DNA of 63,929 bases, counting the filler, from Reclinomonas americana ATCC 50394 (taxonomy: Eukaryota): the NCBI GenBank assembly GCA_048213135.1. It is 20 parts of 20 records of this genome, joined end to end, with 100 filler letters (N's around TTAATTAATTAA, not from the genome) between each part and the next. Parts side by side here need not be neighbours in the genome. Positions count along the whole stretch, not along the records: positions 4,704 to 15,048 come from AFZH01021549.1; 19 more parts are not named here. The stretch is one strand, 5' to 3'. Made by a program: the position numbers and the translations under genes. Shown here piece after piece: positions 1-63,929 of this stretch (positions are counted from its first letter, which is position 1; the number at the start of each line of letters is the position of its first letter). The notes under the pieces are model-generated. The model made no database searches. It saw only the letters and a list, made by a program, of their open reading frames with translations, and was not told the origin of the DNA.

Positions 1-390
1 ACACCCGTGCCGTGACCGACGCGTTGACCGACGACATGCGTACGAGCGGCCTGAGCCATCTCACGGCGGTGAGCGGAGGCACAGTTGTTCCTAGGGATGG
101 GTTGAGGGCTACGCCCGAGCCGTCCCAGGTCGTGTCCAGGAGGCTTCGGCTTGCCGGACGATCGCCACAAGGAATGGAGTGACCTTCAACCTAGACTGTG
201 TGCGACACGTACTGGCTGGCCGGGTCGAGGGAGCAAGGAGCATTTACGGCACATGGCTAGCCTCGAAGTACGACGAACTGCTAGATGTGTCGCTCTGCCG
301 AGTGTTCTCGCGGTTACATTTGCGCGGTCGGGTGCCCGTCTCAGTTCATCTGAGCAAGCGGGTTTCGCAGCGAGCGTGGGGGATTCGTTG

Positions 391-657
391 TCACCGACGG
401 ATCAGCACGTAACCGCGGCGCTTGGACTCTTGGAAGTTGTCGCGAAGTTCGCGCCTGGTCAGTTCCTTTAGCTCGGCGGAAGATGGAATGCTGCAACCAC
501 CACCTCCGCCGCCGCCGCCCTGCGAGTAACCGGGGCCGGAGTTCGGCTCGCAGCGAAGCTCCGGAGGGACTTGCCGGTCTACTCCGACGCAGATGTCGTG
601 CGGGTGGTTGGAACTGCATTCAATCTTGACACTGACGTATCGGTCGGGCTGAGGCAT
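391..657 (-). CDS. Small hypothetical protein (88 aa) with Cys/His residues and a poly-Gly linker
   Basis: AAGGAG upstream of ATG at 657; MPQPDRYVSVKIECSSNHPHDICV...GGGGGGGGC. Confidence 0.6.
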   Translation of the reverse strand: MPQPDRYVSVKIECSSNHPHDICVGVDRQVPPELRCEPNSGPGYSQGGGGGGGGCSIPSSAELKELTRRELRDNFQESKRRGYVLIRR

Positions 658-813
658 CTTTGTCTCCTTGTAGTAGCGCCAGGAACCGCAGGCACTGAGA
701 GCAGTGTGGCGGTTACCACCGACATTCGGCCGCCCTTCCGGCGACCACTCATAGCGTCGAGCTCTCATCCATCGTCGATGGAAAGTCACTGAACGCAAGC
801 TAAGTCGGTCGAG

Positions 814-844
814 CCCAGAGACCAGATACCAGATACCAGATACC
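814..844. repeat. Heptamer tandem repeat (ACCAGAT)x3 plus degenerate flanks
   Basis: Read directly from sequence. Confidence 0.8.
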
Positions 845-1138
845 GCAAATAGTCTTCGGCAGCTAGCTTTTCGAGCTCGATCATCCATTTGATGCGAAGA
901 TTGCGATCGCGACCCGTCCCAGTCCTGTGGCGAGAAGCGCCGATCCCGTGAGAATGTGCTGCATCGCTGTCATCCCGCGACCGAGGACGAGCCAAGCGAA
1001 GAGCATGAGCCCGGCGATGTCGGTGCCGACGAATGCCACGATTGTCGTCGGCCAGTCTGTTCGGCTCTGGCGCTGGACACGCGGAGGCACGGTCCGAACC
1101 GGAACTGACCCGGATACCGGTTCGCTCGCGAACTGGCG

Positions 1139-1873
1139 TCACGCTTCGGCAGACAACATGCGCTGTGCGCTGTAGACATGTGACTCTGCCTGCGTCAGCA
1201 GAGCGACGTCGATGAGGGTGAGCGTCGGGAGAGGAATCTCGCCGGCATCGGCGGTGCGCAAGCGCTTGTATGGCGTCACCCAGACGAAGCAGTCCACGCC
1301 GGACTGCCTCATCACCCCCACGAAAGCCGAGTCGGCAAACCATAAGTGTGGCGTGTCCGTGCCAGGACGCCCTAACGCGCCCAGCGTTTCGAAATAGGCT
1401 GTGGACTCGTCGAAAATCAAGAACCCGAGGTCGAACCCTGGCCGCTCGCTCCGGTACGCATCCACCTTGCGGGCGTGGTCGGAAACGGTCCGCGTGAACT
1501 GCTCGACGTAGGCCCGATAGTTGTGGTTCTGATGAGTCGGGAGTCCGCTGCTCACAGATGCGGTCACGGTTGCGTCCTCATGGACGTCGAGACCGAGCTC
1601 CTTGATCTCCCGGAGCACCGCACCCTCTCGTGCCCGCGTCTTGTCTTTCTTGCCTGGTCGCGGGTGGTCATCCACGGCCATCACTTCTAGGAGCAGCGAC
1701 GAAGTGAGGTCCTCGAAATCGGGGCGTTCGCGCTGATCGAGGTCCCCGCTTCGAATTGCCGCGAGGAACTTGTGGGCGAGCTCGCTCTCCGCGGGATAGA
1801 AACATACGGCTGAATCCCCGGCGTCCGAAGCGAGGTCGACGATGTCCTGCTCGTTCTTGTATGTGAGCTTCAT
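1139..1873 (-). CDS. Hypothetical protein (244 aa), possible PD-(D/E)XK-like nuclease fold
   Basis: Probable start MKLTYKNEQ at 1873; ERPDF...LLLEVMAVDDH and GFLIFDES motifs. Confidence 0.55.
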   Translation of the reverse strand: MKLTYKNEQDIVDLASDAGDSAVCFYPAESELAHKFLAAIRSGDLDQRERPDFEDLTSSLLLEVMAVDDHPRPGKKDKTRAREGAVLREIKELGLDVHEDATVTASVSSGLPTHQNHNYRAYVEQFTRTVSDHARKVDAYRSERPGFDLGFLIFDESTAYFETLGALGRPGTDTPHLWFADSAFVGVMRQSGVDCFVWVTPYKRLRTADAGEIPLPTLTLIDVALLTQAESHVYSAQRMLSAEA

Positions 1874-1922
1874 CCTCGGACCCTGCTTTCGGTAGCTACC
1901 GGTCCTCGAATCGCCTGGCGGC

Positions 1923-2117
1923 TTACTGTGCGGCGATGTGTTCCCACGTGACGCTGTATGCACCAGCACCCTTCTGCATGTCCTGGTAGAAGTCCCATCC
2001 CTGATCGCGGTTGGTGAAGATGCGCTCGTGCGTCGCACCCCTCTCCGCGACGGATCGCCAGGTGACGCGATAGTTCAGACTCGCGTCTTCAATACCACTG
2101 GTTGGCTCGTGCTGCAT
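1923..2117 (-). CDS. Small hypothetical protein (64 aa)
   Basis: AAGGAG 7 nt upstream of ATG (MQHEPTSG...). Confidence 0.55.
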   Translation of the reverse strand: MQHEPTSGIEDASLNYRVTWRSVAERGATHERIFTNRDQGWDFYQDMQKGAGAYSVTWEHIAAQ

Positions 2118-2257
2118 GGCATGCTCCTTGCGTCGTCCGGCAGGAAGATCCACCGGCCTCTTTCTACTGTTCCCGGCTCGCGCGGCGCACGGCCATCCAA
2201 CGGGGTGAGGCAAGTTACGGCCCTTCGTGGCCAAGAGACCCCATGATGGCAACGATT

Positions 2258-2306
2258 GATCGGTGATCGGTGATCGGTGATCGGTGATCGGTGGTTGGTG
2301 GTTGGT
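2258..2306. repeat. Heptamer tandem repeat (GATCGGT)x5 + (GGTTGGT)x2
   Basis: Read directly from sequence; intergenic. Confidence 0.9.
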
Positions 2307-2562
2307 GCATCCGCTATCGGCCAGCGAAATCGTCCGTGCATCAAGGACTGACCACGCAGCGCCTGCGTGCACAGGGTCGGTGGGCGAGGCCAACCACGCT
2401 GAGGCAGTGGGCGGCCAGGGGCCGACTTCGGCTGTTCTTGCGTCGAGAGCCACATCCTGGCAGGCTCCGAAGTCCAGGCGATCGGCGGTGTACAGACCGT
2501 GGAGGATCCCCTAGCGAATCCGGTGGCATCACCTACTCACGCTGGCTGCCCGTCATGTGAAC

Positions 2563-3516
2563 TCATGCGATTACGTCGTCATGCCACGGGCCCATGTACA
2601 CCAGGAGGGAATTCGGCCGAGCGGGCTTCCCGTGGAGCATTGGCGCGTGACCGACCAGGCCCTGACGCAATGCCGTAGTCTCCGGTAGCTCTCGGTCAGG
2701 CCGCATAAATCGCTTGCCTCCCGCGTAGTCAGCGCGGGTGGCATCGTCGTCCGCCACCACGGTCGCGCCACTGAGCTCCTCGACGCACACCACGATGTTC
2801 GAATACCGACCGAGCGGATCCGAGGCGAGGCCCAAGAGGATGACGGGGTTTGCAGATCCCGCTGCTGTGATGACATGGTCGAAAGCGCGCTTGTTCATTG
2901 GCCACACTTCGTGCGCGTTGTCCCAGGCCACCTGGCGAGATGCGCCGGCGAACTGGCCAGTTGAGTCCCGGCCACCCCACACGCCCTTGGAGGAGACGAC
3001 GATGAAATCGCGATTCGCTGGAAGTTCCACCTTTCGGGCCTGATTCACAACGCTCAACGACTCATGCGCTCCGAACACGTAGTCGTGACCGGACACCCGG
3101 TTGATGATGCGGTCAGACTCCGGCATAGGCAGATTTCTCAGGGTGTCGATGAGAGCAGCCTCCACAGCGAACGCCATCTTCTCATCCATGTCTTCGCCGT
3201 CCTTCTTGATTAGCCACTGAACCACTGGTTCAGCACCGGCATCGCGGATCTCCTTCACCCGATCCCGGACGGTGGACCTCTCTCGCGCTTTTTCATTGAG
3301 CAGCGCAGCGCCGTTGACCGAGTTCGTGGTCAGGGACTCCTCGACGGCGATCTCCGCTTCGCCTTCCGGCAGCTCGGTCACTGTTTCCGGAGACACGGAA
3401 AGGTGTTGCCAAGTCCGATTGCCGGTACCCTTCCCGATGTAGAACGGCCAAGTGGAGCGGGGGTCGATGAGCTTGTACACGTAGTACCGCTTGGATCGCT
3501 TCTTGAGCGTGGTCAT
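2563..3516 (-). CDS. GIY-YIG nuclease, LEM-3-like N-terminal domain
   Basis: YYVYKLIDPR..PFYIGKGTGNR..QH; AFAVEAALID; IINRVSGH. Confidence 0.85.
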   Translation of the reverse strand: MTTLKKRSKRYYVYKLIDPRSTWPFYIGKGTGNRTWQHLSVSPETVTELPEGEAEIAVEESLTTNSVNGAALLNEKARERSTVRDRVKEIRDAGAEPVVQWLIKKDGEDMDEKMAFAVEAALIDTLRNLPMPESDRIINRVSGHDYVFGAHESLSVVNQARKVELPANRDFIVVSSKGVWGGRDSTGQFAGASRQVAWDNAHEVWPMNKRAFDHVITAAGSANPVILLGLASDPLGRYSNIVVCVEELSGATVVADDDATRADYAGGKRFMRPDRELPETTALRQGLVGHAPMLHGKPARPNSLLVYMGPWHDDVIA

Positions 3517-4277
3517 GGTGATTTCTCAATCTGATTGGAGTCGGAGAACAACGGGCATTTGCTGTTCCGGCGAGCTTCGTGGGTGGCGCCTTCTCCTGGT
3601 TCAGGAGCGCTGCGCATTCGGATTCTTCCATCTCAGCGACTCGGCGTCGGAGTGTTTGTCATCCTTGCTCACGCCGCAAGCCTCGCAGTCACCGCTTGGC
3701 GGTGCAGCCACGGGGTTCCCAGTCGCCGCGCTTGGGTTTCACACGAGTCGGCAACGCTAGTGGGTTCAAGTTGCAGCGTTTCCGCCACCACGAAGCCCCG
3801 AATCTCGTTCAAACGGCCGGGGTGCGGTTCTTTGTCAGGCCGATCTGGGGTGCGGTAACGCAGGGGTGGGGCCCTTCGACCGAGATTTGGGAGGGCGCGA
3901 TGATCGTCGCAAGAATCCCGGACGACGCTATACCCCTGCAGATTCCTTCAAGGGGTCGAGGGAGCGACCGCAAGGCTCAAGCTAGCGCCGATCATCCTGT
4001 GACCTCACGATTTTCGGGGAGGAACAATCAGGGGTTATCGCGGGATAGCTGAAGCTGCGGATAGGCCCCATCAGCGCTGTTTTTCTTTGTCGCAGGCTTA
4101 TCGAAGATGCGCTCGAATACGCGGAGTAGATGCGGGGTCTAGATCAGTCTGAGAGATAGCGAGGCCAGCTTGTGATGTCCGCTGACCGGTCGTTGCGCGT
4201 CACACGCACAGTGTGAATCGCTACGCTACGTCCAACACGTCGAGCCCCCCTCGGCGAACGATCTACACCTTGACCGG

Positions 4278-5421
4278 TTACCTCGAGAATGTGTGTGTCG
4301 GCGTATAGAGTGCGGCCCTTCCGGAGCTGCGCTCTACGACGCGAGCTGCGAGTCGTGCGAGGCTCGCGGCTCGCTTGTCCTCACTTTCGGCGGATGGCAC
4401 CCAGCGAACTTGTTCGGCGCCGCGAGGAAGGGCCTCGAGCAGCCGTGTGACGAAGGAGGGCTCAATGGATTCGGCATACGCGATTCGGCCCCCCAAACGG
4501 AGGCGTAACGTGTCTGGAAGCACACGAGCCCGATGTGCATGAGACTCAAGGCCGTAGCGGCCGATGTAGTAGAGCTCCTGCCGAAGTTGCCTCTTGAAGG
4601 GCCNNNNNNNNNNNNNNNNNNNNNNNNNNNNNNNNNNNNNNNNNNNNTTAATTAATTAANNNNNNNNNNNNNNNNNNNNNNNNNNNNNNNNNNNNNNNNN
4701 NNNGGGGGAGTCTCGGGCGATCATTTTCTGACGTCGAAAGACCGGTCACATACAGGGGCTGTCCATACTTCAGCGTCCGCACCTTCCCCAGGTTGATCTC
4801 GTGTCCGTGCTTCTCGCTCATGCGGATCATCTCCGCAGACACGTCGAAGGGCATGCTCCCGGAAAACGTGATGTCGTCGGCGTATCGCGTCACTGAAAGC
4901 CCGCGGTTACTGGCGAGTGCGACTAGATCTGCGTCGAAAACCGCCATGGCTACGTTCGCCATGGCTGGACTGGTGGCGAAGCCGGTGGGTAGCTTCCCGT
5001 TCACGGTTGACAGTCGGGCAAGCATCTCGGCGACGACCTCGTGGAATCCGTACTGACACAGCCCCCGGACGATTGCTTGCCTGTCGATGTGGCCGAAGAA
5101 GGACTTCAAGTCGAAGCGTTGAAGGTAGCGGTTTCCGACGTGTGGAACTGCGTTCTGGAGGATCGATCGCCCACGAACATAACCGGTCACATGTGACGGG
5201 AGGTCAATACTCACGCCCGTGAGTAGAGCAAGCACTCTACGGTGGATGTTCTTCAAGGATTCGCTAGTGGGGCGCGTCACTTCCCGCGGTTTGCCGCCGC
5301 GGTCGAGCATGTACCGCTCGACAAGACGGGATCGATCCAATTGATCGGCGTAGTTCTCAAGCTGTTCTTGCGTAGCTCCAAGGAACGGCTCTAGCTGTCG
5401 CAGGGTCAACACGAAGGACAC
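4278..5421 (-). CDS. Retron reverse transcriptase (~347 aa), interrupted only by the artificial linker 4604-4703
   Basis: NAVPH (retron region X, NAxxH), FDLKSFF, LPTGFATSPAMAN, RYADD, YVTGL (region Y, VTG). Removing the linker gives an in-frame join ...DRPRLP-R-PFKRQLRQELYYIGRYGLESH...GRIAYAESIEP. GTG 5421 is preferred over ATG 5445 because the latter lies inside the ncRNA. Confidence 0.93.
4604..4703. other. Artificial contig linker N44-TTAATTAATTAA-N44 (first of 19)
   Basis: Identical six-frame-stop spacer recurs throughout the window. Confidence 0.99.
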
Positions 5422-5425
5422 TGCC

Positions 5426-5514
5426 GAGGTCCGGGGGCTCATCATCCCTGACTAGTAGTGGACCGTAAAATCACAGACGCGACTCGCGCCCCGAATGCTT
5501 GCTCCCCGGACCTC
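5426..5514 (-). ncRNA. Retron msr-msd non-coding RNA (predicted, 89 nt)
   Basis: Perfect 11-bp inverted repeat GAGGTCCGGGG/CCCCGGACCTC (5514-5504 with 5436-5426). The 5' arm is followed by AGC (candidate branching G at 5502). Two adjacent small hairpins (5490-5476, 5476-5463). Lies directly upstream of a retron RT. Confidence 0.75.
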
Positions 5515-6193
5515 ATAGTAACTCTATTCCTTTGCGTGCGGACTGGTGAAGGCGTCGATCGAAGTCGATCAAATGCGCGAGGTGAACGTCCAGTCCATGG
5601 TTGATCCGCGACTGCTCAAACGGTCTCGGACTCGCGAACAGAGCCATGCTCGACAGCGCAAGGACGTAGTCGACTAGTGCGAGGGCGGGCGCAGCTTTCG
5701 TGCCGATCTGTGTGTGGACGTGAAGTTCGACTCCAGCCACGTTCGATAGATCATCACACGCGACCTCGACGATTGCGGCGTACAGGCCATCCATCCTCGA
5801 CTCTTCTTCGAACACGAACAGAATCTCAGATGTTCGGTAACGCAGAACTATGTTGCGCACGAGCGTGTAATACATGTTGATCATGAGCGTCACGTCGTCG
5901 ACGGCGGACGCGCGTCGTGAGAAAGCGACGTGCGCTCGGAAGTCCATCGATCGGAAGGCCTGAACGAATGCTTGTCGGATGGTGTCATTGTCATCCGCGT
6001 GGTGAAACCCGCGGGTCGCGAACTCCGTGCGCTTGTCCGACTCGTGCCAATAGACCCCATCTGCGAGAACGTCGCCGTATGCGGCGATGACCTCCTGCTC
6101 CAGGACCGCGGCGTCAGGACTCACGACTGCGCCGACCAGAATGCCCTGTGAGGTCGCGTGGGTTCCGGACTCGTCGAGAAACACGGTGATCAT
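5513..6193 (-). CDS. DUF3800-family (RNase H-like fold) protein, putative retron effector
   Basis: N-terminal VFLDESG, central GFH and FVFEE, C-terminal LALVDY; stop codon overlaps the ncRNA 5' arm. Confidence 0.8.
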   Translation of the reverse strand: MITVFLDESGTHATSQGILVGAVVSPDAAVLEQEVIAAYGDVLADGVYWHESDKRTEFATRGFHHADDNDTIRQAFVQAFRSMDFRAHVAFSRRASAVDDVTLMINMYYTLVRNIVLRYRTSEILFVFEEESRMDGLYAAIVEVACDDLSNVAGVELHVHTQIGTKAAPALALVDYVLALSSMALFASPRPFEQSRINHGLDVHLAHLIDFDRRLHQSARKGIELL

Positions 6194-6199
6194 GCCCCG

Positions 6200-6205
6200 A
6201 GAGTA
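6200..6205 (-). promoter_or_regulatory. -10 box (TACTCT) of a probable leaderless transcript for the retron operon
   Basis: TANNNT hexamer 6 nt upstream of ATG 6193; no SD sequence. Confidence 0.55.
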
Positions 6206-6350
6206 CCGAAACCCGAAGGATCCGGTTCTTAGCGCGGCAGCGGCCTAACGGCGCTTCCAAGGCGTCAGCCACCCTCACTGCGTGCGAGATCTCCTGCCGC
6301 CCGGCTGAGCGAATGGCGGCGCGTCCCAGGCGCCCCCTACGATGAGGCTC

Positions 6351-7496
6351 ATGACTGGCGACGAACAGCGGAATGCGAAACGCATCAAGCTGACCGGTGC
6401 CCGCTTCGAGGGAGGACGGCTCCCCGTCGACTCGCTGGTGGAGCTCGAGCGCTACCAGCGTGCCGTGCAACTCATGGCGGAGCATGAGTGGCGCCGCGAG
6501 CACCCTGGCGAGATCCCGCCCGCTGAGATCACCGAGGCCGTCAGCCTCGCGATCGAGCGAATCGAAAAGGGCAGCGCCGACATCTTCCTCGCCTTCGAGC
6601 AGCACGCTGTCTATGAGGAGTACCAGGCCAGCGCCCAGGACGCGGTTGACTCCACGATCGAAGCTGCGTACCTCGGGCTTGAACTTCCCGACCTCCCCGA
6701 AGAAGTCGGAGACGAAGTGCGGGAGACGCTCGCCGAGATCGGCGAGACCTTGCAGTCAGGTCAGTCGATGCAGTTCTTCGTCGGAGATCCGGGTGCCGAA
6801 CCGGTCGAGATCACGATCGAGACGCGCCCTGCCGCCGCCGAGCGCCTGATCCTCTTCACGTTCTTGCAGGCTCCCGCTCCGAAGCCTGAGACCGGCATCA
6901 CCCGCGAAGTCACGAGTCTCGTCGCACGTGTGACTGTCATCGATGCCGAGCACATGAAGTACGAGCTCAACAGCGAAGCGTACGGACTCATCCATGGACG
7001 CTATCGTGACAACCCGGAGATACTCGACGCTCTCCGCGAGGTGGTCAACTCGACAAGCGACGGTCCTCTGACCCGCATTTTCGGGCAGCTTCGATACAAG
7101 GCCGACAAGCCATGGTCTTTCTGGACGACGACGAGGATCGAGCGGGTCGAGTTCGACGACACTGACTGGGGTAGGTCACTGGCCCGATACGCTGCACTCC
7201 CGGCCGCGTGGGCTGGCGGGCAAGGCGAGCAGATCAGTTCGATCGCACTCGACGCGACACAAGCGCTGATGCGGCTGATGGGGGCGAGCGCACAGGCTCC
7301 CGCAATGGCACCCACCGAAGACGGCGGCGTCTTGCTCGAGTGGACCGATCAATCTCGGATCCGTTCCGTCGAGATTCTCGAAGACGGCACGTTCGAACTT
7401 TTCAGCATGTCTCGTGACGAGCACCGCGGACGGCAGACCGAGACGATCGATGTCTCGGAAGCCGCCTCGTTCGTGAGGGAGCGAACCCATGACTGA
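6351..7496 (+). CDS. Hypothetical protein (~381 aa), first gene of a coupled two-gene module
   Basis: Long ORF; TACGAT at 6338-6343 suggests a leaderless start at ATG 6351; C-terminal LPAAWAG..IS..P..APTEDGGVLLEW motif. Confidence 0.8.
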   Translation: MTGDEQRNAKRIKLTGARFEGGRLPVDSLVELERYQRAVQLMAEHEWRREHPGEIPPAEITEAVSLAIERIEKGSADIFLAFEQHAVYEEYQASAQDAVDSTIEAAYLGLELPDLPEEVGDEVRETLAEIGETLQSGQSMQFFVGDPGAEPVEITIETRPAAAERLILFTFLQAPAPKPETGITREVTSLVARVTVIDAEHMKYELNSEAYGLIHGRYRDNPEILDALREVVNSTSDGPLTRIFGQLRYKADKPWSFWTTTRIERVEFDDTDWGRSLARYAALPAAWAGGQGEQISSIALDATQALMRLMGASAQAPAMAPTEDGGVLLEWTDQSRIRSVEILEDGTFELFSMSRDEHRGRQTETIDVSEAASFVRERTHD

Positions 7497-7962
7497 CGCT
7501 CCTGATCTCGAGCTCGCAGAAGGCGAGACGCTCCTTGTCGATGCAGATGAGTTGGCCCTGCGTCAGATCACAGAGTGGATGGTCCTCGACGGTACGATCC
7601 TCACTCACGTCTTCGGGCCGTCCAACGCCGACAACGGGAAGCCCTCGTACTCACGCGGGTCGGTCGTGGACGCGCAGTCGGCCCGCGATTGGCACAGCAC
7701 CCGCAGCACCGCCAGCCGGTCGACCGGTGTCTGGGCTGTGACGGTCGGGGAAGTTCTTGCGGCGGGGCGCCATGTGATCGACGACAGCGGCGCGCCCGAA
7801 GTGCCCGGGGTCGAACGCGCTCCCGGGCATTGCTACGTTGACTTCCGCGGACTGCCCAAACCGGAGATCAAGTCGATCCGCTATCTCCTCTGGCAGCGCG
7901 CAATGGATCGCGGTGAGATTCCCACCGACGAGCCTCTTCCGGACGGGCATTTAATCGCCTGA
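7489..7962 (+). CDS. Hypothetical protein (157 aa), possible ADP-ribosyltransferase-like fold
   Basis: 8-nt overlap with the upstream gene; LRQ...F.P...D.GKPSYS...GVWAVTV...GHCYVDF pattern. Confidence 0.6.
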   Translation: MTDAPDLELAEGETLLVDADELALRQITEWMVLDGTILTHVFGPSNADNGKPSYSRGSVVDAQSARDWHSTRSTASRSTGVWAVTVGEVLAAGRHVIDDSGAPEVPGVERAPGHCYVDFRGLPKPEIKSIRYLLWQRAMDRGEIPTDEPLPDGHLIA

Positions 7963-7977
7963 GATGCAGCGGACGAT

Positions 7978-8424
7978 TCACTTTTCGTGTGACGGCTGAA
8001 GAGACTGCCGGATTTCTCTCAGTACGGCGCTGACCGCGAGTTGAGCTTCGAGGGCGTCCTTCTTGTAGTCGGGCATCTCGGGGTCGTCGTGCGCGGCTTG
8101 CAGACGCGTGTCGTCGCCGACGCTCTCTTCCCACAGGTTCGGGAGACGCTCACACCCGAGAGCTCCGATCAAGGTGAGAGCTTCGGCGCCCATCTTCCTA
8201 ACCTCGACCGCGTCGGTTGATCCACCCGGTTCGGGTTGTCGAGGAGTTTCGTGAGCCTCTGCAATTCGAACACGAGATGGTGTCTGCCGCAGGGCTTCGC
8301 GGCGGTCCTCAGTGGCCAGCAGTGCCGCGGCGGCTCGGTCGTCCTCGGCTATCTTCTGGGCGTTTCTGCGGTCCTTGGCAGACACGACGAGCGCCACGAT
8401 TGCCGCGGCGGCTGCGGCGATCAC
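7978..8424 (-). CDS. Membrane-anchored hypothetical protein, possibly with two compensating frameshifts near 8225-8285
   Basis: Hydrophobic N-terminus followed by a helical charged region. Confidence 0.45.
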   Translation of the reverse strand: MIAAAAAAIVALVVSAKDRRNAQKIAEDDRAAAALLATEDRREALRQTPSRVRIAEAHETPRQPEPGGSTDAVEVRKMGAEALTLIGALGCERLPNLWEESVGDDTRLQAAHDDPEMPDYKKDALEAQLAVSAVLREIRQSLQPSHEK

Positions 8425-8875
8425 GACTGCGATCTGGATGAGGTTTCCGATGCACCGACAACTACCCGACGGGTGATGGTGCGGTCTTGCTAGGGGCCGG
8501 GGGCAGAGGCGAACAAATTTGCTCTGTTTCCTTCCCTGTTTCGCCGTCGAGACTGCTTGTCATCGGGGAAGACCTTCCTGAGGGCATGCCGGTCGTGAAT
8601 CGCGTCACCGCGAACTGCAGGCGCTGGATCATCGGTGCCCCAGGAACCCTCAATTTGAACTGGGCGAAGTCTGCGGAGGAGGAGGCCTGAGGATCGACCA
8701 CGCCTAGAAACTGCGTTGCACTCAGTGAGCGTGACAGTCGTTGCAAGCCCTGGCTGCATAGACAGGTGGCTCCGCTGGCCGAAGCGCTCGGAACCTATCT
8801 GCGTTCCGACAGCGGCTCGAGATCGGCCGCCGCCGGATAGCGCCCGCCGTCCGTGCCCCGCGTTAGGGTTCTCTT

Positions 8876-10054
8876 GTGCCCGACATCGTGAAGCTCGACT
8901 CAGTGAGACCGAAGGCTCTCGAGTTCTTCGCCGGAATCGGGCTGGCGCGCATCGGCCTGGAGCAAGCCGGCTTTAGCGTGTCGTGGTCGAACGATTACGA
9001 ACGCGCCAAGTGGGATATGTATCGCAATCAGTTCGGCGACGAGCCGGGCGACGATCACAGCTTCGTGCTAGGAGACATCGGGAGCATCAACGCCCCCGAC
9101 CTACCATCAAACGCCTCACTCGCATGGGGTTCCTCGCCTTGCACAGATCTCTCTTTGGCAGGATCTCGTGGCGGTCTACGGGCGGGCGAATCGAACGCGT
9201 TCTGGCAGTACATTCGTCTTCTTGATGAGCTCGGAAGCGCTCGCCCTCCCGTGGCGGTGCTAGAGAACGTCGTAGGTCTCGCTACTTCTCATGGCGGGGA
9301 CGATCTTGCCGCCGCGGTGCGCGCGTTCAACGAACTCGGCTATTCGGTCGACGTCCTCGCCATTGACGCCCGGCGATTCATTCCTCAGTCGCGTCCGCGA
9401 CTGTTCCTAGTTGCAGCGCAGACGCCTCCCGATGACTCAGACGATCTGACTAGCGAGTTGCGCCCTGACTGGCTTCAATCAGTCTTTGCAGACCCGACGC
9501 TAAGAACTCACCGAGCGCCACTCCCTGCACTGCCTACGCTCTTGCTTGAAGGTTTCAGCGACCTCGCCGAGGGGATGGACTTGTCGGACGAGCGTTGGTG
9601 GGATGAAGAGAAGACGAGCGCTTTCCTCAAGTCGCTGTCGCCCATTCAGAGCGCCCGCATAGCGACGATGAAGGCTGAGCGAGGTCTTCGGTACCGCACT
9701 GCATATCGCCGAATGCGCCAGGGGGTACCTGTGTGGGAAGTGCGCCCGGACGATATCTCGGGGTGCCTTCGCACAGCGCGCGGAGGATCGTCAAGGCAAG
9801 CGGTCGTGGCTCTGGGAGACCAGGTGGTAAGAATCCGTTGGATGACACCGCGAGAGTACGCACGGTTGATGGGCGCGGACGAGTACGACTTGTCAGGTAC
9901 CAGAATCAACCAAGCCCTTTCAGCCTTCGGAGACGCAGTGGCTGTGCCAGCGGTGTCGTGGTTGGCTGAGAACTACCTGATGCCGCTAGTTCGCGGCGCG
10001 TCAGTCGGTGTTGCTGCCCATGACCACAGCGCGCGTATCCACGACGCATCGTAG
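8876..10054 (+). CDS. dcm: DNA (cytosine-5) methyltransferase
   Basis: FFAGIG (motif I), SSPCTDLS (IV), LENV (VI), PQSRPR (VIII), RWMTPREYARLMG (IX), FGDAV (X). Confidence 0.95.
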   Translation: MPDIVKLDSVRPKALEFFAGIGLARIGLEQAGFSVSWSNDYERAKWDMYRNQFGDEPGDDHSFVLGDIGSINAPDLPSNASLAWGSSPCTDLSLAGSRGGLRAGESNAFWQYIRLLDELGSARPPVAVLENVVGLATSHGGDDLAAAVRAFNELGYSVDVLAIDARRFIPQSRPRLFLVAAQTPPDDSDDLTSELRPDWLQSVFADPTLRTHRAPLPALPTLLLEGFSDLAEGMDLSDERWWDEEKTSAFLKSLSPIQSARIATMKAERGLRYRTAYRRMRQGVPVWEVRPDDISGCLRTARGGSSRQAVVALGDQVVRIRWMTPREYARLMGADEYDLSGTRINQALSAFGDAVAVPAVSWLAENYLMPLVRGASVGVAAHDHSARIHDAS

Positions 10055-10175
10055 GTATGAGGGTCCGAAACGCAGTCGCGAACGCGCGCGCTCTCGCAGG
10101 CGCTGCCTGATTCCCCTAGCATGGCGAACGTTGAGTGCTACGCCCGTGCTCAGCTTGCCGCGATAGGAGCACGAT

Positions 10176-12455
10176 GTGACTGAGCCAGCTGCCGTTCCGG
10201 ACCCGGCGACCGTTGCAGAACCGCGGTTTGAGATGAAGGTGGATCTCGCTGTACTGCAGTCTCTGGGGATCAACTTGTACAGCAATGCCGCCGCCGTGCT
10301 CTCGGAGGTAGTCGCGAACGCTTGGGACGCCGACGCAAATGAGATCAGCATCACCTGGGATGCCTCGAATAGTTCGATCGTGATTGAAGACGACGGCGCG
10401 GGCATGAGCCTTGAGGACGTCAACGATCGCTATTTGAAGGTCGGCTATCAGAAGCGCAACCCCGGCAATGAAGGCCTGAAATCCAACAAGTTCAACAGGC
10501 CTTTCATGGGACGCAAAGGGATCGGCAAGCTATCGGTCTTTTCGCTCGCGAATGACGTGGTCGTGGCAACGCGCAAGGAGGGTCACCCTGCCGAGGCGTT
10601 CCGCATCGATCGAGAGGGGCTCGAGTCGGCAATCGCTGCCGGTGCCGCATACCACCCGGATCCGGTTGACGCCCCCAACGACATGGCCGGGCATGGAACG
10701 AGAATAACCCTCACCAATCTGAACACTAGGCGCGCGGGTATCACGATCCGCGCGCTCAGGAGAAGGATCGCACGACGGTTCGACGTTCTGAGCTATGACC
10801 CTAAGGCGAAAGACCGCTTCGCCATCGTCATCAACAACGAACGAGTCGGCTTCGACGATCGCGAAGACCTGTCTCGCATCGAATACTTCTGGTCACTCGG
10901 CCTACCCACCGTCTCAGCGGAGCAAACCCCCTCGGTGAAAAAACGGTGGGAACTCGCTAGCACGGTGGATGCAGAGCGGGGGTGGCGACTCAGCGGCTGG
11001 TTTGGTTCTGTCCCGACACCTGCCGATCTTCAGGACGAAGACGATGACCGCGAATCGCTCCGGAACATCATCATCCTGGCTCGAAAACGTCCGATTCAGG
11101 AGGGGATCCTCGATCAGCTTCACTTCAACAAGCTTTTCGGCAACTACGTGACGGGTCAGATCACCGCAGAGTTCTTGGATCTCGACGACGCTGACATGCC
11201 CGATATAGCAACCAGTGATCGTCAGCGGCTGATCGAGGATGACGAACGGGTGGCCTTGCTTCGATCCACGCTCCGCGAGCGGTTCCTTGAGGCAGAGAGG
11301 CAATGGTCTGAACAGCGCCCGAAGGACAAGTTCAAGGGACTTTTGAAATCCTACCCAGAGGTTCACGCGTGGGTCGAAGAGCGCCCCACGGGTCAGCGCC
11401 CTCTGGCGACCAAGCTGATCAGCACGATTGCCGCGTTGCCCTTCGAGCAGGAGAAACCGCGACGAGAACTACTCCGCGCAGGGATTCTGGGCTTCGAACG
11501 CATCGCGCTCGACGCGACCACAGCGCAACTTAACGCATTCGTGGACGGGATCAGCGCCGATGACGTTCTACCTGTCCTTGCCTCACAAAGGTCGCTCGAA
11601 GACGCGCTCTACGCACAGATTCTCCGCTCGAGAGTCGCGGCAATCGAGCAGCTCGAACGTCTGATCTCGGACAACGACAAAGAGCGCGCTCTACAAGAGC
11701 ATCTTTTCAAGAACATGTGGCTTCTGGATCCTTCGTGGGAGCACCCAACCGCCAATCCCGCGATGGAAAAGAGCCTCAAGTCGATTCGAGGTGATGTGTT
11801 CGATCCGTCCGAGGCCGAGAACCTCGCTCAGGGCCGCATCGACATCAAGTATCAGAGTGCAGCCGGATCGCACCTCATCGTCGAATTGAAGCGGTACGGT
11901 CGCAACACAAATCTCGACGAGTTGTACGCGCAAGGCGCGAAGTACTGGGAGGCAACGCGCGAAGTCCTCGAGAAGCGCGGTGAGCCGTACGACGGTAGAA
12001 ACGTAGAGGTCATCTTTATCCTCGGACAGCCGATGGACGCGGGTGCCATTGGTAAGAAGACCCGCGAGGAGGCCATTGCGGAACGGCTCGACAACATCAA
12101 CGGACGAGTGTTCTACTACGACGAAATGCTCGCCAATGCGCGGCGTCAGTACGTCGAGTACCAGAGCGTCCTAGACGACAAGAACAGCGAACTCGCTCGA
12201 GTGCTTGCCTCCCTCGACGTGACTGACGCTGACGCTGACGCTGACGCTGACGCTGACGCTGACGCTGACGGTGACGCTGACGGTGACGGTGACGGTGACG
12301 GTGACGGTGACGGTGACGGTGACGGTGACGGTGACGGTGACGGTGACGTCGACGCTGAGGCGAAGGCCGAAACCAATGCAGATACGGGGGCGCCTCCTAG
12401 CTCTGGTTTTGTCGACTCGGCGCGAACCATGCTTCAGGGCCCGCCCTCCAGCTAG
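10176..12455 (+). CDS. GHKL/MORC-like ATPase fused to a C-terminal PD-(D/E)XK restriction-endonuclease-like domain
   Basis: EVVANAWDADA, IEDDGAGM, GRKGIGKLS, GTRITL; C-terminal ERALQEHL..WLLDP, GRIDI...LIVELKR; AGGAG SD. Confidence 0.88.
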   Translation: MTEPAAVPDPATVAEPRFEMKVDLAVLQSLGINLYSNAAAVLSEVVANAWDADANEISITWDASNSSIVIEDDGAGMSLEDVNDRYLKVGYQKRNPGNEGLKSNKFNRPFMGRKGIGKLSVFSLANDVVVATRKEGHPAEAFRIDREGLESAIAAGAAYHPDPVDAPNDMAGHGTRITLTNLNTRRAGITIRALRRRIARRFDVLSYDPKAKDRFAIVINNERVGFDDREDLSRIEYFWSLGLPTVSAEQTPSVKKRWELASTVDAERGWRLSGWFGSVPTPADLQDEDDDRESLRNIIILARKRPIQEGILDQLHFNKLFGNYVTGQITAEFLDLDDADMPDIATSDRQRLIEDDERVALLRSTLRERFLEAERQWSEQRPKDKFKGLLKSYPEVHAWVEERPTGQRPLATKLISTIAALPFEQEKPRRELLRAGILGFERIALDATTAQLNAFVDGISADDVLPVLASQRSLEDALYAQILRSRVAAIEQLERLISDNDKERALQEHLFKNMWLLDPSWEHPTANPAMEKSLKSIRGDVFDPSEAENLAQGRIDIKYQSAAGSHLIVELKRYGRNTNLDELYAQGAKYWEATREVLEKRGEPYDGRNVEVIFILGQPMDAGAIGKKTREEAIAERLDNINGRVFYYDEMLANARRQYVEYQSVLDDKNSELARVLASLDVTDADADADADADADADGDADGDGDGDGDGDGDGDGDGDGDGDVDAEAKAETNADTGAPPSSGFVDSARTMLQGPPSS
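12225..12356 (+). repeat. In-frame hexamer tandem repeat GACG(C/G)T, ~22 units, encoding (DA)n(DG)n
   Basis: Read directly from sequence. Confidence 0.95.
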
Positions 12456-12628
12456 CCACTAGCTAACTACCTCCCGAGACGCTGACAACAGGTCGGCTTC
12501 GCCTTCCATCTGAGCGGTCGCGCGCCGAGGAGCTCAGAGAGCGAAGGGTACTTCGACCCACCACAAGGAAAGAGCGGGATGTTGTCATCCTCGGGACAAG
12601 GACAGGCTCAAGAACGAGGTGAGTCAGA

Positions 12629-13687
12629 ATGACCACACCACTACCACTCGAGGTGGCCTGCGACGAATCCGGCAACGACGGCGAAAACGTCCTCTCGGGA
12701 AGATCAACTGTGTTCGCCCATGCGAGCGTGACACTATCGCGCGACGCTGCTTCGGACCTGATAGACGAGGTTCGAGGGCGCACTCGTAGCCAGAGCATGG
12801 AGCTGAAGTCCAAGACAATCCTTCAGCCCAGACATCAGGGCACAGCTAAGTGGTTGCTCTCGCACCCGGCGATCGAGCGCTGCGCGTCAGTGAATCTCAC
12901 CCACAAGAAGTACTTCCTGGTGTCAAAACTCTACGATTCCACGGCGGAAGAACTTGCTCACGAGCACGGCCACGATATCTACATGACTGGGGTTGCGTTG
13001 GCGGGGGCGAATCTGCTGTTCTTCCTGGGTCCGGAAAGCTACGGCGTCGAATGGGAGCGACTTCTGATGGCGTTCCAACGCTTCATGCGGGCACGCGATG
13101 CCAGCGAGGCACAAGTTCTGTTGGCACGGCTGATCCGGATCACTAGGGGCCTGCTCGCCGATGAGGAGGCGATTGTGCGAAGTGTGCTTGACACAGTTTT
13201 CGCTGGGTTCGGTCACCTCGCTTCTCTCTCAAAGCTCCAACTCGGCGAGGGAATCGAAGAACGACTTCGCACGACGGACCCACTTATCTCAGCAGTTGGT
13301 GGTGCCGTGCGTTTTTGGGCTTCGAGCTCGGGGCGGCCAATAAGACTCTTCCACGATGCCGCCAAGGAACTGACGCCGGTGAAGATCGAGTGGGCGAAGC
13401 AGTCCCTGGCGCATCCGGAGGACATTGTACCGTCGCGTCGAGACTTGTCTAGCGAACTTATAGACGTGCTGCTTGTCGACTCGAAAGAAGATCCTCGGGT
13501 CCAAGTGGCGGACTTGCTTGCTGGCGTCGGCCGAGTTGTCGGAGAGTCGATGGCCGACCAGCAACAGCATCCGCTGCTCTCGAGTTTTGTCCCGATAGTG
13601 AGTGGTGCCAGTATCTGGCCGATCCGCGCGAACATGAACGTTGAGAATGCTCGTGAGGCGATATCGTCCCAGTTCCGATCGCCCTAG
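12629..13687 (+). CDS. DUF3800-family protein (second, divergent member, 352 aa)
   Basis: VACDESGNDG, ELKSK, LFHD, VDSKEDPRVQVADLLAG. Confidence 0.8.
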   Translation: MTTPLPLEVACDESGNDGENVLSGRSTVFAHASVTLSRDAASDLIDEVRGRTRSQSMELKSKTILQPRHQGTAKWLLSHPAIERCASVNLTHKKYFLVSKLYDSTAEELAHEHGHDIYMTGVALAGANLLFFLGPESYGVEWERLLMAFQRFMRARDASEAQVLLARLIRITRGLLADEEAIVRSVLDTVFAGFGHLASLSKLQLGEGIEERLRTTDPLISAVGGAVRFWASSSGRPIRLFHDAAKELTPVKIEWAKQSLAHPEDIVPSRRDLSSELIDVLLVDSKEDPRVQVADLLAGVGRVVGESMADQQQHPLLSSFVPIVSGASIWPIRANMNVENAREAISSQFRSP

Positions 13688-13780
13688 GTGCAACCATCGA
13701 CCCATGAATCCCAGCGGCGAAAGCGGTTCCGTCACTGGTGGCAGCTCGGAGCCCGCTGGGACCATCTTCGGCTCGTTGAC

Positions 13781-14662
13781 TTAACGTGCGCGGTACCTAC
13801 GGTTGGCCGCTTCTCTAGCGACAGCTAGTGATTCAAGGTGATCTGATCCGAGCCCCGATGGAGCTGAGTGGAGGGCAAGCTCTAAGCCGACCTTCCTCCC
13901 GAAGAACCAGTGTCCTTGGAGCTTCCTTCCGTCAGGCAGCGATGTCCAGCCTGGGTGTAGTTGAAAGGATCCTTCGGAACTGACGCTAGTCACATCCACC
14001 ACAGTCACCGGGAATGTACTTGCGCTCAGAGGGATCGCGGCAGAACTAATCGCCGGGAAGGCGCGTCTGAAGGATTCGCGATCTGCATGCTCGGCGAACG
14101 TGATAGCGAAGCGGTCTCCATTCTTATGGCGAATATCAAGCGAACGCCCACCTGGCTTGCAGATCACCTGATCGAGCTGGTCGTGAGGCAATTCCCAGCT
14201 GTTGTTCGTTATCACGGCACCGGCGCGCAAGCGGTAGTTCAGCATTAACTCGCCATACTTGTTCCGTTCGAACCAGATGAGAGGCATACCGGTGATCGCG
14301 ACGAGGATCGGCGTATCAACATAAAAGTTCCCCCCAAGTCGAGCAACCAGCTTGTTGCGCATCCAACCAAACTCGCCGCGTATCGAAGCCGCAGATTCGG
14401 TGCCGAGTTGCTTGAAACGACGCAACTGATCATCCGTGTACGCGCCGTTATCAGCCTTGTCAGCGTGCTCTCTGCAAAGGGCGATCATGCCCTCGACTCG
14501 ATGGTGGTTCTCAGTCCGCCACGGTGGATCGAAATGGTGCCATGACAAGTAAGGACTACCGCAGATGCCTTCCCGCGTCGGCGCTGGGCAATGGAAACCC
14601 ACTTCACTTCGTAGAGCTCGAAGTACATCGGCGGGGGGCTTGCGTGCGAGAGTGCCAGTCAC
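13781..14662 (-). CDS. HNH-like endonuclease with a beta-rich C-terminal domain
   Basis: LRSEVGFHCP...CG...WHHFDP...HHRVEGMIALCREHA; TAATCT -10 box 6 nt upstream of GTG. Confidence 0.8.
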   Translation of the reverse strand: MTGTLARKPPADVLRALRSEVGFHCPAPTREGICGSPYLSWHHFDPPWRTENHHRVEGMIALCREHADKADNGAYTDDQLRRFKQLGTESAASIRGEFGWMRNKLVARLGGNFYVDTPILVAITGMPLIWFERNKYGELMLNYRLRAGAVITNNSWELPHDQLDQVICKPGGRSLDIRHKNGDRFAITFAEHADRESFRRAFPAISSAAIPLSASTFPVTVVDVTSVSSEGSFQLHPGWTSLPDGRKLQGHWFFGRKVGLELALHSAPSGLGSDHLESLAVAREAANRRYRAR

Positions 14663-15026
14663 AAGCAGAGATTACCCTCTTGAACGCTGCTGATTCGGAG
14701 ATCTGTCGGGGGCAGTTGCTGGCAGATGCCGTCGATCGTCCGATCCCACCGTCTCTTGCAGCGTCGGGGCGGGCTGCGCCGGATAGTTGCGATAAGCGGT
14801 CCAATCGTCGGAAAAAGTCCGACAAGGAAGTGTGATGCGGCTGAGCATGTGAGAGAGGATTCCCGCGGTTGCAGGGCGCGAAGCCCGAGGAACGATGCCG
14901 GCGTTGGTTATCCTCGGTGGAGGACTGGTGCTGCTGTTAGTCGGCGCGCGATGACGCCGACAAGAGTGACCGGCCACCGCACGGCATGCATTTGCCATCG
15001 AGAGACTTGATTGCGATCGCATCCGT

Positions 15027-15240
15027 CACGCTCAAGCGATGGCTGAACNNNNNNNNNNNNNNNNNNNNNNNNNNNNNNNNNNNNNNNNNNNNTTAATTAA
15101 TTAANNNNNNNNNNNNNNNNNNNNNNNNNNNNNNNNNNNNNNNNNNNNCTAGTCGACTTAGTTTCCGTACCTACGTACGAAGGAACGTTACGTTAGTTAG
15201 TTGCGCGCGCCCTCTGTCCACGCTCAAGCGATGGCTGAAC
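15027..15240 (+). repeat. 22-bp direct repeat CACGCTCAAGCGATGGCTGAAC (15027-15048 and 15219-15240) on either side of a linker
   Basis: Exact match seen. Confidence 0.9.
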
Positions 15241-15265
15241 AGCTAGCCAGCGAGGACGTGCCGAC

Positions 15266-15300
15266 CAAGAGCCGCCGAGCACCATGCTCGGCGGCTCTTG
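15266..15300. terminator. Intrinsic terminator-like hairpin, probably bidirectional
   Basis: Perfect 16-bp stem CAAGAGCCGCCGAGCA / TGCTCGGCGGCTCTTG with CCA loop. Confidence 0.75.
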
Positions 15301-15439
15301 TCGCGGCGACACGGGTCACGATCCGGTGAAGCGAACGCGCTCGGAGTCGTTGTTGCAACCGTACGGGCGAGCGGTCGATCACCTGCTATCGCGTCCACAG
15401 AGCGTCGCTCGGTCAACCGCTCTCATGCCAAGACAACTG

Positions 15440-17089
15440 TCAGCTGTTGATCTGGACGACTTCGCGCCAGTAGGGCGCGATGATGTCGCCGCTGATGCGG
15501 AGATCTAGCAGCAGGAAAGGGCGTTCGTTAGGATCGCGGGCAGCCCAGTTCTCGAGCGCGTCAAGGTCCTGGATGTTGCGGACGACAATGCCCTCGGCTC
15601 CGAATCCGTTGGCTACCGCGGCGAAGTTGACCTCGGGGATGCGCATCGGTCCTTGGGCGAGTCCCTTCTTGCCGTAGAGGTTGACCTCGGCACCGTACGC
15701 TGCGTCGTTCCACACGATGGCCAGACCACGTCCTTTAGCGACGCGCACGGCCGATTCGAGGTCGGCGAGTGCCATCAGACCTCCGCCGTCGCCAGTGGTC
15801 AGCACGATCGTTGATTCGGGGCGGGCGGCGGCGGCGCCGGGGACGCTAGGGAATCCGAGGCCGATCGACTGGTAGGCGGTGCCGATCATCATGTTGCGAT
15901 CGGGAGCGGCGACGGGCCAATACATGTTTGACCAGCCCAGGAAGTGTCCCCCGTCGGAGACGACGACGCGGTCCTCAGGTAGCAACTCGGCGATACGTAC
16001 GGCTGCGCTGCGTGGATCGAGCCGCCCGTCGGGAGCAAGGCGGTCTCCGGGGTCGTTGACGCGCAGCGCGGGGATGTCGACGGTCTCGCGCCAGCGGGAC
16101 GGTACGGCACCGCGGTCTCGCAGGCGTTCGATGAGCTTGCGGGCCGCATCAGCGGCGTCGGAATGGACGAATCCGCCGACTTGCGGGTGCGTTGCGGTAC
16201 CGGCCACATCGATCTGGAACAGGAGAGCCTTCGGGTCAAACAATTGACCGAAGCGCATCGTGAACTGGTTGAGTCCGGCACCGAACACGACGGCAACATC
16301 GGCCTCGCGCACGAGCGCCATCGCTCCCTCGGCACCGAATCCGCCGGTCACCCCGACGTCGTAGCGGTCATCGGGGAAGATGCCGCGCCCGAGAGCGGTG
16401 GTCGCGGTGACTGCACCAATGATCTCAGCCAGATCTCCGAGCGCGTCGCCAGCGTTAGCGAGCCAAGCTCCGCGCCCCGCGAGCAGCAGCGGCCGACGTG
16501 CGTCGAGTAGAGCATCCGCGATGCGTTCGAGCCCAGCATCCGTGAGCGCGTTGGAAGACACGGACGTGTCGGGAATGGCCAGCGGCGCCGTATCAGGCAC
16601 GTCGCCCGCATCGCCCGTGGCAATGTCATACGGGATGGCCACAACGAACGGCCGTCGATAGGTCAGGGCTTGCTCGATCGCAAGAGCCGTAACGGAAGCA
16701 GCATCGCGCGTGCCCACGGTGTATGTGCGCACTCCGACGGCTGATGCGAGCGCGATCTGGTCGACACCCCACGGGCGCGGGCCCGCGGTCGGTTCGTCAC
16801 CGACTACGAGGACGAGCGGGATGCGGGCCTGCGCCGCCTCTGCAAGGGCCGTGAGCGTGTTGGTGAAGCCTGCACCATAGGTGGTGGTAGCGGCGGCGAT
16901 TCGGCCGGAAGCACGAAAGTACGCGTCGGCGGCGACGACGCCGCCGGCCTCGTGGCGGACGGCCGTGAAGGTGGAGTCGGTGCGGTCGAGGGCATCGAGG
17001 AACCAAGCGTTACCGTTGCCCATGACCCCGAAGACGTGGTCAACGTTGCGGGCAAGCACTTGCGCGACGTGCGCGGATACAGAAGGCAT
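15440..17089 (-). CDS. Thiamine-diphosphate-binding enzyme (acetolactate synthase-like superfamily)
   Basis: VFGVMGNGN, VRHEAGG, GDGG...WNDAAYG ThDP motif. Confidence 0.92.
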   Translation of the reverse strand: MPSVSAHVAQVLARNVDHVFGVMGNGNAWFLDALDRTDSTFTAVRHEAGGVVAADAYFRASGRIAAATTTYGAGFTNTLTALAEAAQARIPLVLVVGDEPTAGPRPWGVDQIALASAVGVRTYTVGTRDAASVTALAIEQALTYRRPFVVAIPYDIATGDAGDVPDTAPLAIPDTSVSSNALTDAGLERIADALLDARRPLLLAGRGAWLANAGDALGDLAEIIGAVTATTALGRGIFPDDRYDVGVTGGFGAEGAMALVREADVAVVFGAGLNQFTMRFGQLFDPKALLFQIDVAGTATHPQVGGFVHSDAADAARKLIERLRDRGAVPSRWRETVDIPALRVNDPGDRLAPDGRLDPRSAAVRIAELLPEDRVVVSDGGHFLGWSNMYWPVAAPDRNMMIGTAYQSIGLGFPSVPGAAAARPESTIVLTTGDGGGLMALADLESAVRVAKGRGLAIVWNDAAYGAEVNLYGKKGLAQGPMRIPEVNFAAVANGFGAEGIVVRNIQDLDALENWAARDPNERPFLLLDLRISGDIIAPYWREVVQINS

Positions 17090-17393
17090 TCGGATCTTTC
17101 ACTAGGTCGGGATGGTTTCCGCAGAGGGATGCACAAATTCGCTGCATGGGGTATGCATTCAAATTATCACGGAAGAGCGGCAGAGAGCGCGAGTTAGGTC
17201 GGTATCACGCTCGCAAGATCCGCTGCGACGCTGACCCGCGGTGTGGAACTGCCCACCGTTCAGCGCCCTTGTGGTGTTGGTATCGGCGGTTTCGAGTTAC
17301 GGCTCGACGGTCTACGGTCGGAGCGTTAGCCCATTAAGCCGCAATCGCGTTCTGAGCGAGATGCGGCCGCAAAGAAGCGGGACGGGGACCGGT

Positions 17394-17735
17394 ATGACGA
17401 TGCAGGTAGGACTCGAAGCCGGCGGCGCCTTCACAAGTGCCGTCGCCAACATCGAAGGCGGGAGGGTGATAGAGGAGTGGCCAGGGGCACGACCGGGGTT
17501 CTTCGCAGGCGCCTTCGGTTCCGTTCTCGATAGTCGGATTCCCGTCGACGGGATCGACCAGAAGAAGGTTGCTCAGGTCGACACGCTCACAGCGCTAGGT
17601 ACTTCAGGCATTTGGAATGCGTCCCGGTCCTCCCTCGGCAAGGAGCGGGAAGTGCCACCTGAAGTGTGGGAGTGTTCGCAGGACGGCACGCTTGTCGGCT
17701 CGGGAAGTCGAATCGGGATGGCGGCAGACCAATGA
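17394..17735 (+). pseudogene. Possible degenerate hydantoinase/oxoprolinase N-terminal remnant
   Basis: MTMQVGLEAGGAFTSAV resembles the GxDxGGTFTD start; LGTSGIWNA resembles GTT..TNA; short. Confidence 0.35.
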
Positions 17736-18859
17736 CAAGTATCACCGCCGCAGTTCTATCGCATACGGGCGCGGAGCGCCCGTACAGCCAATCCGCTCCC
17801 TTGGTGCTCGAGACTCTGGAGCTGGATGAGGCAGGTCCGGGCGAGCTGCTCGTGCGCATCAAGGCGGCGGGCCTCTGCCATTCTGATCTATCAGTCGTCA
17901 ACGGCGACCGAACCCGACCGATCCCGATGGCTCTCGGTCACGAGGGTGCCGGGGTCGTCGAAGCCGTGGGCGAAGGGATTGAGGACGTGCGGGTCGGCGA
18001 CCTCGTCACCCTCGTTTATGTGCCTAGCTGCGGGCAATGCGCGTATTGCCGCTCTGGTCGTCCGGCCATGTGCGAAAAGGGAGCTGCGGCGAACGGATCG
18101 GGCGAGTTGCTTCGCGGCGGACGTCGGCTTCACCGCGCCGACGGTGAGGACGTGCATCATCACCTCGGAGTTTCTGCCTTTGCGACGCACGCTGTTGTTG
18201 ACCGTTCTTCGGCCGTGGTCGTACCGCCCGAAGTGCCAGCGGAGATAGCAGCGCTTCTCGGCTGCGCTATGTCCACCGGATACGGCGCAGTGGCCAGGAC
18301 AGCGGCGATTCATGAAGGGGACACGGTGGCCGTGTTCGGACTGGGCGGGGTTGGGCTTTCAGCCATCATCGCTGCCCGCGCGCTTGGCGCGTCTGACATC
18401 ATCGCAATTGATCCAGTCCCGCAGAAACGGCAGCTCGCTCGCGACCTGGGTGCAACGGATGCCACCTCGCCCGATGACGCTCCTACCGTCTTGGCAGGGC
18501 TCAGCGGCGGCGGCGTGCAGTGGGCGTTCGAGGCTGTCGGCTCTGCTCGCGTGCTTGAAAGCGCGATCGCCGCCACCGGACGCGGTGGCACAACGGTGGC
18601 CATGGGTCTGCCTCATCCTTCGGCCACCCTCACTATCCCGGCGTTGCCGATCGTCGCCGAGGCCAAAACTATAAAGGGCTCATATATGGGTTCCACTCGC
18701 CCTCAGGAGGACATCCCCGCGATGGCCCGACTATGGCTCGAGAGGCAACTTCCAATCGGGCGACTCATCACCGACCGGCTGACCCTCGAAGACATCAACA
18801 CCGGACTCGAACACTTGGCTAACGGCACCGCAGTGCGGCAGATGGTGGTGCCCGAGTGA
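17732..18859 (+). CDS. Zn-dependent alcohol dehydrogenase
   Basis: GLCHSD, GHEGAG, CGQCAYC..C, GLGGVG. Confidence 0.93.
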   Translation: MTSITAAVLSHTGAERPYSQSAPLVLETLELDEAGPGELLVRIKAAGLCHSDLSVVNGDRTRPIPMALGHEGAGVVEAVGEGIEDVRVGDLVTLVYVPSCGQCAYCRSGRPAMCEKGAAANGSGELLRGGRRLHRADGEDVHHHLGVSAFATHAVVDRSSAVVVPPEVPAEIAALLGCAMSTGYGAVARTAAIHEGDTVAVFGLGGVGLSAIIAARALGASDIIAIDPVPQKRQLARDLGATDATSPDDAPTVLAGLSGGGVQWAFEAVGSARVLESAIAATGRGGTTVAMGLPHPSATLTIPALPIVAEAKTIKGSYMGSTRPQEDIPAMARLWLERQLPIGRLITDRLTLEDINTGLEHLANGTAVRQMVVPE

Positions 18860-19263
18860 CGGACAATGCGCTTACCGCTGACTATCCGATCCGGCGGCTG
18901 CTGCAGACTCGTTGGAACGACAACGACTCGAACGGGCACCTGAACAATGCGGTTTACATCGAGCTGTTCGACACCCTCGTCAACACGTGGCTCGCCGAGC
19001 ACGGTGCAGACGCAAGTTATCTACCGGTCGTCGCTGAGACGCATTGCCGGTACCTGCGCGAACTTGCTTTCCCGGCACCCGTGACGGGCCTGCTCCGCAT
19101 CACACGGCTCGGCCGCACCAGCGTCACCTACGAACTCGCTCTCGCTAACGACAAGGAACAGCTCGCAGCCGAATGCCGATGGGTTCACGTCTACATCGAC
19201 CGCGACAACAGACGCCCCGTTCCGTTGCCCCCGCATGTGCACGCAGGAGCGTCAACGCTCTGA
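18856..19263 (+). CDS. Acyl-CoA thioesterase (4HBT hotdog fold)
   Basis: RWNDNDSNGHLNNAVY; GTGA overlap with the ADH gene. Confidence 0.9.
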   Translation: MTDNALTADYPIRRLLQTRWNDNDSNGHLNNAVYIELFDTLVNTWLAEHGADASYLPVVAETHCRYLRELAFPAPVTGLLRITRLGRTSVTYELALANDKEQLAAECRWVHVYIDRDNRRPVPLPPHVHAGASTL

Positions 19264-20915
19264 TCGCGCGTGCGAAACAACCGAGTGCAGTAGCAACGCG
19301 ATCCGCAACCGGGTCGCGTGAAGATCAGACTGCCAATCGGAACCGAGCAGCTGTCCCACCCGTTCGAGCCGTTTGACAACCGTGTTGGCGTGCACGTACA
19401 GCTCCCTGGCCGTCCTTGCAACATTCATACTGTTGCGGAAGTAGCTCGACACGGTGCCCACCAGGTCGGTGCCGTGATCCGCGTCGTAACCCTGCAATGG
19501 GGCCAGCGTGCGCTCGAGGAAGGTGGCAAGATCGCGCTCGCGCCCTGGCACAAAAAGCAGTGAGAACGGTGCCAACTCACTCGTAGTGAAGCCCCGACCA
19601 CGTACCTGCATCCCGTACAGCATCGCTGCACACCGGTGTGCCTCGTCGTAAGCATCACGTAGGCCACCGGAATCTCCGGCAACTAGGCTCGAGACACACA
19701 CCACCGAATCGATCTGCATCCGCGCAGTGAGGATCTCGGTCAATTGATCGGTCAGGACGCCCGGGTCGTCGGTGGCCGCGAAAGCCGCGACCGAACCGTT
19801 TGCTCACCGCCGATCCCGCCATGCTCGGCGGCGAAGTCTGCCACAGCGCGTCGTACGGCGAGGTAGCGGTCAGGTTCTGCGACCACCGAAATCGCGGCGA
19901 GATTTCGGTGAAGATCGACACCTCGACGGCTAGCCCGGGCGAGCGTCGCAGCCGAGGGCACGCCGCGACTCTGCACGATCTCGTTGAGCAATTCTCCGCG
20001 CACCCGTTCCTCAGCGTCGAGTATCGACTGCTGCTGGAGCGAAAGCAGGGCCACAATGCGCGCGGCGCGTTCCATCGCTCGAAGTTCTTGGACAGATAGA
20101 TCAGCATCAGCGACGAGGATCAGCGCCCCCCACGACGATTCGCCGGCGGTGACGGCGCTAACGTGCCGGAACCCTTTGCCCGCCTTTTCCACGACGGGAT
20201 GCTGGGCATGCTGGCTGGCACGCACCTGCGCGATCACTTCTGACGATGCCTCCTTGGCTCCGGTATCCGACGCGATCACGCGATCGAAGCGGTCGAGCAT
20301 CATCAGCTCGCCAGGGAGCACGTCACGGATGGCTGTCATCACCGCTCGGAAGTCTGCACCTTCGACGGCTAGATGGATGAGGTCTGCGTGCAGCTGGGCC
20401 GCGCGCTCTGCCGCATCCATATCATCGCCGATGTCCGCCGCTGTGCGCTGCAACCGGGACACTAGCCGCGAGTTTTGAATGGCGATCGATGCCAGTTCGG
20501 CGAACTGTTGCAACACCGATACCTCGCTTGCCCCGAAGGAGCGCTCGATGCGGTTAGCCGCGTACAACACGCCCTGGCGCTCACCGTTCGAGATCATCGG
20601 GACACCGAGCACCGAGCGCAGATCGTCGCCGCTGAGTGTGCTGTCGAGAGCCGCATCGTGGACGAAGCTGTCGGACTTGGCATAATCCGGAGTCCACAGC
20701 GGAGCCTGGGTTTCGTAGATGCGCGCCATCATCCCGAAGCCGTCCGGCACCCGCGTGTGCATGAACTCCGGGGTGTTGAGGCCCACGCTGGCCTTGACGA
20801 AGTGCGTCTGATCCGATGGATCTGACAACAGCAGATACGTGGCGTCGGCCGAGGGGATCACAGCCTGGGCAGACCGCACGATGGCTCGAGACGCCTCCTC
20901 CTGCTGTACGGCCAA
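19252..20915 (-). CDS. GAF-domain PucR/CdaR family regulator; 5' end uncertain, one homopolymer frameshift near 19800
   Basis: GAF (LGVPM..GVLYAANR) plus C-terminal HTH (TARELYVHANTVVKRLERV); one extra A joins the two ORFs. Confidence 0.85.
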
Positions 20916-21100
20916 GGCGGATGTACGGTACAGCAGACGGATCGACCAGAAGAAGGTTGCTCAGGTCGACACGCTCACAGCGCTAGGTACTTCAGGCATT
21001 NNNNNNNNNNNNNNNNNNNNNNNNNNNNNNNNNNNNNNNNNNNNTTAATTAATTAANNNNNNNNNNNNNNNNNNNNNNNNNNNNNNNNNNNNNNNNNNNN

Positions 21101-22160
21101 GATCGAAGCTGAGGATGTCGGATTTGTGACCTTCGGAAACGCAGTGAGCTCTCTCATCACCGGGCAAGCGATGATCCAGGGCGAACTCGCGCTGCTCGAC
21201 ACCTCACTTGCGGGGCTGCCGATGCTCAACGTCGAAAATGCCTGTGCTTCAGGCTCAACCGCCGTCCAGCTGGCTGTGATGGCAGTCGCTGCGGGCCGTG
21301 CCGACACTGCCATCGCCGTCGGCGCGGAAAAGATGTCGCACCCCGACAAGCAACGATCTTTGGACGCGCTCGGGAGCGCCATCGATGTGACATCGCCCGC
21401 ACCCGCGGGAGGGGCGTCACGCAGCTCGGTTTTCATGAACCTGTACGCACAGGAGGCTCGACGGTACATGGCCGAAACCGGCGCGCCCCTCGAGGCGCTT
21501 GCCGAGTCGGCCGTCACAGCGCACCTGCATGGGAGCCTCAACCCGAAAGCACAGTACCGACAGGCGCGCACGGCACAGGAAGTTCTCGACTCGCGTCTCA
21601 TTGATGACCCGCTCACTCTTCTGATGTGTTCGCCCATTGGCGACGGCGCGGCAGCGGTCGTGGTGTCCCGCCACAAGCCCTCCGGCGACGCGATCGCGAT
21701 ATCCGGGTTTGCTCTCAATTCCGGTCGCCGCAACGAAGGAGGCGCTCTGGTCACCCGCACAACTACCGAGGCGCTACGCCAAGCCGGGCACGCACCAGCA
21801 GACGCCGACGTGATCGAGCTGCACGACGCCGCCAGCCCCGCCATGCTCGTGATCCTTGAAGAGATGGGCATCGCCGAGCACGGCGAGGCCTGGAAGCTTG
21901 CCCTTGACGGGCAACTGCGTTACACCGGCACCCGGCCGGTCAACACCAGCGGCGGCCTGGTCAGCCGCGGGCACCCGATCGGCGCCACCGGCGTAGCCCA
22001 GTTGGTCGAACTCGCTGACCAACTCCGCGGACGGGCCGGCAAACGGCAGGTCTCCAACGCCGCCCGCATCGGCATCGCACAAAACGCCGGGGGCGCCGTC
22101 ACCCTAGACGACCCGTACACACCCGCAGTGTGCACCGTAACCGTGCTGGAGCGGCTGTGA
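21101..22160 (+). CDS. Thiolase family protein (SCP2-type), 5' partial
   Basis: VENACASGS, CSPIGDGAAA, ELHDA, GHPIGATG. Confidence 0.92.
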
Positions 22161-22942
22161 ACGACCAGCCGTCGACCATCGACGGCCAAGTCACGTCGAC
22201 GGTTACAGGACGCGTGCTCGTCATCGAGATCGACCGCCCCGCTCGACGCAACGCCATGACGGTGCAAATGGCGACCGAACTCCAGGTGGCGCTGGAGCGC
22301 CTAGATTCTTCACCCGAGCTGCGTGCAGGCGTGCTCACCGGAACCGGCGGCTACTTCTGCGCGGGCCAAGATCTCAGCCAAGCCGTACGGGGCGAATTTG
22401 CACGCACGACCGATCGAGGGTGGTTCGGCATAGTGGACCGACCACCAACTAAACCGCTCGTCGTTGCGATCGAGGGCTTCGCTCTCGCAGGCGGGCTCGA
22501 GATTGCACTGGCAGGCGACATCATTGTTTCAGGTCGTCAAGCGCTCTTCGGCATCCCCGAGGTGCGCAATGGTCAAGTCGCCGCCGCGCGCGGACTCGCC
22601 CGTCTGCCGCTGCGTCTGCCATATTCACTCGCGAGCAAGCTAGCTCTCACCGGTGATCCGGTAGGTGCGGACGTCATGTATCAGCACGGTCTCGTCAGCG
22701 ACATCGTCGACGACGGATCGGCTCTCCCGGCCGCCGTCGAGATCGCCGAACGCATCGCTGCAAACCCGCCCGAGGCGGTGCGAATCACTCTCACGGCTCT
22801 CCGGGACACCATCGCCCTCACAGAGAGCGCAGCGTGGGCGATTCAAGCACAGACGCTCAGCGTCTACGCATTAGCTGGCACCCCCGAATACCAGGAAGGC
22901 GTGACCGCCTTCCTCGAAAAACGCGCACCCCGCTGGCCGTAA
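22157..22942 (+). CDS. Enoyl-CoA hydratase/isomerase
   Basis: FCAGQDL, ALAGGLEIAL, FGIPEV. Confidence 0.92.
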   Translation: MNDQPSTIDGQVTSTVTGRVLVIEIDRPARRNAMTVQMATELQVALERLDSSPELRAGVLTGTGGYFCAGQDLSQAVRGEFARTTDRGWFGIVDRPPTKPLVVAIEGFALAGGLEIALAGDIIVSGRQALFGIPEVRNGQVAAARGLARLPLRLPYSLASKLALTGDPVGADVMYQHGLVSDIVDDGSALPAAVEIAERIAANPPEAVRITLTALRDTIALTESAAWAIQAQTLSVYALAGTPEYQEGVTAFLEKRAPRWP

Positions 22943-22990
22943 GCCACATAGACCCGACACAACACCCCTTACAACGACGTAGGAGACACC

Positions 22991-23357
22991 ATGACCATTC
23001 CCAACGCAACACGACGCCGCGACAGCGCGACGCCCGCGCCGGCCAACCAGGGTCGACGTTCTTCACTGGCCGGCTTCTTCGGTAGCGCGCTCGAGTACTA
23101 CGACATGTATATCTATGCCTCGGCGTCCGCCCTCGTGTTCAGCCGCGTGTTCTTCCCCGATGCCGGCGCACTCGGGCTCTTGCTCGCGCTCAGCACATAT
23201 GGCGTGGCCTACCTGGCCCGCCCACTCGGCGGTTTCCTCGCAGGACACTTCGGCGACGCGTGGGGGCGACGCAACGTGCTCATCGCCACGCTTCTGGTTA
23301 TGGGAATCGCGACCTTCGCGATCGGATGCCTTCCCGCATACGACTCTGTAGGGCTGC
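22991..23357 (+). CDS. MFS metabolite:H+ symporter, 3' partial
   Basis: GSALEYYD, ARPLGG..GHFGD.WGRR. Confidence 0.9.
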
Positions 23358-23457
23358 NNNNNNNNNNNNNNNNNNNNNNNNNNNNNNNNNNNNNNNNNNN
23401 NTTAATTAATTAANNNNNNNNNNNNNNNNNNNNNNNNNNNNNNNNNNNNNNNNNNNN

Positions 23458-23835
23458 CTGCAGATCGTCGGGCGCGCAAAAGACATGATCATTCGGGGCG
23501 GAGAGAACATCTATCCGGCGGAGATAGAGGCTTTCTTGGCAACGCACAGCGCCGTCGAAGAGGCCTACGTCGTCGGAGTCGAGGACAAAACGTACGGTGA
23601 AGAGGTGGTTTCCTTCGTGCGTCTCCACGAATCATCAACGCTTACTGAGGCGGATCTGATCGCGTTCTGCGAGGGACGCATCGCTCGTTACAAGATCCCG
23701 AGGGTTTGGCACGTTGTCTCGGGGTTCCCGCAAACCGCTACAGGGAAAGTGCAAAAGTTTCGCCTGCGTGAGATGGCGCAGGAATACGCCAGTGGTGCTC
23801 GAGCGGATCTCTCGTACACCGAGATTGTGGGTTGA
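23458..23835 (+). CDS. Acyl-CoA synthetase (AMP-binding), C-terminal fragment
   Basis: IVGRAKDMIIRGGENIYPAEIE, PQTATGKVQK. Confidence 0.92.
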   Translation: MQIVGRAKDMIIRGGENIYPAEIEAFLATHSAVEEAYVVGVEDKTYGEEVVSFVRLHESSTLTEADLIAFCEGRIARYKIPRVWHVVSGFPQTATGKVQKFRLREMAQEYASGARADLSYTEIVG

Positions 23836-24039
23836 GGCAGCGTTGGGGCCGTTTTCGGTGAGGTCGGTCCGCTCGTCGCGCAACGGCCGCCATTCGCAGA
23901 GGCGGGTGACGAACGAGTGTCGAGGCGGGGTTCGTGGCCATCACCGGGTGGGTAGGGGAGAAGCGGTTACCCGGGGACTGAGTAGTCAGGCCAAAGTGAG
24001 CGGTATCGGCGCGTCATCACCCAGCGACTTGTAGCCGGT

Positions 24040-24460
24040 TCAGCCGCGTAGTGCCTCAACTGGCTCGATGCGAGACGCGCGCAGCGCCGGAGAGGAACCG
24101 GCAGCGATCCCGACAAGGACGCCTGCGAGCGGACCCCCAACTGCTACCCAAACGTCGATGACAGGCGACCATCCAGATCCGAGCGACACCGCAATGATCG
24201 CGCCTACCGCCACGGCGGCGCCGCCGATCCCGCCGACCGCGCCGAGGATTGCGGACTCCAGCATGAACTGGCTGGCGATCTGCCGCTTTGTGGCGCCGAG
24301 TGCCCTTCGTAGTCCGATCTCCGCCGTGCGTTCCGAGACGGACAAGGTGGTCACGGCAGTGATGCCGAGGCCAGCGGCGAGAAGCATGACGACCGAAAGC
24401 ACGAGGAATACAGATCCCAGGTCGCTCTGCACGCTCTGCTGAAGATTGGACTCGCCGGTC
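24040..24460 (-). CDS. ABC transporter permease (MacB/FtsX type), C-terminal fragment
   Basis: SVSERTAEIGLRRALGA, PALRASRIEPVEALR. Confidence 0.9.
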
Positions 24461-24560
24461 NNNNNNNNNNNNNNNNNNNNNNNNNNNNNNNNNNNNNNNN
24501 NNNNTTAATTAATTAANNNNNNNNNNNNNNNNNNNNNNNNNNNNNNNNNNNNNNNNNNNN

Positions 24561-24904
24561 CCTGTCACGACCGCCGGTCCGGCCAGCTCGCCCGTCTCAA
24601 CGGTCACGTCGATTGCTCCGGCGTACATGACATCGCCGCGCAGAGATATCTCGTTGGCGAGCTCACCGAAAACCACAGGTGCCGTTACCGGACCCGCGGG
24701 CGGTGCGGTCGTGGCAGCAGGTGCCAGTGTGCGCCCGACGATGAGACCTGCAGCGAGGGCCAGGACGGCGATGCTGGCGGTGAATGCCAACACCCGGTTT
24801 CGTTTGAGGATCGGGAGCAACCGCGATAGTTTTTGGCGCCGAGCAGACACGGGTTGCGCCTCATCGATGATGAGATCGTCCGAAACCACTTCCGTATTGG
24901 TCAT
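24561..24904 (-). CDS. Efflux adaptor-like membrane-anchored protein, 3' partial
   Basis: Single TM helix; operon position between lipoprotein and permease genes. Confidence 0.55.
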
Positions 24905-25947
24905 CGGTCGTTTCGCTGTTCGTACGCGGCCCGCAGCGCGTCGAGCGCTTCGCGGTTGTCAGCCATGAACTGCTCTTCCTGCTTGAAGGCGATCGCGTCG
25001 TAGGTGTCGCGATAATTCACCTGTGTGCGGCAGTCGAGGTCGATCAGAGCTAGTTCGCGCTCGGTAGCGGCGAGAGCCTCCAGGTCAGCAGTGGCCGGTG
25101 CAACGAAGCTGCTGAGCTCGCTGCCCGGGGGGTTTACCGATGCGATCAGATCACTCTGCAGGGAGCGGATGCTACGAGGAGCGTCCGACTGTCGGGTGAA
25201 TCCCGAATGGCCGCTATCGTTCATGCACGCCGCCCATTCGGCCTCGAGCTCGGCGACGCCAGGCCAGGAAGCGAACGATGAGTAGAAGGCGTCAATCGCT
25301 TCGAATGTGGGCGCGTACTCTTCGCTGTCGCTCGGATCGCTGCCCTCTACTGCCACGATCGCAGCGCCAGAGCAACCGGCGTCGACAAGCTCCACCGTCA
25401 CCCCGCCATCCTGAGGACCCCAAAGAGCGACCTCGTATGCCTCGCGCTGCGCTGGGCTCAGTCCGTCGATATACGACTGATTGGGGTTCACGATCACACT
25501 CGAACCGCCGGGAGTGTCCGTCACCGGATCGGTGAGCAAGCGCTCGGGGTTCTGTGCGAAGCCATAGCCGTACTCGCTGACCCACCCCGGGTCGTCTCGA
25601 TCCCCATCAGCGACGCCCTCACCATCCCGCCCAATCTCTTGGAACTCGGTGCGCACGGGAGCAGGGATGTAGTCGAACCCTTCAGTTTTCATACACGCCG
25701 CGACACGGTTCTGTATCTCGGTCTGCTCCGCAAAGTCCTGGTCCGAGCGCTCCTGCGGGCTCACGTCCAGCCCGTAGATTTCGTTGAGGAAGTCGTCGAG
25801 CGGAGAGACGGGTGCAGCGGGAGAGCTCGACTCGGTGGGGCGTTGACCACCCTCCGTCTCGCCCGTCGGGAGAGCGGTGGGGGCGGCGCAGGCGGTGAGC
25901 CCGGCGAGGAGTGCCACCGTGGTGGCGGCGGAGAGAATGCGCTTCAT
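24901..25947 (-). CDS. Lipoprotein
   Basis: MKRILSAATTVALLAGLTAC lipobox; repeated ACM..G motifs. Confidence 0.8.
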   Translation of the reverse strand: MKRILSAATTVALLAGLTACAAPTALPTGETEGGQRPTESSSPAAPVSPLDDFLNEIYGLDVSPQERSDQDFAEQTEIQNRVAACMKTEGFDYIPAPVRTEFQEIGRDGEGVADGDRDDPGWVSEYGYGFAQNPERLLTDPVTDTPGGSSVIVNPNQSYIDGLSPAQREAYEVALWGPQDGGVTVELVDAGCSGAAIVAVEGSDPSDSEEYAPTFEAIDAFYSSFASWPGVAELEAEWAACMNDSGHSGFTRQSDAPRSIRSLQSDLIASVNPPGSELSSFVAPATADLEALAATERELALIDLDCRTQVNYRDTYDAIAFKQEEQFMADNREALDALRAAYEQRNDR

Positions 25948-26106
25948 TTCGTTGACCTTTCGGAAGTCGTGCTTCGACTCTCGCCGGGGAACACCGCAAC
26001 GGCATCGGTGATTCGGGTGGAGAACATCGGCCGAACGGCCGATGTTCTCCACCTACGTGATGCGTATCGTGGACGCGTGCGGAAATGGTTCGGCTCGGGC
26101 GCCTCG

Positions 26107-27279
26107 ATGGCGAGTGACATCGTGTTGGCCGCGCTCGCGCTCGCCATCGCGCTCGGTGTCATGGGCTTGGCGGCAGGGGCCGGGTGGTATCCGAGCGATG
26201 TCGCGAGTTTCCAGACCTCCACCGTGCTAGCAGCCGCGACCTGGCCGCTCTCGCGACGTTTTCCCCGCAGTACTCTCGTCGTTGTCGCCCTCGTCGTCGC
26301 GTCACCGGCTTGGTACTTCCCGGTCCCTGAGATCCGCGTGTTGCCTCTCGTCGTCGCTGCCTTGCGAGCTGCATCCTTTGGAACGTCTTTGGCTCTCGTT
26401 CTGCCGGTAACGTTCGTCGCCGGTTTTGCGGCGGTGTTTCAGGTCACGGTCCTCGTGCTCTTCTATTCGGTTCTCGGCGGTACTCCCGTGCTCGCGCCCC
26501 CTGACGATCTGTCACGCTGCGTTCTTACGCTGATCGTTCTTCTGGTCGTCGTGGCCCTGGGACGCGGGATCGCAGTTCAGCGCAGCGCCGCTGTCACGTT
26601 GCGCGCGCACAACGAGGAACTCATTGCTTTGCGTGAGGCCGATCGCGCGCGCGTGGCGACTGAGGTGCGCACAGCCGTGGCTCGCGACATCCACGACATC
26701 GTCGCTCATCATGTGAGCGCCATGGTCATCCGCGCTCAGGCTGCAGAACGCACAGCCGGTCATGACGCGCCTCTGCTGCGTGAAACACTGCATGCGGTCG
26801 CTGACGATGGCCGCGAGGCGCTCTCCGCGATGCGCAGGGCGGTGCGGATGCTGCGCCATGATGCCGCATCCGGTGCGCAGTCACGGGAAGTGGGCGGCGA
26901 GTTCGCCGCGATCGTCGAACGAGTGCGGGCGAGCGGACGCGCGGTTGACGTTTCGGGGTCGCCGGGAGGTGACACCGAGTATGCGCAACTTGCGATGCTG
27001 CGCATCGTGCAGGAAGCGCTCACCAACGTGCTGCTGCACTCGGATGCGGGCGCGGTGCGCATCGATTTCACGTCGGATGCTGCCGGTGTCACAGCCACCG
27101 TGACGGACGACGGAACTGGCACCGCCCCTCCGCGACCCGGCGGCGGCAACGGTATCCCCGGGATGATCGAACGCGCCCAGGCCTTGGGTGGCACGCTCGA
27201 CGCCGGCCCGTGCGGCACGGGCTGGAGGGTCGCCGTGAGCCTGCCCCGCGCTGGCCTCGATCCGGAAGGCGTTTCATGA
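26107..27279 (+). CDS. Membrane sensor histidine kinase (HisKA_3)
   Basis: ARDIHDIVAHH, RIVQEALTNV, DDG.G, GNGIPGMIER. Confidence 0.92.
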   Translation: MASDIVLAALALAIALGVMGLAAGAGWYPSDVASFQTSTVLAAATWPLSRRFPRSTLVVVALVVASPAWYFPVPEIRVLPLVVAALRAASFGTSLALVLPVTFVAGFAAVFQVTVLVLFYSVLGGTPVLAPPDDLSRCVLTLIVLLVVVALGRGIAVQRSAAVTLRAHNEELIALREADRARVATEVRTAVARDIHDIVAHHVSAMVIRAQAAERTAGHDAPLLRETLHAVADDGREALSAMRRAVRMLRHDAASGAQSREVGGEFAAIVERVRASGRAVDVSGSPGGDTEYAQLAMLRIVQEALTNVLLHSDAGAVRIDFTSDAAGVTATVTDDGTGTAPPRPGGGNGIPGMIERAQALGGTLDAGPCGTGWRVAVSLPRAGLDPEGVS

Positions 27280-27555
27280 CTGGGGCCGCGTTGAGCGTCG
27301 TCGTCGTCGATGATCAACCGGTCATTCTCGCAGGTCTGCGTGCCATGCTCGACGCCGAACCCGATCTTTCTGTGACCGCTGTCGCCGTCGACGGTGTGGA
27401 CGCGATCACGGTAGCCGGTCGGCTGCGCCCTGACGTCGTCCTCATGGACATTCGGATGCCGACGATGGATGGTATCGAGGCCACGCGGCGCATCGTCGCC
27501 AGTGGAACGGCAGGCGCGGTGGTCATGATCACCACCTTCGATGACGAGGCATACC
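27276..27555 (+). CDS. NarL-type response regulator, 3' partial
   Basis: VVDDQ, PDVVLMDIRMP, TTFDD. Confidence 0.92.
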
Positions 27556-27802
27556 NNNNNNNNNNNNNNNNNNNNNNNNNNNNNNNNNNNNNNNNNNNNT
27601 TAATTAATTAANNNNNNNNNNNNNNNNNNNNNNNNNNNNNNNNNNNNNNNNNNNNGAGAGTGGTACTCCCAGGGCGGCGATGCTCTCGGCGTCAGAATCG
27701 ATCGGTGTCCATGCGAACTCAACGACCGTGCGGGTGAGGAAGTCTCTGATCTCGTAGGTCTGTCGATCATGGCGTCCTCCGAAAGCTGGGCGCTTTCGTT
27801 CA

Positions 27803-28165
27803 CTACTGATTCTCGATCCTGTCGCGTTCTTCGATCAGTGCACGCCAGTCGACCGGCACTCGACCTCGCGGTCCGGGCGCGGGCTGCGATAGCGGATGGT
27901 GGGACGGTGCAACGAGTTCCGGCGCCGCTACCATCTGCTCTGTCCGGTAGCTCCAGAACCAGCTCTCGCCCGGTTCAAAACTTCGTATGATCTCATGATC
28001 GGTGTCATGGAAGTGGGCGGTGGCGTGTCTTCCCAAAGAGGTGTCACAGCACCCGATATGGCCACATGTCGCACATCGACGGAGGTGAACCCACCAGCCT
28101 CCGGCGTTCTCGCACTCCAGACATCCTTCTCCCGAGGGTGGGGTCTCTGGGATGACCTGGCTCAT
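27803..28165 (-). CDS. UBP-type zinc finger protein
   Basis: CLEC...WVHLRRCATCGHIGCCD...HATAH...RSFEPGE. Confidence 0.88.
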   Translation of the reverse strand: MSQVIPETPPSGEGCLECENAGGWWVHLRRCATCGHIGCCDTSLGRHATAHFHDTDHEIIRSFEPGESWFWSYRTEQMVAAPELVAPSHHPLSQPAPGPRGRVPVDWRALIEERDRIENQ

Positions 28166-28386
28166 CGTCGCTGCCTGTCTCGATGCGGTGTTGTCATGAG
28201 CCACAGGATAGACGAATGCGCGGTCTGTGCGAGAGAGCGAGAAATCGTTTGCATTGGTTGCACATTACATGCAATCTCCGGTTAGCTTGCGAAAAGGAAA
28301 TCCGCGTTGACTCTCGAGTAGACGTCCTCTCCAACTGCCGTGAGAGTGACCCTCCGTGGGTGATCCCGTCTAACGAAGGGAATGAC

Positions 28387-29013
28387 ATGAAGATCGCGAT
28401 CATTGGCTCGGGGCGCCTGGGTGGCACACTCCGACAAGGTTGGCAGGACGCAGGACACACAGTCGTCGTAGGGTCGCGCCAGCCGGCGGCTGGGGACGGT
28501 TTCCTGCCCATTGCGACTGCAGCTGCAGACGCTGAGGTGGTCGTCAACGCGACGCCGGGCGCTTTCAGTTTGGATCTTCTTTCCCGGCAACCGGCCGGCT
28601 GGCTCGACGACCGGATCCTGCTCGACGTCAGCAATGCGGACGACGGCGAGGGGAACCGGGTCTACCCAAATGACAGTCTGGCCGAGCGCCTGCAGTCGGC
28701 GTTCCCGCGTGCCCACGTCGTGAAGAGTCTCAACACCTTCAATCGCACGGTGATGGTCAACCCCGGCCTTTTGCCTCAACCGACGACAGTGTTCGTCTCC
28801 GGTGATCATCTGGGCGCGAAAACGACGGTGATTTCACTTCTTCATGATCTTGGGTGGACCGACGATGACATCCTCGACCTGGGGGCACTGAAAACGGCTC
28901 GAGCTACCGAGGCCATGATCGGTCTCTATTACGCGGTTCGCGACGCGGTCCACACGAGGGACTTCAATGTTCGCGTGGTGAGCGCCGCAGAGACGCCCGA
29001 CGAGGCAGAGTAG
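28387..29013 (+). CDS. NADPH-dependent F420 reductase-like oxidoreductase
   Basis: MKIAIIGSGRLG, DVSN, VVKSLNT. Confidence 0.88.
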   Translation: MKIAIIGSGRLGGTLRQGWQDAGHTVVVGSRQPAAGDGFLPIATAAADAEVVVNATPGAFSLDLLSRQPAGWLDDRILLDVSNADDGEGNRVYPNDSLAERLQSAFPRAHVVKSLNTFNRTVMVNPGLLPQPTTVFVSGDHLGAKTTVISLLHDLGWTDDDILDLGALKTARATEAMIGLYYAVRDAVHTRDFNVRVVSAAETPDEAE

Positions 29014-29098
29014 GGGAGTGGCGTGCCGTCACGGGATTGGCCCTCGATGAGCTGGCCGCGCGTGCGCCACGGGAACGGTATAGCCCCTCGGGAGGGTC

Positions 29099-29932
29099 TC
29101 AATGACGCGGGACGGCGTACATAGACGCCAGATAGGCCAGAGAAGCCTCGCTGGGGCTGCCCGGGGCCGGCGTGCCGACGAAGAGCTGCTGCCCGGGGGC
29201 GTCGAGCACATCGAACGTCTGATAGGTGAGTTCGATCAAACCCGTGTCCGGGTGGTTGAAGGTCTTTTGCGAGCGGGCCAGTCCGGCTACCGATTGGTCC
29301 TGCCAGAGCGCCTTGAACTCCGATGAGCGCTCAGTAAGCTCCGCAACAAGGGCGGTGATGCCGGGGTCTTTCGGGAACAGGCCGAGGTTGAGACGCAGGG
29401 CCTGTACCGTGGCGCGAGCCATGAGATCCCACTCGGGGTAGACCGTTCGTGCCTTGGGGTGTGTGAAGAGGATACGCGGCATGCTCGGTTCCTGATCGAA
29501 CGGCGAGAGAAGCGCGGAAGCAACGGGGTTGGCTGCGAGAACATCGAAGGCGGTTCCGAGCACGTAGGCGGCGGCGCGGGGGAAGGCGTCGAGCAGCACG
29601 AGAAGATCTGCGTGCACCTGGGTGCGGGGGTCATCGACTCCGAGCCGAGGATTGAGCCCGGCTAAGCGGTAGAGGTGGGAGCGAGCGTCGGGGTTGAGGC
29701 GCAGGGCATAAGCGATCGCATCCATCATCTGCGGTGAGGGGTTGCGCTCACGCCCCTGTTCGAGGCGGGTGTAATAGTCGACGCTCACGCCGGCGAGGAC
29801 GGCGACTTCCTCTCGACGGAGGCCCGCTACTCGGCGCCCCGCGCGCCCACCGACCATACCAACATCAGCCGGGTCGACTGCTCCCCGGCGTCCCCGAAGA
29901 AAATCACCGAGCTCATTGTCTTCCACGCTCAC
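29099..29932 (-). CDS. XRE/MmyB-like transcriptional regulator
   Basis: GLRREEVAVLAGVSVDYYTRLEQGR. Confidence 0.92.
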   Translation of the reverse strand: MSVEDNELGDFLRGRRGAVDPADVGMVGGRAGRRVAGLRREEVAVLAGVSVDYYTRLEQGRERNPSPQMMDAIAYALRLNPDARSHLYRLAGLNPRLGVDDPRTQVHADLLVLLDAFPRAAAYVLGTAFDVLAANPVASALLSPFDQEPSMPRILFTHPKARTVYPEWDLMARATVQALRLNLGLFPKDPGITALVAELTERSSEFKALWQDQSVAGLARSQKTFNHPDTGLIELTYQTFDVLDAPGQQLFVGTPAPGSPSEASLAYLASMYAVPRH

Positions 29933-30301
29933 GTTGGGGAGCCTATCCGCCAGGTTCGGATTGATCCGGGGTGCTGCGCACCTATGAACATGCGGGATCT
30001 ATCTCGTGACGTGAACTCCGTAGTGCACGAAAGGGGCGCTCGTGTGTCAGATTCACGTCCCGGGTCTCTCGTGCCAGAGCGAAGAAGACGAGCGAGACAG
30101 CCGCCACGGCCAGCAGATACACCGAGATCGGTATGGTGCTGGCAAACGTCGAGTAAAGCATGGTGGCGATGAGGGGGAGCCAGCGCCCCTCCGAGGATGC
30201 CNNNNNNNNNNNNNNNNNNNNNNNNNNNNNNNNNNNNNNNNNNNNTTAATTAATTAANNNNNNNNNNNNNNNNNNNNNNNNNNNNNNNNNNNNNNNNNNN
30301 N

Positions 30302-30493
30302 GTCTCCGTAGTAACTGGAGGTGTCGATGAAGTTCACTCCCGCGTCAAGCACTTGGCGGATGAGGGTGATGGAGTCGTCGACGTCAGCTGCTCCGTAGGC
30401 CCCGGAAAACGGCATCGTGCCGAACCCGAGTCGATTGACCTCGATCCCGCTTCGTCCGAGGGGCATGCTCACCTCGTCTTCGACCTGGCTCAT
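30302..30493 (-). CDS. Aldo/keto reductase, 3' partial
   Basis: LGRSG..LGFGTM..GVNFIDTS.YYG. Confidence 0.85.
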
Positions 30494-32382
30494 TCGGCCT
30501 TCGCCTCTTCGGCGGGGCCGCCATCGGGCACGTTCTCGCGCAGCTGCTTGATGAGGGACTGCGCGTCATAGGGTCCGACGAGACGGCGACCATTGACGAA
30601 GAACGTGGGCACCGCCGTGATGTCCATAGCCTCAGCGTCGAGTATGTCGTCGCGTACTCGACTGGAGACGGCGGGCGAGCGGAGATCCTCTTCGAACTTC
30701 TCCAGATCGAGACCGAGATCGCGCGCGTGCCGGAGGATGTCAGATGGTTGCAGGTTCTCCTGGTCGGTGAAGAGGCTACGGCCGAAGTCAAAGAATCGTC
30801 CCTGCAATGCGGCCGCTTCGGTGGCCTCAGCGGCGGCTTGCGCGTTCGGGTGATACTTGACCAGCGGAGCGTGTCGCCACACGTACCGGAGCTCATTGCC
30901 GAGTTCGCGTCGTACCTCGTCGATGGATCCTGACGCGCGAAGACAGAAGAAGCACTGGAAATCCGCATACTCCACAATCGTGAGCGGCGCGTTCGCCGGC
31001 CCGGAAATGTGGTCCCTTTCCGGATCGACGGCCCGGAGCAGCTGAGTTGTCGGCGTGGCCGACGACCGAGACGCGTCGGTGACTCGGAAGATTGTGGCGC
31101 CCAGGGCGAAGGCGATCACCGACGCAGCGAGAACACCGACGCGGGCCTCATTCTGAGCTCCTTCGTCATCGATGGCGAGATCGACGATGAACAGGGAGAT
31201 GGTGAAGCCGATGCCGCACAGGGCCGCTCCGCCAGCGATCCTGCTGAGTGTGAGGCCTGGACCGAACTCTCCCATCCTGAAGAGACGAACCAGCCCGGCC
31301 GAGCCCCAGACACCAATGAGCTTGCCGACGACGAGCCCCGCGATGATGCCCCATGTGAGAGGCGATCTAGCCGCGTTCATCAGGATTTCCCCCGTGATCT
31401 GCACGCCAGCGTTTGCGAAGGCGAACAGCGGAAGGATGAGGTAGGCGATGTACGGGGCGTATGCCGAGGTGAGGCGCTCATTGATCGAGATCGACTCGCG
31501 GAGACTGTTGGCGGCTGCACGGGCGTATTCGGTGTTCGGCGACTGGCGGAACGTGTGGGTGAGTTCTACCGCCTGTTCCACGTCTCGGCGTGTGGGGCGG
31601 TACACCGGGACGAGGAGTGCGATGGCGACTCCGGCGAGGGTGGGGTGAACACCCGACGCCAAGAATGCGAACCACACCGTGACGGACAGGGCGACGTAGA
31701 TCGGACCGCGGCCGCGGCGCAAGTAGCGGGTGAAGAAGATTCCGGCCAGGCCGATTGCCGCGATCAGCAGCGGTAGAGGGGTGAAGTTCTCCGTGTACAC
31801 CAGCGCGATGATGCTGAGTGCCCCAATGTCGTCCACCACCGCGAGAGCGAGGAGGAAGACACGGAGCCGCCCGGGAGCCTTCGGACCGATCAGAGCGAGT
31901 GCACCGATGACGAACGCAGTATCGGTGGAGATCACAATCCCCCAGGCGTGAACCTGCTCGGTGTTCAGGTTGAAGAGCACGAAGATCAGTGCCGGTAGGG
32001 CGAGCCCGGCGACCGCTGCGGCAACGGGTACGATCGCTCGCGACCAGTTCGTGAGCTCTCCGATCGCGAATTCTCGGCGTACCTCGAGGCCGACGGTGAA
32101 GAAGAACACCGCCATGAGGGCATCGTTCACTAGTGCGTGCAGGGTGAATTCGAGCTGCTGCCCACCCAGCCCGAAACTCACCACCGTCTCCCAGAAATCG
32201 TGGTACGTGTCGTAGGAGATGTTTGCCCAGGCCACAGCGGCCGCGGTGGCGAGGAGCAGGAGCACAGCGCCTGTCCTCGCCTCGCCCGCGTTCGCTATCC
32301 GGGCAGCGATCGAAGTACGGCGTGCACTGTCGGCGGGGAGCTCCGGGTCAGGGGAGCGTTCGACGGCGGAGAGATTCACCAC
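30490..32382 (-). CDS. nhaA: Na+/H+ antiporter NhaA with C-terminal DsbA/thioredoxin domain
   Basis: VNDALMAVFF, GLEVRRE, STDTAF, LAVVDD, GIGFTISLF; YADFQCFFC domain. Start probably ~32382, not 33123. Confidence 0.92.
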   Translation of the reverse strand: MVNLSAVERSPDPELPADSARRTSIAARIANAGEARTGAVLLLLATAAAVAWANISYDTYHDFWETVVSFGLGGQQLEFTLHALVNDALMAVFFFTVGLEVRREFAIGELTNWSRAIVPVAAAVAGLALPALIFVLFNLNTEQVHAWGIVISTDTAFVIGALALIGPKAPGRLRVFLLALAVVDDIGALSIIALVYTENFTPLPLLIAAIGLAGIFFTRYLRRGRGPIYVALSVTVWFAFLASGVHPTLAGVAIALLVPVYRPTRRDVEQAVELTHTFRQSPNTEYARAAANSLRESISINERLTSAYAPYIAYLILPLFAFANAGVQITGEILMNAARSPLTWGIIAGLVVGKLIGVWGSAGLVRLFRMGEFGPGLTLSRIAGGAALCGIGFTISLFIVDLAIDDEGAQNEARVGVLAASVIAFALGATIFRVTDASRSSATPTTQLLRAVDPERDHISGPANAPLTIVEYADFQCFFCLRASGSIDEVRRELGNELRYVWRHAPLVKYHPNAQAAAEATEAAALQGRFFDFGRSLFTDQENLQPSDILRHARDLGLDLEKFEEDLRSPAVSSRVRDDILDAEAMDITAVPTFFVNGRRLVGPYDAQSLIKQLRENVPDGGPAEEAKAE

Positions 32383-32389
32383 GCGCGAA

Positions 32390-33175
32390 TTATCCGGCTT
32401 CTGCGTTTCGGACAGGCGCCGCGTGCTGCACGGCCCAGTCGAGTGCGTAGTCGGCGACTCCCTCCCACCCCTTCTGCCCCACGATGCGGTGGGTGCGGCC
32501 CGGGAACTCTTTGTACTCGACCAGCGACGGGCCTTCGGCGTAGCGCTTGAGGAGTGCCTTTTGGATCGCGGGAGGGGCGACGTGGTCGATCTCGCCGGCG
32601 ATGAGGAGCATTGGGGCCCGGTCGGGCTTGACGAAGTCGACACGCGTGATCCCGGTCTTGGCTTTCGGAAGCGACAGGACGCCCTCGAAGAAGAGCCGGT
32701 TGTACGAAGGGATGGCGTTCTTCTCCCACTCGACGTCCGAGCCTGCGCGGTCGAGGTCGTTCCCGAAGGTGTAGTGGAAGTGCGCTTTGCTGATCTGGCT
32801 CGCGCCGTTCTTTTTGAACGGGTTGGTGAGCACTGGCACGCCAGTGCGCAACGTCGACCCTGGCAGGGTGAGGATACCGGCAGTGCTGCCGGGTTCAACT
32901 GCCACTGCGGAGGTGCCGAGGCCGCGGTCGAGCAGCATTTGCGTGAAGATCCCACCGAACGAATGACCCATGATGATGGGCGCCTCGGGGAGGGCTCGGA
33001 TGACGCCGTCGTAGTGGTCGACGACCTCCAGCAGGCCGACACCTTCGAGCGCGCGTGGATCTGCGCGAACCTGTGCTGGGGTGCGGTCACCGATCCCCGG
33101 CCAGGCCGGGGTGATGACCTCATGGCCTCGAGCTCGGAAGCGCTCGGCCCAGCCGCTCCAGGCGGCAGGGGTCAT
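32390..33175 (-). CDS. Alpha/beta hydrolase, 5' partial
   Basis: GHSFGG nucleophile elbow; Asp and His of the triad. Confidence 0.88.
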   Translation of the reverse strand: MTPAAWSGWAERFRARGHEVITPAWPGIGDRTPAQVRADPRALEGVGLLEVVDHYDGVIRALPEAPIIMGHSFGGIFTQMLLDRGLGTSAVAVEPGSTAGILTLPGSTLRTGVPVLTNPFKKNGASQISKAHFHYTFGNDLDRAGSDVEWEKNAIPSYNRLFFEGVLSLPKAKTGITRVDFVKPDRAPMLLIAGEIDHVAPPAIQKALLKRYAEGPSLVEYKEFPGRTHRIVGQKGWEGVADYALDWAVQHAAPVRNAEAG

Positions 33176-33275
33176 NNNNNNNNNNNNNNNNNNNNNNNNN
33201 NNNNNNNNNNNNNNNNNNNTTAATTAATTAANNNNNNNNNNNNNNNNNNNNNNNNNNNNNNNNNNNNNNNNNNNN

Positions 33276-34076
33276 CTGCTGCCGGTCGAGTTCTGCGCGC
33301 ACAGCGTCGACCTTGGCGCCGACGGCGGCCAGGGTGTCGCTGCCGAGGAAGAGTCGGGCCGGGAATCCGCCACGGTCTACGGCGTCAACGATGGCTTCCG
33401 CGCCCTTGGCAGGGTCCCCGGGCTGGTTGTGGTTCGCGCCGGCTGCGATGGTGCGCACAGCGGCCACGGGGCCGTCCGCGTAGGCAGTGATCTCGTCCGA
33501 GACGGAGAGGCTCGTTCCGTCCAGGAAGTCTGTGCGGAAGTAGCCCGGTTCAACGATGCCGGCGGTGATGCCGAACGGCGCGAGCTCGTCACGGAGCGCT
33601 TCGGTGTATCCCTCGATCGCGAACTTGGTTGAGCAATAGACGCCGAAACCAACCGCGCTGGCGAAGCCGCCGACAGAGGAGATATTGACGACGGTGCCGT
33701 TGGACTGTTCACGCATGACGGGGAGTACCGCGCGGGTGATCGCGAGGGGGGCGAACACGTTCACTTCGTAGATCGACCGAATCTCCGCATCCGTGGCTTC
33801 CTCTACGGCGCCGAGTAGTCCTTTGCCAGCGTTGTTGATCAGCACGTCGATCCCTCCGAAGGCTCCGACCGCCGCGGCTACTGCGGCGTCGATCTGGGCC
33901 GGGTCGGTGACGTCGAGGGCGATGGGGAACAGGTTCTCGGAGGGATTAGGGAACCGATCCCGGATTTGCTGGGCGTTGCGGGCTGTCGCGACGACTTTGT
34001 GGCCCCGTTCGAGTGCTGCTCGGGTGAGTTCCGCGCCGAATCCGCGTGATGCTCCTGTGATGAAAAAGATACTCAT
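33276..34076 (-). CDS. Short-chain dehydrogenase/reductase, 3' partial
   Basis: TGASRGFG, NNAG, YCSTK. Confidence 0.93.
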
Positions 34077-34251
34077 GGAATGTCCTTGACTGTTGTGAGA
34101 ATCGAATGCCTGGTCGAAGTGGTCGGCATGTAGTGAGTCAACCGCCTTTGATCGGGCGGTAGTCCTGGGTAGGTAGGTCTGTGCTGCCGGGGCCTGTCAG
34201 ACCCCCTCAGTGCGGTTACGGTTCGCAGAGGGACGCGGATAATGATCTTTT

Positions 34252-35164
34252 ATGACCGAGAGATCTGACCTCAGCGCGTTTCTTCACGCCCAGCGTGCCC
34301 GGCTGCGCCCGGATGATGTTGGGCTCATTCCCGATGTCGTTCCGCGGCGCGTTCCGGGTCTGCGTCGCGAGGAAGTCGCCCGTCTTGCGGGATTGAGCAC
34401 GGACTACTACACCCGGTTGGAGCAGGGTCGAAAGGTGTCGCCGTCGGATGCTGTGCTGAATGCCATCGCTCGAGCGTTGCTGCTGGATGAGACCGGTCGC
34501 CGCCACCTTCTGGATCTGGCTCGACCCACGTCGCCGATAGGTCCTGCGCGGGCGGTCGTCGCGCAGCGGGTCCGCGCCAGCACGCACCAGTTGATGGAGT
34601 CCTGGGGCGAGCAACCGGCGCTGCTCTTGGGGCGGCGACTGGATGTGCTTGCGACCAACGCGTTGGGGCGTGCGCTGCTTTTCGACTTCGGCACGCTTCG
34701 AGCCGCCGAGCGCAACTATCTGCGATGGCTGATGCTCGACCCTCAGGCCCACGACCCTCTACCGAGACTGGGCGAGTGTAGGTTCGGAGATGGTGGCGGT
34801 TTTGCGTCGGGAGGCGGGCCGCTTTCCTGATGATCCGGGCATCATCGATCTCGTCGGTGAGCTCGCCGTGAAGAGCAAGGAATTCGCGACCTGGTGGGCG
34901 GATCAACGTGTGACCGCTCACACGCACGGAACCAAGAGATTTCACCACGGTGTCGTCGGCGATCTTGAGTTGGATTGGCAGGGGTTGGCGCTGCCGGGAG
35001 ACGAGGATCAGACGATCTACGTCTACCATGCGCCGCCTGGCTCGCCGGCCGCCGAGAAGCTCGGGCTGCTCGGAAGCTGGATCAAAGATGCTCCGACGGG
35101 AAAAACCGCCCGAGCGTCCGATTCCGCTTCCGATGCCGAACCGGCGGTCGACGAGCCGGCGTGA
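34252..35164 (+). CDS. XRE/MmyB-like regulator with a single-base frameshift near 34755
   Basis: GLRREEVARLAG; removing one C from GACCCTC joins the two ORFs. Confidence 0.85.
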
Positions 35165-35172
35165 CGCCACGG

Positions 35173-35700
35173 TCAGTCTGTCCCGGGAGCCGAGTGGGCG
35201 CCGTCGATGCGCTCTGACAGTTCGAACATGTTGCCCCACGGGTCGCGGAAGAACGCCAGGCGAGCGCTGATGTCATCGATCTCGAACGGTTCGTTCACGA
35301 TCTCGACGCCGCGTCGGCGCAGTTCGGCGAGGGTCTCGTCGACGCTGTCCACGGTCAAGCACACATGGTTGTATCCGTTCGCCGCGAGACTTGCGTCGAC
35401 GTCGGCGAATTCGGCCTGGGGTGCCGCGCCGGGGCCGGCGAGGATCTCCAGGTGGAAGTCGTCCTGATTTGGGGGGCTGACGTAGGCCAAGGTCAGGTCT
35501 CCGTAGGGCCACGTCTGCAGCACCCGCCAATCGAGCTTGTCGACCCAGAATGATCTGGCGTCTTCAAAGTCGGGATAGCGGATGCCGGTGTGGTGACCTC
35601 GCATCGATGCGAACGGCGATGATGGGTTGGTAGCAGGATCGGCGGGGAGAGGCACAATTTTTCCTTTCAGGTTGTACGTGTCGACAGCGTATGAGGACAC
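35173..35700 (-). CDS. VOC/glyoxalase family protein
   Basis: HHTGIR, NHVCLTV, FFRDPWGNMFEL. Confidence 0.9.
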   Translation of the reverse strand: MSSYAVDTYNLKGKIVPLPADPATNPSSPFASMRGHHTGIRYPDFEDARSFWVDKLDWRVLQTWPYGDLTLAYVSPPNQDDFHLEILAGPGAAPQAEFADVDASLAANGYNHVCLTVDSVDETLAELRRRGVEIVNEPFEIDDISARLAFFRDPWGNMFELSERIDGAHSAPGTD

Positions 35701-35772
35701 GTATCAGTTGGTCACTGGATTCGGTGACAGGTTCTGCGAGAAGCTTTTGTATCTGGCTACGAAAGGCGAATA

Positions 35773-36496
35773 ATGCACGGATCGACCTCCGAGCCGGCGG
35801 ATGTCGGATCGACCTCCGAGCCGACGGATTCGAAGGGTGCGTTGCTGGACGCGCTCAGCGAGAGCGCTGCGACGGTCACGAACACTGTGATCGGGAGGCT
35901 CTACGACAACATGCCGTCGTACCGCGTCGTTCCTCGAGAGCAGCTCGCCGAGTCGATCGGACAGATCATCTCGTTGGTGACAGATGTCGTCCGCACGGGG
36001 CTGGTTCCCGACCCTGAAGACATCGTTCAAGCGCGAACGTCTGCAGCCGCCCGAGCTCGGCAAGATGTTCCCGTTCAGGACGTCATCCGTGCTTTCCGTT
36101 TCACAATCGGCGGAGTACACGAAGCTCTGCTTCAGCTGGTCGCGTCCCGCGGCTTTCCCGCTGCTGAGGTCGTGATCATCACCGATACGCTCTGGCGATT
36201 CAGCGACGCCTATACGACCAGCCAGATCGCGGTGTTCCAGTCCTCCGTGATCGACCGCGCGTTGAATCGCGTGCGACGTTCCCAGCAGTTCCTCCGCGAT
36301 CTGTCGGACGGGGCCGACGATCAGGCGGGCCTGCAACGAACGGCCCGTGAGCTTGGCTTGAGATTCGATGTCACGCATGCCGCCGTTCGGTCGCGGCCGG
36401 CTGACAGTGACGCCGCTGACCGGTTGCGCGTCGAACTCGAACAGGATGCTCGAAGACGCGGTAGTTCGGCCCTGTTCGTCGTCATCGGCAATGATC
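35773..36496 (+). CDS. PucR-family regulator N-terminal region, 3' partial
   Basis: ARARQDVPVQDVIRAFR helical sensor domain. Confidence 0.7.
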
Positions 36497-36665
36497 NNNN
36501 NNNNNNNNNNNNNNNNNNNNNNNNNNNNNNNNNNNNNNNNTTAATTAATTAANNNNNNNNNNNNNNNNNNNNNNNNNNNNNNNNNNNNNNNNNNNNACTC
36601 GACCGCGACTATCGTCGAACTGAGTTGGGCGCTGGAAGTTACCGCGAAGATTCAGGGCGGCGGTC

Positions 36666-37001
36666 TCAGATGATGGGATCGACCCGTGTCGGGGCGTCAT
36701 AGCTCGAACCGCGTCGATCAACATCTTGCGCATGTTCCATTCCGATGATCGCCCCGTGGGCGTCCTGGGCGGACGCATTCATCCATACCGTCCCGTAACG
36801 ATCCGTTGTCGCCCCAGTCTCTGACTTCAAGGTGATGCGGTAGCCGACTCGCCACGGGTAATCAGGACCGGTGTTCCACGGCAGCTCGCCGGGGTCCGGA
36901 TAGAATTCCTCGAGGTCTACGAACGCCCAAACGGCATCGGCCAGCCCGGTGTACGACGGCGCGATCAGGATTCGATCGCCCCGCCTCACTGGGGGAGTCA
37001 C
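36666..37001 (-). CDS. Hypothetical protein
   Basis: GTGA overlap with the upstream gene. Confidence 0.5.
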   Translation of the reverse strand: MTPPVRRGDRILIAPSYTGLADAVWAFVDLEEFYPDPGELPWNTGPDYPWRVGYRITLKSETGATTDRYGTVWMNASAQDAHGAIIGMEHAQDVDRRGSSYDAPTRVDPII

Positions 37002-37639
37002 CGGACGGTGAGTGCAGCGGCCTCAGCCGACGCACTGACGTCGCGAGCAGCGCGTGCTGCGCGGCCCGTGATCTTCCACCCGACCATGCGCAGCGCGCTC
37101 GGACCCGGGGGGAACACGCCGAGTTGCTCCAACATGCCCAAGTCATCTCGAAGGGCGTCGTGGTGGACCACCTTGCCCGATTCCAACTGCATGATGTGGA
37201 TCTGCTCCGTGTCGATAGTGCGTCCGGTCGGCGGGATCACCTGAGCGGGCGTTCCGTTCTCGAAGCGAACAAAGGGCCCGCTGTGCGTCCCGCGCATGCG
37301 CAGCCGCAACCAGACGGTGTCTTCCGAGGCGGCGGAGCTCACCACTTGGAAGTGCAGGTCCGAGAATGCTGATCGAAGCCACGCGCCGGACGCGAGCACA
37401 CCCTGGGGCCCAGCTGTCCGACACGCGATGGGGGAGTTGGATGCGTGGGGGTTGGTGAAATTCTCTGCCACGACCTGGCGGGCGAGTTCGGGGCTTCCCG
37501 TCTCGAGGACACGGAACAGCGCGGCGGCAATCTCAGTGTCGTTCGGGAAGGTGGGAAGCGTTGCTCTGCTGTCAGTAGCGTTGGGGTTGTTCAACTTGGA
37601 TGTCCTCAAAGAAGGGCGGCGAGCCGCGTTCGTATTCAC
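36998..37639 (-). CDS. Ester cyclase (SnoaL-like)
   Basis: AFSDLHF, MRGTHSGPF, PPTGR, RDDLGMLEQLG. Confidence 0.85.
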   Translation of the reverse strand: MNTNAARRPSLRTSKLNNPNATDSRATLPTFPNDTEIAAALFRVLETGSPELARQVVAENFTNPHASNSPIACRTAGPQGVLASGAWLRSAFSDLHFQVVSSAASEDTVWLRLRMRGTHSGPFVRFENGTPAQVIPPTGRTIDTEQIHIMQLESGKVVHHDALRDDLGMLEQLGVFPPGPSALRMVGWKITGRAARAARDVSASAEAAALTVR

Positions 37640-37774
37640 TACACATTATATGCATCNNNNNNNNNNNNNNNNNNNNNNNNNNNNNNNNNNNNNNNNNNNN
37701 TTAATTAATTAANNNNNNNNNNNNNNNNNNNNNNNNNNNNNNNNNNNNNNNNNNNNCGGTCGGGGTACCGTGCC

Positions 37775-38395
37775 TCAACGAGCGAGCAGTGTGCGTGCGC
37801 GCTGCAGAAGCCAACGCTCGGCCTCGTCCCAGGACTTGCCGAGATCTCGGGTAGTCGTGGTCCAAGCGTCCACGCCGAAGCAGAACCAAAGTATCTCGCC
37901 GGCCTCGTTGCTCGAGAGCTCGAGTGGCAATGCATCCAACCCGGCGAGGTGTCGTGCCGCCACCTCCAGGAGTTCCGTATACCGCGCGATCAGTTTCGTT
38001 CGAATCTCTAGAGCCTCTGGCGTGGTTGCTACCGAACGTGCGATCTCGAAGACGAGCTGATTCTTCTCGTTGCCAGCGCGCGTTCCCGCCGCAAGCACGG
38101 CTAGCACGGCGGAGGGATTGTCGAGAGATTTGATGAGCTCGATTGCTTCCTCGCCGCCCGACTCCGCCTCGGCCCGGCCGATCACGGCCGTCAGGATGTC
38201 AATCTTGCCCCCTGCGCTCGAGTACACCGTTCGCAACGAAACGTCCGCGCGGGCGGCCACCCGCGCCACGGTGACGTTGGCGTAGCCCTCTCTCGCAAAG
38301 AGCTCGAATGCTGCGTCGAGGATCGCCTTCCTGGTGCTGGATGCATCCTCGCGGCGCTTGGTCGAGTTGTATGCGCGCCTCTGGTCCGACGTCAT
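37775..38395 (-). CDS. TetR/AcrR family regulator
   Basis: ILDAAFELFAREGYANVTVARVA..VSLRTVY. Confidence 0.9.
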   Translation of the reverse strand: MTSDQRRAYNSTKRREDASSTRKAILDAAFELFAREGYANVTVARVAARADVSLRTVYSSAGGKIDILTAVIGRAEAESGGEEAIELIKSLDNPSAVLAVLAAGTRAGNEKNQLVFEIARSVATTPEALEIRTKLIARYTELLEVAARHLAGLDALPLELSSNEAGEILWFCFGVDAWTTTTRDLGKSWDEAERWLLQRARTLLAR

Positions 38396-38429
38396 GGAGA
38401 AAAGGCTACCGTCGTCGGAGAGGCGGCGG

Positions 38430-39533
38430 TTACTGCAGCTGCACCTGCTCGGATGGAGGGAGTAGTTCGAAGTCGACAGGGGCCGTGCTCTCCCCGTTGA
38501 GGTGGAGCTCTATGGCGTGAGTGCCGGGGTAGTAGCGCCGGGTCGAGAGCTCACGGAAGGAGTGTCGGCGCTGGAACGATGCTTGTTCGCCTGGCGAGAG
38601 AGTCAGAGTGGTGAGCTTGAATGTCTTGCCGGTGCGAGTCCCGTTCGACTTCACATGATGGACGGTGTAGTCGACAGAAACTCGGGCTGTTCGTTGATCG
38701 ACGTTTGAAACTGTCGCGCGGAAGCCCAACTCCCCTCCGAAGGGCACGGTCGCGGTCTCTAAGAGCGGACCACTCACTTCGAGATTCGCAGACTCGAAAC
38801 CGAGCAGCTTTAGAGCCCGACGATCTCCTCGCTTAACGAGGGTGCGGAGTCCTCTTCGGACGAGCCCCATCGTATGCTCATCGGGATCCGCTAGCCACCT
38901 GGCCGCCGTCACGACGACAATGTCCGGAGAGTCCCGGCTGAGATCGTTGAGGTGGTTGGCGACCGAACGGCGCACATACTCACTGTCGTCTCGATACAGC
39001 TGGTCCAAAATCGAAACGGTCACCCCGGTTCGCCGAATGATCTCTGGGACGCGGACTGACCAAGGTAAGTATGGACGAGTGCCCTCCGAGGCGAGACGGC
39101 GTACATCCATGTCCTCAGATTCTGTCCAGCCCTGAATGATCTTCAGGGCGCGGTCGAGATCGTGCCGGAGCAACGTTCGGATCGCGAACTCCGAGGTCAA
39201 CAGCCCTGTGAGTTCAGCGAGCAGAGTCAAACTGTCATCGAACGCCGCTGGGCGACCGTCGTCAACAGCCTTCTTCGCCACCGCACTTGTGACCGGCCAC
39301 ACCCCCCAGCCGCCGAGGCCCCCCAGATCATGAGCGCTCCTGATCACGGCAGCGAAAGAGGTGTAGCTACCCGGCAACCCGGTGATCAGAGCGTCTCGGA
39401 GTAAGTCAGCCCTGGCGCGGAGGGACAGCGGCTCCAGGCGGTCTGCAGAGCCGGCGAGCTCTTTGAGATCGGCGTCTGGTGCGGCAGCAAGAACGGCTGG
39501 AAAAGAACGCGCAGTTGCAGCTCCAATGGAGCT
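38430..39533 (-). CDS. DNA alkylation repair (HEAT-like) protein, 5' partial
   Basis: TSEFAIR, VRRLASEGTRPYLPW, YVRRSVANHLND. Confidence 0.88.
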   Translation of the reverse strand, partial: SSIGAATARSFPAVLAAAPDADLKELAGSADRLEPLSLRARADLLRDALITGLPGSYTSFAAVIRSAHDLGGLGGWGVWPVTSAVAKKAVDDGRPAAFDDSLTLLAELTGLLTSEFAIRTLLRHDLDRALKIIQGWTESEDMDVRRLASEGTRPYLPWSVRVPEIIRRTGVTVSILDQLYRDDSEYVRRSVANHLNDLSRDSPDIVVVTAARWLADPDEHTMGLVRRGLRTLVKRGDRRALKLLGFESANLEVSGPLLETATVPFGGELGFRATVSNVDQRTARVSVDYTVHHVKSNGTRTGKTFKLTTLTLSPGEQASFQRRHSFRELSTRRYYPGTHAIELHLNGESTAPVDFELLPPSEQVQLQ

Positions 39534-39657
39534 NNNNNNNNNNNNNNNNNNNNNNNNNNNNNNNNNNNNNNNNNNNNTTAATTAATTAANNNNNNNNNNN
39601 NNNNNNNNNNNNNNNNNNNNNNNNNNNNNNNNNGAAGGGCATCTGGTTCTCCCGTTA

Positions 39658-39999
39658 TCAGGCCAGGTCTGCGGCCACGAGCGCGAACTTCTCACCGCTG
39701 AATGTGATGTCGAAGATGCCGTCGGCTTCCCCCTCAGGGAAGTCACCGACGAAGTGCACCTCGACGTGGAGGGCCTCACTAATCGGGGTGATGCTGATGA
39801 GCTTCGTCTGTGTGTTGAGACCAATGAACCACGACTCGAAATAATGCCGGATCCGGGCCAGTCCGCGGTGTTCACCGCCGACTGAAGGATCGTTCAGTAC
39901 AGCGTCGTCGGTGAAAAAAGACAGGTAACGGTCGACATCGTGGCTGTTGGTTGCTTCGATCCAGTCGCGCACTACGGTCTCATGTGTGGTTTCGGTCAT
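39658..39999 (-). CDS. SnoaL/NTF2-like protein
   Basis: WIEATNSHD..FTDDAVLND. Confidence 0.75.
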   Translation of the reverse strand: MTETTHETVVRDWIEATNSHDVDRYLSFFTDDAVLNDPSVGGEHRGLARIRHYFESWFIGLNTQTKLISITPISEALHVEVHFVGDFPEGEADGIFDITFSGEKFALVAADLA

Positions 40000-40210
40000 G
40001 GTGATACTTGCTCCTGATTGACGGGGGCCCTCGAACGGAGCCACCTCCTGAGCTTCTTACATCGGGAGCGAGTCATGGGGGCTGCGTCACACCTAGGCAG
40101 GCCCATGTCGGCAGCTGCAGCCCAGCTCGCCTAGGTGTATCGCACCCTGGATCCTCGCGGGAGCGAGTTCTAGCTTGAAAGACGAACCCACATTCTAAGG
40201 AGCGACACGG

Positions 40211-41224
40211 TTGAACACGACACAGGAAATCGAATCAATGCGGGCAGTTCTTCTCAAGGGTCCCCAGGACGTGCAGGTCGTGCGGTGCGGAGTTCCCACG
40301 ATCGTTGAGCCAACGGATGCCATTGTGAAGCTCGCCGCAGCGAGTATCTGCGGTTCCGATCTCTGGGGGTACCGCGGCGTCGACGACATCCGGGACACGC
40401 GCATGGGGCACGAGTATGCCGGGGTCATCTCGGAGGTCGGAACCGCCGTGACGCACTTCAAGTCAGGCGACTTCGTCGTGGGCTCGTTCATGTCTTCAGA
40501 CGGCACGTGCGAAATATGTCAATCCGGATATCCAGTTCACTGCGTGCACCGCGAACCGGCAGCATATGGAGCGCAAGCCGAGTACACGAGAGTTCCGCTC
40601 GCGGACGGGACCCTCGTGAAGACACCCGGTATCCCGGACCCATCGCTAGTGCCTTCGCTTCTTGCAGCATCCGACGTCTTGGGAACGGCATGGTTCGCTG
40701 CGGACGCCGCGGCGGTGCGCCCCGGAAAGGCAGTCGCTGTGGTTGGAGACGGGGCAGTGGGCCTCCTTGGAGTGATGTCCGCGAAGCAACTTGGGGCGGA
40801 ACAGATCATCGTCATGTCACGCAATCCGGCTCGCCAGGCTCTCGCTCGCGACTTCGGTGCAACCCATATCGTCGAGGTGCGCGGCGACGCGGCGGCAGCA
40901 GAAGTGAAGGAGATCACCCATGGCCTCGGAGCTCATTCGACCATCGAGGCCGTTGGCTCTCAGCAATCCATGATGCAAGCAATCCAGTCGACCCGACCCG
41001 GTGGGCATGTCGGATATGTCGGATTGCCTCACGATGTGTCTCTTCCAGGCATGGAGGTCTTCCTGTCCGGTGTCCACCTTCACGGCGGTCCGGCACCGAT
41101 ACGTGAGTACCTTCCGACGCTCATTGACTTGATTTGGCGACGAGAGATCAACCCCGGACTCGTGTACGACCTCACATTGCCCATCGAGAACAGTGCCGAG
41201 GGCTACGCGGCGATGGACCGACGT
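40211..41224 (+). CDS. Zn-dependent alcohol dehydrogenase family protein, 3' partial
   Basis: ICGSDL, GHEYAG, GDGAVG. Confidence 0.92.
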
Positions 41225-41324
41225 NNNNNNNNNNNNNNNNNNNNNNNNNNNNNNNNNNNNNNNNNNNNTTAATTAATTAANNNNNNNNNNNNNNNNNNNN
41301 NNNNNNNNNNNNNNNNNNNNNNNN

Positions 41325-41790
41325 GAATGGTGCGTTCGAGGACGTGCCTGTGAAGGGCGAGCGCTATGCGAACTGGTATGCGCGGCTGCTCACCACGCTC
41401 ACCCTGATTATCGGCGACATGAAGGTCTTGTATTCGCAGACCACGTACGACGCAGCTGAGCCGGCACATCAGGCCCGGATGGTGTTGTACACAGAGAGTC
41501 GCGTGATCGTGGTTGACGTTGCGGACGCCCTCAAGGACGACACGGCTGTGCAGACGCGTATCCTCCCGCGTCGGAGCCTCGAAGCGCTCGACGTCTCCGC
41601 CGGAATGCGCATCGACCTTGAAGGTTCAGCATCCTATGGCTGGCCGGGCGTGCTGGCAATCACTGCCCGCTACCTGGGACTCGACGACGTGGTGACCATA
41701 TCCGCTCCCGGCGTGGAGTCGCACAGAGTGGGGGAGCCGGGGCCGATCATGCGCCTGCTAGTAGACCTGCAGGAAGATCTGGCTTCGTGA
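41325..41790 (+). CDS. Hypothetical protein, 5' partial
   Basis: Open frame with normal amino-acid composition. Confidence 0.5.
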
Positions 41791-42184
41791 CCGACGCCGG
41801 GCCGGCGCGACGCTAAGCGCTCCCGCCACCATCTGGATTTCGACGCCGGACTAGGCTGCTCACGCCGTTGTGAAAGGGGCAGGGCACCGTGGGTTCACAT
41901 GGTGCGAGCGGTCTGCAACGTCCAGGAGGGGGCTGATTGGATCGCCGTGCCGGGCGAGTACGTGGCGAGCTCAGCGGCCTGTCTCATGCGTCATACGGCG
42001 GTGTCGTGAGCGCATCGTCGATGCAGCGCATCGCGGATGGCATCTCGGACGGCACTCTGCTGGCCCGGTTCAGCGCCGATCTCGGCGTGACGCAGCGTGC
42101 GATCGAAGTTGCGTGGAACACCACTCAGGGGGCCATTGAGTTCGTCGAATAGCGGTATGGCACTCGCTGGTGAACAGCTTCGAG

Positions 42185-42836
42185 CTAGGCCGTTGCTGAC
42201 GCGTCGAAGAAGATCCGCGCCACGTCCGGGGGAAGGTCTCTTCCATGAGGATCTGCCCGGCGACCGCGCAGATGAGGATTGAGATCCCGTTGAGGCGCTG
42301 CGACCCAGTCGACCGGCTCGTCAGGGGTGGTGAGGACCTTGAACGCGGACATGGGTGCGTAGGCGTCCGCGAGCGCTGAGGTCGCGTGTGAGAACTGCGT
42401 TGCCGTCCACCATGTGTCGCCGAAGCCGCCCGCGTCCTTGGTCTGCTTGGAGAAGTTGAGAACGGCGCGAGCTACGCCGATGAGGGATGTGTCGAGTGGC
42501 CCGAACTCCTCTAGGTCGATCTCGGGTGTGGTTTCGATGATGGTGACGGGCAGGCCCATCTCCTGAAGGTTTTTTGGGTGCCTGTCCGCGTACTGAGCTT
42601 CGGTGTCGAACTGGGCGCGGAGCCCCGCTGCTCGGTCGTAGGGGCCCCGCAATCACATCAGGCGCAGGGAGATCTCCATCACCGTGCGGGTGTTCGGCCC
42701 GGTGGCGCTCGTGCGTCCTTCTCGCGTCATCTCCCCGATCGCCAGGATCTGATCGTGAGCGGCGAGCACCCAGCCGATGACGGTCCGGCCGACGGGGTGG
42801 TGCTGATGGCCCGGTGGTCGATAGCGAGCACTGCGC
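42185..42836 (-). pseudogene. Possible DUF5677-like pseudogene
   Basis: RTVMEISLRLM-TGA-LRG in-frame stop near 42653-42655; QFSHAT motif. Confidence 0.35.
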
Positions 42837-42936
42837 NNNNNNNNNNNNNNNNNNNNNNNNNNNNNNNNNNNNNNNNNNNNTTAATTAATTAANNNNNNNN
42901 NNNNNNNNNNNNNNNNNNNNNNNNNNNNNNNNNNNN

Positions 42937-44126
42937 AGAGTGCAGGGAGAAGGGAGAAAAAGAGAGAGAGAGAGAGAGAAGGGATAAACCGAATGTGAGA
43001 GAGAAACAAAGGCGAATGAAGATCGTAGGACAACCTGTTCGGCAACTGTCGGGCGCGGGGTGGGGACAGCGGAAAGAAGAGAGGATAACATGCAAATCGG
43101 AAGTAAAGGAGAAGGGATGAACCAAACGAGAGGGAGAGAAATGAGTGAAGTGTGTACGGCGAGCGAAGGAATAGGGGACTATGCGAGACAACCTTTTCTG
43201 CGCCTGTGAGACGCGGGAGAGTACTATAAAAAGAGGAGAAATGACAGGATGCAAATCACGAGCTGGGATGGAGGGGATAGAGCAATCCGAGTGGAAGGAA
43301 ATGGAGAGAAGATAAACCGAATGCGACAGAAGGAAATCCCACGAGAGTCCCTGCTGCGCAACTGTCCGACGTGGGGTCCGAGTAGCTTTGGGGCACTGCT
43401 CAGAAAGAATAAATAAGCTGGAGGTCGGAAAAAACCGTACAGGCGACCCAGGGGCTACGCAACTGTAGATGAAGGCACAGACATAGTACAGCGCCATGCT
43501 CAGCACGCTGAATACGGCGTACGCAATGTGGCGCCCGGACCAACAAGGCAACCTGCACACACACACACAGCAATTATGAGTCACCAACATGTGCAACAGG
43601 ATGCCGCTCACACCATCACCACCGCTGCACTCACGTGGGATCGTCGTCGAGGTACGGCATGACTGGACATGCGCCGGGGGTGGCACACTCGTACGTGCAT
43701 GAGATGGCCGAGAACAGCTTGAAGTAGACCAGCACACAGAGCACCGAGTAGAAATACTCGACAAGCAGTGTGTTGTCCTTGAGGGCACGCAGGAAGCGCA
43801 CGTTGTTGTTGAGCAGGAGCAGCGAAAAGAGCAGCACCAGCGCGACCACCGGCCAAAAGGCGTACGGGTAGTACGCGGTGTTGTTCGGGATGCGGAGGAG
43901 GAAGACCGAGAAGACGTCGCGGAGGTTGCTGAGTGGCAAAGGGTGAGGCAAGGAGAAGGCGGAGAGGAGAGAGAGGGAGAGGGAGGCGAAGACAGGGAAG
44001 GAAGGAGAAGCAGAGGAAGCATGCGTGTGCGTGTGTGTGTGAGAGAGAGAGAGACGGAGAAGAGGGAGTAAATGTGCATCTTGGCACGATGCAACAGAAC
44101 AGAGAGTACGAGGGCATACAGAGATT

Positions 44127-44160
<34 letters not shown>

Positions 44161-45028
44161 GAAAGAGAGAGAGAGAAAGAGATAGAGAGAGCGCAGGCGA
44201 GAGCGATGGAAGAAGAGGAGGAGACCAAGGACAGAAAGCGCAAGGGCAGAAGAAGGAAGGCGGAGAGAACGCGGAGAGAGAGAGAGAGCGCGCGCGCGAG
44301 AACTGAGAAAACAAGCGGAGAATACAAACACAGAGTCCAATGGCGGTACAACAGGATCGGCGTGCGCGTGAGACAGCGACGGAGTGCGAGAGAGAAGAGA
44401 AGCGCGCATGCAAGAGGGCAGAGAAAAGAGGAGAATGCGAACGCGGAGTCCAATGGCGAAACAACAGAATCGGCGTGTGCGTGAGACAGCGAGAGCGTGC
44501 GAGAGAGAGAAGAGGAGCGCGCACCATGCAAGAGGGCAGAGAAAATAGGACAGAGAGAGAGAGAGAGAGAGAGCGCGAGAGAAGAAGTGGAGCATGAGGA
44601 CAGATGATGCAAGATCGATGTGTGTGCATATGTGTGCGTGAGAGAGAGAGAGAGAGAGAGAGTGAGAGGAATGCGTGCAAGAGAAGAGAGAGCGCACTTG
44701 CGGCGGAGAGAGAGAAACAGACAGACAGTCAGACACACAGAGAGAGAGAGAGAGAGAAGTGCCACTCCCCCCCCCGCACTCACCCTCCTCCACTCCACTT
44801 GACAGGCACGACAAACGCAAACGCGCACAGCTGAATCGTATCCAATAACAGTAATAGCACCACGCCCCACACTTTCCACGAGCGCCACGTCGGCACCGGC
44901 TTGTGCTCCTGCGAACCGATTCGATCCGACTGATACGCCTTCATCGACACGAACCAGCCAATCAGCCACGCCACGACAAACGGAAATCCAATCCCAAGTC
45001 CCGCGCGAATCGCCTCCGAGGTCACCAT
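42937..45028 (-). CDS. Eukaryotic multi-pass membrane protein, spliced, 3' partial
   Basis: Exons ~45028-44783, ~43931-43635 and ~43552-43440 with GT..AG boundaries; joined peptide YLDDDPTLPCWSGRHIAY. Confidence 0.65.
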
Positions 45029-46229
45029 TTTTTTCCCCACTCGCACAGTCACACTCGCTCTCTGTTGCACAAAAAAAGAAAATGGAAAAATTGTGACACA
45101 ATGCGCGTGTGTCTCTCTCCCTGTGTGTGATGAGTGTGTGCGTCACTGTCTCTTTTCGCTCTCTCCGCGTGTGTGTGTTTACCTGGTGTGTGCGTGAGAG
45201 TCCCCACTGGGTGTGTGGAGCGCGTGTGTGCGTGTGTGTGCGTTTCGCGTGTGCGTGTGAGAGTGTGTGTGAGAAAGTGGACAAATGCATTGACACGTCA
45301 TCATTTTTATGAGCGCAACTTCTCGCGTTGGTGTGTCCGGATACTACAGCTGCTTGGCTAATGTTGAGTGGGCACCAGGAAATGGAGACACCCCAGAACG
45401 GTACGAGAAAAAGTCGACATGCAAGTGCATTTACGCCATATATATACTGGCGTGTCTGCAAGCCTACGGGCAAAAAAAAAACGACCAGAACCTACGAATC
45501 TAAACATTATAATTACCATAGGAGCATGTTGATGTGCCGTCTAGAGTGAGCATCAGCGACGGGAATTGTTGGTGTTCCCAGCAATTTACGAGAAAAGGTC
45601 GAAATTCGTAAAACTGGCGCTTCTGCAAGTTTGCGTGCAATAGAAACAGCCGATTACTGTACGGGTCCAAACACAAGCACAGCAGCATTTTTATAAACCG
45701 TGTTGTCTAGCGTGAGCACCAGAATTCGGAGATTTCCCATAAAAATACAGGCGTTTCTGCAAACTTGCATGTGACATACACAGCAACAGCTGCAGTCGAT
45801 GAGTGCTCTAATCCAACGGCAACGCCGCTGCGTGGATGTGCCGTCTAGAGTGAGCACCACATCTGAATCCGATCGAAGCAGATATCGGCCGCGGTACCCG
45901 GTATCGCTATCGACAACCAGTTCCATCATATCCTTCCGACTTTACATGCAGCTTTCAGCTGGCATATAGGGCATCCAACTTCTGCGTACGACACGGGTTG
46001 AGAAGCGACAATTGCCAAACACGATCGCGAAGAGCAAAAGGTGGACCAGACATTCTATTCCGTCGGATCCATTGGCACTCTTCTCATTTAATTCTATTCT
46101 ATTCTCACTCGCGAGCGCTACTCGGTATGAAGGTGCGAGTGAGTTAGGAATGTGTGTAAGTGTCACACTCACAGAGAGTCAGTGAGTGCGCGCATTTGTG
46201 TGTGCGTCCCCCTCTCTAGATCTCTCTGT

Positions 46230-46265
<36 letters not shown>

Positions 46266-46483
46266 NNNNNNNNNNNNNNNNNNNNNNNNNNNNNNNNNNN
46301 NNNNNNNNNTTAATTAATTAANNNNNNNNNNNNNNNNNNNNNNNNNNNNNNNNNNNNNNNNNNNNACCGGAACGGAACGGGAAGGGTAAACGGAAACGGA
46401 ACGGAACGGTAACGGTACGTACGTACGTCGTCGTTCGTACGTACGTCGTCGTCGTCTCTCCTCTCTCTCCTCCTCCCTCCCTC

Positions 46484-46544
<61 letters not shown>

Positions 46545-46571
46545 GTGCTTGCATCTCACCGTGTGTTGCAG

Positions 46572-47621
46572 TTCTTCCGCACCTTGGAGGGCCACACCGC
46601 CGTGGTGCGCTCTGTTGCCTTTACTCTCGACGGTCAGCATCTAGTAAGCGGGAGTCATGACAAAACTCTCCGTTTGTGGTCACTGGCGAGTGGCGCGGAG
46701 GCGCGACGGTTGGAAGGACACATGGGTGAGGTGTTGTGTGTCACCGTCACTCTTGATAGTCAGCACGTCGTGAGTGGGAGTGCTGACGAGACCGTTCGCG
46801 TGTGGTCACTGGCCAATGGAGAGGAGGTGCGACGGATGGAGGGACATGCAAAGTGGGTGTTGTGTGTCGCTGTCACGCCTGACGGCCACCACATTGTGAG
46901 TGGTAGCGCCGACCAAACAGTGCGGATGTGGTCACTGGCGAGCGGCAGAGAAGTACGACGGTTTGTGGGGCACGCGGACTGGGTGCAGTCTGTCGCCGTC
47001 ACTCCCGATGGACAGCATGTTGTGAGTGGCAGTGATGACTGCACAGTACGATTGTGGTCACTGGCGAGTGGAGAGGAGGTGCGACAGTTGGAGGGACACG
47101 CTCGAGAGGTGTACTCTGTCGCCATCACTCCTGACGGTCAGTGCATTGTGAGAGGGGACGGTGAAGGGACAGTACGAGTGTGGTCACTGGCGAGTGGAGA
47201 GGAGGTGCGACAGTTGGAGGGACACGCACGAGAGGTGTACTCTGTCGCCGTCACTCCGGACGGCCAGCACGTGGTGAGTGGCAGTGAGGACGCGACGGTG
47301 CGAGTGTGGTCACTGGCAAGTGGAGAGGAGGTGCTCCGGTTGGAGGGACATTCAGGTCAGGGTGTCTTGTCGGTTGCCGTCACACGCGATGGTCAGCACA
47401 TTGCGAGCGGGCATTACGACTGCGCAGTGCGTGTGTGGTCCACTGCACGCGGTCTTGCGCAATGGGAACTCGGCATTGCGAGGATGGCCATGCAGGCCGT
47501 GCAGGAGAAGATGGAAGAAGAGTCGCGATGCCTGGCCGAGCTGGTGTTGCGCTGTTTCATTGTCGAGGATGCCGAAGTCGTGCTGTTTCGCTGCTCCGTC
47601 GACGAGGCTGTGAGCAAGTGA
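46572..47621 (+). CDS. WD40-repeat protein copy 1 (7 repeats plus helical tail); first exon missing
   Basis: GH...VAVTPDGQHVVSGS.D.TVRVWSL repeats; TGCAG acceptor ending at 46571. Confidence 0.9.
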   Translation, partial: FFRTLEGHTAVVRSVAFTLDGQHLVSGSHDKTLRLWSLASGAEARRLEGHMGEVLCVTVTLDSQHVVSGSADETVRVWSLANGEEVRRMEGHAKWVLCVAVTPDGHHIVSGSADQTVRMWSLASGREVRRFVGHADWVQSVAVTPDGQHVVSGSDDCTVRLWSLASGEEVRQLEGHAREVYSVAITPDGQCIVRGDGEGTVRVWSLASGEEVRQLEGHAREVYSVAVTPDGQHVVSGSEDATVRVWSLASGEEVLRLEGHSGQGVLSVAVTRDGQHIASGHYDCAVRVWSTARGLAQWELGIARMAMQAVQEKMEEESRCLAELVLRCFIVEDAEVVLFRCSVDEAVSK

Positions 47622-47736
47622 CGGAATGCGAAGGGGTAGGTGATGAATGAAGTCGTTGCTTAGGTCCTGTGTTTCCATTATGACAAAGGCCGACAAACAG
47701 ACAGCGGTCTCTCACTCACGGAAAGCACAGCACGGC

Positions 47737-48426
47737 ATGAAGGTGTGTGTGTGAGAGTGTGTGTGTGTGTTTGAAAGAGAGAGGGAGGAAGCGAGTCAGT
47801 GGGTGCGCGCGTGTGTGCGTCTCTCTCTCTCTCTCACACACACACACTCACTGTGCTTGCATCTCACCGTGTGTTGCAGTTCTTCCGCACCTTGGAGGGC
47901 CACACCGCCGTGGTACGCTCTGTTGCCTTTACTCTCGACGGTCAGCATCTAGTAAGCGGGAGTCATGACAAAACTCTCCGTTTGTGGTCACTGGCGAGTG
48001 GCGCGGAGGTGCGACGGTTGGAGGGACACATGAGTGCGGTGTTGTGTATCACCGTCACCCCCGATGGTCAGCATGTCGTGAGTGGCAGCTGGGACAAGAC
48101 AGTGCGGGTGTGGTCACTGGCCAGTGGAGAAGAGGTGCGACGGATGGAGCACGCGAACTCCGTGTTGTGTGTCGCCATCGCGCCTGATGGCCACCACATT
48201 GTGAGTGGTAGCGCCGACCGAACACTGCGGGTGTGGTCACTGGCGAGTGGCAGAGAAATACGACAGTTTGTGGGGCACGCGAACTGGGTGAGGTCTGTCG
48301 CCGTCACTCCCGATGGGCAGCACGTTGTGAGTGGGTGCGATGGCAGCACTATTCGGGTGTGGTCACTGACGAGTGGAGAAGAAGTGCGACGGTGTAAGGG
48401 GCACACTGACCCGGTGTACTCTATCG
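47737..48426 (+). CDS. WD40-repeat protein copy 2, 3' partial, with a 6-nt coding first exon
   Basis: ATGAAG|GT (47743) ... CAG|TTCTTC (47880) gives MKFFRTLEGH. Confidence 0.85.
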
Positions 48427-48533
48427 NNNNNNNNNNNNNNNNNNNNNNNNNNNNNNNNNNNNNNNNNNNNTTAATTAATTAANNNNNNNNNNNNNNNNNN
48501 NNNNNNNNNNNNNNNNNNNNNNNNNNGTTTCAG

Positions 48534-49555
48534 TTGTTCCGCACCTTGAAGGGCCACGTCACCTCGGTGCGCACTGTGGCTATCACTCCCGATGGTCAGC
48601 ACGTTGTGAGTGGTGACTGGGAAGGAATTGTGTGCGTGGGGTCACTCACGAGTGGCCATGGAGAAGAGATGCGACAGCTGAAAGGACACACTAATTCAGT
48701 GGTGTCAGTCGCTGTCACTCCCGATGGCCAGCACGTTGTGAGCGGCAGCTGGGACAAGACCGTACGCGTGTGGTCACTGGCCAGTGGAGAGGAGGTGCGA
48801 CGGATGGACGGGCATGCAAAGTGGGTGTTGTGTGTCGCCGTCACGCCTGATGGACAGCACGTAGTGAGTGGTAGCGCCGACCAAACACTGCGGGTGTGGT
48901 CACTGGCGAGTGGAGAAGAGGTACGCCAAATGGAGGGACATGCGAACTGGGTGCAGTCTGTCGCCGTCACTCCCGATGGGCAGTATGTGGTGAGCGGGAG
49001 CAGTGACAAGACAGTGCGTGTGTGGTCACTGGCGAGTGGGGAGGAGGTGCGCCGGCTTGACGGGCACATTTTCCCGGTGTGCTCTGTCGCCGTCACTCCT
49101 GATGGTCGCTGCATTGTGAGCGGGAGTGAGGACGGCACTGTACGAGTGTGGTCACGCACGAGTGGCGAGGAGGTGCGCCGGTTTCATGGCCACACTGACC
49201 CGGTGTACACTGTCGCCGTCACTCCCGATGGCCGGCATGTAGTGAGTGGGGGCGAGGACGCGACAGTGCGAGTGTGGTCGCTGGCCAGTGGCGAGGAGGT
49301 ACGACGGTTGGAGCACCATCAAGCAGTGAACTCTGTCGCCCTCGCCGCCAACGGTCTGCATATTGCGAGCGGGGATGACGACGGCACAGTGCTTGTGTGG
49401 TCCACTGCACGCGGTCTTGCGCAATGGGAGCTCGGCATCGCCAGGATGGCCATGCAGGCCGTGCAGGAGACGATGCAAGAAGAGTCGCGGTGCCTGGCCG
49501 AGCTGGTGCTGCGCTGCTTCATTGTCGAGGATGCCGAAGTCGTGCTGTTTCGCTG
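48534..49555 (+). CDS. WD40-repeat protein copy 3, partial
   Basis: 7 repeats; same ARGLAQWELGIARMAMQ tail as copy 1. Confidence 0.9.
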
Positions 49556-49937
49556 NNNNNNNNNNNNNNNNNNNNNNNNNNNNNNNNNNNNNNNNNNNNT
49601 TAATTAATTAANNNNNNNNNNNNNNNNNNNNNNNNNNNNNNNNNNNNNNNNNNNNGGAGGGAGGCTATATGTACTTACACAGTGAAAACCGCAGCGGATG
49701 GTTCGCTTACCGTTTGCGATCTTTTGTTGCATTCTTCCTTTGTCTTTCTCGCTCTCGTCGTCGGTGATGAGCATTGTGTCGTTCATTTCTTTTGGCGATT
49801 CTGGGTCATGAACAGCCATCGCCAACTCCAAGAAGAAGTTTGGGCAGAATAACAGAGAAGAGAGAGAGAAGAATTCTTCTGTTTTACTCAGCAATCTGCA
49901 CAGCGAAAACCGCAGCGGATCATGTGCGCGCTCTGTC

Positions 49938-51025
49938 TCACTTGCGCTCCTTCTTCTTGTCGGCGTTGCGCTTGAGGATGATGAGGATGCGCACAAAGAT
50001 GGCCACGGCGTCGACAAAGAGGTCGACGGCGTGCGCCACAAAGTCCTTGTCGCCAGCGTGGAAGCGCTCGACGATCATTTGGGTGTGGAAGAGCACGTAG
50101 CTGCGAGCGGGGGCAAAGGGGTGAGGGGATGAGGAGAGGGGGAGGTGGGAGCAGCGAGAACGACTCACCCGCAGAAGATCAACAGGCCGCCGTACAGCTG
50201 GATGTCGCCGAGGAAGCTGCCGCGCCAGAACAGGTTGAACAGCGACAGCCAGAAGAGGATGGACACGGCCGACGACAGCAGTCCGCCCTGCGCCCGACGA
50301 GGAGGAGATGGTGAGCACTTTGTAAAGGACATGGTCGCACAAGGGCTGGCGACATGATTCGCAGAGGGAGAGGCAAGAGCGGAAACGAGGAGCACAACGA
50401 AAACAAACGGAGACTCAATGTGCGCCGCGTGCAAGTCTCTGCCTCTGTCTACGCCTTGCCATTAATCTCTCTCTCTCTCACATCGCCTTCTGCATCATCC
50501 GCTGTTCTCTTCCAACCCCACACACAAACAAGCACAGAGACAGTTTCTGTTAAGAAACGAGAGTGGATGACGCAGAGGGCGGGAGGGAGGGGAAAGAGAG
50601 CGTGGGAAGGTGAGACGAAAGCGAGTAATCATTTCAGTACTCTCCGGCTGTTGACGAATTCACACCCCACAAACAAACAGGCATGGAGATTGTTTCTGTC
50701 ATGAGCATGATTTCCCAGCTCTCTCTCGCCGCCTGCAATTTCCCCTCTCGTTTGCTCCTTTCTGTCACCTCCTCGCAACCCACACAAAACAAGCAGAGAG
50801 AAAGTTCCCGTTGCCATGATTCTCTGTTCGTCCCATCTCGCGCTCTCTTGCCTCGCTCCCAACCACTCATTCACTCTCTTACCCCCTCGACTTCTACATT
50901 ATCCGCTCCTGTTTTCTTTTCTAAGGTTGCTGCCGTCCTCTCACAACAATCAAAGAGAAATTTTGCGTCCCTCTCTCTCTCCTCCCTCCTCTCTCCTCCT
51001 CCTCTCTCTCTCTCTCTCTTCCTTC

Positions 51026-51065
<40 letters not shown>

Positions 51066-52069
51066 CCTCCCCCTTCTCCCCACACTCACCAGCCAAAACA
51101 TCGCACGACGGCGCGCAAAGTACGCGCTCCCCGACAGCGCCGTGAAAATGGCCGCGGTGCCGACCACCGCCCGCATCACCATTGCGCTGCCCTCCACATC
51201 CGTCGCCAACACCATTTCGATCAGCGGCGCAATGCTCATTCCCTGCATGGCGCCAAACGCCGCCAGCAGCGCCCACCGACGCGCATTGATCACGGGACCC
51301 GTGTGCATCACTGCCAGCATGCATCCGATGACGCCGAGGAAGCAGAGAATGGAGGGCAGCGGGAGGATCCACGCGTGCAGGGCGACGCCAATGGCCGCGC
51401 TGACGGAGCACACGGCGAGGGCTGCAAGAGGGGGAGGAAGGTGGGTGAGTGGGGATGGGGAAGGAGCAGGAGGAGGAGGAGGAGGAGGAGGGGAAAGAGG
51501 GGGAAAGAGGGGAAAGGAGGGGGAGGAGGAAGGTAAGGAAGGAGGAGGAGGAGGAGGAGAAGGAGGAGGAGGGGAGAAGAACAACGACAACAGAACAGAA
51601 AAACGCTGGAAGGAACAGAGAAGAAGAAGAACAAGGAGAAGGCGGAGAAGACTATGAAAGGAGGAGGAGAAGAACAATAACAACAACAGCAAGCAGACAG
51701 AATGAAGGCAAGTCGTCACAATTCCCCGCTCTCTCTTTCCCATACTCTTCTCACTCTCTCACTCTCTCAGTGTATGTACGCGAATGTGCTAGTGAGAACT
51801 GTGTGAGAACAGAGATTCGGTGTGCACATTGTGGTCTTCAGGGCAACACCAAGTTGTCACCTCCCCCTTTCTCTCTCACACACTCTCTCCTTGCCCCTCC
51901 CTCCTTCTCTCTCTCTCTCTCACACAGACTGTGCACAATGACGTCACTCACCAACATACACGCGCGTGAGGTGCGTCTGCACAGTCACTGAAAAGTCACT
52001 GACATTGAAGATGGCCTCGGCGGAGAGCTTGCCGCGGCTGAAGAGAGAAGAGGAAGACGCAGAGGCCAT
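49938..52069 (-). CDS. TMBIM6: Bax inhibitor-1 (TMBIM family), 4 exons
   Basis: Exons ~52069-51952, ~51421-51090, ~50288-50169 and ~50100-49938; VQTHLTRVY, IFTALSGSA..ARRR, TQMIVE..GDKDFVAHAVDLFVD, basic C-terminal tail. Confidence 0.88.
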
Positions 52070-52449
52070 GTTGTGTGAGTGGAGTGTGTTTCTTGGCTCT
52101 TGACACGTGTAAGGAAACGAGGATTGCGTCGTCGGAGATTCGGGCGGGACAGCGTTGAAGTTCGTCGCAACGTGAGGTTTTTAGGGTGTGTGCAGCTGCA
52201 AACAACAGCAGCAACTGCTTGAAGACAAGCAGCAACATGTGACCTTCAGTGAGCCTGAGAATGGTGAGAACAGCGGAGGAGAATGACGACATCGACTTGC
52301 AATTGGCGAATGCGCGCTTGCGTTCTCTTGCAACCATGGCTTGTGGCACGCAGTGACTGTGGAGAGGTGTTATGTGTGAGCGCACGGACGCGGGTGATGT
52401 GTTGCTGACGTTTTGTGCGCGGAAAGTCCTCGTTAGGTTGTCAGACGAG

Positions 52450-53470
52450 ATGGCGACGAAAGTGTGTGTTGTGTGTTCCGTGTTTGTTGCAACTGTGTCT
52501 CACTGTGTGTGTGGATGTTGAGGGCACAGGTTCTGGAGGGGCACACTGATGCGGTGATGTCTGTTGCCGCAACTCCCGATGGTCAGCACATTATCAGCGG
52601 CAGTGATGACAAGTCCGTGCGCGTGTGGTCACTGGTGAGTGGCGAGGAAGTCCGGCGGATGGAAGGGCACACCGATGCGGTGGAGTCTGTCGCTGTCACT
52701 CCCGATGGTCAATTCGTCGTGAGTTGCGGTGACAAGACAGTGCGCGTGTGGTCACTGGCGAGTGGGGAGGAGGTGCGGCGGCTGGAGGGACACACTGGTT
52801 GGGTGTGCTATGTCACCGTCACTCCCGACGGGCAGCATGTGGTGAGTGGTGGTGATGACAAGACAGTGTGCGTGTGGTCACTGGCAAGTGGCGAAGAATT
52901 GCGACGGTTGGAGGGACACATCGGTGTAGTAATCGCTGTCGCCGTCTCTTTCGACGGTCAGCACGTGGTGAGCGGCAGCGACGACAAGACAGTGCGGGTG
53001 TGGTTCTTGGCAAGTGGCGAAGAATTCCGACGGTTCGAGGGACACACTGATGTTGTGTGGTCTGTCGCCGTCTCTCCCGATGGTCAATACATAATCAGCG
53101 GAAGCGGAGACAGGACGGTGCGGGTGTGGTCACTGGCAAGTGGCCAAGAATTGCGACGGTTGGACGGACACAGTGAACGGGTGATGTCTGTCGCCGTCAC
53201 TACAGATGGTCAGCACGTTGTCAGCGGCAGTGAAGACAAGACAGTGCGCGTGTGGTCACTGGTGAGTGGCGAAGAGGTGAGAAGGTTGGAGGGACACATC
53301 GGTGTGGTAAACGCTATCGCTGTCTCTCTTGATGGTCAACACATCGTGAGCGGTGGAGACAACACAGTGCGTGTGTGGTCGCTGGCGAATGGAGGAGTAG
53401 CTCGACAGTCGGAGGGACATGCAGATGGTTGGGACGACGTTGTGCGAGGTTTGTGCTCAGCATGCATCCA
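52450..53470 (+). CDS. WD40-repeat protein copy 4, 3' partial, with a 12-nt first coding exon
   Basis: ATGGCGACGAAA|GT ... CAG|GTTCTGGAGGGGCAC gives MATKVLEGH. Confidence 0.85.
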
Positions 53471-53570
53471 NNNNNNNNNNNNNNNNNNNNNNNNNNNNNN
53501 NNNNNNNNNNNNNNTTAATTAATTAANNNNNNNNNNNNNNNNNNNNNNNNNNNNNNNNNNNNNNNNNNNN

Positions 53571-54375
53571 GGTGCCTGGTGTACAAGGCCCTCGAGTGCG
53601 TCTCACCTATTGTCTCGTATCTTGCTGCCGCACTCACCCTGGAGGCCACATAGATCCCAAAACCTGGAAGACCTCCTTCTCCTTCCGCGTGCCGGCCGTG
53701 CTCCACTCTCTGTCGTGCAACGCGTGCAGATTGGCCTGGGACTGGCCGAGGCCGTGGTGTTCTTGCACAAGGTCCGTGAGATGGAGAGTGATCTCTCTCG
53801 CTCTCCTTCCATCTGACCATCACCGTGCCTCGGTCACAGAACAATGTGGTGCACCGTGACATCAAGCCCTCCAATGTACTCCTGGACCACCGACTGGAGT
53901 CGTGTCTCGGCGACTTTGGCATTGCGCGTTCCATCGCCGCTGGCAATGTTTTGTCGTTCTTCGTGCCTTTCGTATGACTTCTCACTCACCTGTCTCTTTC
54001 ACCTCGCAGACCACCACCGCCGTCGGCACACTGGACTACATGGACCCACTGCACATGCACTCGAGGAGCCCACAGCCCGAGAGCGACGTCTTCTCCACAG
54101 GCATTGTGCTCGTGCAACTGGTCACCGGCAAATCCGTCACGTCCGTGCGCGAGTGGTTGAGTGCGTGGGACCGACAGCCTACTTCCATCCGCGTGATGGA
54201 GCTGGTGGACGCCGGTGAAGGCGTGGAGTGGACGCCGCGCATCGCCGAACCCATGTTCGAGCTCGGCATGCGATGCATGAGTTTGCGGCGGGACCGGCCG
54301 GCGGCGCCGGAGGTGCTGGAGGTGATGCGCGCGGTGCGCGAGGCGTGCGGGCAGTTTACGTTGATTGTGGGATGA
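53571..54375 (+). CDS. Protein kinase, Pelle/IRAK/RLK-like, spliced, 5' partial
   Basis: QRVQIGLGLAEAVVFLH|VVHRDIKPSNVLLD..LGDFGIAR|VGTLDYMDP..SDVFSTGIVLVQLVTG. Confidence 0.85.
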
Positions 54376-54515
54376 GTGAGTGAGAGTTTTGTTTGTTGTA
54401 TTCAGAGAAGCATTGAATGGTGTTGTTTTCTTGACAGCGAGGAGCGAGGCCACGCCCTAAGATGAAGTTGCAGTGTTTTTTTGATATCACATGTCCCGCA
54501 TCTCTCAGCACGAGG

Positions 54516-55310
54516 AATGCGCCGGGAACTCCCGTGAGTGATCCCGGCAGTGGCGGTGACACTGCTGCACCTCCCACCACCACAACTGCAGCAGCAGCAT
54601 TACCACCACTCCCACACCGCCACTCCCACCAACCATCATCGACCTATAGGCCTCGCTGCACCACACGCAATGGCGACGAAATACAACAATCAAGCCCCGA
54701 ATTACATAACACCCTAATACGCAGAACGTAACCTGCCTTCGTCACCAAACACACACACTTCGAAGCTTCGATATCAGAAGTCCTGCGCCTTCATTGATCA
54801 CTTTGCAGCAACTGCGTGTGCAGAGAATGCAGCGCGACCTGCCGGGAACTCCCGTGAGTGATCCCGGCAGTGGCGGTGACACTGCCACTGCAGCAGCACC
54901 TCCCACCACTGCAGCATTACCACCACTGCCCACCACTCAACACCGCCATTCCCACCGGTACCCAACCATCATCAACCTCGCTGCACCACTCGCAATGGCG
55001 ACGAAATACACAACAATCAAGTTCCCAACTACATTACACCCTAATACGCAGAACGTAACCTGCCTTCGTCACCAAAGACACATGCACTTCAAAGCTTCGA
55101 TATCTGTGGTGAAGTCCTGCACCGCACATCAGTCACTTTGCAGCAGTATCGCGCGCGCAGAGAATGCAGCGCGACCTGCCGGGAACTCCCGTGAGCGATC
55201 CCGGCAGTGGCGGTGACACTGCCACTGCAGCAGCACCTCCCACAGCAGCATTACCACCACTTCCCACTCAACAACACCGCCACTCCCACCAACCATCATC
55301 AACCTCCTCT
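54516..55310 (+). repeat. Three imperfect tandem units (periods 320 and 337 bp)
   Basis: GCCGGGAACTCCCGTGAG(T/C)GATCCCGGCAGTGGCGGTGACACTGC at 54521, 54841 and 55178. Confidence 0.9.
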
Positions 55311-55604
55311 CACGCTCACTCTCACCACTCACTGCATCACCACTCACTGCATCACTCACTGCATCATCATCATCATGCGCCTCATGTGCACTACTCAGTG
55401 GCCACGAATTCGTCTCCAGTGGCGGCCGCGGCTGCGTTGGCGACACCCACTGGCATTGTGGCATCGGCATCGTATCCGTCGTTGACACGTGTGCATACTG
55501 CGTGTGAGTAGGAGAGGGGGAGAGGGAGAGGGGAAGAGGGAGAGGGAGGGAGAGGGCAGAGGGTGTGTGTGCACTGATGATTGCAATAAGATCTTGTTCT
55601 CTCC

Positions 55605-55640
<36 letters not shown>

Positions 55641-55716
55641 GCCTCTCTCTCTCGTCTTGTATCGCTGTGGGCGCTTTGGCGCGAGGAAAGAATGCAAGCA
55701 GCATCTCAGTCCTTCA

Positions 55717-55752
<36 letters not shown>

Positions 55753-57498
55753 ACCTCCAGTCATCCTCCTTCGCCCTCTCCCTCACCCCACCCCTCCCTT
55801 CCCTCCCCCTTCCCCTTGCCCTCACCCCTCAGCCTCCTTCGGCACCCCCACCCACATCGTGGTCCTCGACGACGACGGCGCGGAGAGCGCGAGCGAGGGC
55901 ATGCCAGAGGACCTGGACGGCATCGCTGGTGTCGGCGGCGGTGGCGGTGGCGCATTGCTGACCGAGATTCTGACGCCCACGGCGGCCTCGGAGGGCGGTG
56001 TGTTTCCTGCAGTGGCCGCCGCCGCAACGGGAGCAGGAGATGGTGGCGATCTGTCGTCGGTTCACTCCTCGTCGGCTGCCTTCCCGCCGCCGCCACTGCC
56101 CCTGCCACCACCAGCAGTGCCACCGTCATTGCCGCCGGTCGCCGCGTCCCTGGCACCACCACCACTGGCAGCATTTCCACGCAATGCGTCGCTGTCTGGT
56201 GGCATGGACGACTCGGTGGCCGAGCCGATTCCGGTGGAGACGCGCAGTCGCCTGCTGAGTGGAGTGTTTGGTCTGACCAGCGAGGAGGCGCACAGGTTCC
56301 CTCGATTTTCCTGGTGAATCCCTCCTCTGTAGGTGTCGTCGACTCACACACACCCTTTGAGTGCGCAGAACCCTAATTCAGCTGTGCGAATCGGTGGCAG
56401 ACGAGGGTCTCCGCCGCCACTCGTTCACGCACTACCTTGGTCGATTCGTTTTCAACGACATGGCAATGCTCTTCACACTGGCCGTCGGCATGCTCATTGC
56501 CGTGTTTGTCATTCGGCAGGTGAGGCGGTGAAAAGGGATTCTTGAAAGTGTGGGCTGATCATGTTGCTGAGCGCGTGGTGTCACAGGTCCGCGACGACAG
56601 CGACGCGTACATGCACGGCTCTCCGACGCGAACGCTGGTCGAGTTCCTCGTGGGCCTGGCCATTCTCATCACCGCCGGCTCGTTTTACATGCGCGAGACG
56701 TATCTCACGGTTCGCCGACCAGAATCATCTGTACACCTTCACACACCGCCGCTGCTCACCCTCCCTGTCGCCGCGCAGGATGTGGAGTACTATCGAAGAC
56801 TCAAGCTGGTCACCGAGAATCTCGTCAAGAACGGCTTTGGCGACACCACTGCATTCACGCAGCCGTATCGCGAGCTCGACTCGTCGCGCATCGTGTCGGT
56901 GCGCCGTGACGGCAAGTGGGTGGCGTTGTCGACGATTCTGCTGGTGCAGGGCGACATTATCGGGTGTGCCGTCAATGTGCTGCACAAGCTGAGATTATCG
57001 GTGGCGCCAGTGGATTTGGATGGTTTGTGAGGGAGGAGGAGAAGGAGGAGGGAAGGAGGGAGAGAGAGGGGGAAAGGGGAGAGGGGAGAGGGGGAAGGGG
57101 GGAGGGGGAGGAGGGGCAGAGTGAGGGTGTGTTTGTTGAGCATTCTCTCTCTCCCTCTGTGCTCGTGTAAGATGCCTGTTTGCCAGTGTCAGAGGACTTC
57201 TTTGTTGAAGAAGTGAGAGTGAGAGAGAGGAAGTGCAGTTGTAGAGTTACACGCACCGCACAGTCTCTCTCCTTCTCTCTGGCAGCGCGCTCTCTCTCTC
57301 TCTGCCTCTCTCTCTCTCTCTTCTCTTCTCTTCTCTCGATATGCCTGTGTACCTGAACTTATTTGTTGAAGAAGAGAGAGAGGATGGTCACGTGCAGTCT
57401 CCGGCTCTCTCCTTCTCTCTCTGGAAGGGCAGTCGCCGAGTTTCTTGCGCGCTCTCTCTCTCTCTTCTCTTCTCTTCTCTCGATATGCCTATTTACCT

Positions 57499-57547
<49 letters not shown>

Positions 57548-60500
57548 TCGCTGCTTGTCCGTCATGTGCGCGCGCTTCAGAGAATATTTGCGTTGTGGAA
57601 GGGGACTTGTTCTATCACTTTCACTCTCTCTTCTTTCATGTGCTGCTTTGAAGCAGAGTGGGTGCGTCGCTCTTGCTCATATCGGTGGATCTGCGCATTG
57701 CGAGTTGAAGCGATCCTGTCAACATGTTTCTTTCTTGTCGTTCGTCCTCGCACCATGCACAGGAAAATTACCCCCGATCTTTCCGTTGCTTCTCCATCTC
57801 CTTGAACCACACCAGCTTTCTCCTCTCCAGCCGCCTGTCGCCCCCGTGCTCTTATGATTCGTACCTTTCCATCTCATCTCCTCATTCACCCTCTGTCGTC
57901 GCTCTCTCTCTCTCTCTCTCTCTGCCTCCCTTTCATTTCCCCTTCCCCCTTCCTCACTCTCCCTTCCCCCTTCCTCACTCCCCTCCCCCTTTCCTGCAGC
58001 CGGTTTGTACCGCGTTCAGGAAACACCGCTGAGAAGAGTATTCGCCAGCGCCACCAAAGACCGCTTCCGGCAAGAGGTCACCCTGTTTCGCAAATTTCGC
58101 CACCTGCGACCCGTTCTGGCCCTGACGCTGGCCGCCGCCCTCGTCATCATGTACATTATTAATATTTGTCGGTGCGTCTGTTTCTCTACTGCGCGCATGT
58201 ATGCGTGCGTGTGTATGTTGATTGATGGTGGCTCTCTCTCGCAGAGTGGCGGTACCGCGTGGAGGATCGGACTGGGTGTGGTTGCTGCTACAGCTGCCTG
58301 CCAATATGCTGGTGGCCGCGGTGTGTGTCAGTGCCTCCATGGCGTACATTCTGGCCAATGCCTACGGCAATGTCAAGATGCACATCATGTCGGAGACGCA
58401 GTATGCGACGGGCGAGGTATGACCAGAGAGAGACAAGGAAAGGGTGGGAAGATAGAATAGAAAGGAGAGGAATGGAGAGAGAAGAGAAGAGGAGAGAGAA
58501 TCAGAATAGATCTCGCGCCCCTCTTGCGATTATTTTGCTCTGTCGCCAGTTGCGCACAGTCTCGCAAATCACGCCAGTTGCGCTTGTTGTCGCATGTGGG
58601 AGACATGAATAGAATACGACATGGGAGAAGAAGAGGGAAGAGAGAAGGAGGAAGAGAGAAGAGACAAAGGAGGAGAGAGAAGAGACAGGAGGAAGAGAGA
58701 AGAGAAAAGTGACGAAGATAGAAGCAGACTGGAGGGAGAGCGATGGCTGAGATAGAGAAATAGACGGACAGAAGAGCGTGTTTGTGAGACAGAGAAGAGC
58801 CTGTCAAACAGTTCATATGCGTGAGGTGAATGGTTTCGCACAGTGTGGCAGTTTTACAAGTGAGGATGTGGAGTACAACAGTGCTTCCTGTCAAGTGCAG
58901 ATTGATGATCCCTCTCTCTCTTTCCTTCCCACTCTCTTTCTTTCTTTCTCTCCTTCTCTCTCCTTCCTTCTCTCTCTTCCCTCTCTCTTTCCTTTTTTCC
59001 TTCTCTCTTTCTCCTTCTCTCCCTCTCTCCCTTCTCCTTCTCCCCCTCCCTTTTCCTCACTCTCCCTTTCCCTTTCTCCCTCCTCTCATTGCTCATCTCT
59101 TGTCGCAGTGTGAAGTCGGCAACGCACCCTTCTTCCGTCGGTTTCTCGCCGCGCTCTTTGGACGCAACCGGTTGCACATTTTTCGCAGTGCCAATGCGTT
59201 TCTCACCCTCGGCACCGTCACCTCGCTGTGCATGGTCGACAAGGAGGGCATTCTGACAGATGTGCGTGTGGGATTAACTTCTGCAAGTCGCAAACCCTGT
59301 TGGTCGCTCATTTTTTGTGCCTCTTTTGCAGCACTATCCGGTGCCGGAAAAGGTCTACATGCTGCACGAGAGTGACGATGAGGAGGGCGATGAAGACGAC
59401 GAGGAGTACGAGGAGGCAGAAGAGGTGACGGTGGAGGTCGCTGAGCAAGAGAACCCACCCGACGGAGGCGAGGTGGAGGGAGAGGGCGAGTATGAAGAGG
59501 GCGAATACGAGGAGGGCGAGTATGAGGAAGATGAGGAAGAGGAGGATGAGGAAGAGGAGGGAGAAACGACAGAGGAGGAAGGCGGCGGCGGCGGCGGCGA
59601 AAAGGTCGTTGCCGCCACTGCTGCAGCAACTGTCGCCGCCGCCGGTGTCGACGACGAGGATGACGCGCGTGCACCCACCGACATCTCCATTGAGATGGAC
59701 GAGGCACCGGATGTGGAGAACGCTGGTGTTGCTGCTGGCGGTGTTGCTGACGACGAGGATGATGAGCACCGATATGCCGACGATGACGGGACTCTGCAGT
59801 CGGCGCCCCCGCGTGAACACGGTGCGCTCTGTATGCCATTTCTCTCTCTCTCTCTCTCTCCTCTCGTCGGCTCAATGTTTTTCTTGCATCGACAGACGGC
59901 GAGCTGGAGCCATCCGGAGGTGGACCGAGTCTGCCGAGTTGCGTCCATGTTGAACATCTCAGGCAGATGTTCTTTTTGGTACTCATGAATCGCGCAGCAT
60001 GGGGCGGCAAGGCACGCNNNNNNNNNNNNNNNNNNNNNNNNNNNNNNNNNNNNNNNNNNNNTTAATTAATTAANNNNNNNNNNNNNNNNNNNNNNNNNNN
60101 NNNNNNNNNNNNNNNNNATTCAAGCTCTCGTTCTCTCACATACACACACCGCCTTCTGTTATTCCGCCCTCGCGTTCCTATCGTCATGTTTCTCTTCCGT
60201 TCTTTCTATTTCTCGTACACACCGCCTTCCATTATTCACGTGTTTATCCTCGTGTCACTGCTCTCTCTCTCTCTCTCTCATACACAGATGCATAATCACA
60301 CACCTACCTTCTGTTCTTCCCGTCGTGCAACCCTGTTCGCTGGCGTGTCCCTCTTCTCTCTCTCACTCTCTGTCTTTGCTCTCTCTTTCTCTCTCACACA
60401 CACATGCACACTTGCATGATCACACACACACGCACGCACACACACACACACATACTCACTGCCTCCTGCTATTCCCCCGCGCAAGTCTGTTCTCGTGTGT

Positions 60501-62935
60501 CCCTCATCTCTCTCTCTCTCTCTTTCCACTCTCTCCCTCTCTGCACATTTACACACGCTGCCTCCTGCTATTCTCCTCGCGCAATTCTGTTCTCACTCTC
60601 TTTCTTTGTATCATACACATACACTCACGATGCCTTCTGTTTCTTGCTTGTGCAATTCTGTTCGCTCCCATGATTGCGTGCTTATGTACATCTCCTTCGC
60701 TTCCTTCCCTGCCTCCCTTCCCTCCCTTCCTCCCCGCCCCCATCTCTCTCCTCCCCTCCTCCCTCTCCTCTTTCCTTCTCCTCCCTCCCTCGCCTCCCTT
60801 CCCCCTTTCCCTCCCTTCCCCTCCTTCCCTCTCCTCCCCTCCCTTCCCCTCCCTTCCCCTCCCTTCCCTCCCTTTCCCCTCCCTTTCCCTCCCTTTCCCT
60901 TCCTCCCCTCCCCCTCACACTTTTTGTGTCGCCCAGATTACTGAAGCCTCTCGGCCTCAACTGCATCCTCAACTCGCTGTGGACACTGGAGAATCCCACA
61001 TCGGAGCTGACGGATCCGCAGGAGTCCATGACTGTGACGTGGGGCCGTTGCGTGGCGGAGTGTGACGCTTTCATGCCACCGCAGTTGCTTTACTCACAAC
61101 CGTGGTGTTGCCGCAGGATATCTGTCGCTTCTGGGCCGCGAGATTGGATTCACCGAGGAGGTGCTGAACATGTACCCGCTGCAGCGCAAGGTGCACATGT
61201 TTGCGTTTCCCAAGGTCTGTGCTCCATCCTCCATTGTGACTGGCGGTGGTGACGAGTTGACACAATTTCGGTGCAGGAACACGTCCAACAGCGTCGCACC
61301 TCGTCTGTGCGGAAGCGCATGCACATCATGAGCCTGGTGGTGCGCGATCCTCTCGGCGGCTACCAACTCATGTCGCAGGGCTCACCCGGCATTCTTCTCG
61401 ATTACTGCACTCGTGCGTTGTTATTCCTCTCTTGCATAACTCACCCGCTTGCACTGACCACTGATTGCGGCAGAGTACTGGGACGGATCGGATCTGAGAG
61501 AGCTGACGCCCGATGATCTCGACGAGCTGCTTGACGTGTACACGCGCTGGGTGGACCAGGGCGACTACATTTGTGTGGCATTTGCGTTGCGTAGAGTCAC
61601 ACAGTCGCTGATCGGTGACCATCTGCTGACTCGAACACACAGCTACAAGCCACTCGTCAACGACGCGTCGGGCTCGCTGTCGCGCAACGTGGAGAGCGGC
61701 ACCGATGCGGAGATTCGTTTCGACGATTTCGGTAGCCCGCCAACTCCGCTCACTGGTCCGTCGGCGAACGCCTCGGCCAATGCGTCGGCTTCGGGAACCG
61801 GCTTTGCGCCATTTGCTGCGGCGGCGGCTGACGACGCCTCGGAGCCCGTATCGTCGACGGCGACCGAGTCGATGGAAGGTGTGCATTTTTTGTTCTTCCA
61901 AGTGAGCGTCGCATGCAATGTCTCATGCGCTGGCAGTTTCACGCATGCGGGCACCGGAGCGTTTCTGGCGCACCCTGCAGCGTGATCAGATCTTTATTGG
62001 GTGCGGGGACTGTGGAATTTCGTGGCCTCTCGTGGTGTTTCTGCTGACTTTTTATTTCTGCACACAGCATGATTGCGATGCGCAAGCACCCAAAGGCGCG
62101 ACTCCGCAAGTTCATCGAGGACATGGACAGCGCTGGTGAGAGACAAAGAGACAGAGATCACGTAGAGGAGCCTGCGCTCACTGCATGACGTGCAGGAATA
62201 CGCTTCACCTACTTTAGCAACGCCAACGAACGACAGACTCGCGCGTTTGCCTCGCGGCTCGGTCTGGAGACAGGCTGGAACTGCATCATTTCACTGCGCG
62301 AGGAGGACAATGCGTACGAAGATCACGACCTGAAGGTGTGATGGACACGCCTGCGTTGTTTGACCCTGCTGAAGACTCACTCCCGACGCACAGGCCCGAC
62401 TGCCACGCGGTATTCCGGCCATCCGCGAACACATTGTCCACACCGACAATGTGCCACTGCTGGTCTCGCTCTTCTCCAACGCCACCGCCGACACCTCGGA
62501 GGAGATGGTTTGTGTGCCATCGATGCGAAGGCGGCGATCTCCTCCCTGTCTCTCACACCCATTTCCCCGCAGATCTCAGTGCTGCAAGAGAACTGCGAGG
62601 TGGTGTGCTGCGTCGGCTCCTCGCTCAACTGGACCAATTGCGGTGCCTTTACGCAAGCGGACGTCTCCATTGCCATTGATCCGTCCGTGTCGGTGCAGGA
62701 GGTGAGTTCCTTTCTTGCGTCACACTTTCTGTCGGAAAGAGTCTCACCATGCAAACAGCGATCGTTGGTGCAATTCACACCGGTTGCGCGCATCGNNNNN
62801 NNNNNNNNNNNNNNNNNNNNNNNNNNNNNNNNNNNNNNNTTAATTAATTAANNNNNNNNNNNNNNNNNNNNNNNNNNNNNNNNNNNNNNNNNNNNTTACG
62901 TTACGTTACGTTACGTTACGTTACGTTACGTACGT

Positions 62936-63001
<66 letters not shown>

Positions 63002-63503
63002 GCCATGTTTTCAAGGTTTCGCTCGTTCTCGTTGGCGCAGAGCACTTGCACAGTTGTATGTCACTTCTAAACACTGCGGATGCTTGCGTTCTCCACTGCT
63101 TCTGCACGAGTCTTCGCAAATCTCTGTGGCGCGCATCCCTTCCTCTGACTCCCCCCTTCCCCAACAATCACCAGGTGTGCATTCCATGGGTTTCCAACAC
63201 CGCTGCACGTCCATCTTCTCGCGATCGCCGCTGCGCAACATTGCCTGGCTGCTGTGCGCCATTGCGTGTGTGGCCGCGCAAGTCATCTTCTCCGTGGTCT
63301 ACGCCGTCGCGTCGCGCTTCGACTCGGACGTCACCCTCAGCGACGTGTCGCCGGGCCTGTGGATCGTGGCCGTGTTGTACGCTCCGCTCATTGCCGTAAT
63401 CGACGAGCTGGTCAAGCGACACGACCGACGACTGTTCCTGCGCCACCAGCGACGCCTGAAGCTCGACTTTGGCACGAAACTCGGTATGCACTCCCCCGTA
63501 TAG
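55164..63503 (+). CDS. TMEM94: TMEM94-like P-type-ATPase-related membrane protein, many exons, spread over three contigs
   Basis: LGTVTSLCMVDKEGILT, LKPLGLN, GIRFTYFS..LGLETGWNCIISL, LPRGI..DNVPLLV, C-terminus LKLDFGTKLGMHSPV; exon 1 ATG 55164 splices in frame to exon 2. Confidence 0.88.
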
Positions 63504-63929
63504 AGAGATTGGAAAGGGAAGGGGAAAAGTTATGAATGAGGAACTAGTGAGATCTAGAGCGAGGTGGGTGAGTGTGGATTTTCGATATGTGCATTTGTGT
63601 TCAGGACTCAGTGGAGCGCGTGATGGAGGTGGGCCGGCATAACACTTGTGGTCGTGGTCGGCGAGAGACTTGAACTGCGGGCCACACACTTCGTGGTCGT
63701 CGTTACGACTAGGGAAAGAGAGGAGGGCAGAGAGAGAAAGAGGTGGGCCATCATCGCTGTCGACTGGGGGCTCTGCATCGAAAGAACAACTTTTCCTGTA
63801 TCTTCTTTGGCACGATTTCGAACACACGCCCAGCAGCCGCGAGTGAGAGAGCTCCTCTCTCCACACAGCAGCAGCAGCCTGCGATCGAGTGACATGAGAG
63901 GGACATGGGAGAGAGAGAGAGAGGCAAGA

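Follow-up and report, generated by a model that had tools for sequence, protein, structure and literature searches.

The window, i.e., the whole stretch of 63,929 nucleotides of Reclinomonas americana ATCC 50394 assembly DNA that was analysed, carries a DUF3800-family gene and a reverse transcriptase (RT) gene next to each other on the minus strand. The DUF3800-family gene (5513..6193, minus strand) encodes a protein of 226 amino acids that is assigned as a type VII retron accessory or effector protein by the PADLOC model DUF3800_VII (E 2.4e-14); a search of the same protein against Pfam returned no match at E<=0.01. The RT gene is split over two contigs, with the N-terminal 247 amino acids encoded at 4704..5445 (minus strand; Pfam RVT_1, 3e-14, and PADLOC) and the C-terminal 108 amino acids at 4278..4603 (minus strand) on the next contig. 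The interval between them (4604..4703) is an artificial spacer, N44-TTAATTAATTAA-N44, which is not biology and is one of 19 such spacers in the window. The two contig ends meet in frame (L-P-R-P-F), giving an RT of 355 amino acids, the same as in Plantibacter flavus. Candidate defence genes were also observed nearby, namely PDC-M32A/B at 6342-7962 (plus strand) and a gene for a PD-T4-3-like GIY-YIG protein at 3516-2563 (minus strand).

A first-pass annotation, made from the sequence of the window, had placed this locus among the retrons, and the proteins bear out that assignment. The motifs NAVPH, YVTGLS and RYADD are readable in the RT translation, and the window RT has all three of the features by which a retron RT is recognized (NAXXH, VTG and YADD); NAXXH (region X) and VTG (region Y) are given as retron RT signatures in the available text of Mestre et al. 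2020 (PMC7736814). When the RT was compared with PADLOC, 58 RT families matched, the best 25 of the 58 were retron RT models, and the E values against the retron models ranged from 1e-41 to 5e-46. The best model for the N-terminal 247 amino acids, to which this comparison applies, was RT_VI (5.4e-46), and RT_VII-A2 scored 1.4e-41; RT_VII-A2 was the best model for the RTs of three of the relatives described below (L008, L009 and L011). The neighbouring gene is likewise of the expected type. Residues D7, E8, E129 and D175 of the DUF3800 protein are invariant across 37 relatives, and they match the DEED site of DUF3800 proteins that is described, and compared with RNase H2, in the available text of Mestre et al. 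2020 (PMC7736814). The window thus has the gene content of type VII-A2, a separate DUF3800 gene with an N-terminal DE motif and a DEED-type site adjoining the RT gene, and the order DUF3800 then RT is common to all VII-A2 loci found.

At the junction of the two genes lies a structured RNA element of 89 nt (5426..5514, minus strand), a candidate type VII retron ncRNA that was delimited by its arms, its fold and its conservation in relatives. The letters that the first-pass annotation quoted for the element on the minus strand match the window, and its 11-bp arms do close the RNA: the 5' arm (a1-like; 5504..5514) and the 3' arm (a2-like; 5426..5436), 11 nt each and separated by 67 nt, are 100% complementary, and the closing stem has pair probabilities of 0.97-1.0 in the 89-nt element. 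Read on the minus strand, the 5' arm is followed by a linker (5491..5503) that contains G5502 and the motif CAUUC; by hairpin 1 (5476..5490), which has a 6-bp G+C stem and an AGU loop and is the most conserved module; by a weak second hairpin and tail (5437..5475), the sole possible template; and by the 3' arm, which coincides with RT codons 3-6. The element folds at -41.7 kcal/mol compared to -30.05 +/- 3.4 kcal/mol for 200 dinucleotide shuffles (z -3.43; one shuffle as good), and the duplex formed by the flanks of hairpin 1 in the window was better than that of 500 of 500 dinucleotide shuffles. A cmscan of the region 2000-8000 against Rfam 15 (E<=10) returned nothing at 5426-5514 and three chance-level matches elsewhere. 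Among three close strains, none of the 8 variable sites in 5300-5650 falls inside the element, where approximately 2 would be expected (chance approximately 0.1), and these sites are too few to carry weight.

The signals for translation of both genes overlap this element. The 5' arm shares its first two bases with the TGA stop codon (5515-5513) of the DUF3800 gene, and the possible RT start codons (ATG at 5445-5443 or 5442-5440), together with a Shine-Dalgarno sequence at approximately 5446-5449, all lie within the tail of the element; alignment with P. flavus suggests that the start at 5442 is the likelier of the two. With the start of the RT within the element and the stop of DUF3800 within its 5' arm, any single molecule in the window clade would be expected either to be translated or to fold as ncRNA, not both.

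Inside the closing stem, the fold departs from the one first proposed. An A-C mismatch followed by a G opposite another G had been described at this point; in the minimum-energy fold, A5503 is bulged instead, G5502 pairs with C5437 and C5501 pairs with G5438, and five C's lie on the 3' side of the element. Two adjacent hairpins had also been described, and here the comparison with relatives supports hairpin 1 well, whereas the second hairpin (UGUG/UACG) has a probability of only approximately 0.35 and is not in register with the second hairpin of the two closest relatives. Hairpin 1 is absent from the window's own minimum-energy fold (pair probability approximately 0.25), and forcing it into the fold gives -40.4 kcal/mol, a penalty of only 1.3 kcal/mol. 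The CAUUC of the linker is able to pair with the GGAUG of the RT ribosome-binding site and start, and AGGGAUGAUGAGC, which is a portion of the template proposed earlier, is itself the RT ribosome-binding site and start and pairs with the linker in the fold. With this linker-tail helix in place, the unpaired template stretch amounts to approximately 27 nt, second hairpin included; hairpin 1 and the 3' arm leave room for no more than 39 nt in the window, and 24-39 nt separate them across the copies read. A pairing between the loop of hairpin 1 (AGU) and an ACU in the tail was considered and rejected, as the complementarity extends over 3 nt and its register is not constant across copies.

The DUF3800 protein has 26 relatives in a large protein collection, most of them from Microbacteriaceae, and the window was compared at the nucleotide level with a Lysinibacter MAG (L001) and with P. 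flavus VKM Ac-2504 (L002); the identity of their DUF3800 proteins to that of the window is 56% and 54%, respectively. A blastn comparison of the window with L001 gave 5604-5411 as its best segment (76%), and the inter-gene stretch is kept far better than the coding DNA. No nucleotide conservation with L001 or L002 was detected by blastn on the far side of either gene, whether ahead of DUF3800 or behind the RT; the same is true of 3517-4277 and 6194-6350, which the first-pass annotation had named as other places to which a cDNA might map. The arms and hairpin 1 are nearly identical in the window, L001 and L002, and the 15 letters of hairpin 1 are identical in L001 and in Brevundimonas loci of type VII-A1. 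The second hairpin changes in sequence and can still pair (UGAU/AUCA in L001, GAGAUC/GAUCUU in L002). Furthermore, the codons CGG and ACC of the 3' arm are unaltered in L001 and L002 despite the availability of synonymous codons.

The search was extended to more distant DUF3800-RT loci, and the element was found just upstream of the RT at each DUF3800-plus-RT locus examined, in Actinobacteria, Bacteroidota, Cyanobacteria and candidate-phyla bacteria, and also in Alphaproteobacteria, where the two proteins occur as RT-DUF3800 fusions. The copies share one layout, i.e., a fully covarying closing stem, a linker, hairpin 1 (6-9 bp with a loop of the G-A-N-U-C type), a short hairpin 2 that is present in most relatives' folds with a variable sequence, and a short tail, for a total length of approximately 65-100 nt in the class. 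Two further DUF3800-RT pairs (L008 and L009) were found among 401 genomes of the family of P. flavus. A scan with an RT alignment returned 80 retron loci, among which a DUF3800 HMM identified a partner gene in L011 (Streptomyces), in two Flavobacterium loci (L020, from F. frigoris PS1, and L023), in L022 (Ferruginibacter) and in L029 (Pedobacter), and a DUF3800 domain fused behind the RT in L014 (Brevundimonas). PADLOC typing covered 40 of 86 RT ORFs; the best family was RT_VII-A2 or RT-DUF3800_VII-A1 in exactly eight of the 40 (L008, L009, L011, L014, L020, L022, L023 and L029), and the other 32 were of type III-A, XIII, X, II-A or XI. All eight loci typed as RT_VII-A2 or RT-DUF3800_VII-A1 carry the element next to the 5' end of the RT, with 10-19 bp in the closing stem, whose sequence changes from lineage to lineage, and 5-17 nt in the linker.

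The element of L014 (Brevundimonas diminuta ATCC 11568) precedes the fused gene, and the letters of its hairpin 1 are those of the window. A protein-guided scan yielded further VII-A1 loci, three from Brevundimonas and one from Sphingomonas folli (L094), and the element lies 5' of the fused gene in 5 of 5 VII-A1 loci; between L094 and L014, the arms and hairpin 2 differ through compensating changes. A second protein-guided scan, with a Bacteroidota-type RT, gave 32 loci, 23 of which have a DUF3800 gene upstream. All 23 carry the element, 22 as detected by a covariance model of the A+T-rich copies (R2), 18 of which are seeds or copies of seeds of that model, and one (L113) by its fold (z -4.67) and by a second model (R1). 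The nine RT loci from the same scan that have no DUF3800 gene gave no match at E<=0.01, one of them (L111) being cut at the 5' end of the RT so that its upstream DNA is missing. Judging from its position, the element tracks the 5' end of the RT gene whether DUF3800 is encoded upstream or fused downstream, which is the place that msr-msd takes in retrons. Searches in other collections brought no additional loci: tblastn of plasmid and phage collections with the DUF3800 protein gave no match, a metagenome scan gave three distant N-terminal DUF3800-like matches (L003-L005) with no RT by HMM, and a scan of viral contigs for N-terminal DUF3800-RT fusions gave none. The broad DUF3800 alignment (A2) was too divergent for use in a locus scan.

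That a small element between these genes should be tested in homologues had been proposed from the start, and it proved to be conserved by covariation. The sequence of the closing-stem arms differs from lineage to lineage, and their complementarity is retained. At most 14 of 500 dinucleotide shuffles had as good a duplex energy in 10 of the 11 loci (45 of 500 in L002), and Fisher's method over nine independent lineages gave p 2.4e-11 for the closing stem. By the longest contiguous stem, L020 (232 of 1000 shuffles as good) and L022 (559 of 1000) were not significant, because their stems carry bulges, and the duplex energy was used instead. Matches to R2, which was built from 18 A+T-rich seeds, were aligned with that model (A11), and it should be noted that this alignment is fitted to the structure of the model and so leans towards pairing. 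In A11, which holds 19 distinct A+T-rich copies, 88.9% of cells are paired compared to 79.4% after shuffling (0 of 500 shuffles as high) and to 30-44% with slid partners, and the covariation score is 0.351 versus 0.200. Ten of the 17 pairs are changed on both sides, including six of nine in helix 1, the closing stem. Hairpin 1 is paired in 98.6% of the A11 cells, and in the Bacteroidota relatives its stem consists of A-U pairs instead, by covariation. The conserved letters are those of the apex of hairpin 1 (G-A-N-U-(Y)-C) and of the arm ends, with hairpin 2 and the tail being variable, and this is the pattern that would be expected of a recognition part followed by a template part. A MAFFT alignment of all lineages (A4) was out of structural register, and RNAalifold on alignment A9 recovered hairpin 1 alone.

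Two covariance models were used to ask how the G+C-rich copies of the window clade relate to the A+T-rich copies. R1, made from the window, L001 and L002 only, found the VII-A1 elements (24.5 and 22.2 bits), the Pedobacter element of L029/L117 (19.2 bits) and the Saccharibacteria element of L113 (16.3 bits), each at full length and in the expected place, and gave no other match at E<=1 in 31 kb; with the filters off, L011, L008, L022 and L009 scored 8.8-11.9 bits, which is within noise. R2 is specific, with one match per genome in three whole genomes and no match in 150 other Flavobacteriaceae genomes. When R2 was run over the whole window with the filters off, there were no matches at E<=10, and the model gave on the window a 4.1-bit local match at 5476-5490 (hairpin 1) only; it also missed L001, L002, L008, L009, L011, L014 and L094. 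Because R2 misses the G+C-rich copies, the two groups are joined only by the modest matches of R1, by gene order and by architecture. What holds the class together is gene order, architecture, the apex of hairpin 1 and partial links between models, rather than any one model that recovers every copy.

Canonical msr-msd ncRNAs are roughly 150-250 nt long, and the name of a retron gives the length of its msDNA, so that the msDNA of Ec48 has 48 nt. The type VII element shares with the canonical RNA its terminal inverted repeats (a1/a2), which are a perfect 11 bp here and covary in nine lineages, and the one or two short msr hairpins that follow the 5' arm ahead of a variable stretch and the 3' arm (one to three such hairpins being canonical; hairpin 1 here, and a second in most folds). 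Like the msr-msd of Retron-Eco1 (Ec86) and Retron-Eco6 (Ec48), as they appear in the available text of Mestre et al. (PMC7736814), it lies on the same strand as, and immediately 5' of, a retron RT and is closed by inverted repeats. However, the type VII element is approximately 65-100 nt long, its template space of at most about 25-40 nt falls short of the 48 nt of Ec48, the RT start lies within the RNA in the window clade, a long, stable msd stem-loop is missing, and no branching G is conserved where the 5' arm ends on its inner side. No long msd stem was found in the window or in any relative read, as the first-pass annotation had stated for the window. In contrast, its proposal of G5502 as the branch point fails: this position is an A in L001 (alignment A5, column 12), and in the A+T-rich copies the arm end (UAA) leads through an A/U linker, without any G, to hairpin 1. 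A branch at G5502 is thus highly unlikely, and a branch G, if there is one, may lie inside the 5' arm (in a conserved GGG) or be the first G of hairpin 1. The description of the locus as a minimal retron lacking the long msd stem is well supported for what the RNA is and how it is built, its cDNA of approximately 25 nt and its assignment of msr hairpins stay predictions, and its G5502 is wrong.

Among other retrons, the 5' half of the element resembles the msr part of some canonical ones, and a likeness was seen in type III-A (PADLOC RT_III-A, PDLC02942). Hairpins of at least 6 bp with a G-AGU(U)-C apex number 12 in 34.9 kb upstream of retron RTs compared to 10 in 977 kb elsewhere, and type III-A RTs account for four of the 12 (L024, L063, L069 and L071), with G+C-rich or long-stemmed hairpins. 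In L024, the only one of these read closely, the hairpin is adjoined by a second short hairpin and followed by two long stems (17 and 15 bp) before the 3' repeat, all inside 18-nt inverted repeats over approximately 240 nt, which looks like a canonical msr-msd; type VII lacks those long stems, and its element looks like the L024 layout with the long stems removed. Retron-Sen3 of type VI offers a parallel in discovery, since no msr-msd had been found for this type in 2020 and comparison later brought out a conserved RNA of non-canonical form, as far as the available text of a 2026 preprint goes (10.64898/2026.04.27.721009). According to the same text, Retron-Sen3 differs in that it makes ssDNA of approximately 112 and 145 nt from an extended transcript and in that it works with a small toxin and an HTH protein instead of DUF3800 (10.64898/2026.04.27.721009). 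DRT2, DRT9 and DRT10, in the partial accounts available, resemble the type VII system as defence RTs with a small, dedicated, short-template ncRNA; they belong to other RT lineages, however, and work by rolling-circle, homopolymer or telomerase-like synthesis, and the type VII element bears no sign of repeat synthesis.

The available text of Mestre et al. 2020 (PMC7736814) gives no consensus RNA for RT clades 4-6 and reports only 'sequence conservation in the vicinity', and that of the 2026 preprint still counts VII-A1 and VII-A2 as types for which no msr-msd is identified (10.64898/2026.04.27.721009). A full-text literature search found no paper describing a type VII ncRNA. In the available parts of a census of 163 retrons (Khan preprint), almost no RT-DNA was obtained from clades 3 and 4, the latter of which includes type VII; the retrons tested included Mestre-783 and -789 (VII-A1) and Mestre-803 and -807 (VII-A2). 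The same parts of the census show ncRNA boundaries that differ from those described here, and the donor site given for Mestre-803 (194;256), in a table that lists no ncRNA sequences, implies a much longer predicted RNA. The type VII RT might make a very short cDNA or a hybrid that stays bound, might start synthesis only when induced, or might make no DNA.

What the element does can be read in several ways. It is fairly unlikely that it is a structural or regulatory RNA that is bound by the RT and never reverse-transcribed, for instance a scaffold for RT and DUF3800 or an RNA antitoxin, with the RT silent at rest or making untemplated or protein-primed DNA. Such an RNA would fit with the near absence of clade 4 RT-DNA in the partly available census, with the missing branch G and msd stem, and with the conservation of the hairpin 1 apex and the arms, as is seen in protein-binding RNAs; the census, however, worked with other ncRNA boundaries, the RT retains YADD, NAXXH and VTG, the tail varies in sequence as a template would, and the succession of arms, msr-like hairpins and variable stretch is that of a canonical retron RNA minus the msd stem. 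It is quite unlikely that the element is a cis-acting device that couples or throttles RT translation to that of DUF3800, or an operator for RT autoregulation, with no role as a template. The DUF3800 stop codon does overlap or lie inside the 5' arm in 18 of 23 loci (22 besides the window), only 0-2 nt separate the 3' arm from the start codon behind it in L008 and L094, and in the window the Shine-Dalgarno sequence and ATG inside the element, the coincidence of the 3' arm with RT codons 3-6 and the linker-GGAUG pairing would all suit such a device. Nevertheless, the distance from the 3' arm to the RT start varies from inside the element (window) to 17 nt downstream (L014) and approximately 28 nt downstream (L011), the five VII-A1 loci have the element although nothing upstream is there for the RT to be coupled to, and a stem that merely occludes a start would need neither a second hairpin nor a hairpin 1 with the same loop across phyla.

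A chance hairpin or an intrinsic terminator of the DUF3800 gene is hardly credible in light of the covariation across phyla, and the element also lies upstream of fused genes that no gene precedes. A consensus scan flagged hairpin 1 with GUGAUUUUAC as terminator-like, at one site compared to 1.3 expected by chance, and a run of T follows the 3' arm in L009; this run is missing in L001 and L002, and the terminator reading was rejected.

Altogether, these data favor, with a probability of roughly 0.6, the reading that a type VII-A2 retron, made up of the DUF3800 gene, the ncRNA and the RT, has the 89-nt element as its cognate ncRNA, from which a very short cDNA would be copied. The parts of this reading differ in strength: the element is very probably an RNA that is cognate to, and bound by, the RT, and the odds that it is reverse-transcribed into a short cDNA are slightly better than even. 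In the mechanism proposed for this retron, the RT would recognize hairpin 1, probably the RT recognition hairpin, as retron RTs recognize msr hairpins, and the closing stem would bring the ends of the RNA together. What lies between hairpin 1 and the 3' arm would then serve the RT as template for a very short cDNA, no longer than about 40 nt in the window (approximately 27 nt should the linker-tail helix form) and about 23-33 nt long in relatives. Acting on or sensing the resulting RNA-DNA hybrid would be a plausible role for the RNase H-like DUF3800 protein.

Several retron types have been without an ncRNA since 2020, and the element, if cognate, would fill that gap for type VII. More tentatively, type VII retrons in general, split and fused, could use an msd-less ncRNA of approximately 65-100 nt and produce a cDNA of 10-40 nt or an RNA-bound hybrid that DUF3800 reads or cleaves as a defence switch; if this is true, an ultrashort cDNA or bound hybrid would explain the near-absent RT-DNA of clade 4 in the census. 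A defined RNA of this size makes the type VII question testable, as it provides an RNA to supply, parts to mutate and a very short DNA to seek. A compact scaffold for engineering is possible as well, only if cDNA synthesis holds. Reverse transcription of the element, if it occurs, would mean that retron RNAs and cDNAs can be smaller than the present lower limit and would link a retron to a dedicated RNase H-like partner.

Across the loci counted, namely the window and 22 VII-A2 loci, in which DUF3800 and the RT are encoded by separate genes, the DUF3800 reading frame ends at a stop codon within or near the 5' arm of the candidate type VII retron ncRNA (5426-5514, - strand, in the window). In 13 of these 23 loci the stop codon and the 5' arm share the arm's first 1-2 bases, and in 5 further loci the stop codon falls within the arm; a gap of 7-47 nt between stop codon and arm was observed in only 5. 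Single proteins carrying both domains were also found, with DUF3800 N-terminal and the RT C-terminal: P0032 (649 aa) and P0045, P0049, P0050, P0052, P0056, P0058, P0059 and P0062 (615-665 aa). This domain order is the opposite of that in the described VII-A1 fusion, and DUF3800-then-RT single proteins are absent among the type VII subtypes named in the available portion of Mestre 2020 (PMC7736814). The linker between the two domains of P0032 reads G-R-A-R-V-A-P, which could be the in-frame translation of hairpin 1, that is, of the ncRNA read through.

Hairpin 1 followed by GUGAUUUUAC (window 5475-5491, - strand) was scored as terminator-like in a consensus scan; the T run after hairpin 1 is missing in both close relatives, the Lysinibacter MAG (L001) and Plantibacter flavus (L002). 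The G-AGU-C loop of hairpin 1 recurs in a hairpin upstream of the RT in four retron loci assigned to type III-A by their best PADLOC model (PDLC02942): L024, L063 (near 226), and L069 and L071 (near 2570). The RNA in L024 (140-379) is canonical-looking: it spans ~240 nt, carries 18-nt repeats at its termini and includes two long stems. In the element tails, 3' of hairpin 2, a loosely kept pyrimidine-rich motif with an ACU core was noted as CCACUACUAGUC in the window (5452-5463), CCACUUGCUUC in the Brevundimonas VII-A1 locus (L014, 2637-2647) and UUACUAUCUACC in the Flavobacterium VII-A2 locus (L020, about 2680-2692), and some copies contain short internal repeats, e.g., ACUACUA and CUAUCUAUC.

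The contigs of the window are chained by 19 spacers of the form N44-TTAATTAATTAA-N44, at 4604-4703 and 18 more places (e.g., 15049-15148 and 21001-21100). Because the contig ends at 4603/4704 abut exactly within the RT gene, the break in this gene is an artefact of the assembly rather than a gap. Downstream of the RT, the 760-nt stretch at 3517-4277 lacks a long ORF on the RT strand, and blastn (E<=1e-3) returned no nucleotide similarity between it and the DNA that follows the RT in L001 or L002. This non-coding stretch separates the retron from a candidate defence gene encoding a PD-T4-3-like GIY-YIG protein (2563-3516, - strand; 2.6e-15), and a PDC-M32A/B pair of candidate defence genes is encoded at 6342-7962 (+ strand; 1.4e-32 and 7.9e-19). 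From this gene content, the retron with candidate defence genes on either side looks like a defence island.
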